Below, one piece after another: positions 1 to 64,000 of a stretch of 64,000 nucleotides of DNA. A program made the position numbers and the translations under genes. Below the pieces are notes generated by a model that ran no database searches, had not been told where the DNA came from, and saw nothing but the letters and a program-made list of their open reading frames with translations. Within the stretch, counting starts at the first letter, position 1; the number at the start of each line of letters is the position of its first letter. Source of the stretch: Mobula hypostoma (taxonomy: Eukaryota); assembly GCF_963921235.1 (NCBI RefSeq), contig NC_086097.1:76572001-76636000 (forward strand), in the 5' to 3' direction.

Positions 1-215
1 ATACAGTTCTGTTTTGTTTTTTTTTTAGTTTAGGGGGTTCTTTATAAAATTCTTTTTCATGTTCAATTACTTAGAGATTGGGAGGCTTGAATTATATATT
101 TTACTTGAATTATGTTTGTATATGTTAACCATTATCAATGTTATACCGATTCTCTTTGTATCATCAATATTGTTATGTATATTAATCTGAAACTTAATAA
201 AAAGATTGAAAAAGA
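1..215 (+). mobile_element. 3' end of an L1-like LINE
   Basis: T-rich 3'UTR-like sequence ending AATAAAAAGATTGAAAAAGAA, abutting the Nimb element. Confidence 0.45.
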
Positions 216-2187
216 AGTAGCTTAGGTGGGAAGCGGTTGAAAAAACGCTGAATGGAGGATCAAATAGATCACAGGCAGGGGAGGCGGGATCTTAATGGCA
301 ATATATATTTTGCAATGGAATGCAAGGAGTCTTATCGCAAATGGCCAAGAATTTAAGAAATCTGTATCAGCACCTAAGGAAAAACCTCAGATTCTATGTA
401 TACAAGAAACATGGTTGAAACCACAATTAGATTTTGTTTTACAAGGATATACAGCAATTAGGCGGGATAGAAGCAATGGCAATTGGTGGAGGAGTAGCAA
501 TATTTATAGCCAGTGGGATGAGATATAATATAGTCAACACAGGGCAGAAGTATGAATCAATAATAATCAAAATGTGGATAGGCAGAGAAAGCTTGGTAAT
601 TATAAATCATTATAATCCATGTAAAAGACTAAGCAAAGATACACTAAACAAAGTGGGTGGTAGGATGCAAGGGAAAATAATATGGTGCGAGGATTTCAAT
701 GGACACAGTACACTATGGGGATGTAAAAATATGGATGAAAACGGATTAGTGATAGAAGAATTTCTAGATGATGAAAAACTGGTATGTATAAATAATGGAG
801 AAGGTGCGAGATATAATATATCCCAAAACACAGAAACTGCAATAGACTTAACATTTGTAAGTAGAGAATTAGCAAGAATCAGTACTTGGAACATAATAAA
901 ACAAACTACAGTAGGAAGTGATCACTATCCCTTACTCACAAGGATTCAGGTTAAAATAGAACAAAATGTAGGATCCAGAGTGTCAAGGTGGAAACTAAAT
1001 GAGGCAGAGTGGGAGGTATTTCAAAAAAGAAGTGAAGTAAGATGCACAAAGATTTTAGGTGAAAATATGTCAGATATAGAGAAATGAATGATAAATTGGT
1101 CACAGCAATTACAAATTCGGCAGAAGAAACAATTCTGAAAAGTAAAGGTAGAGGAAAGAGAAAAAATGTTCCATGGTGGAATTGTGAATGTAGTAGAAGT
1201 ATAAAAGCAAGAAATAAAGCATTTAAAATGTTAAAAAGACAACATTTGGTAGAAACATTAATACAATATAAAAGAGCACAAGCAGATGTTCAGAAAACAA
1301 TCAGACAAGCAAAGCGAGCATTTTGAAGACAGTATTGTAACAAAATTGGAACAGCAACTCAACTGTCCAAAATATGGGGCATGATAAAGGAAATGAATGG
1401 TATAAGAAGTAATAAAGAGATTCCTGTGCTAAAAAGTGAGGACGAAATAGCAATTAACAATGTAGAAAAAGCAGCAATATTGGCAAAAGCTTTTGTAAAT
1501 ATACATGGCTCGGAGAATTTGATGGTTGAGGCTGGACAGCAAAGGGAGGAGAGGCTTAAGCAAAATTCAGGAATTACGGACAAAAGAGCAATATCAGAAG
1601 AAGTGCTGGATACACCTGTTAGCATTTCAGAAATAGAAAGAGCCAATATGAATGCGTGGCCAACTTCTCCTAGGAAGGATCAAGTATTGGGTATAATGCT
1701 GAAGCACTTATCAAGAAATGCACGTCTAGTTTTACAGAGACTGTTTAATAAAATATGGGATAGGTAAACTACCAACTGCATGGAAACATTCTGTTATTGT
1801 TCCAGTATTAAAACCTGGTAAAGATTCATCAGAACCAACAAATTATAGACCAATTGCACTAACTTCACAGCTAGGTAAACTTATGGAATGAATAATAACT
1901 GATAGGCTTACATACTTTCTAGAAAAAAGAAATCTTATTTCTCCCTACCAAAGCAGTTTTCGTAAAAGAAAAACTACAGTAGATTCAATACTTAGCTTGG
2001 AATCTGAAATTAGGAAGGCTTAAATAAATAAAGAAATGGTCCTGGCAGTATTTTTTGACAAAGAAAAGACATACGATATGCTCTGGAAAGAGGGAGTGTT
2101 AATTAAATTGAAAGAACTAGGGGTGGAAGGAAAATTATATAATTGGGTTCTGGCGCAAACACGAGGAATTCTACAGATGCTGGAAAT

Positions 2188-2603
2188 GCATATTTATTGA
2201 TCCCGGGGGAAATTGGTTTTCATTACAGTTGCACCATAAATAATTAAATAGTAATATGTAAATTATGCCAGGAAATAAGTCCAGGACCAGCCTATTGGCT
2301 CAGAGTGTCTGACCCTCCAAGGGAGGAGTTGTAAAGTTTGTTGGCCACAGGCAGGAATTACTTCCTAAGACGCTCAGTGTTGCATCTCGGTAGAATGAGT
2401 CTCTGGCTTAATGTACTCCTGTGCCCACCCAGTACATTATGTAGTGGATGGGAGACATTGACCAAGATGGCATGCAACTTAGACAGCATCCTCTTTTCAG
2501 ACACCACCGTGAGAGAGTCCAGTTCCATCCCCACAACATCACTGGCCTTACGAATGAGTTTGTTGATTCTGTTGGTGTCTGCTACCCTCAGCACACATCA
2601 CTG
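2188..2603 (-). mobile_element. Rex1/Babar-like LINE 3' fragment
   Basis: ORF 2358-2594 RINKLIRKAS..SHPLHNVL..LPRCNTER is typical of Rex1 C-termini. It splits the foldback element between GCTGGAAAT and TCAAGC. Confidence 0.7.
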
Positions 2604-2672
2604 TTCAAGCAACACACTTCAAAGTTGCTGGTGAACGCAGCAGGCCAGGCAGCATCTATTGGAAGAGGTACA

Positions 2673-2706
2673 GTCGACGTTTCGGGCCGAGACCCTTCTT
2701 CAGGAC
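2673..2706 (-). ncRNA. Minimal type I hammerhead ribozyme motif (Penelope-associated)
   Basis: Minus strand GTC-CTGAAGA-AGGGTCTCGGCCC-GAAACGTC-GAC: CUGANGA core, stem II, GAAAC/GUC, stem I GUC/GAC. Confidence 0.7.
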
Positions 2707-4868
2707 AAACTGAAAGAAGAGCTAGTAAAAATCTCTTACTAGCTCTTCTTTCAGTTAGTCCTGATGAAGGGTCTCGGCCTGAATCATCGACTGTACCTCT
2801 TCCTAGAGATGCTGCCAGGCCTGCTGCGTTCACCAGCAACTTTGATGTGTGTTAATTGGGTTCTAGACTGTCTTTTTGGTCGAACAATTCAAGTCAAGGT
2901 GGAAACAGAGTACTCCAGGACATATTTGGTTGAAAATGGAACACCACAAGGTAGTGTCTGCAGTCCATTACTATTTTCCATGGTGATAAATGACATATTT
3001 GTGCAAGTTGAACATAGTGTGGGGAAATCCTTATATGCAGATGACGAGGCTTTATGGGTGAGGGGAAGAAATTTAATTTATATACAAAGGAAAATGCAAG
3101 ATGCAATAAACAAAGTGAAGGAGTGGGCAAATAAATGGGGTTTCAAATTGTCTGCAAGTAAGTCGCAAGACATATGCTTCTCAAGAAATCACAAACAAGT
3201 TTCCGTGAAATTATACAGGGAATGAACAAAAATTAGAGCAGGTAAAGGTAATTCGGTTCCTTGGTTTGTTATTTAATGAGAAAACTTACATGGAAAATTG
3301 AGAAAATTACAAACAAATGTAAAAAAATATATAACTTATTGAGGGGTCTTGCTGGACAGGACCGGGGTGCGAGCAGGATATCGCTATAAAATATTTATCA
3401 AGCTTTAATGAGGGCTACATTGGTTTATGGAAGTGTAGCATACATGTCAGCTGCAGAAAGTAATTTAAAAATGCTGGATGATAAGCAAGCCCAGGCCCTC
3501 AGGGTATGTAATGGTGCATTCAGAACATCATCTATATCAGCTCGTCAAGTTAAAATGGGGGAAATGCTATTAAGACTTAGAATAATAAAGCCAATGCTAA
3601 ATTACTGGGTTAACATCATGGGACATAGCTACTCACATCCAGCTAAAGCTATATTAAAAGACTGCTGGGAACATAATAAGTTATAATAGCTTTGGATGGA
3701 TTGGGGATGCAGCAGCACAAAAATATGGTCTACACAAAATGGAATATAGCCCTACAGTTCCAATATCTGATATTCCTCCATGGCTCTTTACAAAGCAAAC
3801 AGTAGATAAAAACCTGCAACAACTTTTAAAAAAGAAGTCTAACTATGGAATCAAACAGATAGTACATTTTAGAAATGAACTTGTAGTGTTTACGGATGGA
3901 TCAAAAGACCCTAGATCTGGCCACACAGTTATTGCAGTCTATATTCCTCAGTACAAAACTAGTATCAGGAAAAGAACATCAAACCATTTATCAGTGTATA
4001 CAACAGAATTAATGGCAATATTGAGTGCATTATCTTGGATAGAAGAAAATAATATCAAAAAGGCTGTAATCTGTTCAGACAGTTTATCTGCATTAACCTC
4101 GATCAAATCAAGAAAATCAGAAAGTAGACAGGATATTTTATTGGAGATTTCATGCAAGTTATATACACTGACCAAAAATGGGGTAGAACTAAGTTTTCTT
4201 TGGGTTCCTGCTCATCGTGGAGTGGAGGGTAATGAAAAGGTGGATAGCATAGCTAGACAATCACTCAAATCATCTATTATAGAGGTCTAGATCCCTCTTA
4301 GCAAAGCGGAAGTCAGGAGCATTATAAAAACACGTATTGACGAGACATGGCAGAAGCATTGGGATGAGAGTGAAACAGGGAGACAACTGTACAAAATACA
4401 GAGGCAAGTCAGATACAAAAGATTGTCAAGTGGATATAGAAAGACAGAAGTGATCATCAGTCGTTTGGGAATTGGACACACTAGTCTTAATTACACATTA
4501 CACAAAATAGGGAAACATCCAGCTGGGTTGTGTGAATACTGTAATCAACCAGAAACAGTTGAACATGCATTGATAAAATGTAAGAAGTATCAAAAAGAAA
4601 GAGTGAAGATGACAGGAGTGCTTAAGATAAACAAAATAACTGATGTGGGTATAGAAGACATTTTAAGTGGGAATACAGGAGAAATAAAGATCCGTATCAT
4701 GAAGTATCTGAAAGACTCAGGTTTATTATATAGAATATAGGGAATGCAATTCTTTTCCCTTCTCCTGTTTATCCAACGATCCACACTCCAGTCCAGCAGA
4801 TGGTGGTAATGCACCTTAAAGCTGGTTTGCCAACCGCCATAAAACAACACAAGAAGAAGAAGAAGAAG

Positions 4869-7069
4869 TGTGGGTTCTGGTTTGTCTTGTCAGTATCCCC
4901 TTGGAGCAACCCGCTGGTGGAAGGCTAGAGTAGCCTTGCTGTCTCTAGTCGGAGCAGTCATTGCAGCATGGATTTGGCCGTTTCTGTAGCCAGCCAAGGT
5001 TGCTGGCGGCCCCGATACTTGGAGCCACCCTGGATTGAGCTCCCTTCCTGTCCTTGCCTCCGTGGGGTAACTCAGGCCGTCCTTGTCGTTACCCTGCGGT
5101 AAGTCAGGCCGTCCTTGCTGTTACCCTGCGGTTGGATCCATCCCTTCCTGTCCTTACCTCCGTTGGGTAAGTCAGGCCGTCTTTGCCGTTATCCTGAGGC
5201 AGGACTGTTCTCTTCCCCTCCCCATCTGAATCCCTGACAGTTTCCTCGGCGGTCATCCTAGCCCGGCGTCCAAGGAAGGGGCACGGCCCTGCAAAAGCAT
5301 CCCAGCCCTGCATCCTAGGAAGGGTCCCGGCCCTGTGCTCTAAGAAGGAGTTCCTCGTCCTGCCCAGGAAATCCTCGAAGAACCCAAGCCTCATCCAGTC
5401 CTGTAGCTATGTCATGTCCTCGCCTAGTTCCGGGGTCCGAGCCCCAGTCAAGACCCAGGTTCTGGGTCCTTGTCCAGTCTCTGGCTTGGAGTCCAAACCC
5501 AGGCTCCTAGTTCCCAGTTCCTTGTCCTGGTCCCGCTTTCCTAGCCAAAGTCTTAGCCCAAGTCTGTGTTCCTGTCCCAGCTCCTAGTCTGTGTCCAGTC
5601 CCGTCCCTAACTCTAGTCCAGTCCAGTTCTCAGTACTTCAGTGTCTGTGTCTTGCATTTGGGACCGCCTTAGGCCCCCATATGACAGAACGAACCAGCCA
5701 TACATGGACCCAGCAACGCAGACACTATCGTCTAACTCTCGTCATCCTGGGTTCCCTCTTGATTGAATACCCACCCAGGTCGTCCTTAGTCCTGGAGAGC
5801 CTACTCGGTCACCTGGAGGCTCTCATGGGGGGCAGGGGGGTGTACTGTCATGTTCCGGTCCGTAAAGTCCACGTTCCGGTACACGGTCCGGTCCATGGAC
5901 TCCGGGTCTTCCGGCTGTCCCTCGTTTCAGTTGGGCTTAATCAGAGGCACCTGAAGCTCATCTTGGGGCTGGGAATATAAGTGGCCGTCGGATTGAGTGT
6001 GGGTGCTGGTTTGTCTTGTCAGTATCCCCTTGGAGCAACCTGCTGGTGGAAGGTTAGAGCAGCCATTTGTGATCTCTAGACCTGGTTGGAGGATCACTGC
6101 TTCATGGAGCCTTGTTGTCTCTGGTTGGAGCAGTCATCGTGGTATGAATTTGGCTGTTTCTGTAGCCAGCCAAAGTTGCTGGCTGCTGCGAGACTTGGAG
6201 CCACCCCGGACTGAGCTCCCTTCCTGTCCTTGCCTCCATGGGGTGAGTCAGGCTGTCCTTGCTGTTACCCTGTGGTTGGATCTGTACCTTCATGTCCTCA
6301 CCTCCACTGGGTAAGTCAGGCTGTCCCTTGCCATTACCCTACAGTGGGATCTGTCCATGTCCTTGCCTCCATGGGGTAAGCCAGGCCATCCCTTGCTGTT
6401 ACCTAAAGTGGGATCTGTCCCTTCATGTCCTCGCCCCCATTGGGTAAGTCAGGCCGTCCCTTGCTGTTACCCTACAGTGGGATCTGTCCCTTCATGTCCT
6501 TGCCTCCATGGGGTAAGCCAGGCCATCCCTTGCCGTTAACCTACAGTGGGATCTGTCCCTTCATGTCCTCGCCTCCATGGGGTAAGCCAGGCTGTCTTTG
6601 CTATTACCCTGAGGCAGGACTGTTCTCTTCCCCTCCCCATCTGAATCCCTGACAGTTTCCTTGGCGGTTTACCTCGGCAGTCATCCTGGCCTGGCGTCCA
6701 AGGAAGGGGCCTGGCCCTGTGCTCTAAGGAGTTCCTCGTCCTGCCCAGGAAAGCCTCGAAGAATTCAAGCCTCGTTCAGTCCTGTAGCCACGTCATGTCT
6801 TCACCTAGTACCGGAGTCTGAGCCCAAGTCAAGACCCAGGTTCTGGGTCCTTGTCCAGTCTCTGGCTCGGAGTCCAAACCCAGGCTCCTAGTTCCCAGTT
6901 CCTTGTCCTGGTCCCACTTTCCTAGCCAAAGTCCTAGCCCAAGTCTGTGTTCCTGTCCCAGCTCCTAGTCTGTGTCCAGTCCCGTCCCTAACTCTAGTCC
7001 AGTCCAGTTCCCAATACTTCAGTGTCTGTGTCTTGCATTTGGGTCCGCTTTTAGCGCCTCCATATGACA
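4869..7069 (+). mobile_element. Non-autonomous LTR element (sushi/chromovirus-derived): partial 5'LTR 4869-5686, ~160 bp interior, 3'LTR 5846-7069
   Basis: Both LTR copies end CCATATGACA. The 3'LTR starts TGTCATG after a G-rich PPT (5827-5843). TATAA at 5976. The 5' part of LTR1 is displaced by the Nimb tail. Confidence 0.8.
6219..6610 (+). repeat. ~60 bp minisatellite inside the 3'LTR (about 6-7 units)
   Basis: Repeating TGTCCTTGCCTCCATGGGGTAAG(T/C)CAGGCC..CCTTGCTGTTACC.ACAGTGGGATCTGTCCC; only about 2-3 units in LTR1 (~5043-5195). Confidence 0.85.
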
Positions 7070-7074
7070 TCTAT

Positions 7075-7520
7075 AGAAATGTGTCATAGTTTCAGATATC
7101 ATGCCAAATCTTTGCAAACTTCTAAGTAGAGGCACTGCCGTGCCTTCTTCATAATTACCATATGTGCTGGGCCCAGGACAGGTGTTCTGAAATGATAACA
7201 CCAAGGAGTTTAAAGTTCCTGACCCTCTCCACCTGATTCCCTGATTAGTACTAGCTTATGGGCCACTGGTTGCTTCCTGCTGAAGTCAGTGACCAGCTCC
7301 TTGGTCTTGCCGACATTGAATGAGAGGCTGTTGTTGTGGCACCACTCAGTCAGATTTTCAATCTTCCTCCTATATGCTGATTCATCATCACCTTTCATTC
7401 GGCCAAAGACAACGTCAGCAAACTTAAGTATGGCTTTGATGCTGTGCTTAGTCATGTAGTCAGAAGTGTAAGTAAGTAGAGCAGGGAGATAAGAGCACAG
7501 CTTTGTGGTGCACCTGTGCT
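7075..7520 (-). mobile_element. Rex1-like LINE RT fragment
   Basis: KFAD..GDDESAYRR..WCHNNSLSFNVGKTKELV.DF. Confidence 0.7.
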
Positions 7521-7524
7521 GAGG

Positions 7525-8021
7525 AAGAATCTTTTTCCCCTCCGGGATCATACACTTCCCTACACTATATTACACCTGCCACTTCATTACCCATTCTCTC
7601 AATTTGTCCAAGTCCTTCTGGAGACCCCCTGCTTCCTCGACACCACCTGCCCCTCCACCTGTCTTCAAATCATTTGCAAACTTGATCACAAAATCATTAA
7701 TTCCATCATCCAAATCATTGACCTATAACATAAAAATAATTGGTCCCAACACAGACCCCTGTAGAACACCACTAGACACTGGCAGCCAACCAGATAAAGC
7801 TCCCTTTAGTCCCACTCTTTGCCCACTGTGTCTTCTATCCATGCAAGTATCTTTCCTATTATGTCATGAGCTTTTATCTTGTTAAGCCTCATGTGTGGCA
7901 ACTTGCCTAAGGCCTTCTGAAAACGCAAGTAAACAACATCCATATACTCTCCTTTGTCTATCCTGCTTGTGTTTCCTCAAAGAGTTCAACAGATTTGTCA
8001 GGTAAGTGTGTCCTCTTAAGG
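7525..8021 (-). mobile_element. CR1 LINE RT fragment (resumes at ~9670-9705)
   Basis: GGTCCCAACACAGACCCCTG..ACACCACT (VPQGSVLGP region, reverse strand); continues as AAGGAAACCATGCTGAC after the hAT insertion. Confidence 0.65.
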
Positions 8022-9669
8022 CAGGGGTTTCCAAACTTTTCTAACATCCTGGGAAAGGCTTCACTGCTAATATAATGGTCTTTCTGTAGAAGCACTGCTG
8101 ATGTAATGGTTCTTCTGTAGCAGCAGTGTTTGGGTTATGGCTAGAGAAAATGGGGCTTTGGAATGTGTGCTGTCCAATGAAGGCAGTGTGCCTGAGGCCG
8201 AGGTGATCTGGGTCCTTTGTTCGGTGGAAGATGCGGAGAGAAGATGCCTGAAAGGAGAGGTCATAGACACCAGAAAAGAGTGGACTTGGAGTGGGGTCGA
8301 GTGTTGACAAAGCCCAGGGAAATTGATGGAGCACCAGCGGAAGGGAAAACCATGTGCTCCAACTAGCGTACATTAGACTGTGTCATTAAAATGGCCCCTT
8401 TTTGTTTTACTTTACTAACCCTTTAGTCAAATGAAGAATTATAAAGATAAATCGTTAATTGCTTATGGTGTACTGTCTGTTATTTCATACTGATTTGTAA
8501 CAGGGTAACACATCGCACAGCATCCACCCAAACAGGGAGTTTTGCACCTCATTCTCGCACGTTTGGTGGGGCCGGGGACTGTCTCCCCTAGACTTACACA
8601 GCCAACAGAACCCGAGGGTCACCTTCGCAGGGCTATCATTTGGGATTTTTTTTGTTGGACGCTGTGTGATTGCCCTGAGCATTGAACCAGTGGGTTGTGT
8701 GTTTAAGTCTGTGCTGAACTATTGCCCAGTAAAGCGATTTTGATATGTGGGTATGGATGCTGCTAGGGTTGAGCGGTGGTGCGTATCCACAGGGTTACCA
8801 GTAAGGAATGCGTGCATGTTGAGTAGGGTAGATATTCATACTCCTGATGAATTGTTCATTCAACTTTTAAGTACTGTTAAAGCTGTAGGCAAAGTTACGA
8901 TTGTGGGGCAGAGATTTGATAAAATGGCAGGCACAGACCTTATTTTAGTTCAGACTAGCACTGACATAACAGCAGTGGTACTGCCTGGTACGATTAGGGC
9001 CCCAGGAGAGGGGGAGCCACGGACTGACTGTACTTTCCAGGAGGAGGAGAGGGTAGGGGAACGAGGCCAAATCGCAAGTCAAGTCTCCCGTAGCTGGGGG
9101 CAGAGACATCAAAGACAGGGTTCTCTCATTTCTGCTTAGCGAAGGGAAGGAGTGGTCTGATTTAGAATGTCTAATGAGTCCCCGCCCTCAGCAAAGAGTG
9201 AGAATTGAGTTAGTATCCGCATTTACCTCTTTAGCGAATAAATGGAAAAAATGCCCAGGTTCAAAGTCCCAGCTATCTTAGGCTCCACCTATTCTCAGGA
9301 ACAAAGCTCACACCTAAAGGGGAAGAGGAGTATGAGATTTGGGCAGAGCAGACTTCTCAGTTGTTAGATGAGTGGCAGTGCTCTGATGACGTAAAGCGAC
9401 AGCGATTGGTTGAAAGTTTGAGAGGGCGGCTGCTGACAAAGTGAGAGCCATAAAGGCACAGAACCCCCTTGCCACTTTTGCGGCCTACATGCAAGCACTA
9501 GAAAATGTGTTTGGCACAACGGGAAGCCCCATGGATCTCATGACAGGGTTTCAGAGATAGTCTTCCCTACACTTACACAGCCAACAGAACTTGATAGTTA
9601 CACTTTTTTTATGCCATAGCCCCCTACCATTAACTAAGGGGTCTGTAGACCTCAAGTTGGAAACCCCTG
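8022..9669. mobile_element. Short hAT (Charlie-type) MITE interrupted by a Gypsy remnant
   Basis: TIRs CAGGGGTTTCCAA / TTGGAAACCCCTG; imperfect 8 bp TSD TCTTAAGG / CATTAAGG. Confidence 0.75.
8040..9602 (+). mobile_element. Internally deleted Gypsy LTR element: LTR ~8040-8623, PNMA-like gag 8747-9550, fused to the last ~55 bp of the 3'LTR
   Basis: 4 bp TSD CTTT (8036-8039 / 9603-9606). LTR end ACTTACACAGCCAACAGAAC repeated at ~8592 and ~9571. Gag is homologous to the 14477 element (LSTVKAVGKV; FSG..P.GEEEYE.W). Confidence 0.78.
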
Positions 9670-10613
9670 CATTAAGGAAACCATGCTGACTTTGGCCTAT
9701 TTTAACATCATAGTCCCAATTTAATTCATAAAATAACAATTTCATGGGGAGGATTTTGCCATAGAATTGATGAAATATCAGCATAAAAAGATAGCAAAAG
9801 TTCATTAAATTATAACTACACTAAAATAAATAAACAAGTAATCTAGAGGATAACCTTTAGTGCCTTCATCAAATGCAAATTAGATAATATGTAATAGGCA
9901 TGAGGTACTTATTTAACTTTTCTCATTTATTCTAATTTTCATCACTTGAATGCCCATCACTAAATCATGATGCCAAATAGTTCCCTTTCAAGGCACTTCA
10001 TGCTGTGAAGTTTTACCAATTAAAATATATATAAAAACACTACTTTAAAATACAAAGAATGGGAAAGTACATACAATGAAAAGCTAACGTCAGTACAAAT
10101 ACTGGTGTTATACTAACTAACGTCTTAGTGCAACCACAGATTAAGTTACGGATATCTCCAATCTAGAAAGAAGGAGAGCTTTGTTTTCATATGTGAAGCT
10201 TTTCCCGTGCAAATATTTATCAGATGCAAGGATTTATCACAAGACATTCATCCCTCAGAATCATGTGCATTCACTTTCAGTAGATGTTCTAATATCCTTA
10301 AATCAAACTTCAGAGGGAAGTAGACACTACGCATCAAAATTCCTTCAGAGGGTCAATATATATTTTAATTATAATGTTGATATGGACACATTTTGAAACT
10401 GCCAGCAGATGAGTGTTCAAACAAAAAGGTGGCACCAATCAGCTGCTAAGGCTATTCAATGAAAACTGAATACCAAACATGCAGAGTTCTGCAAATCAGC
10501 GATTTGCAGACTTTAAGCTTTACTTCACTCCACCCCTGCACAAAGACTTTTCAAGATAATTGTGGCACCAAACAATGATATTTACAAACCAAATTAAAAA
10601 TATTTTAACCAAC

Positions 10614-12519
10614 CTTGTTCCTCACAGTCTTGTTGCTGGAAATTTTCATTTATGCTCTTGAACTTTGATTCCAAAATCATTTCTTCATTCAATTTATCTT
10701 TTATTTCTATTTCCTTTGATGTAGTACAACTGGATGCACATAGCTTTAAGCAATCTTCATTTACAGTTTTATCCACAATTTTTAATGCAGGTAGCGGAAG
10801 GATCCTGTGATGAAGCTGAGGGCTAGGCAATTCTGAGGGCAAAGGTGATGGAATAGGAGGTACATAATGTTGTGTATTGTAAGTCGGACAGGAATTGTTA
10901 AAAATATTACCAACAGCAGTTAGTAAAGATAAAGAATCACTTTTGTTGCTTCTGTCAAGATGATCACCCATGATAACTTCTTCAACAGTTTCAAGTGGCT
11001 TTAGAAACACCTCATCTTTAATTTCTAGTCCTTCCTCCCGTGATAATCTCCTCTGGTCACAAGTCAGAGTTGTTCCATATTCATATACCTTGCTCTTTAA
11101 CACCCTGTCCCATTCACCTTTCTCATGTATTTGTTCACTCTCAACAACATTCATCAGATTCTTGTTGACATACCCACAGGCCTGTGAATTCGCAATGTTT
11201 GGTATTTTTTCCTTAAAAGGTTCATAGTCCCTTTTGCCATTATCTGTATTTTTTTCATGACAAGTACGATAACATTCTATGGCAGTCATTGATGTGAAGT
11301 CAACATTGCACCTGCTGACAATTCCATTTTGTATTCCAGTTATCAATGAAGAAGTGTCTTGTTCCTCCGCACAACATTCGTTTGTATTCGTTGCAGATGG
11401 ACTACAATTTTTGATTCCTTCTGTCCTCGAAATCGTTGAAACATCTTTTTGCACAACAACATCTGCAGCCTGTACTTTGGGAAGCACACAATGTACAGTG
11501 TTCTCTTTTGTTAACCCATCGGAGTGATAAATCTTGTGCGTTGAAGGTAAATTTGTCCCAGACAGCAAGTTCCTGACCTTGGAAGGCAAATACTCAGTCT
11601 TTTCCTTTCCTTGTAAGAAACTGTCGTGTTGCTGCTGCAGACATTGGATGGTGTCTTCTAGGTCACCCGATAAGCTATCGCTGCCAGTAACCAGATCTTC
11701 AGTATTAAATTCACTGTCATGCTCTGGCAAAAAGGTGCAGTCATCCACAAGTAATCCACATGTTCTTGTATCATTCTGAAAGTCCAAGTTGTCTCCTTGT
11801 ATCTCAGACTCGGGTGTTTTTGTTTCCAATGCCAAGTCAATACTGACCTTGACTGACTGGAGACTTCTGTTTTTGCTATAATTAACTGAGTTAGGAGATT
11901 TGCTTACAGAGTCTTTCTTCTGATTTCTTTTACCACCTATCATAATAGGTTCTGAAACTGAAATGGATCTCTTTTTTATATTTTTACTTGAAGGTTCCTC
12001 AGAAGTTTCTCTTCTCTTGCCAAGCTTTTTCAGCTTTTTGATTTTAGTTTCAGATTTTTTACAGTCAGAAGACATTGATGACAAATGCTTCACATCAAAT
12101 GCACTGCAGTTTTCTTCCTGATCATCAGGCTTATTTTCAGACTCTTGAACATCCTGAGGTTTTCCATCTTGATTTCCCATATTCAAAATCAGATGATAAG
12201 CTGGCTTTATCATGAACACATCTGCAAATATAGATTGATTTTCAGCAGCACATAAAGGCACAGCAGTGTTAATGTAGTCCGTTGTCTCAGTTTGTTTCTG
12301 AATGTACGTAGTGTTATCACAGTACAAGTCTCTCGGTGTTCCCACCCCTGATCCCTCCTTCATTTGATTGCATTCTGTAAAACATTTCACAGAACTATCT
12401 AACAATGTACTGCACTTCTGCATAATCCATCTAGCCCCTCCCCCAGGGCAGTAGTAACTGATGAAGCACAGTTCTTTGATAGGTTTGTGTAACTGCTGGA
12501 TAGTATGAGTGTCTTCCAT
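10614..12519 (-). CDS. FMN1: Formin-1, first (large) coding exon, N-terminal ~635 aa; the gene continues leftward beyond the window
   Basis: Intact 1.9 kb ORF in transposon-free DNA. MEDTHTIQQLHKPIKELCFISY matches the vertebrate FMN1 N-terminus ([22 protein letters not shown], from recall). Internal MGNQDGK and PSPLPSELPSPQLHHRILPLPAL match FMN1 MGNQEGK and PSPLSPRLPSPQQHHRILRLPAL. Donor CAAG|GTTGGT after 10614 (phase 1). The ORF-track start at 12540 is a TTG, and the track end reads into the intron. Confidence 0.92.
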
Positions 12520-12646
12520 TATATGCAATGCTCCATCCAATTATTTACTCTATTTAAGTTATACAAGTTTGAAAAGCTCGATTCAAACAAATCGTGTGAT
12601 TGTTGTGCTCCACTGAAGACTTTATTGTCTTCACTATGTCATAGTC
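12520..12646 (-). other. FMN1: 5'UTR part of the FMN1 ATG-containing exon, with splice acceptor
   Basis: Minus strand TTTCTATTTCTGCAG|GACTATG: polypyrimidine tract plus AG at 12648-12647, implying upstream non-coding exon(s). Confidence 0.7.
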
Positions 12647-13307
12647 CTGCAGAAATAGAAATATATCAAATTATTTTACTGAAGTTATCACTGTCATCCA
12701 TCAACATTAACAAAATCCTTTAAGGCTTAAATAATCAATAACCCAATCTGCATTTTTAATGTTGGCTTGAGTCATGTGCCTTACCACTTACAATTTAGAA
12801 TGCCACTAATCCAGATTTGTGGCAAATATCTCATTGATTTGTAGCCAGAGATAAAAAGATATAATTAAACAAGAGTCTTGCCTAATTCAGAGATGTAGAT
12901 TTTAAAACTTGCCATTAAAAGCTATGCAGGCTCTAATAGTTTGTTGTTTTGTTACACTCATTAATTCTCATTCTATAGCAACTGAAAAAAATCTAATACT
13001 ACAGTTAGATAAAGGTGATCCATAAATAGAAAAGGTATGGCAGAATATTAGAAATACCTTGTTATAATAAGGCTTTTAAAGAGAAGTCTGTATTTAAATA
13101 GTCAAATACAGAATCATGGAAAGATTTTTGAACAAATGCATTGTTGGACTGCAATATTATGCTAACTGTAGGGGATATACTTGGTGACGTTAAGGAAGAT
13201 GTTAAACTGACACTTCCTAAATAATACATGACTCAATTGGTTGAACCAGGAATCAGAATTCGGTTTGCAATTTAATTCTAATTTTGAAACAAACATAGAA
13301 CTAATTA

Positions 13308-13529
13308 CAGGTCGACCTTCACTAATCCAGCACCATTAGTGAAAATGCCGGATTACAGAAGGATCACATTAAGCAATGGCTAACCTTCACTAATCCGGCA
13401 CCATTGGGACATGAGGAGTGCTGGATTAGTGAAAATACCAAATTACAGAAGGATCACATTAAACATAATCAGTGCCGGATTATCGAAGGAACCGGATTAC
13501 AGGTAGTCGGATTAGTGAAGGTCAACCTG
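13308..13529. mobile_element. Tigger/pogo-type MITE (222 bp)
   Basis: TIRs CAGGTCGACCTTCACTAATCC / GGATTAGTGAAGGTCAACCTG, flanked by TA on both sides; internal direct repeat. Confidence 0.85.
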
Positions 13530-13795
13530 TAGCAATTTTGAATGTTGCAAGTGAAAAACAAAGAGCTTAACATTGGCGAAAAACAAAAGTAAATTGGGTT
13601 TATGATAGAAATCAGATTAATTTGGAAAAAAACAGTTAAATTGAATCCAAATGGATTTTAGTTAATTGGGACACATCGAAACCAGTACATTTTGTCCCAA
13701 TTAAATAACTACCCTAATTAGCCAAGGCTTCATGGAAACTGTTAAAAAAAGGTATAAAAAAGATAATTTGTTTCTCAGATAAACAATAGTTTATA

Positions 13796-16700
13796 TGTAG
13801 GGTTCTCAGTAATATTAACTGTAATGTTAACTGTTAACTGCTAATTATAAAATGGCTTCTCTAAAGTGTTATAATGAAATGGCTTCTTTGTAATGTTAAC
13901 TATGAGGTAATGTTCTCTGTAGCTGGAATGTTTAGGTTATAGTTATAGATAACGGAGGAGCTAACCAATGGAAGCTATGTTATTCTATCTGTACGTGTGG
14001 GAACCTGGGTCAGTGCGTGGGCTTTTTGAGAGGAGAACTGAAGAGGAAGGATGTGTTCTGGTCGACCACCGTGGTTGGCCCCAGGCGACGAGTCGATGAG
14101 GTCGGAGGAGATCGGATGGTGGAAAGAAGACCCCATTAATTGAGCTCCAACGGTTGTGCACGAAGTGGTTGAACTCTGATAAGTTTGGCGCCTTTTACTT
14201 TCCGTTTATATTACATCTCTATTAATTACATAGTTCCAGTAAGATTTATAAAGTGTAATCTGTAAATCATACCTTGTGTGCTGTCTGATATTTTATGGGT
14301 GAGTTTGTACCAGGGTGTTTTACACAGCAACTACGCAAACGTGAGACACGGTTTGGCTGGCGGACGGGGTTTCCCCTAGACAAACACGAGCCAATAGCTC
14401 TGAGCCTTACATTTGTGGGTCGCTTGTCCGGGATTGAATTCTGTGGATGCTGTGTGACCACTCTGTTTAAAGTACAGTGGTGATGGCGACAGCTGCATTT
14501 CGGCGATGGTGTGCAGCTGCAAGCAATGCGTGTGTGTTGAGGGTGTTGGAGACTAGTGTACCGGATGATGTATTACTTCGAGGTTTGAGTACAGTTAAAG
14601 CTGTTGGCAAAGTGGAAAGTGTATCGCAAAACTTTGATTTTGAGGCAGGTACAGACAGTGTTGGTGCAGACAAGTGAGGACATAGGAGGGGCAGAGTTGC
14701 CAGAGGAGATTGGCGTCCCAGGGGAGGCGGGACCATGGCGTCTGCAAATTATCAGGGAGGGAGGGGTCGAAGCTCAGCGAGCTGAGTCGCCAGCAGAGTG
14801 GGGAGGAAATCTTAGGGAACGAATTCTTTCAGAACTGGAGGATGAAGGGAATGATTGGTCAGATTTGGGAAAATTGGCTAGTTCCCACCCCTTAGCGAAA
14901 GGCGAGGGTTCCGAGTTGGCATCTGCCATTACCTCCTTGGTGAGAAAGGCAGAGGGGTCCCGCCAAAGGATAAGAACTTTCTCTGGGATAACACCTGGAA
15001 CGTCGTCTCCACACCCCACTGCCCACGGGAGGACTGCAGTGAGGAGGAGTCTGTGACCCACCTCTTTGCACACTGCCAGTTCGCAAAGAGGGTGTGGAGG
15101 AGGATGGACGGGCTAGTGTCACGTTTTATCTCCAGCAGCTGCGTAACAGAGGACTCTCTGATCTACGGGCTGTTCCCGGGGACGTACACGGAGACCAACA
15201 TCCGGTGCTGCTGGCAGATCATCAACTCGGTGAAAGACGCTCTTTGGTCAGCCCGAAACTTGATGATCTACCAGCACATGGAGATGTCCGTGAGAGAATG
15301 CTGCCGACTGGCACATTCTCGGCTGCAGGAGTACGTGCTGAGGGACACACTGAAACTTGGTGCAGCCACCGCAAGGGCCCGGTGGGGAAGGACCACAGTA
15401 TAGGTTTCTCCACCCGTGGGAGTGGGAGGGGTCGGTGGGCAGGGAGTATACCCCTCAACAATGATATGCTGAGCTGAACTACTGGAGTGCCACGTGGGTG
15501 GCTATAAATATGGATATGTACTGAGTATAATGGAAACGTATGTAAAGGATGAAAAGTTATTGAATGGTTTATTGTATATATTTATTTTTGAATAAAGTAT
15601 ATTTTGAAATAAAAAAAAACACCCACCCCTGAAGGGGAAGAAGATTATGAAATGTGGATAGAGTAAACGACACAATTGTTAAGTGACTAGCAGTGCTTGG
15701 ATGAGGCAAAACGACAGCGATTAGTTGAAAGTTTGCGGGGAGTGGCAGCTGGGGTAGTGCGCGGGGTGAGGGATAACCAGCCTGCTGTCACTCTGAAGGA
15801 TTATCTGGAGGCCTTGGAAAGTGCTTTTGGGTTGAACGGGAACTCCTGGGAGCTTCTCAGGGATTTTCAAAACATTCGTCAGGAGCAGGGTGAGAAGCTC
15901 TCCATGTACCTCTTTCGGCTAGAGAGACGGCTTAGTAGGCTGTGGTGCCAGGGGGTCATTCGGGTTGATGGGGTGGATCAGTTAAGGATGGATCAGGTAA
16001 CTAGGGGTGCCCAGGCTGACGACAAGATTGCTTGGAGTGTCCGGCAGTCCTATAAAACTCACCTTTCTCCGACGTTCGTTCGGTTGATCAGAGATGTGAG
16101 GGGGGATGAAAACGTGTTGAAGCCGTGGGAGGACTCTGTCAGTGGGGTGAAATCCTCAGGTGTAGCCCCTGGTGGTGAAGTGAGCGGAACCGGCTCCACC
16201 CGGGAATTGATAAAGGAGGTGGTGGCCGAGCTGAGAACTGAGGGGTCGGTAGGGAGGGACCCCCACCCCTCCCCACCCCCAGGGGATGGACAGCACAGAG
16301 TGCTGTGAGTGGTGGGGGGTCTGCGAGAAGAGGGGTGACTGGTAGCGTGTGCTATAACTGCGGGAACGAGGGACATTTTTGGAGAGAATGTGAGTGGCAG
16401 GGGGTGTGCTATAACTGTGGGGAAGAGGGCCACTTCCAGCGGGAACGTGAGCAGCAGGAAGCCCCTCGGAGGGGGAGTCCCCGGACATCCAAGCAGGGAG
16501 AGGTGTCGGGAAACTTAGAGGATTCCCAGTGAGGGAACAGCCTTGTGTCTCTAGGGGAACACATTCCCAGCGATGTACCAAGGAACCCCTGAAAGTGGAA
16601 GGGCAGATTCCGAAAGGATTAGTGGGACCCAAGATAGAGGAAATCTATGCTAAGGCCGTACTCGACACTGGGTTGCAGGTCACGTTACTGTACTGTTCGG

Positions 16701-19700
16701 TTTACAACCAGTATTTAAAGCATTTGCCCATGACCCCATTCAGTGCACTGGAGACTTGGGGCGTCAGTGCTGGTGATTATCTGTATGACGGGTATTTGTC
16801 AGTGAGACTGGAGTTTTCAGAAGCCGATGTGGGAGTGTGCAAAGTTCTGGAGACAGGGGGGGGGGGGGGGGGGGGTGGGGGGGTTGGGGGGGGGGAGGGT
16901 GGGTGCTTCAATTCTGATGGGGACCAACACCCCCGTGGTGTTCATGGGGGCCTGCCAGGAGAGGGTGTGTGAGAACTTTCTGGAGACACGGGCTGTGCAC
17001 CCAATGTTTCAAGCTGCTTTTGAGCAGTGCAGAGCCACCCTGGGCCGGATACTGAATGTAAGCGAGGGACTGTGTAGTGCACCCAGTCGAAGTCTAAGGT
17101 AGTAAGGCCCAGGTAAGTAGCGAGAGCGATGGGAACCTCCAGATTTCCCGGCATGCTTGGTGCCCTTTCAGTGGACGCCCCAGAAGATCTTGAGGGGGAG
17201 TCACGATTTCCGGCTGGGGTGCTGGTGAGGCCCGAAGTGCAGAGGCCCTCGGTGGTACAGGCGAACAGGATGGCGGTGGTTGTCAGGAACACCACGAAGA
17301 GAGATATTACCTTTAAGAGAGGGATGCCCCTGGCTCATTTGTTCCTGGTGACTGTAATGTTGCGGCTGCTGGGGGGGTGGGGGGGACACGATTGAAAAAC
17401 AGAGGGAAGCTGACAGCTGAGGCCTTTAACTTTGGGGACTCGCCAGTGCTGCCCGGTTAGAAGAAGAGGCTGGTGGAGAAGATGTTGAAGCTGGAAGATG
17501 TTTTTCCCTTGGCGAGTTCCATGTGGGTTGCTCCAAGAGCACTCGCCACACCATCGGGGTGACTGAGGATACCCCGTTCAGACAGAGGTCGCGGCGACTG
17601 GTCCCTGCAGATGTGGAAGATGTGTGCCAGCACCTGCGCAAGTTAAAGGAGGCTGGGATCATCTCTGAATCCCGAAGCCCTTATGCGTCTCCAATAGTAG
17701 TGGCCCGGAAGAAGAACAGAAAGGTACGTATGTGTGTGGACTATGGGACTCTAAACCGGCGCGTTGTCCCTGACCAGGATACAGTCCCGAGGGTTGGAGA
17801 CGTGCTGGCCTGTCTGAGTGGGGCAAAGTGGTTTAGTGTGCTGGACCTGAGGAGTGGGTACTACCAGATTCTGATGAGTGATGCCGATAGAGAGAAGATG
17901 GCATTTATATGCCCTCTGGGATTTTTCCAGTTCGAAAGGATGCGCCAGGGCATATCGGGAGCCCCTGCCATCTTCCAGAGGGCCATGGAGAAGACGGTGG
18001 GGGATATGAATTTGCTTGAAGTGTTGGTGTATTTGGATGACTTGATAGTATTTGGATCCACCTTGGAAGAGCACGAAGCGAGGCTACTGAAGGTGCTAAA
18101 CAGACTGAAGGAGGAAGGGTTAAAACTCTCCCTGGACAAATGCCAGTTCTGCAAGATGTCTGTTAGCTATGTTGGGCACATAATTTCGTGGGATGGAGTA
18201 GTTACGACCCGGCTAAGATAGAAGTGGTGACCACGTGGCCGAGGCCCCAGACTGTGAGCGCTCTACACTCATTCTTGGGGTTCTGTGGTTATTAACGGCG
18301 ATTCCTGAAGGGCTACGCCATAATGAGTCATCCCTTGAACCAGCTTCTGCGTGGTTACCCCCCCCACCAACCGAGGCAGAAAAGTAAAAGGGGACAGGAG
18401 ACTGGAGACTATCTATACCCATCGAAGCCCTTTGGGCAGAGGTGGAATGCAAAATGTGAGGAGGCTTTTAAATCTCTGAAAGAGTTGCTGACCCAGGTAC
18501 CGGTGTTGGCTTTTGTGGACCCCCAGTTACCCTATGTACTACACACCGATGCCAGCCGAGAGGGATTAGGGGCCGTCTTGTATCAAGATCAGGGTGCCGG
18601 GTTGAGACCTGTAGCGTTTGTCAGCCAGAGTTTGTCGCCCTCCCAGAGAAACTATACAACTATACCACCCACAAGTAGGAGTTCCTGGTGTTGAAATGGG
18701 CGGTGGTGGATAAATTAAGTGACCACCTCTACGGGGCCAAGTTTGAGGTGAGGACGGACAACAACCGGTTTACTTATATCGTGACATTGGCGAAACTGAA
18801 TGTTACAGGCCATTGTTGGTTGGCGGCCTTGTCGTTGTATGATTTCAGCCTGAAGTACCGGCCGGGGAGCCGGAACATCGATGCGGACGCTTTGTCCCAA
18901 CAGGCGCATGAGGAATTGGAGAGGGACCAGGAATGGGAGAGTGTTCCTGCCTCTGGGGTGAAGGCCTTGTGTCAGTTTGCTATCACTGTGAAGACTGAGG
19001 GAAAGGAGATGCCGTATGGTGCAGTGGACCCATTGAGGGCTTCTGACGACACCCTACCCCCAGTTTACTGTGACTTGACTGCTCTGAAGACAAACCAGCT
19101 GCTAGGATTGAGTCCAGGGTAAGTAGCAGCTGCTCAGCGAGATGACCCGAGCATTGGCACCATTTGGTACGCGGTGGAAAAGGGGGATATGGCGTGGGCA
19201 GAGAAGACAAAACATGCCGAGCATTGGCACCATTTGGTACGCGGTGGAAAAGGGGGATATGGCGTGGGCAGAGAAGACAAAACATAATTCGGTGCCTCCA
19301 TTACTGAGGGAATGGCCTTGGTTGAAGTTGAGGAAACAAATTTTATACCGGGTCACGTCACCCCTGCACCGACCACGGTGTTGGCAGTTGGTCCTGCCTG
19401 AGAAGTATCGGAAGATTGCGCTGAAGTCACTGCACAATGAGTCTGGACATCTGGGGGTGGAGAAGACCGATGGATTGCTCAAAGACTGGTTTTACTGGCC
19501 TCGAATGAAGTCGGAGGTTGAAGAATACTGCAAGTCGTGCATTCGCTGCATACGGCGGAAGACACTGCCTGTGCAGGCCGCTCCTTTGTCACACCTTCAG
19601 AGTGCAGGGCCCCTGGACTTGGTGTGTATGGATTTTCTGTCCATAGAACCCGATGCCAGCAACATGGCAAATGTCTTTGCCATCAAGGACCACTACACTA

Positions 19701-21722
19701 GGTATGCTCAGGCTTTTCCAACCAAGGACCAGAGGGCGACTATGGTGCAAAAGTGTTATGGGAGAAGTATTTCATGCATTATGGCCTTCCCCGGCAGATA
19801 CATAATGATCAGGGATGGGACTTTGAGAGTAAGCTCATCTATGAATTACTGGGCATTCTGGGAGTTGAGAAATCGAGGACACGCCCTATCATCCGCAGGG
19901 CGATCCCCAGCCAGAGAGGTTTAATCGGACCTTGTTAGGCATGCTCGGAACAATAGAGATCATCAAAAAGAGCAGATGGAGCCAACATACTGGGCATCTG
20001 GTTCACTGTTACAACTGTACACGAAATGAAGCTACTGGGTATTCACCCTATTACCTGATGTTTGGGCACGAGGCGAGTTTGCCCATTGACCTCTGTTTCG
20101 GTACTGACGAGGGTGACGTACAGCCGAAGCCTTATCTGAAGAATGTGTCTGATATGAGGAGAGAGCTGAAAAGGGCTTACGAATTGGTTGGGGTGGTGGC
20201 CACCAAGCAAAATCAGGGAAATAAGAGGAGGTATGACCAGAAAGTGAAGTTCTCCCAACTCCTGCTGGGAGACCGAGTCCTCATACGGAATTTGGGATTA
20301 CCTGGAAAGCACAAGTTGGCTGATCGCTGGGCGGCCATACACTATGTGGTGGAAAGTCAGATGCCAAACCTGCCGGTTTTCCGGGTGAGGCCAGAGGACG
20401 GGACGGGGCCTGTCAAGATACTCCACTGGAACCACCTATTGACCCTGGGCCAAGAGGTGCAGGCAGACCAAGAGCCCGAATTGGAATTTACGCCTAGTAC
20501 GAGGACTCTGCGGAGGCGCGGGGCGAGGGAAGAGCCCACCGCAAAAGAGACGGGGCCGGGCCCAGCCCCGGAAAGGGATACTGATTCGGAGGATGAGGAT
20601 TCGGATTCGGATTCGGATTCGGATGTATGGTACATGCTGCCGTTCGCTAACTCCCCTGTGACGGAGGAAGAGACTCCAGGCTCTTCTCCCACTGCATCAG
20701 GGGAAGTGAGGGGAGCTATTGGTGTGCTACAGGGAGTGCAGCCGGACTCTGGAGGAGAGGGAGGGAGGCCCGAACCCGAGGCAGGGGGCCCCGAGTTGCA
20801 GAGGGGTTTGAGTGACAGATCGTGGGAGGTTTTGCCAGGTAGCCCCAAAGCGTTCCCAGTAGTGGCTGTGCTGGAGGAGCTAAAAGAGGGGGTACGGAGG
20901 TCTCAGAGGATTAGGACCCCCCCCTCCCGGGAGAGGTTAGCCTATGTAGCACCTGGGGAACAGGGTGTGATCTCTACTGTTTTGAGGAGTTATGTCACTG
21001 CTTTCTGCACTTGGATTGGGCTGTGGTGTTCTGCAGGAAAGGGTTGCCGAATTATCTGAATGTCATGAGGGTATGACTTAATTCGCTGGGGGGAGAATGT
21101 AGGGTTCTCAGTAATATTAACTGTAATGTTAACTGTTAACCGCTAATTATAAAATGGCTCCTCCGAAGTGTAATAATGAAATGGCTTCTTTGTAATGTTA
21201 ACTATGAGGTAATGTTCTCTGTAGCTGAAATGTTTGGGTTATAGTTATAGATAACGGAGAAACTAACCAATGGAAGCTATGTTATTCTATCTGTATGTGT
21301 GGGAACCTGGGTCAGTGCGCGGACTTTTTGGGAGGAGAACCGAACAGAAAGGACGTGCTGCACGCGCTCTGGTCAACCACCGTGGTTGGCCCCGGGCGGC
21401 GGGTCGAGGAGGTTGGAGGAGATCGGATGGTAGAAAGAAGACCCTGTTAATTGAGCTCCAACGGTTGTGCACGAAGTGGTTGAACCCTGATAAGCTTGGC
21501 ACCTTTTACTTTCCGTTTATATTGTATCTCTATTAATTACATAGTTCCAGTAAGATTTATGAAGTGTAATCTGTAAATCATACCTTGTGTGCTGTTTGAT
21601 ATTTTATGGGTGAGTTTGTACCAGGGTGTATTACACAGCAACTACGCAAACGTGAGACACGGTTTGGCGGGCGGATGGGGTTTCCCCTAGACAAACATGA
21701 GCCAATAGCTCTGAGCCTTACA
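13796..21722 (+). mobile_element. Full-length but decayed Gypsy LTR retrotransposon
   Basis: LTRs 13796-14411 and 21098-21722 (TGTAG..TTACA). tRNA-Pro-like PBS ..GCTTGTCCGGGATT after LTR1; PPT GGGGGGAGAA. PNMA-like gag with two zinc knuckles (CYNCGNEGHFWREC). Protease LDTG, RT YLDD, RNase H (TDAS), integrase (H..H/C..C, DFL..D, DQG..F.S). Frameshifted. Confidence 0.95.
14996..15617 (+). mobile_element. Tx1-like LINE 3' fragment inserted in Gypsy gag
   Basis: Cys/His motif (C..EESVTHLFAHC), ..KDALWSARN, AATAAA plus A-tail; TSD AACACC (14990-14995 / 15618-15623). Gag reads FSGITP|TPEGEEDYEMW across it. Confidence 0.82.
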
Positions 21723-24032
21723 TTTGTAATTAAATGAAATACAGAACAAATTAGAACACTACTAATACTACTATATTACTATAAAACTGTATTAGTTTCC
21801 AATGGTTATCGACAGATATGCTGCCATGTTCTTTTGATTGAGCGTAAATGAACAAAATCAGCTCAGATATCTAGTGTAGATAGTGGACTGCCTTCATATG
21901 ATGTTTTCAACAATTTCATCCTCCAAATCTTCATTTTCATTGTAACAATCAAGATTATTGTGGATACCTTCAAATTCTTCATAGTTTCTAAGTTGAAGTA
22001 GTGAAACTGTTTTATTTTCACTCCCGGCCATTTCTATCATCTCCAAGCCTGAATGCTTGAAACCACAGTGAGTAAAACAATTCTGAATTGTCTTACTGCT
22101 TATTTCTCACTAACTATCAGTGACAAAATTCACTGCTTCTTGAACACAGCTACTCACACTATTTGAAAACTGTTTGCTCAAAGCACAGTGTAGAACCTAA
22201 TGGCCACACAAGTACATACAACCAGCTCTAGTTAGAAACTGTTTGGCAACAGTCTCCTGTCCCAGGTAAGTGGCATAATGTCCCAAATAAAGGAAGGGGA
22301 TCCCAGTTATTTGCTTGATTAGTTTGTGTTCTTTAAAAGTTATCCAAAATAAGCTGCCCCAATTAACCGATGGCCCAATTAAACGGAATCCATTGTATTT
22401 TGTAAATGCTTCTATTTGATTTATTGGGCAATTAAATTTTTAAAACATTTTTCTTTTAGTAATTATTCACTTGTTTGAAAGAAAAGAGGTGAAGAGAAAG
22501 ATACAGAAGAACTGCAAATGAATTTAACTTGAAGTCTTGAAGAGAAACAGAGGTCTGGAAGATGGGACAAAGGGAGGCCAGTGGGGGGTGTTGGTGTACA
22601 AGTCAATGCTCAGTTAGGCAGAGCTCAACAAAAGGGTTTAAACAGCAGAAGGATTAGCCAAAAGATTTAAAATGAAGGAATCAAATATTAAAAGCATCTG
22701 ACAGATGAAGTGGACTCAAAAGAAATTTAATGAAACAATGAACAAAATGGGGCCCATTCAACATGCTTTGGTACTAATTAGGTAGGTTACAGTGGGATAG
22801 TTAAATATAATGATAAGAATATTTATTATGAAGGGACGTGCATTTACTTAAGGAAATTACATGAATTATTTTCTAATTGAATTACTATATTTGAGAAATG
22901 CATTGATAGGATTTCATCCATGAAAAATAAAGCCTGATAATTACTTAAAGAGGGAGGCAAATACTTAAGCATTAGTACATTGTCACATTTTCTACACATT
23001 TTTTCATGTGCCTTAACATGGTTATCCATAGACTCCAACTACAAATTTGTAACACTTGTCTCATCTCTCCCTCCCACCCTCCCCATCACCTCTGTTAAAC
23101 TATCCACAACTTAAGTAATGTCACACTGCCACAGCCTTTTGGTGAGCGATAGCTGATCCCTAACTAAATAATGGGAAGACTCATGCATAATCAAGAATGT
23201 CAGATCCTATATCCCTTCATTCAAAGATAGCCTTAAAACCAATTCTGCAAAAATATCTTCCTTATCTCCTCAGATGATCTGAACTGACTCACAAATGCTG
23301 CTGCATCCTCTGCCACAATTATTCAACTCTATCAACAATGTAATTTCACCCAAAACTATTCACCTTATACCTTGTATTGAAAGATGTCCTTTTTCCATCT
23401 GTCCTGGTTTTTCTGACTTGCATTTGTTCTTAAGTTTCAAAAAGCCATTAAAGTTGAAGTTCACATCTGTGAGTTGACATTTTTCTAGGTCCCTCTCCAG
23501 CTATCCAATATTTTTCAGCTCAACAACCCTCAACAGCTACTTTAACTCCTCTGCCCCTAGCTGATTACCGTTTCCCTTCATTCTGCAGTCAATATGTATC
23601 CAAATAGTCAGTATTTCTGCCATATTGCTCTTATCATAAAAGCACTCCTTCTGCTAAACTTCTATTTATCCCATCTATTCTTTCTATCTTTTTATCAATC
23701 CCTGTGGTGACACCACAACCTTTTATTTTGAAATTCAGGCCAGATGTTTCTTGTTCAATTTGCTGGAGGAAGAGTTCTTGGACTTCCAGTGTGCACATCT
23801 GCATTTTTGTGATTGTGACCCTGTTCTTGAGAACCCCAACAGGGAAGCAACACCATTTATTCTTCTAAACGGTGAGACGTACAGGTCCTGCTTGCTAAAT
23901 CTTTCCTCATACAAAACAAAACACGAGTCCTGGTGAACATTTGCTGCAATAGCAGGTGTGCATGAGCACACTTTGCGTGTTGAAATACATATATTTCAAT
24001 ACGCAAAGGAGATTGTTTACAATATTCTAGAC

Positions 24033-27000
24033 TAGGGTTTCTCAACCGGGGTTCCGCGGAAGGTTGCTAGGGGTTTCGCGAGAGATGGTGATTTAAAAAA
24101 ATAAACATAGTTATTTTAACTTTGCGCTCGCCGTGATGGGCACTGGCTGAGCAGATCTGTTAACAATCTTGTTAGAGATCGCTCAGCCCAGTATGGCAGT
24201 GCACAGCAGGGCTGTGTTTATATCCTAGAATCCATCCTCAGTTTTTAAATGCAAGATAGGGTAGTAGAATATTGGAAAGAAATTTTCATTCTAAAGACGG
24301 TCCAGTGTGGCGATTTTTGAAGAGGAAGTGTGAGATGGATGAGGAGGATTCTTAGGCCTACAGACAATTCTGATAGGGTTAATGATGAAAAATTACAATC
24401 TTCCAAGTCACTTCACAGAACTAGTGCAACAATGGACACTAGTGCATAAAAGAAGTCAATATTGTTTTTAAACAAAACTATAAAAGTTTATTTACTCAAA
24501 GTACAAACATAAAAGTATTTACAAGACAGTGAATAAAGTCAAATTATTATTATTTTCTATAAAACAGTCAATTCCCTGGGGGGCCTATCCCTCCCAGAAA
24601 TCCCCCACTGTACCAATTGTGACCGCATGCTCCTTCTCCAAGGACAACCATGCACGAATGTACCCTCGGAAGAGGTGCAGGCAGTCGGCCCTGGCAGAGC
24701 CCTCGACTTTCTGCCACCTGGACCTGTGGGTAGCCATCTTGGCCAGACCCAAGAGCAATCCCACTGCTAGATCCTGCTCGCAACCTGTCCCTACCTATAC
24801 TACCTGCCTGTATAAAAGGAGCACAGGGCTGAAGTGCAGCTAGAGCCTGAGCAGCAGCCCCTTCACATACTCAACATGGGCTGCAACTGCTCCCACTCCA
24901 GATAACTGTGGTGCACTGACCCCTCTCGGTCACAGAATGGACAGGTGGATAGGGGGTCAGTGAACCTGCTTAAAGACCTATTGTACGGTACTGCCCTATG
25001 TCACACCTTTCACCCCAGGTCCCTAAGGTACAGGGGAAAGACCCCTGCATAAAAGAGATTTGCACTGGGGACCTTCTCCGCTGCCAGATGGTAACACAGA
25101 CCACCAAGGTGAGTCTGGTTGGCAAGGAAGTGAAAGGTGTGCAAGAGCAGCCTGTACAAAATAATGCTTTGGAGCATCATGGAAGGCACGGCGGGCATGT
25201 CCACAAGATGGCTCATGTTATGCAGGACTCTCTCTCTTGCATGGTATCCTGAGGCCTGGGTCCGGCGAACACTTCCGGTCCATCAGGTGGTGGTGCAATC
25301 AGAACCTCTCCACTTCCCCAAGCCCCCTCGACACTTACTGTGATAGGATGGGGACCAGTCCCCCTCTCAGCTGGAGCACCGGCCCCCATCAGCGCAGGAG
25401 CACCCTGTCTGGATGAGATTAGACTCCATACCCTTGAACAGCTCTCAGTAAAAGCGAACAAGTTCCCTCAATGTGGCACGGCTGATGCTGTCCGCTAGAA
25501 GCCTCATGCCCTCCCGCAGGCAGTGTCTTCAGCAGAGAAAATGTGTCACCAGCGCCTGAAAACTTGGAGGGTGGTTGCTATACAAGACCCTGTATAGCTG
25601 CAGGGTCCTGAGGCAGAGACCCGCCAGCCGACCGCCCTCCATGATCAGAAGGCTCAAGACTGCAGCAGAGACTCAATGCTTCCTGTTTTCCCAGAAGAAG
25701 TCCACCAGCCTCTCTGGGTCCTAAAGACAAAAGCAGTGGGTGGAACTAAAGTAATCAGCTGGTATCATATCTATACAATGAAAGCTATTTACCAATGGGT
25801 TTTACATGGACTGGTGATCCAAGTTGTCTTATTCCATTGTGCCCAGTCTGTGGCAAACAACTTACAAATGCAGCAATGGCTCCAACACAATTGAAATAAC
25901 ACAACTACAAATCACAGCCACACGACATACAGAAGTGCTGATTATTTTAGACGACTATTGGAATCTCAAAACAAACATTAAAACTTTTAAAATAAAGTCA
26001 CAGTCGGTAAAAAGCTTCAGGAATCAAGTTATTTAGTATCTTTAATGCCAGTTCACTTGAGAATCTTTAAAAAGCTGTGAAAACCTGGACAAAGAATACA
26101 CCAACTTCCTACTACATACAGAAACCCAGTGGCCTAGCAGAAGAAGAGTGCTCAACAGGGTGTTTGAACTGAAAAGTGATTTGCAGGAGTAGTTTCAAGA
26201 AAATAGTAGGCCAGATTTTGCTGAGTGCCTTGAAGATGAAGAATGGCTGTAGAAACTAGCCTACTGATCAGAGACTTTTCATCATATGAACCAGGTGAAC
26301 AAGTCTTTGTAAGGCCCTGGAGAATATGTTTTGACTTCACTTGACAAGATTCTTGGATTTAAAAAGGAAACTGAATCTTTGGAAAAATCATGCTACAAAA
26401 AGAAATCTTGAAATGTTTCTACTGCTGCTTGGGCTTGAGAGTGAGGAAGGATATCAGAAAGTCTCGAGTCTTATTGAAAACTACCTGGAAGAACTGCAGA
26501 ACAAAACTGAACAACAGTTTTCCTCCTTTTTAACGCAAGTATATGACTGGGTGAGGGACCCCTTCTCTGAATTTTCTGCTCAGCCTGAGAACTTGACTTT
26601 GAGAGAAGAGGAAGAACTTAGTGAGCTGCATTCTGATCATGTGCTCGAGATGAGATTTACTGACCTGCCCCTGGACAAGTTCTGGATTTCTGAAAAAGAG
26701 TATCCTGCCATTTGTTTTGCTTTCCTATGAATGGCGGTTTTCAACTTCTTACATGTGTGAACAAGCTTTTTCTTGTTTAACAATCATCAAGAGCAAGGAT
26801 AGAAAGTTTCATTTTAGTTGAAGGTGAAATCCATGTGCAAGTTCAACCCAGAATTGAGAAATTTATTATGTTTGCCTTGAGTTTTTATAAATTTATCAAA
26901 GAGAAAGAAAGTAAGCTAAGCTTAACTATCTGTCCCTCCCCCCCAAGAAAGCTTGGCTAAAAATTTATTCTCTATTCAAAAGAGCATTGACAATTATTTT

Positions 27001-27130
27001 TGGATTATGAAATCTACAACTTACTGATCACGCTAACATACTGTGAACTATAGGTATAATACTATTTATGCATGGGTTCCCTGAGATCTGAAAAGGGTTC
27101 CTTCAAGGATGAAAAGATTAAGAACGGCTG
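24033..27130 (+). mobile_element. hAT/Charlie DNA transposon with decayed transposase C-terminus (~26040-26860)
   Basis: Perfect 8 bp TSD TTCTAGAC (24025-24032 / 27131-27138). Termini TAGGGTTTCTCAA / TTAAGAACGGCTG. LTLREEEEL..PLDKFW..EYP and STSYMCEQAFS..IKSKDR (hAT dimerisation domain). Confidence 0.88.
24461..25720 (-). mobile_element. Tx1-like LINE 3' fragment nested in the hAT element
   Basis: Reverse-strand AATAAA/A-rich tail near 24461-24495; LLGLAK.AI-type C-terminal region; GC-rich decayed ORF. Confidence 0.6.
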
Positions 27131-28689
27131 TTCTAGACACACATTCATTCAGACTTTATATAATTGGCGCACAACATCTCCATTTTATATAGAATGCTAA
27201 CATATGTTCAAATGATTGAAACTCTCAAAACTTCAATAAAGATGTCTTTACAAATTTTCAAGCACAATGCATGACATTGCATTTTTCTATATTCAATCTA
27301 CATGCTATCACTCATTCACTTATATCATCTGTACCCTTCTGATACCTCTTTGCAATCCATTTGGTTAATACACAGCCCCACCTAGCTTTGATTCATGAGA
27401 GCATTGGCACAAAAGGATAGAAAATTCTGTTCTGCTTTCATAGAGCTTCAAGATTGAAATTTGTCCAAGATTACAGTTTCTGAATGCCTCAAAAATGAAT
27501 CAGGAATCACAAGGCAGCACAATATGAATAAGTGCCTGTTGTGATTTAGTTTTTAAAAAATAGGTCTATTTGAACCATAATTCTAAATGTGGGATGACTG
27601 CTTATTGCTAGAGGCAAAACTCACTGAAAAAAAAAGAGATAAACACATTATTTAAAAAAATAAGCTGATACCTTCATTTCAATTTTGAAAGCAGTGGGTT
27701 AAAATCAGGGCCCAAATTATTAGAACATAATGCAGTCTAATATTTGGACATCATACTTTTTGCAATACACCACTGACAAACATGATAGATTTCAGAAGAG
27801 AAAACTAAGCCGCTGAAGAGCTTCTTTGGAGGGAAATATCCTCCTTTTACTAAAAGGCAACACAACAAAAAAAAAAGTGGGTTTGATCATTTATTTCGAA
27901 GTTATGTTTTGGACAAATTGCATTTGCAAATTGACTTCCATGCTCCTTACATAACAAAACTTCACTAAGTGCAATATTTGGGGAGTTCTCAAAGTCAAGT
28001 AGCTGCTGTTGAAATCTAAATGCATCTTTCTGAATAACCCAGAAAATAGCATTCAAATAAATGTGCATTATCATTAGATAGCAAATTAAAATGCATAAAT
28101 TAGGTTCTTTTGCAATTAAAAGACTTCTCTTTGCAATCTGATTCTGACATCCAAATAGTTATAATGTCAAACCAGGTTCATGGAGGATCTGGTATTTCTG
28201 CTGCACCTTCCAGCCATTTTGAGTTGCCACACTGTGGGGTCTTTTCTGATTTCCCTTTGGAACATCTTTGACGTTTAAGGGAGATTTTCAAAGATTCAAA
28301 ATACATTTAATATCAAAGTATGTATGCAGTATACAACCCCAAGATATGTCTTACCACAGGCAGCCACAAAACAAAGAAACACCATGGAACCCGTTTGAAG
28401 AAAACATCAAACACCCAATGCGCAAAAGATGAACAAATTGCACAAACAACAAAAAACAACCAAATAACACACATAATATTCAACATCAATCTGCAGAGTC
28501 CTTGAAATAGTCTAGGAATGTTCAGTGCAGCTCAGTTTAGTTCAGTTTAGCACTGTGTTATCCATTGACTGTAGAACCAGTCTGTGTCGAAGTTCCCCGA
28601 TCAAAAAAACAATAAAAAGTACGTAACCAGAAACACTTATAACATGACCTGCAGAGTTCTCTAAAAATGAGTCCAATCCATAAACTACA

Positions 28690-31600
28690 CCAATCAAACC
28701 TTACAATAGGGAGAATGCATCAAGAGGAGTGTCCTCTTTTGTAAATTTTTCAGATATTTCCTTTACCAAAGGTAAACAAGACAATCTATCAGCATTTCCA
28801 TGATTAGTCATCCTCTTGAATTCAATCTTGTAATTGTGTCCGCCAAGAAACAGAGCCCATCTCTGCACTGGTGCTGCTGCTGTTAGTGGATTCAAAATGG
28901 ACACCAGTGGCTGATGATCAGTAATGAGGGTGGACCCTCTCCATACTGTTTGAAACGTTTTACACCCAAACCAGAATTAAGACCACTCTGTCAATCTGTG
29001 CGTACTTTTTCTCTGCAGTGGCAAGGGAACGTGATGCAAAGGCTATGGGTCGTCCACTAACATCACTCATAACATGTGACGTGACTGTACCTATACCACA
29101 AGGTGAGGCGTCACAGGCAAGCTTCACTGGGTGATATAGGTCAAAATGGGCGAGTACAGTGTCTGATGTCACTATTTCCTTAACCTTTCTGAAAGCCACC
29201 TCACACTCCTTTGATCTTTGCAATTTCTTCCCAATCTGTAATAATGAGTTCAAAGGGTGCAGCCCAGTAGAAAGGTCTGGCAGAAATCTGTTACAATAAT
29301 TGACAAATCCTACAAAGGACCACAACTGTGACATGTCCTTGGGCCTTGGGGTAGCTACCACTGTTTGAATTTTCTCAGCACACTAGCGTAATTCTGGTGC
29401 GTCAATGCTGTGCGTCAAGTAAGTGATGCTTGGTTTAAAGAATTCACATTTGTTGCATCATGCTCTGAGCCAATAATCTTCTAATCTTTTTAAAAACTGT
29501 CTTGAGATTTTTGGAGATGTTCCTTGTCATCTTCACCGGTAACAGTGATGTTATCCAGGTAACACTGAGCACCTGGGCAGGCTGGTAGCACCTGGTCCAT
29601 AGCTTTCTGCGAGGATGCAGATGCTGCTCCAAAGGTAAGCATATTATAAAGATAAAGTCCCTTCAAAGATTCAAAACACATTTCTTATCAAAGAACGTAT
29701 AAACTATACACCTTGAGATTTGTCTGCTTATAGGCAGCCACAAAGCAAGAAACTCAAATAACCCAATTTACAAAAAAAGAGCAAAAACCACTGCGCAAAG
29801 AGAGAAAAAGGAAAGAAAACAAATAGAAGCAAGCCAACAGCATTCTAAACCAGATTGAGTCCACATATCTGCTCCTGAAGCGGTTGGATTAGGCCCAAGC
29901 CTTGGTGTCAGATCATCACACCAGCTGGGAAAAAAAACAGATCAGTTCACAGCCTCGGCACCACAGAGAAAGGAAAGAAGATTCATGGGAGAACGAGCAA
30001 AATCAGCCCAACTCTCACCTCCATTCCCAACACTCAGGCTGCCAGTCTATCTGTGCCGACATTTAAATTGTCCAAGCACTGGATAGTGCCTCCCTCCAGG
30101 ACCTGGACACCAGTGCCATGATACACTTGGGTCACCCAGCCCAAAGTTGTTCTCGATCTCACCGTATTGGCTTGGCATGTGGAGCAATCCGACCTTGCAC
30201 CCAGGCTCAGTGGACTGTCATAGAAATTCTCCCGCATCGACTCCTCTCTAAATCATTCATTCCAACAGCAAAACGAACTCTGCTGGCAACCCCAGCTCAA
30301 ACACGTTGTGTCTTGCAATGCCCCAGCACAGTTTAACTCCCAAACCAGCCTTGCCTCTGCCTGCCTCCTCACTGGCTGTAGTGATAGATCCCCATAATTT
30401 GTTTCAAAAAAAAGTATTACAAGTTATGTTTTTAGTCGAATCTTTTGCCTTCTGATCTACCAGTAGGCTGTCAAATGCCTTTGGTAGCATTACCTTAAAC
30501 CGGAAACTTAGTGAGTGTTTATGGTGAGAAATACTTTGGACTCTTCTTCCATCTCCATCTGTACGTAGGCCTCAGCTAAGTTCACTTTGCTGAAGTGTTT
30601 ACCTCCAGATTGGTCTAGCCAGGGCAGAGGGTATTGATCTACTTTCAGAACTGGGTTGTCAGTGGCATTAAAATCACTACACGTCCTGACAGATGCATCT
30701 TTCTTGGCTACTGTGATCACTGGCATTGCCTATAAGTTTCAATCAACCTTGCAAAAAAGTCTTTCAGCACCCATTCAATCTAACTAACTGGATAATTTAG
30801 CAAGGATGATACAAGGAACTAGTTGGGCTTTGTAAAAATAGGGTGTGACATCTGTATTTAACACTATTTTACCCTTGATATTCAAGTTTTCCAATGCCAT
30901 CCTTGAACACTGCTGTGGCATCATCCAGTACCTTTCCTAATTCACTTTCAGTTGACTCTATTGCAGGGGATGTGGCATGCAAATGGTAGATGGATCTCCA
31001 ATCAGCTTGCAGTTATCTCAGCCAATCATGGCCCCAGAATGCTGGCACTCCTGTTTTTAACCACATACAAGCCCAATGTGGCTTGTTGGTTGTTGTATTT
31101 CATTGTTACGAATGTCATTCCCATAGAAGTTGTATTTCTCCCATTGGATATTTGCAGGTGTCAGTTCAGTACAAGACCATAATATTTAGGAGCCGAAGTG
31201 GCCCCGAGTCTGCTCCGCCATTTCATTATGGTTGATCCATTTCCCTCTCTGCCCCAATCTCCTGCCTTCTCCCTGTATTACTTCATCAACCTCTGCTTTA
31301 AGTATACCCAATGACTTCGCCTCCACAGCTACCTGTAGCAATGAATTTTACAGATTCACCACTCTCTGGCTAAAGAAATTGCTCCTCATCTCCATTCTAA
31401 ATCGATGTCCCTCTATTCTGAGATTGTTTCATCTGCTCTTAGATTATCCCACCATAGGAAACATCCTCTCCACATCCACTGGTTTGTTTGGAGCAGTTAA
31501 ACTTCTAAGTAAACTGTATACTTTCCCACCCATTGCACACAGCAACACTAACACTCGTTTTTCATCGGCTATTTCATTTACTTCAAAATACTGTTCAATT

Positions 31601-32115
31601 AGTTCAGTACATATCATCCAATTATCTGTTGTGCAGTCTAACACTTTTATGTTTCTGATGTAGCTAGCTATATCAGCTTTCTCTTAAATTTATTATTATC
31701 ACCCACTACTCACTGTTTATAAACCCTTGGCTGCACGTGTTGTTTGCTAATTTTGTCTGTATCCTGCCTTTTTTAAAAAAACTCAAATGTCTCTGTCCTC
31801 TTCCGAAGAAAAATGTGCTGCACTTCCACAGGTAGATAGTCATCTTGGGTTCATTTAAAAACTTCCTCATCACCATTATTATGTTGTGTAACTCTAGAAA
31901 CTAATCGAAGGAAAAACTCAGGAGCTAAGATTTATTTAGTTTATTTTCTTTTTTTTTGGTGAGGCACACAGCTATGATGTGGTGGCATAATGACATATGC
32001 CATTCAAATTCATCTTTCATATAACCCATAATAAAGTATGTAAACTAAGAATGCTTAATCAAACAATATATTTAATATATTACTTGAATATTACTAAAAT
32101 GTTGAATATACTACA
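28690..32115 (-). mobile_element. Fragmented Gypsy LTR element (LTR ~31882-32115, gag ~31420-31680, PR/RT/RNase H 28690-31170) with LINE insertions
   Basis: YLDNI, LACDASP.GIG, RPIAFASRSL..AEK.Y, QRWALFL..NADRLS, DQYPLP; gag EQYFEVNEI..LLC..G; PBS-like TGGTGATGAGGAAG at 31875-31862. Interrupted at ~29645-30500 and ~31172-31420. Confidence 0.8.
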
Positions 32116-32149
32116 TGAAACTGTTTACACATTAATTGTCAAATACACA

Positions 32150-32660
32150 GATTCTCCACCATCTGGCTAACGAAAATTTTCCTCATCTCTGTTCTAAGTA
32201 GATATCCTTTTATTCCGAGACCATGCCCTCTGACCTTACACTCCCTCATCCTCTCCACATCCACTTTATCCAGACCTTTCAATATCTGATAGGTTGCAAT
32301 GAGATTTCCCACCCCCTCCCTTCATTCTTCTAAACTCCAGCAAGTAAAGGCCCAGAACCATCATATATTAAACCTTGCATTCCTGGGATCATTCTTACGA
32401 ACCTCCTCTGAACCCTCTTGAATGCCATCACATTCTTTCTCTGATAAGTGGCCCAAAACTGCTCACATTACTCCAAAGTACGGACTAACCAATGCCTTAT
32501 AAGGCCTCAGCGTTACATCACAGCTTTTGTATACCAGTCCTCTTGAAATGAACGGTAACATTTCATTTGCCTTCCTTATCATTGAGTCAAACTATGAGTT
32601 AATCTTTAGGGAATCCTGCACTAGGACTCTCAAATCCCTCTACACTCCTGATTTTTAAAT
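32150..32660 (-). mobile_element. CR1 LINE 3' fragment
   Basis: Similar to the CR1 copies at 36914-38215. Confidence 0.65.
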
Positions 32661-33797
32661 TTTGTATTGATGCAGAAATACAAGTTTTGTTATTACCAGT
32701 ATAACTTTCTTCTCACAAAATTATAGTTGGTGATGACTAACAATCAGATTTCATTGCCAAGAAAGTAATTAAAAGTGAGGAATCTAAGGCTTTGGTGAGT
32801 GATGTGTTTTACACAATTTTTAAATATTACTTTTTTTTAAACTTTTCCTTGTTTCTTAAACTTTCTTTTCATTCGACTTTTTTTTTGAGTCCAACCACTT
32901 ACTTTCCTCCTTATTCTAGTGCACTTGTTTCAAAAATTCCTCTGTTCAGATCATTTAAATTACCAGATTTCCAGTTCCCTCATGTTGCCATAATCAATTC
33001 ACAATTCTAGGAACATATATGGACAAGTACATTTAAAACTAAATGTACTTTTGTGACTTTAGCAAACTACTAGGATACACAAAGTCCTGCTCCAGTAATG
33101 CCGACCCATTCTGTCTCAAAATTGTACAAATTCAATATTTGTGCAAAATACTAATATATTAAATATTAATTAATGTGTTCATTAGAAAATTCAAAATTTG
33201 TCATTTCTGAACAATTTAGCTTTAAGCATTTTCCACCATCTCCCCTTTTTAAGAGTGACCCCAAAATCAAAAACATGGAATCAATTTATACAGTCAATAA
33301 TTAAACCTGTTCCAAAGATATCAAGAACAATTTTGCAATTCCTGAAGCTTTATTTTACTTAATAAGCCTTGGAAAAATATAGCCAGATAAACAAAACTAC
33401 TATCTACCATATTCTAAAAATACCCAACCCTAAAACGCATAATTCATGGACAATTAATAGTCAGATTTTTAGATTCGAATCACTTACCCGATCAATGACC
33501 AATTCTTAAAATAAGGTTCAAATTAATAGCATAAGAAGCATTCATTTTAAACAGTGACAACCAACATATTAAAAAGATTCCACAGGAATCTGTACTAATT
33601 GCTTAACAGATATGTTTCCATAGAGTAATCAAATATACACTTCTTTCATTGCGTCAAATACATTAATCAGAGTTAATCCAGAATTTCCGCAGCAATATTG
33701 TAGGAAAATTGAAGCTCATTTATGTCACATAAAATGCCTGTTTATTGTGTCTTTTAAACATCTCCTCTTAACAAGTTATTATTGACAATCTATTTAC

Positions 33798-34190
33798 CTG
33801 GCGTATAGTGGATGAGATGTGATAATCTGCAGAGGCTTACTTTGGATGGCGTGTGATGTTGTTGCCCGTCAACAGTGTTTCTTCCCCCTCGCAGTCAGTT
33901 TCGTAGAGGCAGCAGCTGAGCTGGGAACCGGGCGAATGATTGACACGACGCACAGCCACACGGACAGAACTTCGCAGTTGCATCAGACCTATCACGTTAG
34001 CAATCGGAGCTGAGACTCGGCGAGACGATCCCCGGCAAGCAGTCAACGCGCGTGAGTTGATCTCACTTGGTTATTTATAGATCAGGGAGCAGAGCCGAAG
34101 GGGAAAAAAACATTGCAATCAGGCGAAATATACCTTTGTGAAGTGGTTTCCTCAACCCATCTGTCAGTGTAGCTTCCAGTAGCGCATGCG
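33798..34190 (-). promoter_or_regulatory. Candidate FMN1 promoter and non-coding first exon
   Basis: CpG-dense, non-repeat patch inside a ~2.5 kb repeat-free zone. Minus-strand CTATAAATAA (34080-34071; TATA and MEF2-like). NRF1-like GCGCATGCG at 34182-34190. Minus-strand donors CAG|GTAAAT (exon end 33798) and AAA|GTAAGC (exon end 33841). Confidence 0.55.
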
Positions 34191-35219
34191 TCAAAGTAGA
34201 GTTGATGGGGTTCTTCAAAAAATTTTTATTGGGACATAAACATTTTGCAGTCCTGAGGTAATTTCAAAATTTAGAGCGTCTTTGGTAATGAGGATAGTTT
34301 TAATTATTTTTCATCAACAAAATAAACGGGAATTCGTAATGTGATGTTCAGAGACTCGACAGTGAAGTATGCGTACATTTTTTTAAATTAGAGTTTAAAT
34401 AGCGCCTCGGATAAAGTAAAGCAGCTTATTTCACTGACACAATATCGCAAGTTGTTAAACTGGATGCTCAAAGCTCTTTGTAATGAAACATAATCACGTG
34501 TGGTATAATCAACCTTCCCATCCTTTGTTAAATAATAATAATTTGGTTCTTATGCAAACGAGAAATCTTTACCAAACTAATCACCGATGAACCAGAAATA
34601 TTTGCAGAGGTTATTAACCACTGATGTTTGACAACCGAATTTATTTATAGTAAATGAATTGATAGTTTTTATTGTTTTACTTATCTAAGTTATTTTATTG
34701 ACCACGGAATTTGCTAGTTGCGGTTATTTCCATTGCTTGCCGACTCGGTAAAAGGTTCAAATTCTTGGTAATTGATGAGAGGTGAGGGTCAATAAAACTT
34801 TTACGTGGTGGAGAACGTCGCGACCAAGAGCTTACCTTTCCCATTCAATTGGGATGAAAGAAAATTAGGGAAATTATTTAATACAGTACACCAAATCAAG
34901 ATACAGGAAAGCAAATATTTATTTTACCTGTAAAAAGTAATAATTTAATAACTATTTGCTATCTTTGAGTGTTCGTTTCCACCATTTGATTTGCGGGAAA
35001 ATTGAGCTCCAATTCACAATAGTTAAATGGCCGCCCACACTTTCTACAGTTAAATAATGTGCAAGTTTATGGATCTGAGGTTATAGCTCAGCGTTAGCTG
35101 ATTTAAATTGTTTGGGCATTGCTTTCTCAGAAACTTCTGAGCAATTTGTAAAATAATAATGTTGAGCACAATCAGGCATTCATATTTTAGCTGCTAGGAG
35201 AGGCCAGTAAAGCCATGGA

Positions 35220-35765
35220 GTGCAGGGCGTGAGATCTGTCATAAGGGTGGGGAGGGAAAGGTGAAGGGGTGACAGAAATAAGGGAAAACAAAAGGTGAGG
35301 GTTTTGGTTACCAGAAGCTAGAGAAGCCAATGTTAATTCTGTCAGGTTGGAAACTACCAAAGCAGGTGGTGTTCCTCTAATCAGTGTCCAGCCTCAATTT
35401 GGTGGTATAGGAGACTATGGACAGACATGTCAGTGTGGGAGTAAGAAGAGGAATTAAAATAACTGGCCTCTGGGAGATCCTGATTGCTATGGTGGGTGGA
35501 GTGAGGGTGCTTCAGGAAGTGATACCCCATCCTGCATCTTGTCTCCTTGATGGAGAGGAGACCACAGCAAGAGCACTGGATGCAATAAACAACATCAAAT
35601 GATTCACATGTGAATTGCTGCCTCACCTGGAAGGTCTTGGGGGGAGGAGGTGTAGGGGCCAGTGTAACATTTAGCACAGTTACAGGGATAAATGGTGGCT
35701 TTGGTTGGTAGGGATGAGCAGACAAGGCAGTTGCAGAGAGAGTGATTGCTGTAGAAAGCTGAGAG
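35220..35765 (-). mobile_element. Penelope-like element fragment (GIY-YIG region)
   Basis: FQVRQQFTCES.DVVYCIQCSCCGLL.I.ET. Confidence 0.75.
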
Positions 35766-35974
35766 GAAAAACTGTTTCATTGTTCTGGCTCAGCATGTAA
35801 TTAAAGGTGTTGGATTTCCAATACTTGTTCTTAGGTAGGGAGAATGCTCAGAGATATAAGTATGCCATTTTGAATGTAAGTGTTAGTTTGGACAGGAAAT
35901 TGAAAGTTATATTCCCCCTTTTGGACTAGATTATATTTACACTTTTACTTACATTTGGCTACTAAGAAGATGTA

Positions 35975-38510
35975 CAGTGCCTTGAAAAATTATTCAGCCC
36001 CTAACCGTTCGTTCACATACAGTAAATACCACAACCAGGGATTTTGATCAATTTAGGTGAGAATTTTTATTTGTGAATCACATGCTTCTTTATTCACAGT
36101 TGAGCCCCAAAAAACAGGTAAACCATTAAAACCCAAAAATTCAAAAATTGAAATATCAATGTCCAATAGTATCCATTCCGCTTTACTCAGTAGTTAGTTG
36201 AACCAACTCTTGAAGCTATTACAGCCAGTAGTCTTTTTAGATAAGTCTCTTATTAGCTTTAAACAATGTGATGGAGCAAGATTTGCCCATTCCTCCTTGC
36301 AAAACTGCTCAAGTTGTGACAGGTTAGTTGGGGAGTGAAGGTGGACAGCAATCCTGAGGTCTTGCCAGACATGTTCGATCAGATAAGTTCAGGACTCTGA
36401 CTGCACCACTCAAGGACATCAATTTTCTTCATTCGAAGGCCTTCCTTGGTTGCCCCGGCAGTGTGCTTTGGGTCATTGTCCTGCTGAAAGATAAACTTCC
36501 TCCCCAGTTTAAGTTTTCTGGCACAGGCCAACAGTTTTTATCCTGCTTCTCTCTGTATTTAGCAGCATTCACCTTCACATCAACCCTGACCAGATTTCCA
36601 ATCCCTGCTGCTGAGAAGCATCCCCATAGCATGATGCTACCTCCAGCGTACTTTACAGTAAAGATAGTTCTACATGGCTGATGCACAGTATTAGATTTAT
36701 GCCACATGTACTGCTTAGGGTTTGAGGTAAAAAAAAGTTCCACTTTAGGCTCATCTGACCATAAGACCTACTTCCACGTCTTTACATTATCGTCTAAGTG
36801 ATGATTTTGGAAGTCTTTATGAGCGAAGATATATTTTTTTAACCAGGGCTTCTTCCTTGCTACTCTTTCATAAATACCCTTTTCTGTGCAAGGCCTGAGA
36901 GGTTGTAGAGCCAGAAGACCATAAGACATAGGAGCAGAATTAGGCCACCTGGCCCATCAAGTCTGCTCCACCAGTCAATCATGGCTGATCATTTTTTTCT
37001 ATCTCCTCCTCAACCCCAGTTCCCAGCCTTCTCCCTGTAACCTTTGATGCCATGTCCAATCAAGAACCTATTAATCTCTACCTTAAATACACCAAATGAC
37101 CTGGCTTCCACAGCTGCATGTGGCAATAAATTCCACAAATTCACCCCCCTTGGCTAAAGAAATTTCTCCGCACCTCTGTTTTGAAAGGGTGCCCCTCTAT
37201 CCTGAGGCTGTGCCCTCTTGTCCTAGACTCTCCCACCATGGGAAAAATTCTTTCCACATCTACTTTGTCTAAGCATTTCAATATTCGAAAGGTTTCAATG
37301 AGATCCCCCCTCATCCTTCTGAATTCCAGCGAGTACAGACCCAGAGCTATCAAACGTTCCTTGCATGATAACCCTTTCATTCCTGGAATCATCTTTGTGA
37401 ACCTCCTCTGGATCCTCTCCAATGCCAGCACACCTCTTCTAAGATGAGGGGCCCAAAACTGTTCACAATACTCAAATGAGGCCTCACCAGTACCTTATAA
37501 AGCTTCAGCATCACATCCTTGCTCTTGTATTCTAGACCTCTTGAAATGAATGCTAACATGGTATTTGCCTTCCTCACCACCGATTCAACCTGCAAGTTAA
37601 CTTTCAGGGTGTCCTACACAAGGACACCCGAGTTCCTTTGCATCTCAGAGTTTTGGATTTTCTCCCCTTTCAGATAAGAGTCTACACATTTATTTCTACT
37701 ACCAAAGTACATGACCTTGCACTTACCAACATTGTATTTCAATTGCCACTTTTTTTAACCCATTCTCCTAATCTACGTCCTTCTGCATCCTTCCTGTTTC
37801 CTCAACACAACCTGCCCCTCCACCAAACTTTGTATCATCTGCAAACTTGGCAACAAAGCCATGTATTCCATCATTTAAATCATTTATATACAGCATAAAA
37901 AGAAGTGGTCCTAACACCGACCCCTGTGGAACACCACTAGTCACTGGCAGCCAACTGGAAAAGGATCCTTTTATTGCCACTCACTGCCTCCTACCAATCA
38001 GCCATGTAGTAACTTTCCTGTAATACCATGGGCTCTTAACTCAGTTGACAGCTTTATGTGTGGCAGCTTGTCAAAGGCCTTCTGAAAGTCCAAATATACA
38101 ACATCCACTGCATCCCCTTTATCTATCCTACTTGTAATCTCCTCAAAGAATTCCAACAGGCTTGTCAGGCAGGATTTTCCCTGAAGGAAACCATGCTGAC
38201 TTTGTGCTATCTTGTTCATGAACTTCATCTCCAGTTGCAGTCACTGACTTCTGCAGTTCACTTAGTGACTGTTGGTGTCACAGTAACCTCTCTTACAAGT
38301 GCCATTCCTCTCCAGTGACTAAGTTTAGAGGGGCAGTCTGACCTAGGCGGTGTAGCTGTGGTTTCATACTTTTTCACGATGGACTGCATTGAGCTCCGCG
38401 GTATGTTCTCTGCCTTTGAGATGGTCTTGTACCTTTCCCCAGTTTTGTACTTCTCTATTATGATTTCCCTGATTTGTCTTGAATGTTCTTTTGTCTTTAT
38501 TCTAATCAAC
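35975..38510 (-). mobile_element. Tc1-like DNA transposon, decayed, split by CR1
   Basis: TA|CAGTGCCTTGAAAAATTATTCAGCCCCT terminus; [20 protein letters not shown]-terminal HTH (KEHSRQIRE..YKTISKA.NIPRSS) at 38258-38500. Confidence 0.82.
36914..38215 (-). mobile_element. CR1 LINE, 5'-truncated
   Basis: [42 protein letters not shown]; short-repeat 3' tail near 36914-36935. Confidence 0.88.
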
Positions 38511-38544
38511 AAGCTCCAAAACTCTGTACCTCCCTTTGACTTTC

Positions 38545-39120
38545 TCTTTGGGTAGCTGCAGTCAGTGCGGATCAGAAATAATATTTCCACCTTGCTGACG
38601 GTCAACACTAGCACAGCTCAGGAGTGCATGCTTTGCCCACTGCTTTACTCTGTCTATTCTCTCTACACCCACGACTATGTGGCTAGGCACAGCTTAAACA
38701 AAATCTATAAATTTACAATTGCTGTTGGCCGAATTTCTGATGGTGACAAGGAGATGTAAAATAGTGAGATAGATCAGCTGGTTGAGTAGTGTTGCCACAA
38801 CAACCTTGCACACAATGCCACTCAATGAGGAATTGATTCTGGACTTCAGGAAGGGTAAGTCGAGAGAACACACACCATTCCTCATCGATGGATCAACAAT
38901 GGAAAGGGTGAGTAGTTTCAAGTTCCTGGGTGTCAACATCTCTGTCTCTGAAGATCTATCATGGGCCCAACATATTGATGCAATTAAAAAGTAGGAGTTT
39001 CAGAAAACTTGGTATGTCACTAAAGACTCTCGCAAATTTCTACAGCTTGCAAAACTGTCTGGTACGGAAAAGCCATCGGGGGGGAAAAAGGCTGCATAAG
39101 GTTGTAAACTCAGCCTGATT
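38545..39120 (+). mobile_element. Rex1-like LINE fragment
   Basis: ELILDFRK..ERVSSFKFLGVNIS.DLSW. Confidence 0.7.
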
Positions 39121-39339
39121 CTGATTCTGATCCTCCTCATGTTGAAATTCCTTGTATTTTGTCAACTCCACATTTCATTTACATTGGGAAATAATGACAT
39201 ATAGCATACTGTCGGCATGCAAGACACTCACTCTTTATGCAGTATGTCACAAGATCTATACAGTTCGTTATTGAGCATTACCACTATTGTCCCTACACAA
39301 TGATCTTTGGTTGATCCTCATATCCACTAGTACAGTTCA

Positions 39340-40440
39340 GTTCTCCTTTGTCGTTTAAAGAAAGGGGCTTCCCTTCCTCCACCGTCAACTCTGCTCTCAA
39401 ATGCACCTCTCCCATTTCACACACATCTGCTCTCATCTCATCCTCCTGCCACCCCACTAGGAATAAGGTTCCCCTTATCCTCACCTACCACCCCACCAGC
39501 CTCCGGGTCCAACATATAATTCTCTGTAACTTCTGCCACCTCCAACAGGATCCCACCACTAAGCACATCTCTCCCCCCCCCCCCCACCGGCTTTCTGCAG
39601 GGATCGCTCCCTGCGCGACTCCCTTGTCCATTCGTCCCCCCCATCCCTCCCCACTGATCTTCCTCCTGGCACTTATCCTTGTAAGCGGAACAAGTGCTAC
39701 ACATGCCCTTACACTTCCTCCCTTAACACCATTCAGGGCCCCAGACAGTTCTTCCTGGTGAGGCAACACTTCACCTGTGAGTCAGCTGGGGTGATATACT
39801 GTGTCCGGTGCTTCCGATGCGGCCTTCTATATATTGGAGAGACCCGACGCAGACTGAGAGACCATTTCGCTGAACACCTACACTCTGTCTGCCAGAGAAA
39901 GCAGGATCGCCCAGTGGCCACACATTTTAATTCCACATCCCATTCCCATTCTGATATGTCTATCCACGGCCTCCTCTACTGTAAAGATGAAGCCACACTC
40001 AGGTTGGAGGAACAACACCTTATATTCTGTCTGGGTAGCCTCCAACCTGATAGCATGAACATTGACTTCTCTAACTTCCGTTAATGCCCCACCTCCCCCT
40101 CGTACCCCATCCATTATTGCCCATACTCTGGGCTTCCCTCCCCTTTCTTTCTCCCTAGTCCTCCAGTCCCATGATCCTCTCATATCCCTTTTGCCAATCA
40201 ACTGTGCAACTCTTGGCTCCATCCCTCCCCCTCCTGTCTTCTCCTATCAGTTCGGATCTCCCCCTCCCCCTCTCACTTTCAAATCTCTTACTAGCTCTTC
40301 TGTCAGTTAGTCCTGACGAAAGGTCTCCGCCCGAAACGTTGACTGTATCTCTTCCTATAGATGCTGCCTGGCCTGCTGCGTTCACCAGCAACTTTTATGT
40401 GTGTTGCTTGAAATTCCAGCATCTGCAGATTTCCTCGTGT
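39340..40440 (+). mobile_element. Penelope-like element 3' part (GIY-YIG endonuclease plus terminal region)
   Basis: VPLILTYHP; GVIYCVRCFRCGLLYIGETRRRLRDHFAEH..VATHFN..E..LI..L.SL.P..MN; terminus ATCTGCAGATTTCCTCGTGT. Confidence 0.9.
40309..40344 (+). ncRNA. Minimal hammerhead ribozyme motif in the Penelope terminus
   Basis: AGTC-CTGACGA-AAGGTCTCCGCCC-GAAACGTT-GACT; stem II is partly mismatched. Confidence 0.6.
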
Positions 40441-40974
40441 GAAGCTGAACTCATGGTTGTTATAGAACTATTGTCCTTTCCTACAGACACCAGGTTTACT
40501 ACTTCTGCAGAGGAGGAAAGAGTGATTGGTGGACTTCTGCAAAATGCAAGATTGTTAGCAGGGCAGCATCCACAGAGCTATGTGGTGTGCTGCTAGTTAC
40601 TCATGAAGGGTATGGGTTAGTTTAAGTCACCTTTGAAGGGTGTGCATGTGATCAATGATGAGAAATCATTAATCTATTCAAGCTCTAAAATAACTTATAT
40701 TTGCTCTAGGTTGCTTATTGGAAAAAAATGATAAACTTGTTTTCTATGAAATAAACATGATGTGAGTCATTTCTTAATACACATAAATTGCAAACTAACT
40801 TGTATTATTAGTACACCTCAGACAGTCTGGAAGAAATCTGTATCTCAGCACCGGAATAGCCACACAATGTGTCAGACCTACCCATCAATAGATCAATGGG
40901 AGGCTGGTATGATTTTAACCTTAAGTTCACTTTCCTAATCAAACCTTAAGCAAAATTTGGGGAAAAGATTAGGG

Positions 40975-41140
40975 CAACACACATAAAATGCTGGAGGAAC
41001 TCAGCAGACCAGGCAACATCTATGGGGAAAAAAGTACAATTGACATTTTGGCCCGAAACATTGACTGTACTTTTTTCCATAGTGTGTTGTGTGTTCTATT
41101 GTGTGTTGTGCTTGAATTTTCAGCATCAGCAGACTTTTGT
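40975..41140. mobile_element. Short Penelope-end foldback remnant
   Basis: CTATGGGGAAAAAAGTACAAT..GCCCGAAACATTGACTGTACTTTTTTCCATAG, imperfect inverted arms. Confidence 0.6.
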
Positions 41141-41164
41141 CTGTGAAAAGATTAGGGAATGGTT

Positions 41165-41365
41165 TTAATGGTTTCCTCTGGCTGCTCCAATTTCCTCCCA
41201 CAGTCTAAAGACATACCAGTCTGTAGGTTAGTTGGTCATTGTAAATTGTCCCGTGATTAGGCCATGGTTAAATTGGGAGATTGTTGAGTGGGGTGGCTCA
41301 AAGGATCTATTCTGCACTGTATCTAAATAAACACATGAATGAAGGAATGAATAAATAAATAAATA
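41165..41365 (+). mobile_element. V-SINE/HE1-like SINE, 5'-truncated
   Basis: GGTTTCCTCTGG.TGCTCC..TTTCCTCCCACAGTC.AAAGAC core; (AAAT)n tail. Confidence 0.7.
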
Positions 41366-42399
41366 GTGGTAAAAGTCTCTGATGCCTTGTCTATGATTTA
41401 GAAAATATTCAGGAGGCCTCTTGCACATAAATCAAGTTCTCTTCAAAGGATCACTCCGTGAACAAGTCATGGTAAATTGTCATTTCTGTTCTCTATTTTA
41501 GTTGCTTCCCTGAATCATTCCGCATCCTAAGTTAAAAGGTAATGAGGTGAAAATTCCTCCTTGCTGAGATTAACATTGTATTTGACCAATGGCTACATCT
41601 GCACTTACCGAGGCAGAAACAAAATCTTTTGGAGCAGAACAGGGAGAAACAGAAAGATGAAAAATTAAATTATACAACTGTTATTTTTAAGATGGCAGTA
41701 TATCATTCTTCTGTGTAACTCATGCTATCAATTATAAAACAAATGGGTTTTGTTCCTTCCAGAAAATTGTCAAAAATACATTAAAATTAAGTGCAGATAA
41801 AAATAGAAAATACGGGAAACACGCAGCATATAAAGCATAAGCAGAGCTAATGTTTCAGATCAAGGACCTTGCCAATCATTCAGAACATCATTCTTCAATC
41901 TGAAATGCTAATCCTGTTTTTCTTTCCATGGCTGCTGTCTGACCTGAGTGTTTCCAATATTTTGTTTGAGATATCCAGCAGTTATTTTCATTTTCAAGAA
42001 CATGCTGCACAACGGGGATTGTAAACCACAAGAACATTATGTTAGCTTTATTTTTATTAAGTCAGCTGACGATGAATAATCCTTATATTCGGCTTCTTCA
42101 AATGCATCATTGTGATTTCATTTCTTCCAGTGATAGAAAATTGAAGCTGTAATGTTCCATAAATACCATTTTGTTTTTTTTTGTGGTGTCTGGAGTCTAC
42201 AGTGCTGTCTCAACAGCAAAGCTTTTCCAATATTACCAATTTGTTCATAGTGACTAGAAATAGTGGAAAATTAGCAAAAATGAAAATTCTGTAGTTTCTG
42301 TTTGCCATGAATGTATTTGAATTTCTTTATACAGTATATTCTCATGGTTTAGGCAAAAATCTGACAAAATTATAGAAAAGATCACGCTGTCCCTTTTAC

Positions 42400-45300
42400 A
42401 AACAAGAAAATCTGCAGATATTGAATATCCAAGCAACACACAAAATGCTGGAGGAACTCAGCAGGCCAGGCAGGATCTATAGAAAAGAGCAAACAATCAA
42501 TGTTTCGGTCAGAAACTCTTCATCAGGACTGGACAGAAAAGATGAGAAGTCAGAGTAAGAATGTAGAGGAGGGGAGGAAGAAATACAAGGTGAAAGGTGA
42601 AACCAGGGAGGGATGAAGTAAAGAGCTGGGAAGTCGATTGGTGAATGAGATAAAGAGCTGGAGAAGGGGGAATCTGATAGGAGAGGATAGAGGGCCGTGG
42701 AAGAAAGGGAAGGTTGAGGAGCATCAGAGGGAGGTGACGGGTAGGTGAGAAAATAAGAGAGGGAAATGGGAATGGTGAAGGAATGGCGGTTGGCATTACC
42801 GGAAATTCACAAAATTTATGTTCGTGCCATCAGGTAGGAGGCTACCCAGATGGAATATAAGGCATTGTTCCTCCAACATGAGTGTGGTTTCCTCATGACA
42901 GTAGAGGAGACCATGGACTGACATCTCAGAATGGGAATGGTAAATGGAATTAAAATGAGTGGCCACTGGGAGATCCCACTTTTTCTGGTGGATGGAGCAT
43001 GGGTGCTCGGTGAAGTGGTCTCCCAATCTACGTCAGATCTTACCAATATACAGGACACCGCACTGCGTACAGTAGATGACACTAATGGACTCACAGGTGA
43101 AGTGTCGCTTCACTTGGAAGGACTGTTTGAGGGTCTGAATGGTATTGAGGGAGGAGGTGTAGGGCCAGGTGTAGCACTTGTTCCGCTTGCTGGGTGCGAG
43201 ATCAGTGGGGAGGGACGAATGGACAAGGGAGTTGTGTATGGGGTGATCCCTGTGGAAAGCAGAAAGTGAGGGGAGGGAAAGATGTGCTTGATGGTGGTAC
43301 TCCATTGGAGATGGCGGAAGTTACAGAGTATTATGTGCTGGACGCGGAGGCTGGTGGGATGGTAGGCGAGGACAAGAGGTACCCTCTCCCTGGTGGGGTG
43401 CAGGGAGGATGGGGTAAGGGCAGACATGAAATAGGATAGATGTGGGTGACGGCAGCGTTGATGGTGGAGGTAGGAAAGCCTCTTTGAAGAAGGAGGACAT
43501 CTCCACAGTTCTGAAATGAAAAGCCTCATCCTGAGAGCAGATGTGGCAGAGATGGAAGAATTGAGAGAAGGGGATGGCATTTTTACAAGTAACAGGGTGA
43601 GAAGAGGTATAGTCATTAACTTAATAAAGCTCATCTTCAAAAATCTAAAAAGGAAGGTGGTATGGCCTTGCCTAATTTTCATTTATATTATTGGGCAGCC
43701 AATATTTGTTGTGTTATTTTTTGGTCTTTCTTCCATGATAAGTCTGATTGCCCAAAATGGGTGGCAATGGAGTTGAACTCTACTAAGAATCTTTCAATTT
43801 CTACACTTCTTGGTTCCTCACTTCCTTGTCATTTGCCTAGACTTACTGTTAATCCTCTTATCAGGCATACTTTAAGAATATGGGTTCAGTTCAGAAAATG
43901 TAATGGTCTTCATGGTTTTTCTCTCTCTAGCCCTATTTTACACAATCATCTTTTCCTACCTTCTATGCGGGATTCAACATTTTACAATTGGTATAGAAAG
44001 GGTATTAGGGGCTTGAAGATCTTTTTATAGGTAATCATTTTGCAACTTTTCAACAACTGTCTGTAAAGTTTACCTAATACTCATTTCTTTAGATACCTTC
44101 AAATTAGACGTTTCATTAACCCTTTGATATCAAACTTCGCTGAGATGCCTGAGGAAAAATGTTCTGGACTTGTTTCTTTGTATCAATCCATTGGGTAAAG
44201 GTTTAATATCTGCTATTCGGGATAAGTTAGTGATTTTGAGGCATGCCCCTTTCGATAAATTCAGAACTGCCTGGGAACAAGATCTAAATATCTCCTTATC
44301 TGATGCAGTTTGGGATTTAATTTTTAAGTCAGCCAACTCAACCTTTCTGTGTGCTCACCACGGCCTTTTGCAGTTTAAGGTTGTACACAGGACTCACATG
44401 TCTAAAACTAAATTATCGCAGTTTTACCCTGACATTCGTCCTGTCTGTGATAAGTGTAAAGGGGCTGAGGCTTCCCTTATTCATATGTATTGGACCTGTC
44501 CTAGTCTAGAGAAATTCTAGAGAGGAGTTTTTTTCAACCCTATCTCATATTCTTAATTGCCATTTAGAACAGAACACTCTGGTTGCTCTTTTTGGCACCT
44601 TGGGTGAAGTAAATATGCACTTGAGTCCGACTAAATGCCGAACATTATCTTTTGCCTCTCTCTCGGCTAGACGGTTGGTTCTTCTTAGGTGGAAAGATGC
44701 TGCCCCACCTACCCACTCTCAATGGCTTAGTGATATTATGGTCTGTTTAGACCTCAAAGATTAATTATTCACTTCTTAATTCGGACATTCATAAGGTGTG
44801 GGGACCTTTTCTTGGATATTTTCATAATTCTTCTTTAGGGTAAGTTTATCCTTTTTTTGCATGCTACAATCCCTTACTTTCAGCTTTTTTTTGTAAGTTA
44901 TACGTTTTTTTTGTTGTGAATTACATTATACTTTTGGTAGTCGGCATTATAATTTTTTCCTATATACATTTGCAGTTCTCTGGGGTTGAATGCTCTGATT
45001 AATTTTTTTCCCTTTTATATGCAGAAATGGTTGGCCTGGGATTTTTCTTTTTCAGTGGGAGGTTGGGGTGGATACTAATTTTACATAATTCTCTTTTGGG
45101 TGCTTTTTCTTATTGTTATGAATTGCCCATTGGATTTGTTTATTTTGCACTGTATAAATCTCCATTTTGTTGTTGGGTTTTCTCTCTGTAGTTTTCACTG
45201 TAGAAATGCATAAAAAATTAATTTTAAAAAATGGGAAAAAAAAGAGGTATAGTCCAGGTAGCTGTTACAAGTAACAGGATGGGAAGAGATATTGTTCAGG

Positions 45301-46050
45301 TAGCTGTTAAAAGTAACAGGTGGCAAGAGGTATGGCCCAGATAGATGTTACAAGTAACAACGTGGGAAGTGGGAGGTCTGTTGGAGTCATCTACGCTATC
45401 CAGCGCTCCCAGTGTGACTTCCTGTATATTGGTGAGACCTGATTTAGATTGGGAGACCACTCCGTAGAGTACCTATGCTCAATCTGCCAGAAAAAGCTGG
45501 ATCTCCCAGTGGCCACCCATTTTAAGTCTACTTTCTATTCCCATTCTGACATCAGTCCATGGCTTCCCCTCGTGCTGCAATGAGGCCACACTCAGGCTAG
45601 CGGAATAACACTTTATATTCCATCTGGGTAACCTGTAACCTGCTGACATGAACATTGATTTCTCAAACTTCTGGTAATGGCTGGTACCCCCACTCTCTTC
45701 CACCATTCCCCATTCCCATTTTCTTCTCTCACCCTATCACCTTACTTGCCCATCACTTCCCCTTCCCTTTCTTCCATAGCCTTCTGTCCTCTCCTATCAG
45801 ATTCCTCCTTCTACAGCCCTTTATCTCTTCCACCTATTCACTTCGCAGCTCTTTACTTCATCCCTCCCCCCTCCCTGTTTTACCTATCACCTACTATCTT
45901 GCAATACCTCCTCCTCTCTCCCCATCTTCTTACTCTGATGAATCATCTTTCTGTTCAGTCCTGATGAGGTGTCTTAGCTCTAAATGCTGACTGTACTCTT
46001 TTCCATAGATGCTGCCTGACCTGCTGAGCTCCTCCAGCATCTTGTGTGTG
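42400..46050. mobile_element. Penelope-like element with an inverted arrangement (minus copy 42400-45365, plus copy 45365-46050), split by L1
   Basis: GIY-YIG-region ORFs on both strands; both outer ends carry the terminal motif with CTGATGA hammerhead remnants (42495-42530 minus, 45957-45992 plus). Confidence 0.8.
43615..45241 (+). mobile_element. L1-clade LINE, 5'-truncated
   Basis: 13 bp TSD AAGAGGTATAGTC (43602-43614 / 45242-45254); GG.ALPNF.LYYWAANI; CDKC...ASLIHMYWTC; A-tail. Confidence 0.9.
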
Positions 46051-46164
46051 TTCCCTGTCCCTCTACTGTGTTTCTGTGACTATCACAAAAGGGGGAAGAA
46101 ATCCCTCATGAATTAATTGAAACTTCACTGGCATTTAAAATTTTAAGTTTTGAGATGTGATATA

Positions 46165-47755
46165 CAAGCGGTGATTGCTAAGTTCGTGGCCCAAGCTAGA
46201 AGGAGCCAATTTTAGAAAACCTAGCACATTTATTTTTCAACATAGTCCCCTCCTACATGTACACACTTAGTCCAGCGGTCGTGGAGCATACGGATCCCTT
46301 CTTTGTAGAAGTGGTCCACAGCAGGGGTGATGGATAAGTTTGTGGCCTAAGTCAGAAGGAGATGAGTTATTAACTTCAAATTTCCTGCAGTATCACTCAG
46401 AGTTGAACTGCACGTGCGTGTAATGAGAGCGTCTTGGACCTCCAGATGGTCCACAGCAGGAGTGATTGATAAGTTTGTGGCCTAAGGTAGAAGGAGGAGT
46501 TATACAGCTCTCGTTACATGCACGTGCAATTCAACTCTTTGAGTGAAAATGCAGAAAGTTTGAAGTTTCTCCTCATCTCCTTCAGGCCACAAACTTATCA
46601 ATCACCCCTGCTGTGGACCACTTCTGGAGATCCAAGACACCGACCTCTACAAAGAAGGGATCCGTATGCTGTTTACAATATATTAATGATTTAGATGAGG
46701 GAATTAAAAGTAACATTAGCAAATTTGCCGATGACACAAAGCTGGGTGGCAGTGTGAAATGTGAGGAGGATGTTATGAGAATGCAGGGTGACTTGGACAG
46801 GCTGGGTGAGTGGGCAGATGCATGGCAGATGCAGTTTAATGTGGATAAATGTGAGGTTATCCACTTTGGTGGTAAGAACAGGAAGGCAGATTATTATCTA
46901 AATGGAGTCAAGTTAGGAAAAGAAGAAGTACAACAAGATCTAAGTGTTCTTGTACATCAGTCACTGAAAGCAAGCATGCAAGTACAGCAGGCTGTGAAGA
47001 AAGCTAATGGCATGCTGGCCTTCATAACAAGAGGAATTGAGTATAAGAGCAAAGACGTCCTTCTGCAGCTGTACAGGGCCCTGGTGAGACCACACCTGGA
47101 GTACTGTGTGCAATTTTAGTCTCCAAATTTGAGGAAGGGCATTCTTGCTATTGAGGGAGTGCAGCGTAGGTTCACAAGGTTAATTCCCGGGATGGCGAGA
47201 CTGTCATATGTTGAAAGATTGGAGCGACTGGGCTTGTATACTCTGGAATTTAGAAGACTGAGAGGGGATCTTATTGAAACATGTAAGATTATTAAGGGAT
47301 TGGACACGCTGGAGGCAGGAAGCATGTTTCCACTGATGGGTGAGTCCAGAACCAGAGGCTACAGTTTAAGAATAAGAGGTAGACCATTTAGAACGGAGTT
47401 GGGGAAAAACTTTTTCACCCAGAGAGTGGTGGATGTATGGAATGCTCTGCCCCAGAAGGCTGTGGAGGCCAAGTCTCTGGATGCTTTTAAGAAAGAGATG
47501 GATAGAGCTCTTAAAAATAGCGGAATCAAAGGTTATGTGGATAAGGCAGGAACTGGATACTGATTGTGGATGATCAGCCATGATCACAGTGAATGGTGGT
47601 GCTGGCTCGAAGGGCCGAATGGCCTACTCCTGCACCTATTGTCTATTGTCCACGACCACTGGACTAAATGTGTAAATATAGGAAAAATAAATGTGCTATG
47701 TTTTCTAAAATTGACTTCTTCTACCTTAGGCCATGAACTTATCAATCACCCCTCG
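46165..47755. mobile_element. Mariner-type palindromic MITE with internal TIR copies, split by CR1
   Basis: TA-flanked TIRs (..GGTGATTG.TAAGTTCGTGGCC / GGCCATGAACTTATCAATCACCCCTCG). Further TIR-like copies at ~46324, ~46459 and ~46585. The left half mirrors the right half. Confidence 0.82.
46671..47649 (+). mobile_element. CR1 LINE, 5'-truncated, fairly young
   Basis: YINDLD..KFADDTKLGG..RPHLEYCVQF; (CTATTGT)n tail; no TSD at the precisely mappable junction. Confidence 0.9.
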
Positions 47756-48224
47756 TATTGCAAATACATGATTCTGATCAAACTTCAGATAAATTTAAAT
47801 ATAAGGAGCATCAAAAATGACAACCCCTATAAGGCAGTGGGGGGTGGGAAGCTAGCGTCAGAGGCAACGTAAAAGTTTGAACAGAAAATCTACTTCCCAT
47901 TATCAAGATTTTTTTTACTCCTTGCCCATTATTCATGACACAGAGTTGCCATTGCTGAATTTACTAGTGAGAACATTTAGATAGAAGAGTATGGAAAGTG
48001 AAAGCAGCTGTGCCAGTTTGAACAATCAACCACTACATCAGGTGCTAATTCAGTTTTCTAAAAAATGAAACCTATTTCAGTGTGCTTCTAGAAAAACTTC
48101 AGCCACAATGTCCTTTATTGAACACTAGCATTTATGTTCATGTACTGAAATGATTAGTTCTGCTTGAACTGATTGAATGAGCTCTGTTCACATACACAGA
48201 AAATCTCCCAATGCAGGAGATCCA

Positions 48225-48415
48225 AAGCAATGCACACAAAATGCTGGATGAGCTCAGCAGGCCAGGCAGCATCTATGGAAAAGAGTAAACTGTGGACGTT
48301 TTGGGCCGAAACCCTTCATCAGACCATGATGAAAGCGGTTCAGCATTTCCGAATGAGCTCTGTTTGGTTCAGTGGTGAAGGAGGAGGTTATTGAAGTTCT
48401 CCAGCATTTATGTTG
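48225..48415. mobile_element. Penelope-end remnant with hammerhead-like motif (48293-48325, minus)
   Basis: ACACAAAATGCTGGA..CAGCAGGCCAGGCAGCATCTATGG; minus strand CTGATGA-AGGGTTTCGGCCC-AAAACGTC. Confidence 0.6.
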
Positions 48416-48789
48416 GGAATCTGCTTTCTAATCTGCTCTGTTGATCCTGCACCAGGTGACATCTGATGTAGGTGAAGCCTGAAACAGCTCTGCTTAGCTC
48501 TGTCACAGTCTCAGCCAGTTAGCCAACTTCCCTGAAAATGGACATGGTTAATGTGTGGCATCAAAGTATTTTAGTGATGAATGTAGCCAAAGCCTGTACT
48601 CAGCAAAATCTGAGACAGTGTGTTTCCTTTCCTAATTACCTGGATTTACAACATGTGAAGAAGTCAAACAGTGTGTACGTTATAATCAGCTGAAGTGTTG
48701 AGATACAACACAACCTTATCAGATCCACGAGAAAGTCACAAAATGCTTCACTTTATGATCTATGCTCAGAGCAAGCAAAACTTATTTCA

Positions 48790-50410
48790 TTTTTAAATCT
48801 TTTTTATTAATTATTATTGAAGATCAACAAAAAATACGTAAAAGTAAGTCAACATGTCAATATGTACAATGAGAAATTAAATTATCACATAACTGATTAA
48901 CAAAGTTAAACAATATATCAATAATAATAAGAAAAAATGAAATGTTAAAACTTTTTTTGGGGAAAAAAGAACCCCTACTAACTAAAACAAAAAAACCCTA
49001 CTAACAAAAAAAAACACCATTGGGAGCACAACCCCGGAGCTATATGCCATACAAGCTTCCATAAAAGAAAAACATCAATCCACCAACTCAAATCCATTTA
49101 AACAAGAATCAGAAGAGAACCATCTTAATTAACTCAAATCAAATGATAGTAGCTGGCAAAAGAACCCCACCTTTTCTCAAAGTCAAATCGAGGATCAAAA
49201 GTTCGACTTCTGATTTTCTCCAAACTAAGACATAACATCACCTGAGAGAACCATTGTATCAAAGTGGGAGCAGAGGCATCTTTCCATTTCAATAAAATAG
49301 CCCTTCTGGCCAATAATGTAACAAATGCAATTACATGTTAGTCTGATATAGAAATACTGGGAATATATTGAGGGATTATACCGAACAAAACTATCAATTT
49401 ATTAGGTTGTAAATTAATTTTTAAAGCTTTAGAAACTGTAGAGAAAATAGATTTCCAAAATTGTTTCAATACAGAACACGAACAAAACATATGTGTCAGT
49501 ATAGCTGTCTCAGTTTTACATCTATCACACTGACTATCAACATTAGAAAATATTTTAGACAGTCTCTCTTTTGTCGAATGGTAACGATGTACAATTTTAA
49601 ATTGAATTAAAGAGTGACTGGCACAAATCGAAGAAGAGTTAACCAACTTCAAAATTCGCAAACAATCCTTTGTTATCATGGTCATGTTAAGCTCTCTTTC
49701 TCAATCTTGCTTAATCTTAAGTAAAGGATAACTGTACTGTTGTAATAGTAAATTATAAATTTAAACTAAGAAGGTTAAATTTTTTGAGATTAAAAGAAAT
49801 TATGAAACTGGTACCAGATTCGTAATGACTGCTTAATCATAGGATATAAATTTAAATTAGAAATTTTGGCTCGTTATACAAGTAAAGAAGCTTCTAAGAA
49901 TGAAGTGAAGTTGTTTCACAGCTTTCACAGCTTTCAATTCTAAATCAACCCAAGGTGGTCGTTCATTTTTATCAGTCCAATATAACCAAGAACACACGTA
50001 ACGTATATTAACAGCCCAATAATACATTCTTAAATTGGGCAGAGCAAGACCTCCATCCTTTTTTTTAATTTTTGTAAATGATATTTTCCAATTCTTGGTC
50101 TTTTATTATTCCAAACAAAAGATAAAATAATAGAATCAACCTGATCAAAAAACTTCTTAGTTTATAAAAAAAAGGAATATTTTGAAATACATATAAAAAA
50201 AATGTCGGTAAAATCACCATTTTAACTGCACGAATTCGGCCAGCTAACGAAAGTGTAAGTGGATTCCATTTACAAAATAATTGCTTCATAAAATCCACTA
50301 AAGGAACCAAATTAGTTCTATAAAGGTCTCTGTAATTTTTAGTGATGATAATACCCAAATATTTAAAAGAGTCCGTAACTTTAAATGGAATGTCATCATA
50401 TATGGATTAT
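48790..50410 (-). mobile_element. L1-clade LINE 3' fragment with internal deletion
   Basis: LSLAGRIRAVKM.ILP; IQFKIVHR..CDRC....LTHMF.SC; T-rich tail at the left end. Confidence 0.82.
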
Positions 50411-51604
50411 TCATGGTGTGCCTTTTCAATTTTCACCCTTGGTTTCGTTGTTCAACTTCAAATACAACCTTCGATTGCAGGAACAAGGTCATTGCTGAGG
50501 AAGTTAGGGTAATAGATTGAAGTTGAAAATGTAAATGAAAGATGCATATGTTGTAGAGATGTGTGTTTTTAGTTATGCTCCACTTCTTGCAAGTTTCTTA
50601 CCCATCAATATCAAGTCATGTTTGAAATTGAATTCATTGTTATTATTTAAGTAGCAACCAGAACAAAAATAAGGAAGGATGGGAGAGTATGTTCTGATCA
50701 GTGCTATTACTGAGTCTTTCCATAGGAAAATCTAGCTGGAAAAATAAATGGCAAGAGTTTAACAAAGCAAATGTCTATAGTCGTATTCCAAGGTGATAGG
50801 TTAAACCTTAAATAGTTAACCTTAAACTGCACCGTCATTTATCATTTAGCTTGCATTTACATATCATTCTCCTTGTTTTAGATGGGTGAAGACCCGTGCT
50901 CTAAAGGTAGTTGAATTTATTGTTATATGAACAAATACATTACATGTGTAGGCCAATGAAAAACTTACTTGCAGCAGCATCACAGGCTCAAACATGTAAG
51001 CAGCATTCACAAGAAAAACATAAATTAAACAATGTAGTTATACTCTGTTTTTGCAAGCACGAACAAGGTGATTCAGGAAGGGATACAACTCTTTGACTAA
51101 TGTTATTAAGCACATGTACATAGTGGCATAAATTCTATCTATCTTTCCACAATTTTATTTCCACATCTGGAGACCTAAATTCAATAGAAGTGACCAACTC
51201 TGCAAAGCTTAATGGTTGCAATTGAAGTCAAATGCCAATAGGGAGCCAAAGCTTTTCAATTCAGTGTACCTTGAAATTTGGTAAGCCTGCCATATCTATA
51301 AATGTTTATTAGAGAACTACAGCACAGAAGCAGGCTCATCTTTCTAAGACCATCTATTATTCTACCTAGTCCCATTGACCTGCAGTAGGATCATAGCCCT
51401 CCAAATCTCTCCCACCCATGTACATACCTAAGCTTGTCTTAAACAATGAAATTGAACTTGCATTCACGGCTTCCAGTGGCAGTTTGCTCCACATTCTCAA
51501 TGTCTTCTACGTGAAACATTTCACCTTTAAACCTTAACCCACAACCTCTAGTTCTAGTCTCACCCAACTTCAGTGAGGAAAAAGCCTGCTTGCATTAACC
51601 ACAA

Positions 51605-51902
51605 CCGTGATGTAGTGGTTGGAACAACATTATTACAGCTCAAGGCGGTGGTGTTCAGAGATTAATTCCGATGTCATCTGTAATGAATGTGTATGTCCAC
51701 CCTGTGAACAGATGGATTTCCTCTGGGTGCTTCGGTTTCTTCCCACAGTCCAAAGATGTACTAGTTAGTAGATTAATAGGTCATTGTAAATTGTCCCATG
51801 ATTAGGCTGGGGTTAAATCGGTGGGCTGCTGGTGGCATGGCTCGAAGAGCCAAAAATACCTATGTCGTGCTGTATCTCTAAATGAAATAAAATAAAAATA
51901 AA
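51605..51902 (+). mobile_element. tRNA-derived V-SINE/HE1-like SINE inserted in a CR1 3' fragment (~51310-52000)
   Basis: A-box-like TGTAGTGG, V-core TTTCCTCTGGGTGCTTCGGTTTC.TCCCACAGTCCAAAGA, A-rich tail. Confidence 0.7.
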
Positions 51903-53339
51903 GTATACCCTTATCAAATCTACCCTCATTCTCCTACCTGTCAGGGAATTAAGTCCTAATATTTTCAACCATTTCCAATAATTCAGATCCTCAAGACCTG
52001 TTTAATGTTAGGCCCCCATTAGTATAACCCTTGATGTGTATTGTATCCAACAATGCCTACTTATCCAACTACTTTGCTGTCATTGAGGAAAATGAGGAAA
52101 ATAATTTGCAAATTTAACTTTAGCACTGGGAAATTGGATACAGGTTCCCAAAAATTCAGTGATCTTACAGTCAAGATTGAGGTACAGCTGGCGAAATCTC
52201 TACATATACCTTTTATATTAGCATGGCTCCTCTATATGACTTCCTAAAATTGTTGTTCTCCAACTCTGTAGCGATTTATCACACACAATTATTATTTCTA
52301 GGTGGCATGCACTAGAAAATGCTACGGGAACTGAGCAGCATTCTAATGAACCTAGGACATGGACTATTTCAATTCCAGACAATATCTGGAGAGACCAGAT
52401 ATATTAGGGACATTATATAACAACCACCACTTTACTGGCACTGTAGAGCTAGAACCTTAGAAGGCTCTGTTTTGGTTTTCGGCAACCTCGCTTGCTGGGA
52501 CTTACAGAATATCACATTACCCCTGAACTCTGTTGCAGTAGTCCAGTGCCAAAGGGAGGCTGGAGCACAGCCCTGAGGGAGTAGTCTGGACTTTAAGGGT
52601 GATGATATTTCATTCTTCATCACCCAGTCTCCAGTGCAAGTTGGATTGACCTGGCTCTGACTAATCTGCTGCAATTTGCAGCCAGGACCTCAAGGCACAC
52701 AGCTCCATGAGCTTGGAAATAGAAATTGCTGCAAACGCTCAGCACGTTTTGCAACATCTGTGCAAAGAGAAACATTTCAAGTGGAAGGTCCTTCATCAGT
52801 AGCCTTTTGAAGTTGCTCACCATGGCCAACTAATGCAGGCACTTTCAATCTCAGAAAATGTAGCCACTGGAAATACAGCACATCGGAACAATAAGATAAG
52901 TAAATAAGCACAGAGATAAGGGCTTCCACGTTACGGGTTTAACTTTTGTATTGCAGTCATTTGAAAAACCTGTTTCTGTCCTGGATTTGGTGCTATGTTT
53001 ATTTATATTTGTATTCATCACTGGAAAAGCCAACATTTAATTACCATAATTTATTGCCCTTGAGTTGGTGCTGGTAAGCCTCATTACACCACTGTGCTTC
53101 TTCCGGTAAAGGCATTCCCACAATTTTGGGGTAGGAGTTTCACAATTCAGACCCACTGATGATGAAGAACCAGTGACTTGTTTCTAGATCAGGTTAGTCT
53201 GCAATTATAATACGCATCTGAAATTTGGTGCTCCCTGTTACCTACACCCTTTAACAATGAGGTAGTAGACATTAACAATTTGTGAGATGCTGTTGGAGTA
53301 GTCTGTGGGAGTGACCATTGTGCATCTTAGAGGTCAATT

Positions 53340-54470
53340 GTTGTGTTGTTTTATTGTTGTCACAGGTACCAAGGCAATGTGATGAACGTTGTTTTGCATG
53401 CCATTCATACAAGTCATTTCGTTACAACGGTGCATTGAGTAGGATGAGGGAAAGCAATAACAGAATGCAGAATAAAGTGCCACAGTTACAGAGAAAGTGC
53501 AGCACGGGTAGACAATAAGATGCAAGGCCTTAACAAGATAGATTTTGAGGTCAAGAGTTGATCTTATTTTACTAGAGTACATTTCAATAATCTTATAACA
53601 ACAGAATCTATCCTTGATAGTGTTGATAGATGTTTTCAGGCTTTTGTATCTTCTAGAAAGAAGAGAGAGAATGCCCAGGGTAGGTGGGGGGTCTTTGATT
53701 ATGTTTGCTGCTTTATCAAGGCAATGAGAAGTATAGAAAGAATCAATAGGAGGAGGCTGGTTTCCATGATGTGCTGAGCTGTATTGGCAAAGGTTTTGCT
53801 TCAACTGCAAGAAACTGCAGAGAGTTGTTAATATAGCTCGCACATCACAGAAACCAACCTCCCCTCATGGACTCCCTCTTGTTTCTTGTGGTTGCAGTTA
53901 GAGAAAGTTGTAATGTATCTGGACTGGAAGCTTTCTGTGGTGCATCAATTAAAAATTGGTGAGATTCAAAGGCGGCATGCCAACATTCTTTAGCCGACTG
54001 AGAAAGTAGAGGTGCTGGCTATGTTGTCTATGTGGTAGGACCAGGTCAGACTGTATGTGGCACTCATTCCTGAGGACTTGAAGCTTTCAATCCTCTCAAC
54101 CTCAGAATTGTTGATATAAACTGGAGCGTGTGTCAATGACCAGCTCTTTTGTTTGGCTGACATTGAGGGAAAGGTTGTTGTCATGCTGCCATGTCACTAC
54201 ATCTCCTTCCTGTACTCCAACTCATTGTTATTTGTGATTCTGCCCAGTATGGTGGTGTCATCTGCAAAACTGTATTTGGAGTTGAAACTGAAACTAGCCA
54301 CACATTCATGGGTATATAGGGAGCAGAGAATGGGCCCGAGGTCACAGCTTTGTGAGACAGTGTTGAAAATAATTGTATGGAGGTGTTGCTGCTTACCCTT
54401 ACTGATTGTGGTCTATAGATCAGGAAGTTAACACTCCTGCTGCAAAGGGAAGAGTGCCTGGTCTCAGTAC
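53340..54470 (-). mobile_element. Rex1-like LINE fragments
   Basis: ..CLDKAANIIKDP..; EVERIESFK; reverse-strand FADDTT region. Confidence 0.65.
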
Positions 54471-54479
54471 TATAGCCTG

Positions 54480-57400
54480 ACTCACTCTCTCTATACTCTT
54501 CCACACCCCACTGGTTCTACATGCACAGGAGACTGTGGTGGGTTCCAGTGCTGCAGGCAACTTTCTGGATAGACCCTGTATGTGCAGCTTTGACTTCCTG
54601 ATGAGCCTATCTCTTATCCCTTCCTGCATCACGGCCATTGATGGATGTCCCTGGAGGTCTGCGATGGTCAATAGCGTGTATGTGGCCTGTGCACATAAGC
54701 ATCAGAGAGCTCTGTGAATCCATCCAATTACTCCTGGTGCCTAACCCAACATTCTGCTCACCTTGGCTCTCCACTCACGATCCTCACTTTGCCTGCTCAT
54801 CCGGTTCACTGCTGAGTTTGGGACTCACCTGCCATACCACGTGCCAGCAGCCTCGGTTGACTTAACCATGTAAATCTCTCTGAAGATGGAGGAAACCCTT
54901 GATCTGAAGATGGAGGAAACCCTTGACATCACCAAACTCCCACAGGAATACCACAACCTTGCCATCATACTGATGGCAAGAGGAACCTCTCTGACCACAT
55001 GACTGGGTGATTGACCCCCTCCTGGACATCACCCCTCTCCGACATCATCTGTTCCCCCTCTTCCCTCATGAGACTAAAGCCATGAATGACTACATCATTG
55101 AAGCACTACAGCATAGCTTCATTTAACCGTTCCAGTCCCCAGCTAGTGCAGGATTCTTCCTTGATGTTCTTCGTCCCTGCATTGACACCATGGACTCAAC
55201 AAGATCACTGTTAACAACCACTACCCCCTCCCCATTGATTGATTGATGCTGCATTTGGAGCACTCCGTGGGGCCCTGATCTGCATCTTCTGCGGGGGGGG
55301 GGCGGGGGGAGTGAGTGGAAGATGGCGTTTATAACACCCACTCTGCACTAAGAATGCCTGGTGATGCCATTCGGACGTTTCAACAGTCCAGCCATTTTCC
55401 AAGCCTTCATTAATGAAATACTCCAAGGCATATGTGCTTGTCTACTTCGTTGACATCCTCATCTTCTCTAAGGATCCCTAAAACCATGTCTGTCATGTCC
55501 ATTCAGTCCTTCAGTGTCTCCTCAAAAACCATCTTTGCTCCAAATTAGAAAATTGCCAGTTCTACACCCCAGTTATTTCCAGAGATGTCCCCGACTGCGC
55601 TCCCTCAAACAGTTACAGTGTTTCTTGTGCTTCTCCAGCTTCTACTGCTGGTTCATCAGAAACTATAGCCAAATCACTGCTCCTCTTGCCTCCCTCTCCA
55701 AGCCACCTACTTCACAGATAATATGCTCTGATGACGTATACAGTGTTCTTGAGGAGCTCAAGAAATGCTTCACCACTGCTCCCATTCACCACTATCCAAA
55801 ATGCTCTGTACCTTTTGTGATAGAGGCAGACACATCTGTCGTGGGCAACGGGGCCATCCTCTCTCAGCAAGGAGCGGATGGGAAGACACACCCTTGTGCC
55901 ACTTTCTCATGCAAGTTCAACTCAACACAGCGGCATTAGGGAGTAGGAGGCAGGGAGTAGCTGGACTTTGGAGGAATGGAGACATTGGCTAAGGGGAAGC
56001 ATTGAGCCCTTTATGATCTGGACTGACCAGCAGAACCTCATATCCATACAACAGAACCACCAAATCAACCCAAATCAGACTTGCTGCGCCCTCTTCTTTG
56101 ACCAATTCAAATTCACCATCTCCTATTGGCCCAGCTCGAATAACACTAAAGCAGACACCTTTCTCAATCCAGCTGGAATGGAATTCGACCCTCAGCCATC
56201 ATTCTATCCTCCCGGATCCTCATCCCAGTCACCTGGGACTTTGAGAACCAGATCTACCAGGCACTATAGTACAAGCCTGCTTTGGCTAATGCCCCTGACA
56301 ACCGCTGGTGACCATACGCTCTGATGCACTCCAGTGAGCCACTTTGGCCATCCAGGTGCACAACAGACTCTGGATTTTCTATGATACCAGTTCTGGTGGC
56401 CCACCGTGATCGCAGATGTACGTCAGTTCATTGCTGTCTGTCCTCAATGTCCCCTGTCCAATTCCTCCAACGAATGGCTCTCTGGACTCCTGTGGCCCAT
56501 ACCAGTCCTTCGACCCCCCATAGTCATGCTTCATCATAGATTTTATCATGGGTTTGCTACCTTTCCAAGGGTGGGGGGGGGGGCACGATGATCATGACAG
56601 TGGTGGTCCGGTTGTCCAAGGTGACCTACTTCATTGCCCTCCTCAAACTTCCCTCAGCCGCTGAGATGGCAGGCCTAGTACTCCAACATGTAGTTTGCCA
56701 GCCCAGCTTTCTTCAAGGCATTGTATCAGACTAGAGCCCACAATCTGCCTCCTGCTTCTGGTGAGCCTCTGTTCCCTCCTGCATATTTTAGTGAGTTTAT
56801 CCACTAGCTATCATCTGCAGACCGGTGGGCAGTCAGAAAGAGCCAATCAGCAAGTGGAGAAGTTTCTGTGATGTTTTGCTGCCTCTAACCCTTCCAAATG
56901 GAAGAAGTATCTGCTTTGGGTTGAGCTGAACCACAATTTACACACCTCCTCTGCCATGGGAATGTCACACTTTTGAAGTGCTTCATAGCTACCAACCCTC
57001 ATTGTTCCCCTTGGAGAAGCCAACCGTGGAGGTCCTGTCTGCAAGAGCCCTGGTTTGCTGCTGCTGGAATGCTTGGAAGAGGGCATGGTGGGCCATCCTA
57101 GCTGGCAACTGTGCCTACTGCTGCCAGGCTAACCAGCTGCAGTGTCCACATAGACTAATCTAGTCTCAGAATCATGTTCAGCTGTCCACCCGAGATCTGC
57201 CCCTGAGCACTAACTCCCACAAGCTCTCACCCCAGTTCATCAGTCCCTTAAAAATTACCCATCGCAACAATCCAGTCACTTAGTCTCCAGTTGCCATTGT
57301 CCCTCAGGATCACACCTACCTTCTACATGTCCTGTTTCAAGGCCATTGGTCATGGACCACTTAACCTACAAGAGCCTGCACCTCTGAAACCTAGGATAAT

Positions 57401-57952
57401 GGAAGGTGGTCCAGTGCACGCAATTCACCGGTTGATGGATTCATGCCATCGTAGATGGGGTGTGCAATACCTCCTCGATTGAGAAGGGTACAGCCCGAGA
57501 AGATTTCTTGGATCCATCACTCTTTGAAGAGTTCCACCAGACTCGTCCAGATTACCTGGGCGGATGGGTACCAGTTGTAAGTGGAGGGTGGGGAAGAGGG
57601 TTCCTGTCAGGCCTACACAGGCAGGCACTTCCCAGTCTCATGAAGCTAACAGGAATCACCTGCCACTCACTTTCAACTTATTACCTGCAGCCTATTTAAA
57701 CCCAGCTCACACAGCAAACCAGCCGAACTCAAGCAGTTGCTCCTAGCTTTCAGTTACCTTGTTGCCTGCTGTGCTTTGTATCTGTTTTCTCTTGTTCTGT
57801 GGCCCTTTGTGGTTGTTATTCTGCAGTAAATTATTAATAATATCGTTTGTGGCTGAATCGTCTCCACTGCTCTGCTTTAGAGTCAACCATTCTCTACATT
57901 TTCTGACGTCCTGGTCCCATAAACCTTCAGTGCTGTCAGCCATTTCTTGACA
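54480..57952 (+). mobile_element. Heavily decayed sushi/chromovirus Gypsy (PR-RT-RH-IN-chromodomain plus 3'LTR 57605-57952)
   Basis: SSAAGNFLD (PR); FVIEADTS.VG.GAILSQ and EEWRHWL.G (RH); GHPG, SLRI.PTF..S (IN, GPY/F); GVQYLLD*EGYSP (chromodomain); PPT GGGGAAGAGGG; LTR TGTCAGG..TTGACA. Confidence 0.82.
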
Positions 57953-58934
57953 ACACATGAAATGAAGTGGCTTGAGACTGACCTCTGTGATGCTAAGGTT
58001 TTCAGGAGAAAACTGAGATGCATCAGCTGTTTGCTATTTTTAGCTGAACATGGTTTAGCCTTTTTCCTTAGTACTTGCATGCTGGGCTGTACCATTGTTG
58101 ATTTGGCTCGTTGGGTGCAAAATAAGACCCCAAGGCCATAAGAGCAGAATGAGTTCCGCTGGTCCAAAATCCACTCTCACTTCTCTTTTACTCTTTATAT
58201 ATCTGAAAATCTTTTTGTATCCTCTTGTATATTACTGACTAGCTTACCTTCATTTTTCATCTTTTCTCTCCTTATGTTTTGTTTAGTTGCCTTCTATTGG
58301 TTTTCTAAAGCTTCCCAATCCTCTAACTTACCAATAATTTTTGCTATTTTTACATGCCCACTGTTTTCCTTTAAAGCTGTTTTTGGCTTCCCTTCTCAGC
58401 CACGGTTGCCTCATCCTCCCTGTTATGGGAAAGCAGATTTGTGGATTCGGTGAGTGGGACAGAAGACACTGATTGTGAGTAAGTATACTAACTATTTATT
58501 CACAAGACAAACAGTGAAGCACTCAGCCAAGCATCAAACAAGTACTTAGCTAAGCCACTAAATGTTCAAAAACCATTCAAGCTAAACTCTTTTACAGATC
58601 CTTAGCTAAACTGAGCACCCAAAGTGGCAGGACAAAACAGACACTAAACATGCACACAGTGGCAAGCACTTAACTAGAGCACACCCCCACTGTTTACTGT
58701 TTCCGCAGGACCCTCTTCTACCTGGTGCATGGTATCGGACAGGAAGAAAGAGACCGCATGGTTAATGCGCACTGGACTTGAACCCCACTGGAGCTGTGAC
58801 ATCATCAGCTAAGCAGAAGCCGCTGGGAGGGATTGCAATGCTCCTCACGCAAGTCAGTTCTTGCCTCCAATGGACAGGGCTTTTATTGAGCAGGTAAGTT
58901 AAGACAGTTACTATAATGTTCCACCCCTCAAAAG

Positions 58935-60070
58935 CTACAACACTGTGACACTCAACCCAAGGCTAGTATAACCCCTTGGATGCCTCACAATACTACACAT
59001 AAAACATAACACAATAATACGCAGAATTATCAGCTCACCAGTTACTACGGTAGTCCGCCAACCTCCGAATGCCCCAAAAGACCAACCACTCCCTACTTAT
59101 GGAGCTATCCCCCTATTTTCCTAATCTTGTATGGATATGATCACGCGGGTGAGTAATGTTCCCAGACAAGTTGGGGATGTAGGAGCAGCACTCTTGACCA
59201 GCACTCTCAGTACAGCTGCCACCTTTCTTCGGGAGCAGATAGACTGAGGCCATCTGATTGTGCTAGGCCACCATCCGAATTACCATCAACACTTGGATCA
59301 GCCCATCCTCCACGTGCTTGAAAACTCTGGCCATCTCATTAGCCAGTGCCGCCATCACAGAGGAAGGCATATCAGTTCCCGGGACAACCTAGATGTACCA
59401 CACGGCTATCATACAGAATCTTTCTGCCCCTGTGATACGCCTCTTACTGCATGACCTTCATGGGCAGCATGCTCATTCAGGCTATTAGGGCTATTAATAC
59501 TGTACCACGTACCCCAGATGGCAGCAGTCACACCATCCTGTGAAAGTCACAGGTAGGCCCGGGAGCTGCAAATCCAGTATGTATCACTTAGCATCCAGGG
59601 TGTGCCCACCTTCACAGCACCAATTGGTGTTGACACAGTTGTCCCAGGATACTGCTCCCATCCACGCTCGCTGTGTCCCACTGACTGATTGGACCTTTGC
59701 TCATCATATTGCCTGTACCAACGCCTTTTCCCCTTCCCTGTATTACTCTGCTGTTCAGGACCTTGAAATTAGATAAATTGTATGTGGGGAAGTACTGAGG
59801 GTTACTGAGGATCAAGGCATTTCCAATGGTATGGAGGGAGATTGGCTGGAATGGACTATTCTTTCCAGGCTTTCCCAAGACAGAATGCCAAAATATGATA
59901 AGCTGGACAAGTTCTTCCAGCGGTCCTGTTCTTTGTTATTAAAGGGGATTGGTGTCAGTTGCAACCCTTCTTTAACACGTGATGGCCCCTCATGCAGCCC
60001 AAACAGTCTGAAGCTTTGATGTGGTTCGCATACTCATATGCCATCCGCAGGAATGTATTGTTGGATCACA
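58935..60070 (-). pseudogene. Retroviral env (gamma-type SU/TM), disrupted
   Basis: Manual translation across stops and frameshifts: NTFLRMAYEYANHIKASDCLGC; TYWICSSRAYL / GWCDCCHLGYV; CSKRR (furin-site remnant); IRMVA*HNQMASVYLLPKKGGSCTESAGQECCSYIPNLSGNIT (ISD plus Cys loop); GWSFGAFGGW and hydrophobic anchor LIILRIIVLCFMCSIV. Confidence 0.82.
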
Positions 60071-60519
60071 CTCTCACACACTGTCACACAAACTTATGTG
60101 TGGCCACATGTTGTGCAACATTTTTCAAACTCACTATTCACACTTCACTATGAGACAGGGCAAATGACCTCCCTGCAGGGGTTGGGTAGGAAGGCACGAC
60201 TCAACACCCAACCCCTGCTGCCACTGAAGGTCAGACAGTGTCTTTTGTACAGGCTCCAGCGAGGGCTATCAGAGGAATCCTGCCAAGGGCTTGGGGAATG
60301 ACCTTCTTGTCTTAACGGCCTCCTGAACACTCTGCCCTGGCTGTACTCTGACCACATAATATAGAGGGTGGGAGTGCCCCAGCCCCGAGCACTGCTAAGA
60401 ACACCTTACAGATCATGCGGGATCCCCAGCTCCCTGTTTGCTTAGCCAGCTTCTGAACATGGCTACACGTACCTTTTCCCAAATACTCCCACCCTTCCAG
60501 CAACTGAATGACTGCAACT

Positions 60520-60813
60520 GGGGCAGCACTGCAGCCTAGTCGCTAGCAGCATGCTTGACAGTACCAGCAACTCGGGTTCAATTCCAGCCGCTGTCTCCAA
60601 GGAGTTTGTACCTTCTCCCCATGACTGTGTGGGTTTCCTCTGGGTGCTCCAGTTTCCTTCCACGGTACAAAGATATACTGGTTGGTAGGTTAATTGGTCA
60701 TTGTAAGTTACTGTGTGATTAGGCTAGAATTAAATTGGGGGTTGTTTGGCGGTGAAGCTGAAAGCCGAGAAGGGCTTAATCCATGCTGTATTTCAATAAA
60801 TAAATTTTTTAAA
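60520..60813 (+). mobile_element. tRNA-derived V-SINE/HE1-like SINE inserted in the ERV
   Basis: B box GGTTCAATTCC, V-core GGGTTTCCTCTGGGTGCTCCAGTTTCC, AATAAATAAA tail. Confidence 0.78.
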
Positions 60814-60814
60814 A

Positions 60815-62020
60815 TTCTGGTAACTCTGATTGCCAGTTCTATTAAAGGCAGCACCACCCCTTTCAAGTGGTGAACCACTGTCATAACCAAATGCCCTACC
60901 ACTGCAGGGGTCAGTTCAGAATCCTCTGGTGGGCTATCACTATCACTGTATAAATCTGTAATTAGAGCACACTGGTGAGGAGCTCTGGTCCTTTCCTCTA
61001 CTGTGCTCCACTCCGCCTGGGGCTTCAAATCCCACTCAAGGAGGGAAGGGTACCTGACCTTGACCACTGCTGCCCTCCGATCCCTTAAGGATTTATTACT
61101 CTCACGGGAAGTGAGCAGCATTGTCAAAGTGTTATTGACCACGTGTTGGGACATTAGCTGCCCCCTAAGGTATCCATCTCTCAATTAGATACTCACTCCA
61201 GCATGCACCCCACCCCACTATATCCTCAACAACCATGTGGCCAAAAGCTTTTCTGTCTTCTTCATCTGTACCTATCTCGCAATCTTGGTGGAGAACTCCC
61301 TGATTTCTGTTGTCACGGAGGGGCCTACTGCACTACTTCTCCCCCCCCCCCGCACGTTCTTGTCTTCCTGTCCAATGAAAGTCCAAGAAACACTGTCCAA
61401 AGCCCTTTATGCTGGGTATGGAACTGCGTGATCACTGGTCTGGCCTGTACTGTCTTGGCTCCACAAGGGGAAAGGGAGAACATCGTGAGGTAGAATATCC
61501 CCATCACCATCCCTTCAGATATCCCAATCCCCCATTCACATGTTGGAATCATCTCCCCGCGGCATCAAGGTTCAAACTTTAAAGGGACCTGGTTGACATT
61601 GGTCAACCTTGAATTGCTGCACCTTCACTAGCCAACAGGCTATCTGTGTACCATTGTCTTCTAGGTTTTTGGCCAGACTGTGTGCCAAACAGACAGCTTC
61701 TCCCGTTGTACAGTGCTGGCGCAGCTCCTCCACCTTGTTGTTGAGACTTACTAGCTCCTGCTCTCTCTCTACGATCTTCTCATGCTGGTACATTATGATG
61801 GCTGCCAGCAGTCAGAAAACATCCCTCTAGTTCCCCTTTTACTTGGGGAACCATGTCTTAGTAAGTATGAGCATGGTGTGATGTCCAATTTTTCACCCCG
61901 TGGGAGTCCGACTTGTCTGACCAGTTTACGGACTCCCAAGTCCTGCTCTGTTGTTGGTGCACCCCAGGTCTCAGCACTCCTCATACAGTGGGTTCTCTCT
62001 CTCATTTTTCCTTCTAAAGA
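60815..62020 (-). pseudogene. Retroviral gag, class III (ERV-L/ERV-S-like), disrupted
   Basis: Coiled-coil N-part; FKV*TLM..DWDI* (cf. ERV-L KVRALI..WDGDVW); ATWLLRI* (cf. EWILRVWD); VKVRYP..EWSTVEE..LY...PEDSELT (cf. RWP..W..VEEG..PEDIPFT). Comparisons from recall. Confidence 0.62.
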
Positions 62021-62232
62021 TACTCATCGTCTGTACAAACAGAATCCTGCTGACCACAACAAATGCCAAGGGAAAACATTTGCAGATTTGATGCATGGAA
62101 CAGAAGACACTGCAGTAAGCATGTTAACTATTTATTTACAAGACAAACAGTGAAACACTCAACCAAATATCAAAGTCAAAAAAGTACTTATCCAAGTCCC
62201 TTATGTTACAAGACTATGATACTGGACCTTCA

Positions 62233-64000
62233 TAGAACACAGAACATAGAATAGTACAGCACAGTACAGGCCCTTCAGCCCACAATGTTGTGCCGACTCT
62301 TAAACCCTGCCTCCTATATAACCCCCCCCCACCTTAAATTCCTCCATATACCTGTCTAGTAGTCTCTTAAATTTCACTGGTGTATCTGCCTCCACCACTG
62401 ACTCAGGCAGTGCATTCCACGCACCAACCACTCTCTGAGTAAAAAAACCTTCCTCTAATATCCCCCTTGAACTTCCCACCCCTTACCTTAAAGCCATGTC
62501 CTCTTGTATTGAGCAGTGGTGCCCTGGGGAAGAGGCGCTGGCTGTCCACTCTATCTATTCCTCTTAATATCTTGTCTACCTCTATCATGTCTCCTCTCAC
62601 TTCCTTCTCTTCAAAGAGTAAAGCCCGAGCTCCCGTAATCTCTGATTATAATGCATATTCTCTAAACTAGGTAGCATCATGGTAAATCTCCTCTGTACCC
62701 TTTCCAGTGCTTCCACACCCTTCCTATAGTGAGATGACCAGAACTGGACACAGTACTCCAAATGTGGCCTGACCAGAGTTTTATAGAGCTACATTATTAC
62801 ATCGCGACTCTTAAACTCTATCCCTCGACTTATGAAAGCTAACACCCCATAAGCTTTCTTAACTACCCTATCTACCTGTGAGGTAACTTTAGGGAATCTG
62901 TGGACATGTACCCCCTGATCCCTCTGCTCCTCCACACTACCAAGTATCCTGCCATTTACTTTGTACTCTGCCTTGGAGTTTTTCCTTCCAAGGTGTACCA
63001 CCTCACACTTCTCTGGGTTGAACTCCATCTGCCACTTCTCAGCCCACTTCTGCATCCTATCAATGTCTCTCTGCAATCTTTGACATTCCTCTACACTATC
63101 TACAACACCACCAACCTTTGTGTCGTCTGCAAACTTGCCAACCCACCCTTCTACCCCCACATCCAGGTCGTTAATAAAAATCACGAAAAGTAGAGGTCCC
63201 AGAACAGATCTTTGTGGGACACCACTAGTCACAATCCTCCAATCTGAATGTACTCCCTCCACCACCACCCTCTGCCTTCTGCAGGCAAACCAATTCTGAA
63301 TCCACCTGGCTAAATTTCCCTGGATCCCATGCCTTCTGACTTTCTGAACAATCCTACCATGTGGAACCTTGTCAAATGCCTTACTAAAATCCATGTAGAT
63401 CACATCCACTGCACTACCCTCATCTATATGCCTGGTGACCTCCTCAAAGAACTCTATCAGGCTTGTTAGACATGATCTGCCCTTCACAAAGCTATACTGA
63501 CTGTCCCTGATCAGACCATGATTCTCTAAATGCCCATAAATCCTATTTCTAAGAATCTTTTCCAACAGCTTTCCCACCACAGACGTAAGGCTCACTGGTC
63601 TATAATTACCCAGACTATCCCTACTACCTTTTCTGAACAAAGGGACAACATTTGCCTCCCTCCAATCCTCTGGTACCATTCCCATAGACAACGAGGACAT
63701 AAAGATTCTAGCCAGAGGCTCAGCAGTCTCTTTCCTCGCCTCGTGGAGCAGCCTGGGGAATATTCCATCAGGCCCCGGGTACTTATCTGTCCTAATGTAT
63801 TTTAACAAATCTAATACCTCCTCTCCCTTAATAACAACATGCTCCAGAACATCAACCTGACTCATATTGTCCTCACCATCATCAAGTTCCCTCTCATTGG
63901 TGAATACCAATGAGAAGTATTCATTGAGGACCTCGCTCACTTCCACAGCCTCCAGGCACATCTACCCACCTTTATCTCTAATCGGTCCTACCTTCACTCC
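62233..64000 (-). mobile_element. CR1 LINE with a largely open RT frame (62789-63961); continues beyond the window
   Basis: PGPDGI.P, NYRPVSLTS, YMDFSKAFDKV, SGVPQ.SVLGP, KFADDTK; 3' tail (TTCTATG)n-like at 62233-62253. Confidence 0.92.

Follow-up and report, generated by a model that had tools for sequence, protein, structure and literature searches.

Pol-less copies of a class III endogenous retrovirus with a gamma-type env in the genome of the ray Mobula hypostoma

The window, by which we mean the whole 64-kb stretch of Mobula hypostoma DNA analysed, carries on its minus strand a decayed endogenous retrovirus in which LTR, primer binding site (PBS), gag, env, polypurine tract (PPT) and LTR follow one another and pol sequence is absent (Table 1). 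This order, and the absence of pol, had been read from the letters alone in an earlier note and are borne out here.

Table 1. Parts of the provirus and of the later insertions in the window.
Feature	Position	Strand	Remarks
3' LTR	58421..58918	-	498 bp; ACA end, decayed triplet at start
Polypurine tract	58919..58929	-	Same tract in 13/13 aligned copies shown
Decayed gamma-type env, 5' start gone	58990..60076	-	Many stops and frame changes
env membrane anchor	59033-59001	-	Landmark of window env
env Cys loop	59214-59185	-	CX7CC
env ISD-like segment	59262-59233	-	Landmark of window env
env basic cleavage site	near 59445	-	Landmark of window env
env CxxC	60005-59994	-	Landmark of window env
Start (~100 bp) of the pol-replacing family spacer	60077..60180	-	Truncated at ~60076 by a private deletion of ~700 bp
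gag C-terminal part and bases just past gag	60181..60516	-	Downstream of the SINE
SINE, later insertion in gag	60520..60812	+	Antisense to the provirus
Decayed class III gag	60815..62027	-	Start codon at 62027
Primer binding site, tRNA-Ser(AGA) type	62043..62061	-	15/19 bases
3' piece of 5' LTR (last ~150 bp)	62064..62217	-	Split off by the LINE
Younger LINE within 5' LTR	62232..64000, on to about 64910	-	RVT_1, E 2.5e-31

Two later insertions disturb the element. The SINE, which may have a V-SINE-like core, had been placed between gag and env; it sits within gag, as relatives run directly from about 60815 to 60516, and beyond it the window gag extends to about 60300. The gap of '450 bp' formerly assigned to the gag-env interval is accordingly mostly gag tail, plus ~100 bp of a spacer that belongs to the family. 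The 5' LTR is split by the LINE, so that the claim of a 5' LTR in the window holds for its last ~150 bp; another ~240 bp lie at about 64910-65146, past the window end, and the first ~130 bp were looked for beyond the LINE and not found. For the LINE itself, the Atlas lead is Chordata. The LTR pair differs at 85/367 columns (23%; K2P 0.23 and 0.32), in agreement with the divergence of ~20% and the great age that had been estimated by eye. An Rfam search of window positions 57000-64000 gave no match. The locus is real, old and dead; taken singly, it is ordinary debris.

Single frames of the window gave no direct Pfam match to any retroviral family, for gag or for env, and identification was therefore made via relatives. 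The profile check proposed earlier is silent on the window's own frames, and the matches come through stingray proteins, of which the one for env bears TLV_coat. The window gag (62027-60801) aligns in a single frame with residues 1-433 of a red stingray Gag-Pol protein, P0001 (E 1.7e-23), which, with the class III reverse transcriptase (RT) of the relatives, upholds its assignment to class III; a protein search with the window gag frame gave no match in gag's length range. P0001 has no zf-CCHC match, and the decayed family gags are hard to score for a Cys-His box. The Atlas lead for the stingray Gag is spuma Gag, at 0.88. The window env matches an Atlantic stingray protein bearing TLV_coat (E 2.6e-20). 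All of the gamma-type landmarks noticed earlier are there, but they are distributed over two frames, and the Cys loop reads CX7CC in the window against CX6CC in relatives. The TM heptad region is retained. The window TM piece resembles filovirus GP2 and syncytin-1 chains (E 6e-4 to 9e-4), that of a relative resembles syncytin-1 (E 4e-7), and the best named env match for the family is a 'PABLB-like' stingray protein. The nearest named proteins for gag and env both come from Dasyatidae, and a sister lineage in the Mobula hypostoma genome has an env 76-86% identical to one nearest named stingray protein.

The PBS shares 15/19 bases with the 3' end plus CCA of the genome's own tRNA-Ser(AGA), as expected of the serine primer that had been suggested, against a background in which 16/2000 random windows reached 14/19. 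Across the family, 30/43 copies score at least 14/19 against own-genome tRNA-Ser. The LTR ends are of the form TGT...ACA, with the TGT start seen in copy L117 and several others and the ACA end in the window 3' LTR.

DNA and protein searches of the same genome reveal many relatives, at about 62-83% DNA identity (928 first-look gag candidates, 119 scored). In some of them the same gag and env flank protease (PR), RT, RNase H and integrase, every one of these copies being broken, and pol-bearing and pol-less copies have LTR, gag and env in common. The integrase-to-env gap is 248-374 bp in 9 family copies, and tblastn with two dUTPase queries found no match in the family. The YIDD motif survives undamaged in L046, a family copy, and in sister lineages; a scan of other family copies revealed no intact one. 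Two apparent candidates were rejected. The 4-kb gaps of L032 and L034 are LINEs and other repeats, not pol, and protein P0035, considered as an intact co-opted env, comes from the sister lineage and has a gag tail fused to a portion of env; among the matches listed, none in the ray's own genome was a full-length stop-free match to it.

In an RT tree, the RTs of 14 family copies make up a single clade (SH-aLRT 100), a second lineage of the same genome is its sister (99.8), and the two group with stingray P0001 and a third lineage (96.9). Within this tree, which lacks foamy, snakehead, epsilon and named HERV-S references, the family falls on the class III side, away from gamma-type and Gypsy references; L062 and L064, near-duplicates of L063, and copies with <150 aligned residues are excluded. 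The tree rows were anchored on one copy, and an anchor-free score check was added, in which class III-side references had mean scores of 91-182 bits and the gamma-type and Gypsy ones 29-44. The reference P0007 is presumably MuERV-L-like; a retroviral reference was also sought in viral contigs and none was found. The earlier note had called for pol-bearing relatives whose RT could be placed, and these exist, apart from Gypsy. Sequence comparison supports a family of great age that combines class III gag and pol with a serine PBS and a gamma-type env.

How common the pol-less form is can be judged from gag loci fetched by rank, regardless of pol (60 of 126 gag matches; 21 earlier-fetched and two others were left out). 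Among the 60, 28 are of type C, with the arrangement gag-spacer-env, and 23/28 have env; 8 are of type A, with a related spacer; 1 is a type A copy that retains a C-terminal remnant of integrase; PR/RT is present in 6, and the other 17 are unclassified. Once the 21 loci fetched before are included, the spacer is present in 43/81, PR/RT in 16/81, and 22/81 are unclassified. The type C spacer is ~850 bp long, non-coding, and collinear across copies on many contigs. A genome search with it gave 335 first-look candidates, of which 40 were scored, and the pol-less copies likely number in the hundreds. The spacer module occurs in 0/40 further loci with pol hits. The start of the window spacer is matched solely by pol-less or unclassified copies, 0 of the 7 matching copies being PR/RT-bearing. 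Rfam gave no match on a type C spacer, and Pfam nothing meaningful on spacer frames. We conclude that the shared lesion of the family is the pol-replacing spacer, not the short join of the window.

That join is private to the locus. In the window the spacer start jumps straight to env at ~60076, a junction spanned by none of 110 other fetched loci and by none of 39 other genome matches. A pol deletion shared genome-wide, as had been envisaged, therefore does not hold for the join, but it does hold for the spacer, which pol-less copies have in common. Contigs of two other organisms do span the join: X5, with 41 differences from the window over 1875 bases, and X13, which over 1293 bases shows 153 differences as well as 80 gap letters. 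As they cross it, X5 and X13 are likely orthologs and the ~700-bp deletion is likely old. The LTR pair has diverged about twice as far as X13 from the window, which would make the insertion roughly twice the age of that split. Dating in years was rejected, as the rate of 2.2e-10 per site per year assumed in an earlier study (PMC4422223) gives >500 million years.

The pol-less copies form a graded series, from those that keep an integrase remnant (the stage of the window), to those that have lost it, to those with a broken env, and finally to a change from a Ser-AGA to a Ser-CGA-type primer. The share of type-C bases follows the same course, from about 0.1 in pol-bearing copies and the window, through 0.3, 0.4, 0.6-0.7 and 0.8, to 0.9+; these bases are spread evenly along gag, and env rises in step. 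In the gag tree, which is midpoint-rooted with weak deep nodes and has 5 of 90 rows dropped, the window lies among pol-bearing and integrase-remnant copies, followed by later type A copies, intermediates and type C, the last forming a clade (0.979).

The break in env is a shared one. Later type A, intermediate and type C copies have a common deletion of the TM heptad, exactly 124 bp in six clean alignments, which is absent from the window; the corresponding bin is covered in 1/26 type C, 0/5 intermediate and 1/6 later type A copies, against 9/14, 6/7 and 4/6 in the older groups. Type C env has further frame-changing indels in common, and across three references no consistent C-specific frame-changing indel was found in gag. 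Among copies scoring at least 14/19, the primer is Ser-AGA in 10/11 PR/RT-bearing copies and of Ser-CGA type in 6/7 later type A and type C copies, the window aside, with one type C copy alone reaching 14/19 or better. The 5-bp target-site duplications typical of class III ERVs were not readable in the 15 copies tried.

Codon positions distinguish gag from env along this series. On the stem of type C, gag changed at 20/178, 16/187 and 39/167 sites at first, second and third positions (rates 0.112/0.086/0.234; Fisher p 8e-5), whereas env is flat on three references (p 0.34-1.0), and the same env columns, compared as a positive control with the sister lineage, do show a clear third-position excess. 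Between type C and later type A, the net gag distances are 0.170/0.122/0.301 by codon position, a third-position excess of 0.155 (bootstrap 0.066-0.235), which disappears in a scrambled-phase control; 6 of 54 rows were dropped in these tests for the trimmed gag and 18-20 of 54 for env. No selection signal can be read at the window stage, where the net distance to pol-bearing copies is about 0.01. Shared stop columns in gag were rejected as a signal, since they fall in a block where the window is out of frame and are present in every group. The notion of a gag-env-only non-autonomous family is sound as regards a pol-less family, but in its commonest subtype env is broken and shows no codon constraint.

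Taking these observations together, we consider it probable that the window holds a long-dead, early-stage copy of a pol-less class III ERV branch, which spread with PR, RT and integrase borrowed from pol-bearing members of the family and kept its own Gag. One master would have shed PR, RT and RNase H, together with the greater part of integrase, and acquired the spacer. Helper Pol can copy an RNA provided with LTRs, PBS, PPT and packaging signal, and the RNA of this master, having kept the first three and probably the fourth, would have been co-packaged with such a Pol; the pol-bearing family copies seen are all broken, and none is a candidate for an intact helper. The early pol-less master, at the stage of the window, would still have had a full-length env. 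Later masters would have lost the integrase remnant and then a working env, so that their spread would have been inside the cell, and they would have taken the Ser-CGA-type primer site, likely through recombination. Gag would have stayed under selection, most likely by favouring its own RNA, as proposed for the mammalian MaLR elements. The window copy would afterwards have lost another ~700 bp and been struck by the SINE and the LINE.

The chief competitor to selection on the branch's own Gag accepts the non-autonomous branch but makes gag a passenger, refreshed time and again through recombination with an autonomous helper that co-evolved and to which the selection signal would belong. Change at third positions of gag, mostly by C>T and G>A, was about double that in env (0.07-0.11) or in the spacer (0.12), and its first and second positions changed no less than either; this pattern is not predicted by one lineage with neutral passengers, and the twofold third-position rate speaks for such refreshing, as do the primer-site switch, which points to exchange at the 5' end, and a partly derived gag at two loci with pol hits (L169, 9/19 sites; L197, 25/66). 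However, refreshing fits poorly with derived bases that are even rather than in blocks, with gag and env rising in step, and with a gag that, unlike env, has no consistent C-specific frameshift; moreover, of the 40 further pol-hit loci, 12 have a scorable gag and 0/12 stand at the 0.66-0.99 level of late copies. We regard repeated refreshing as a live rival, less likely than the preferred reading but more so than the two that follow.

That the window copy inserted as a complete provirus and lost pol later by local deletion, leaving ordinary debris, is largely refuted and very improbable: such a history would suit a join that is private and a gag placed among those of pol-bearing copies, but it has the start of the pol-less spacer, where pol-bearing copies pass from gag into protease. 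Multiplication of the pol-less copies by DNA duplication rather than reverse transcription has next to no claim, since, for all that L111, L123 and L126 are near-identical (branch lengths 0.02-0.03) and that target-site duplications were not recovered, most copies are scattered over different contigs, differ by about 25-35%, and share sequence limited to the element.

The preferred reading, a pol-less branch that kept its own Gag, has its nearest known counterpart in the MaLRs of mammals (ERVL-MaLR: MLT, MST, THE1), described as class III, non-autonomous elements with gag but without pol that spread through successive masters (PMC10735291, PMC6466679), a cis-preference of Gag being offered as a proposal (PMC10735291). 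The ray family is likewise class III and non-autonomous, with gag retained and successive masters, and in this sense works like the MaLRs as they are described. It is not a member of them: the internal region of a MaLR is gag alone, with neither env nor pol, whereas the ray family has an env, whole in the early copies and reduced to a broken relic in the late ones. It differs further in that pol-bearing parents and intermediates survive in the same genome, in the far smaller number of copies seen, and in a likely independent origin, the family RT grouping with the stingray element. We lean, by a narrow margin of belief, towards the view that rays evolved a MaLR of their own independently, with every step kept in the genome and gag held under selection.

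Class III ERVs with a class I env have precedents in HERVS, in XtERV-S and in one anamniote element. XtERV-S of Xenopus tropicalis combines gag and pol of ERV-L type, with YIDD, a Ser(AGA/TGA) PBS, a class I TM with CX6CC and TGT...ACA ends, and also has 19 internally deleted copies (PMC8278194); the ray family shares the YIDD gag/pol type, the serine PBS, CX6CC and the LTR ends, but is unlike ERV-L and XtERV-S, as reported, in that a dUTPase after integrase was not found in it and in being old. HERVS/ERV-S has a class III pol, no dUTPase and a class I env related to PRIMA41/PABL (PMC4724089, PMC5753468). The label 'ERV-S-like' given earlier fits the ray family in anatomy (serine PBS, class III gag/pol, gamma-type class I TM, no dUTPase found, PABLB-like env match), but its RT lies in its own clade with the stingray element, in a tree without a named HERV-S sequence. 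A survey of fish and amphibians reports gamma-type-Env ERVs in 6 cartilaginous fish and also one element, ERV-SA.a-Ppe, whose Pol is class III and whose Env is class I; no pol-less series was found described there (bioRxiv 10.1101/2021.11.23.469661). Clade Huo (class III, ERV3) is described as present in every major lineage of vertebrates (PMC8922424), and shark surveys describe snakehead-like, epsilon-like and foamy-like lineages (PMC4422223, PMC10699275).

Deleted, non-autonomous ERVs are likewise familiar: bovine ERVK D-type, mouse IAP 1delta1, ETn, VL30 and grouse gag-env proviruses spread by trans-complementation and can outnumber their helper (PMC10924933, PMC6466679, PMC10820513). Copying by helper Pol is reported for bovine D-type, IAP 1delta1, ETn and VL30 (PMC10924933, PMC6466679), and a cis effect of a gag-derived protein for IAP 1delta1 (PMC10924933, PMC6466679, PMC10820513). 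As described there, these elements belong to class I or II, and most of them are young or non-coding, whereas the ray line is class III and diverged by 10-25% after its loss of pol. Our literature searches turned up nothing on a class III series without pol in cartilaginous fish; the family may be listed in Repbase, in Dfam or in the supplements of the bioRxiv survey.

The ray family adds an old class III lineage with a gamma-type env in cartilaginous fish, most copies of which would be missed by pol-based ERV screens. It bears on the origin of MaLRs from ERV-L and on the putative role of their retained gag, by offering a second MaLR-like case, with parents, intermediates and a dead env as a built-in control, in which that role can be tested by sequence analysis. 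If true, an independent MaLR of rays would indicate, by comparison, that a class III element lacking pol depends in cis on its own Gag.

Deletions within TM are not confined to the late pol-less copies of the family. One of 147 bp occurs in L046, a copy that bears PR and RT, and one of 138 bp in L054, an integrase-remnant copy of the early pol-less stage; both overlap the deletion that the late pol-less copies have in common, and reflect either independent loss or recombination. Three of the late gag-spacer-env copies (L111, L123 and L126) are almost identical to one another and probably arose by segmental duplication.

At window positions 62232-63115, the LINE that splits the 5' LTR of the provirus shares 93% identity with a LINE that interrupts another copy of the family (L034). 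From this similarity we conclude that the LINE is far more recent than the provirus itself. The window also contains two Gypsy-type remnants, the pol relic adjoining the provirus.

Gypsy-type remnants in the window
Feature	Position	Strand	Remarks
Decayed Gypsy-type pol	55300-57300	+	RT, RNase H, integrase zinc finger and SH3 matches
Gypsy-side RT fragment	17505-17966	+	Served as outgroup row

Two further class III lineages, better preserved than the family, are present in the same genome (L062-L068, L078, L081 and L128). The RT of a younger class III element contains an 81-bp unit in six or seven in-frame tandem copies (L063:4770-5340), each including a YIDD motif; this element recurs on several small contigs of the genome, as in L062 and L064.

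One of the two better-preserved lineages is the sister of the family and has an env that shares 76-86% identity with the Hypanus protein. The stingray protein P0035, which bears the name 'PABLB Env-like', has the tail of a class III gag at its start, joined to the second half of env, and is likely to be a gene model spanning a provirus.
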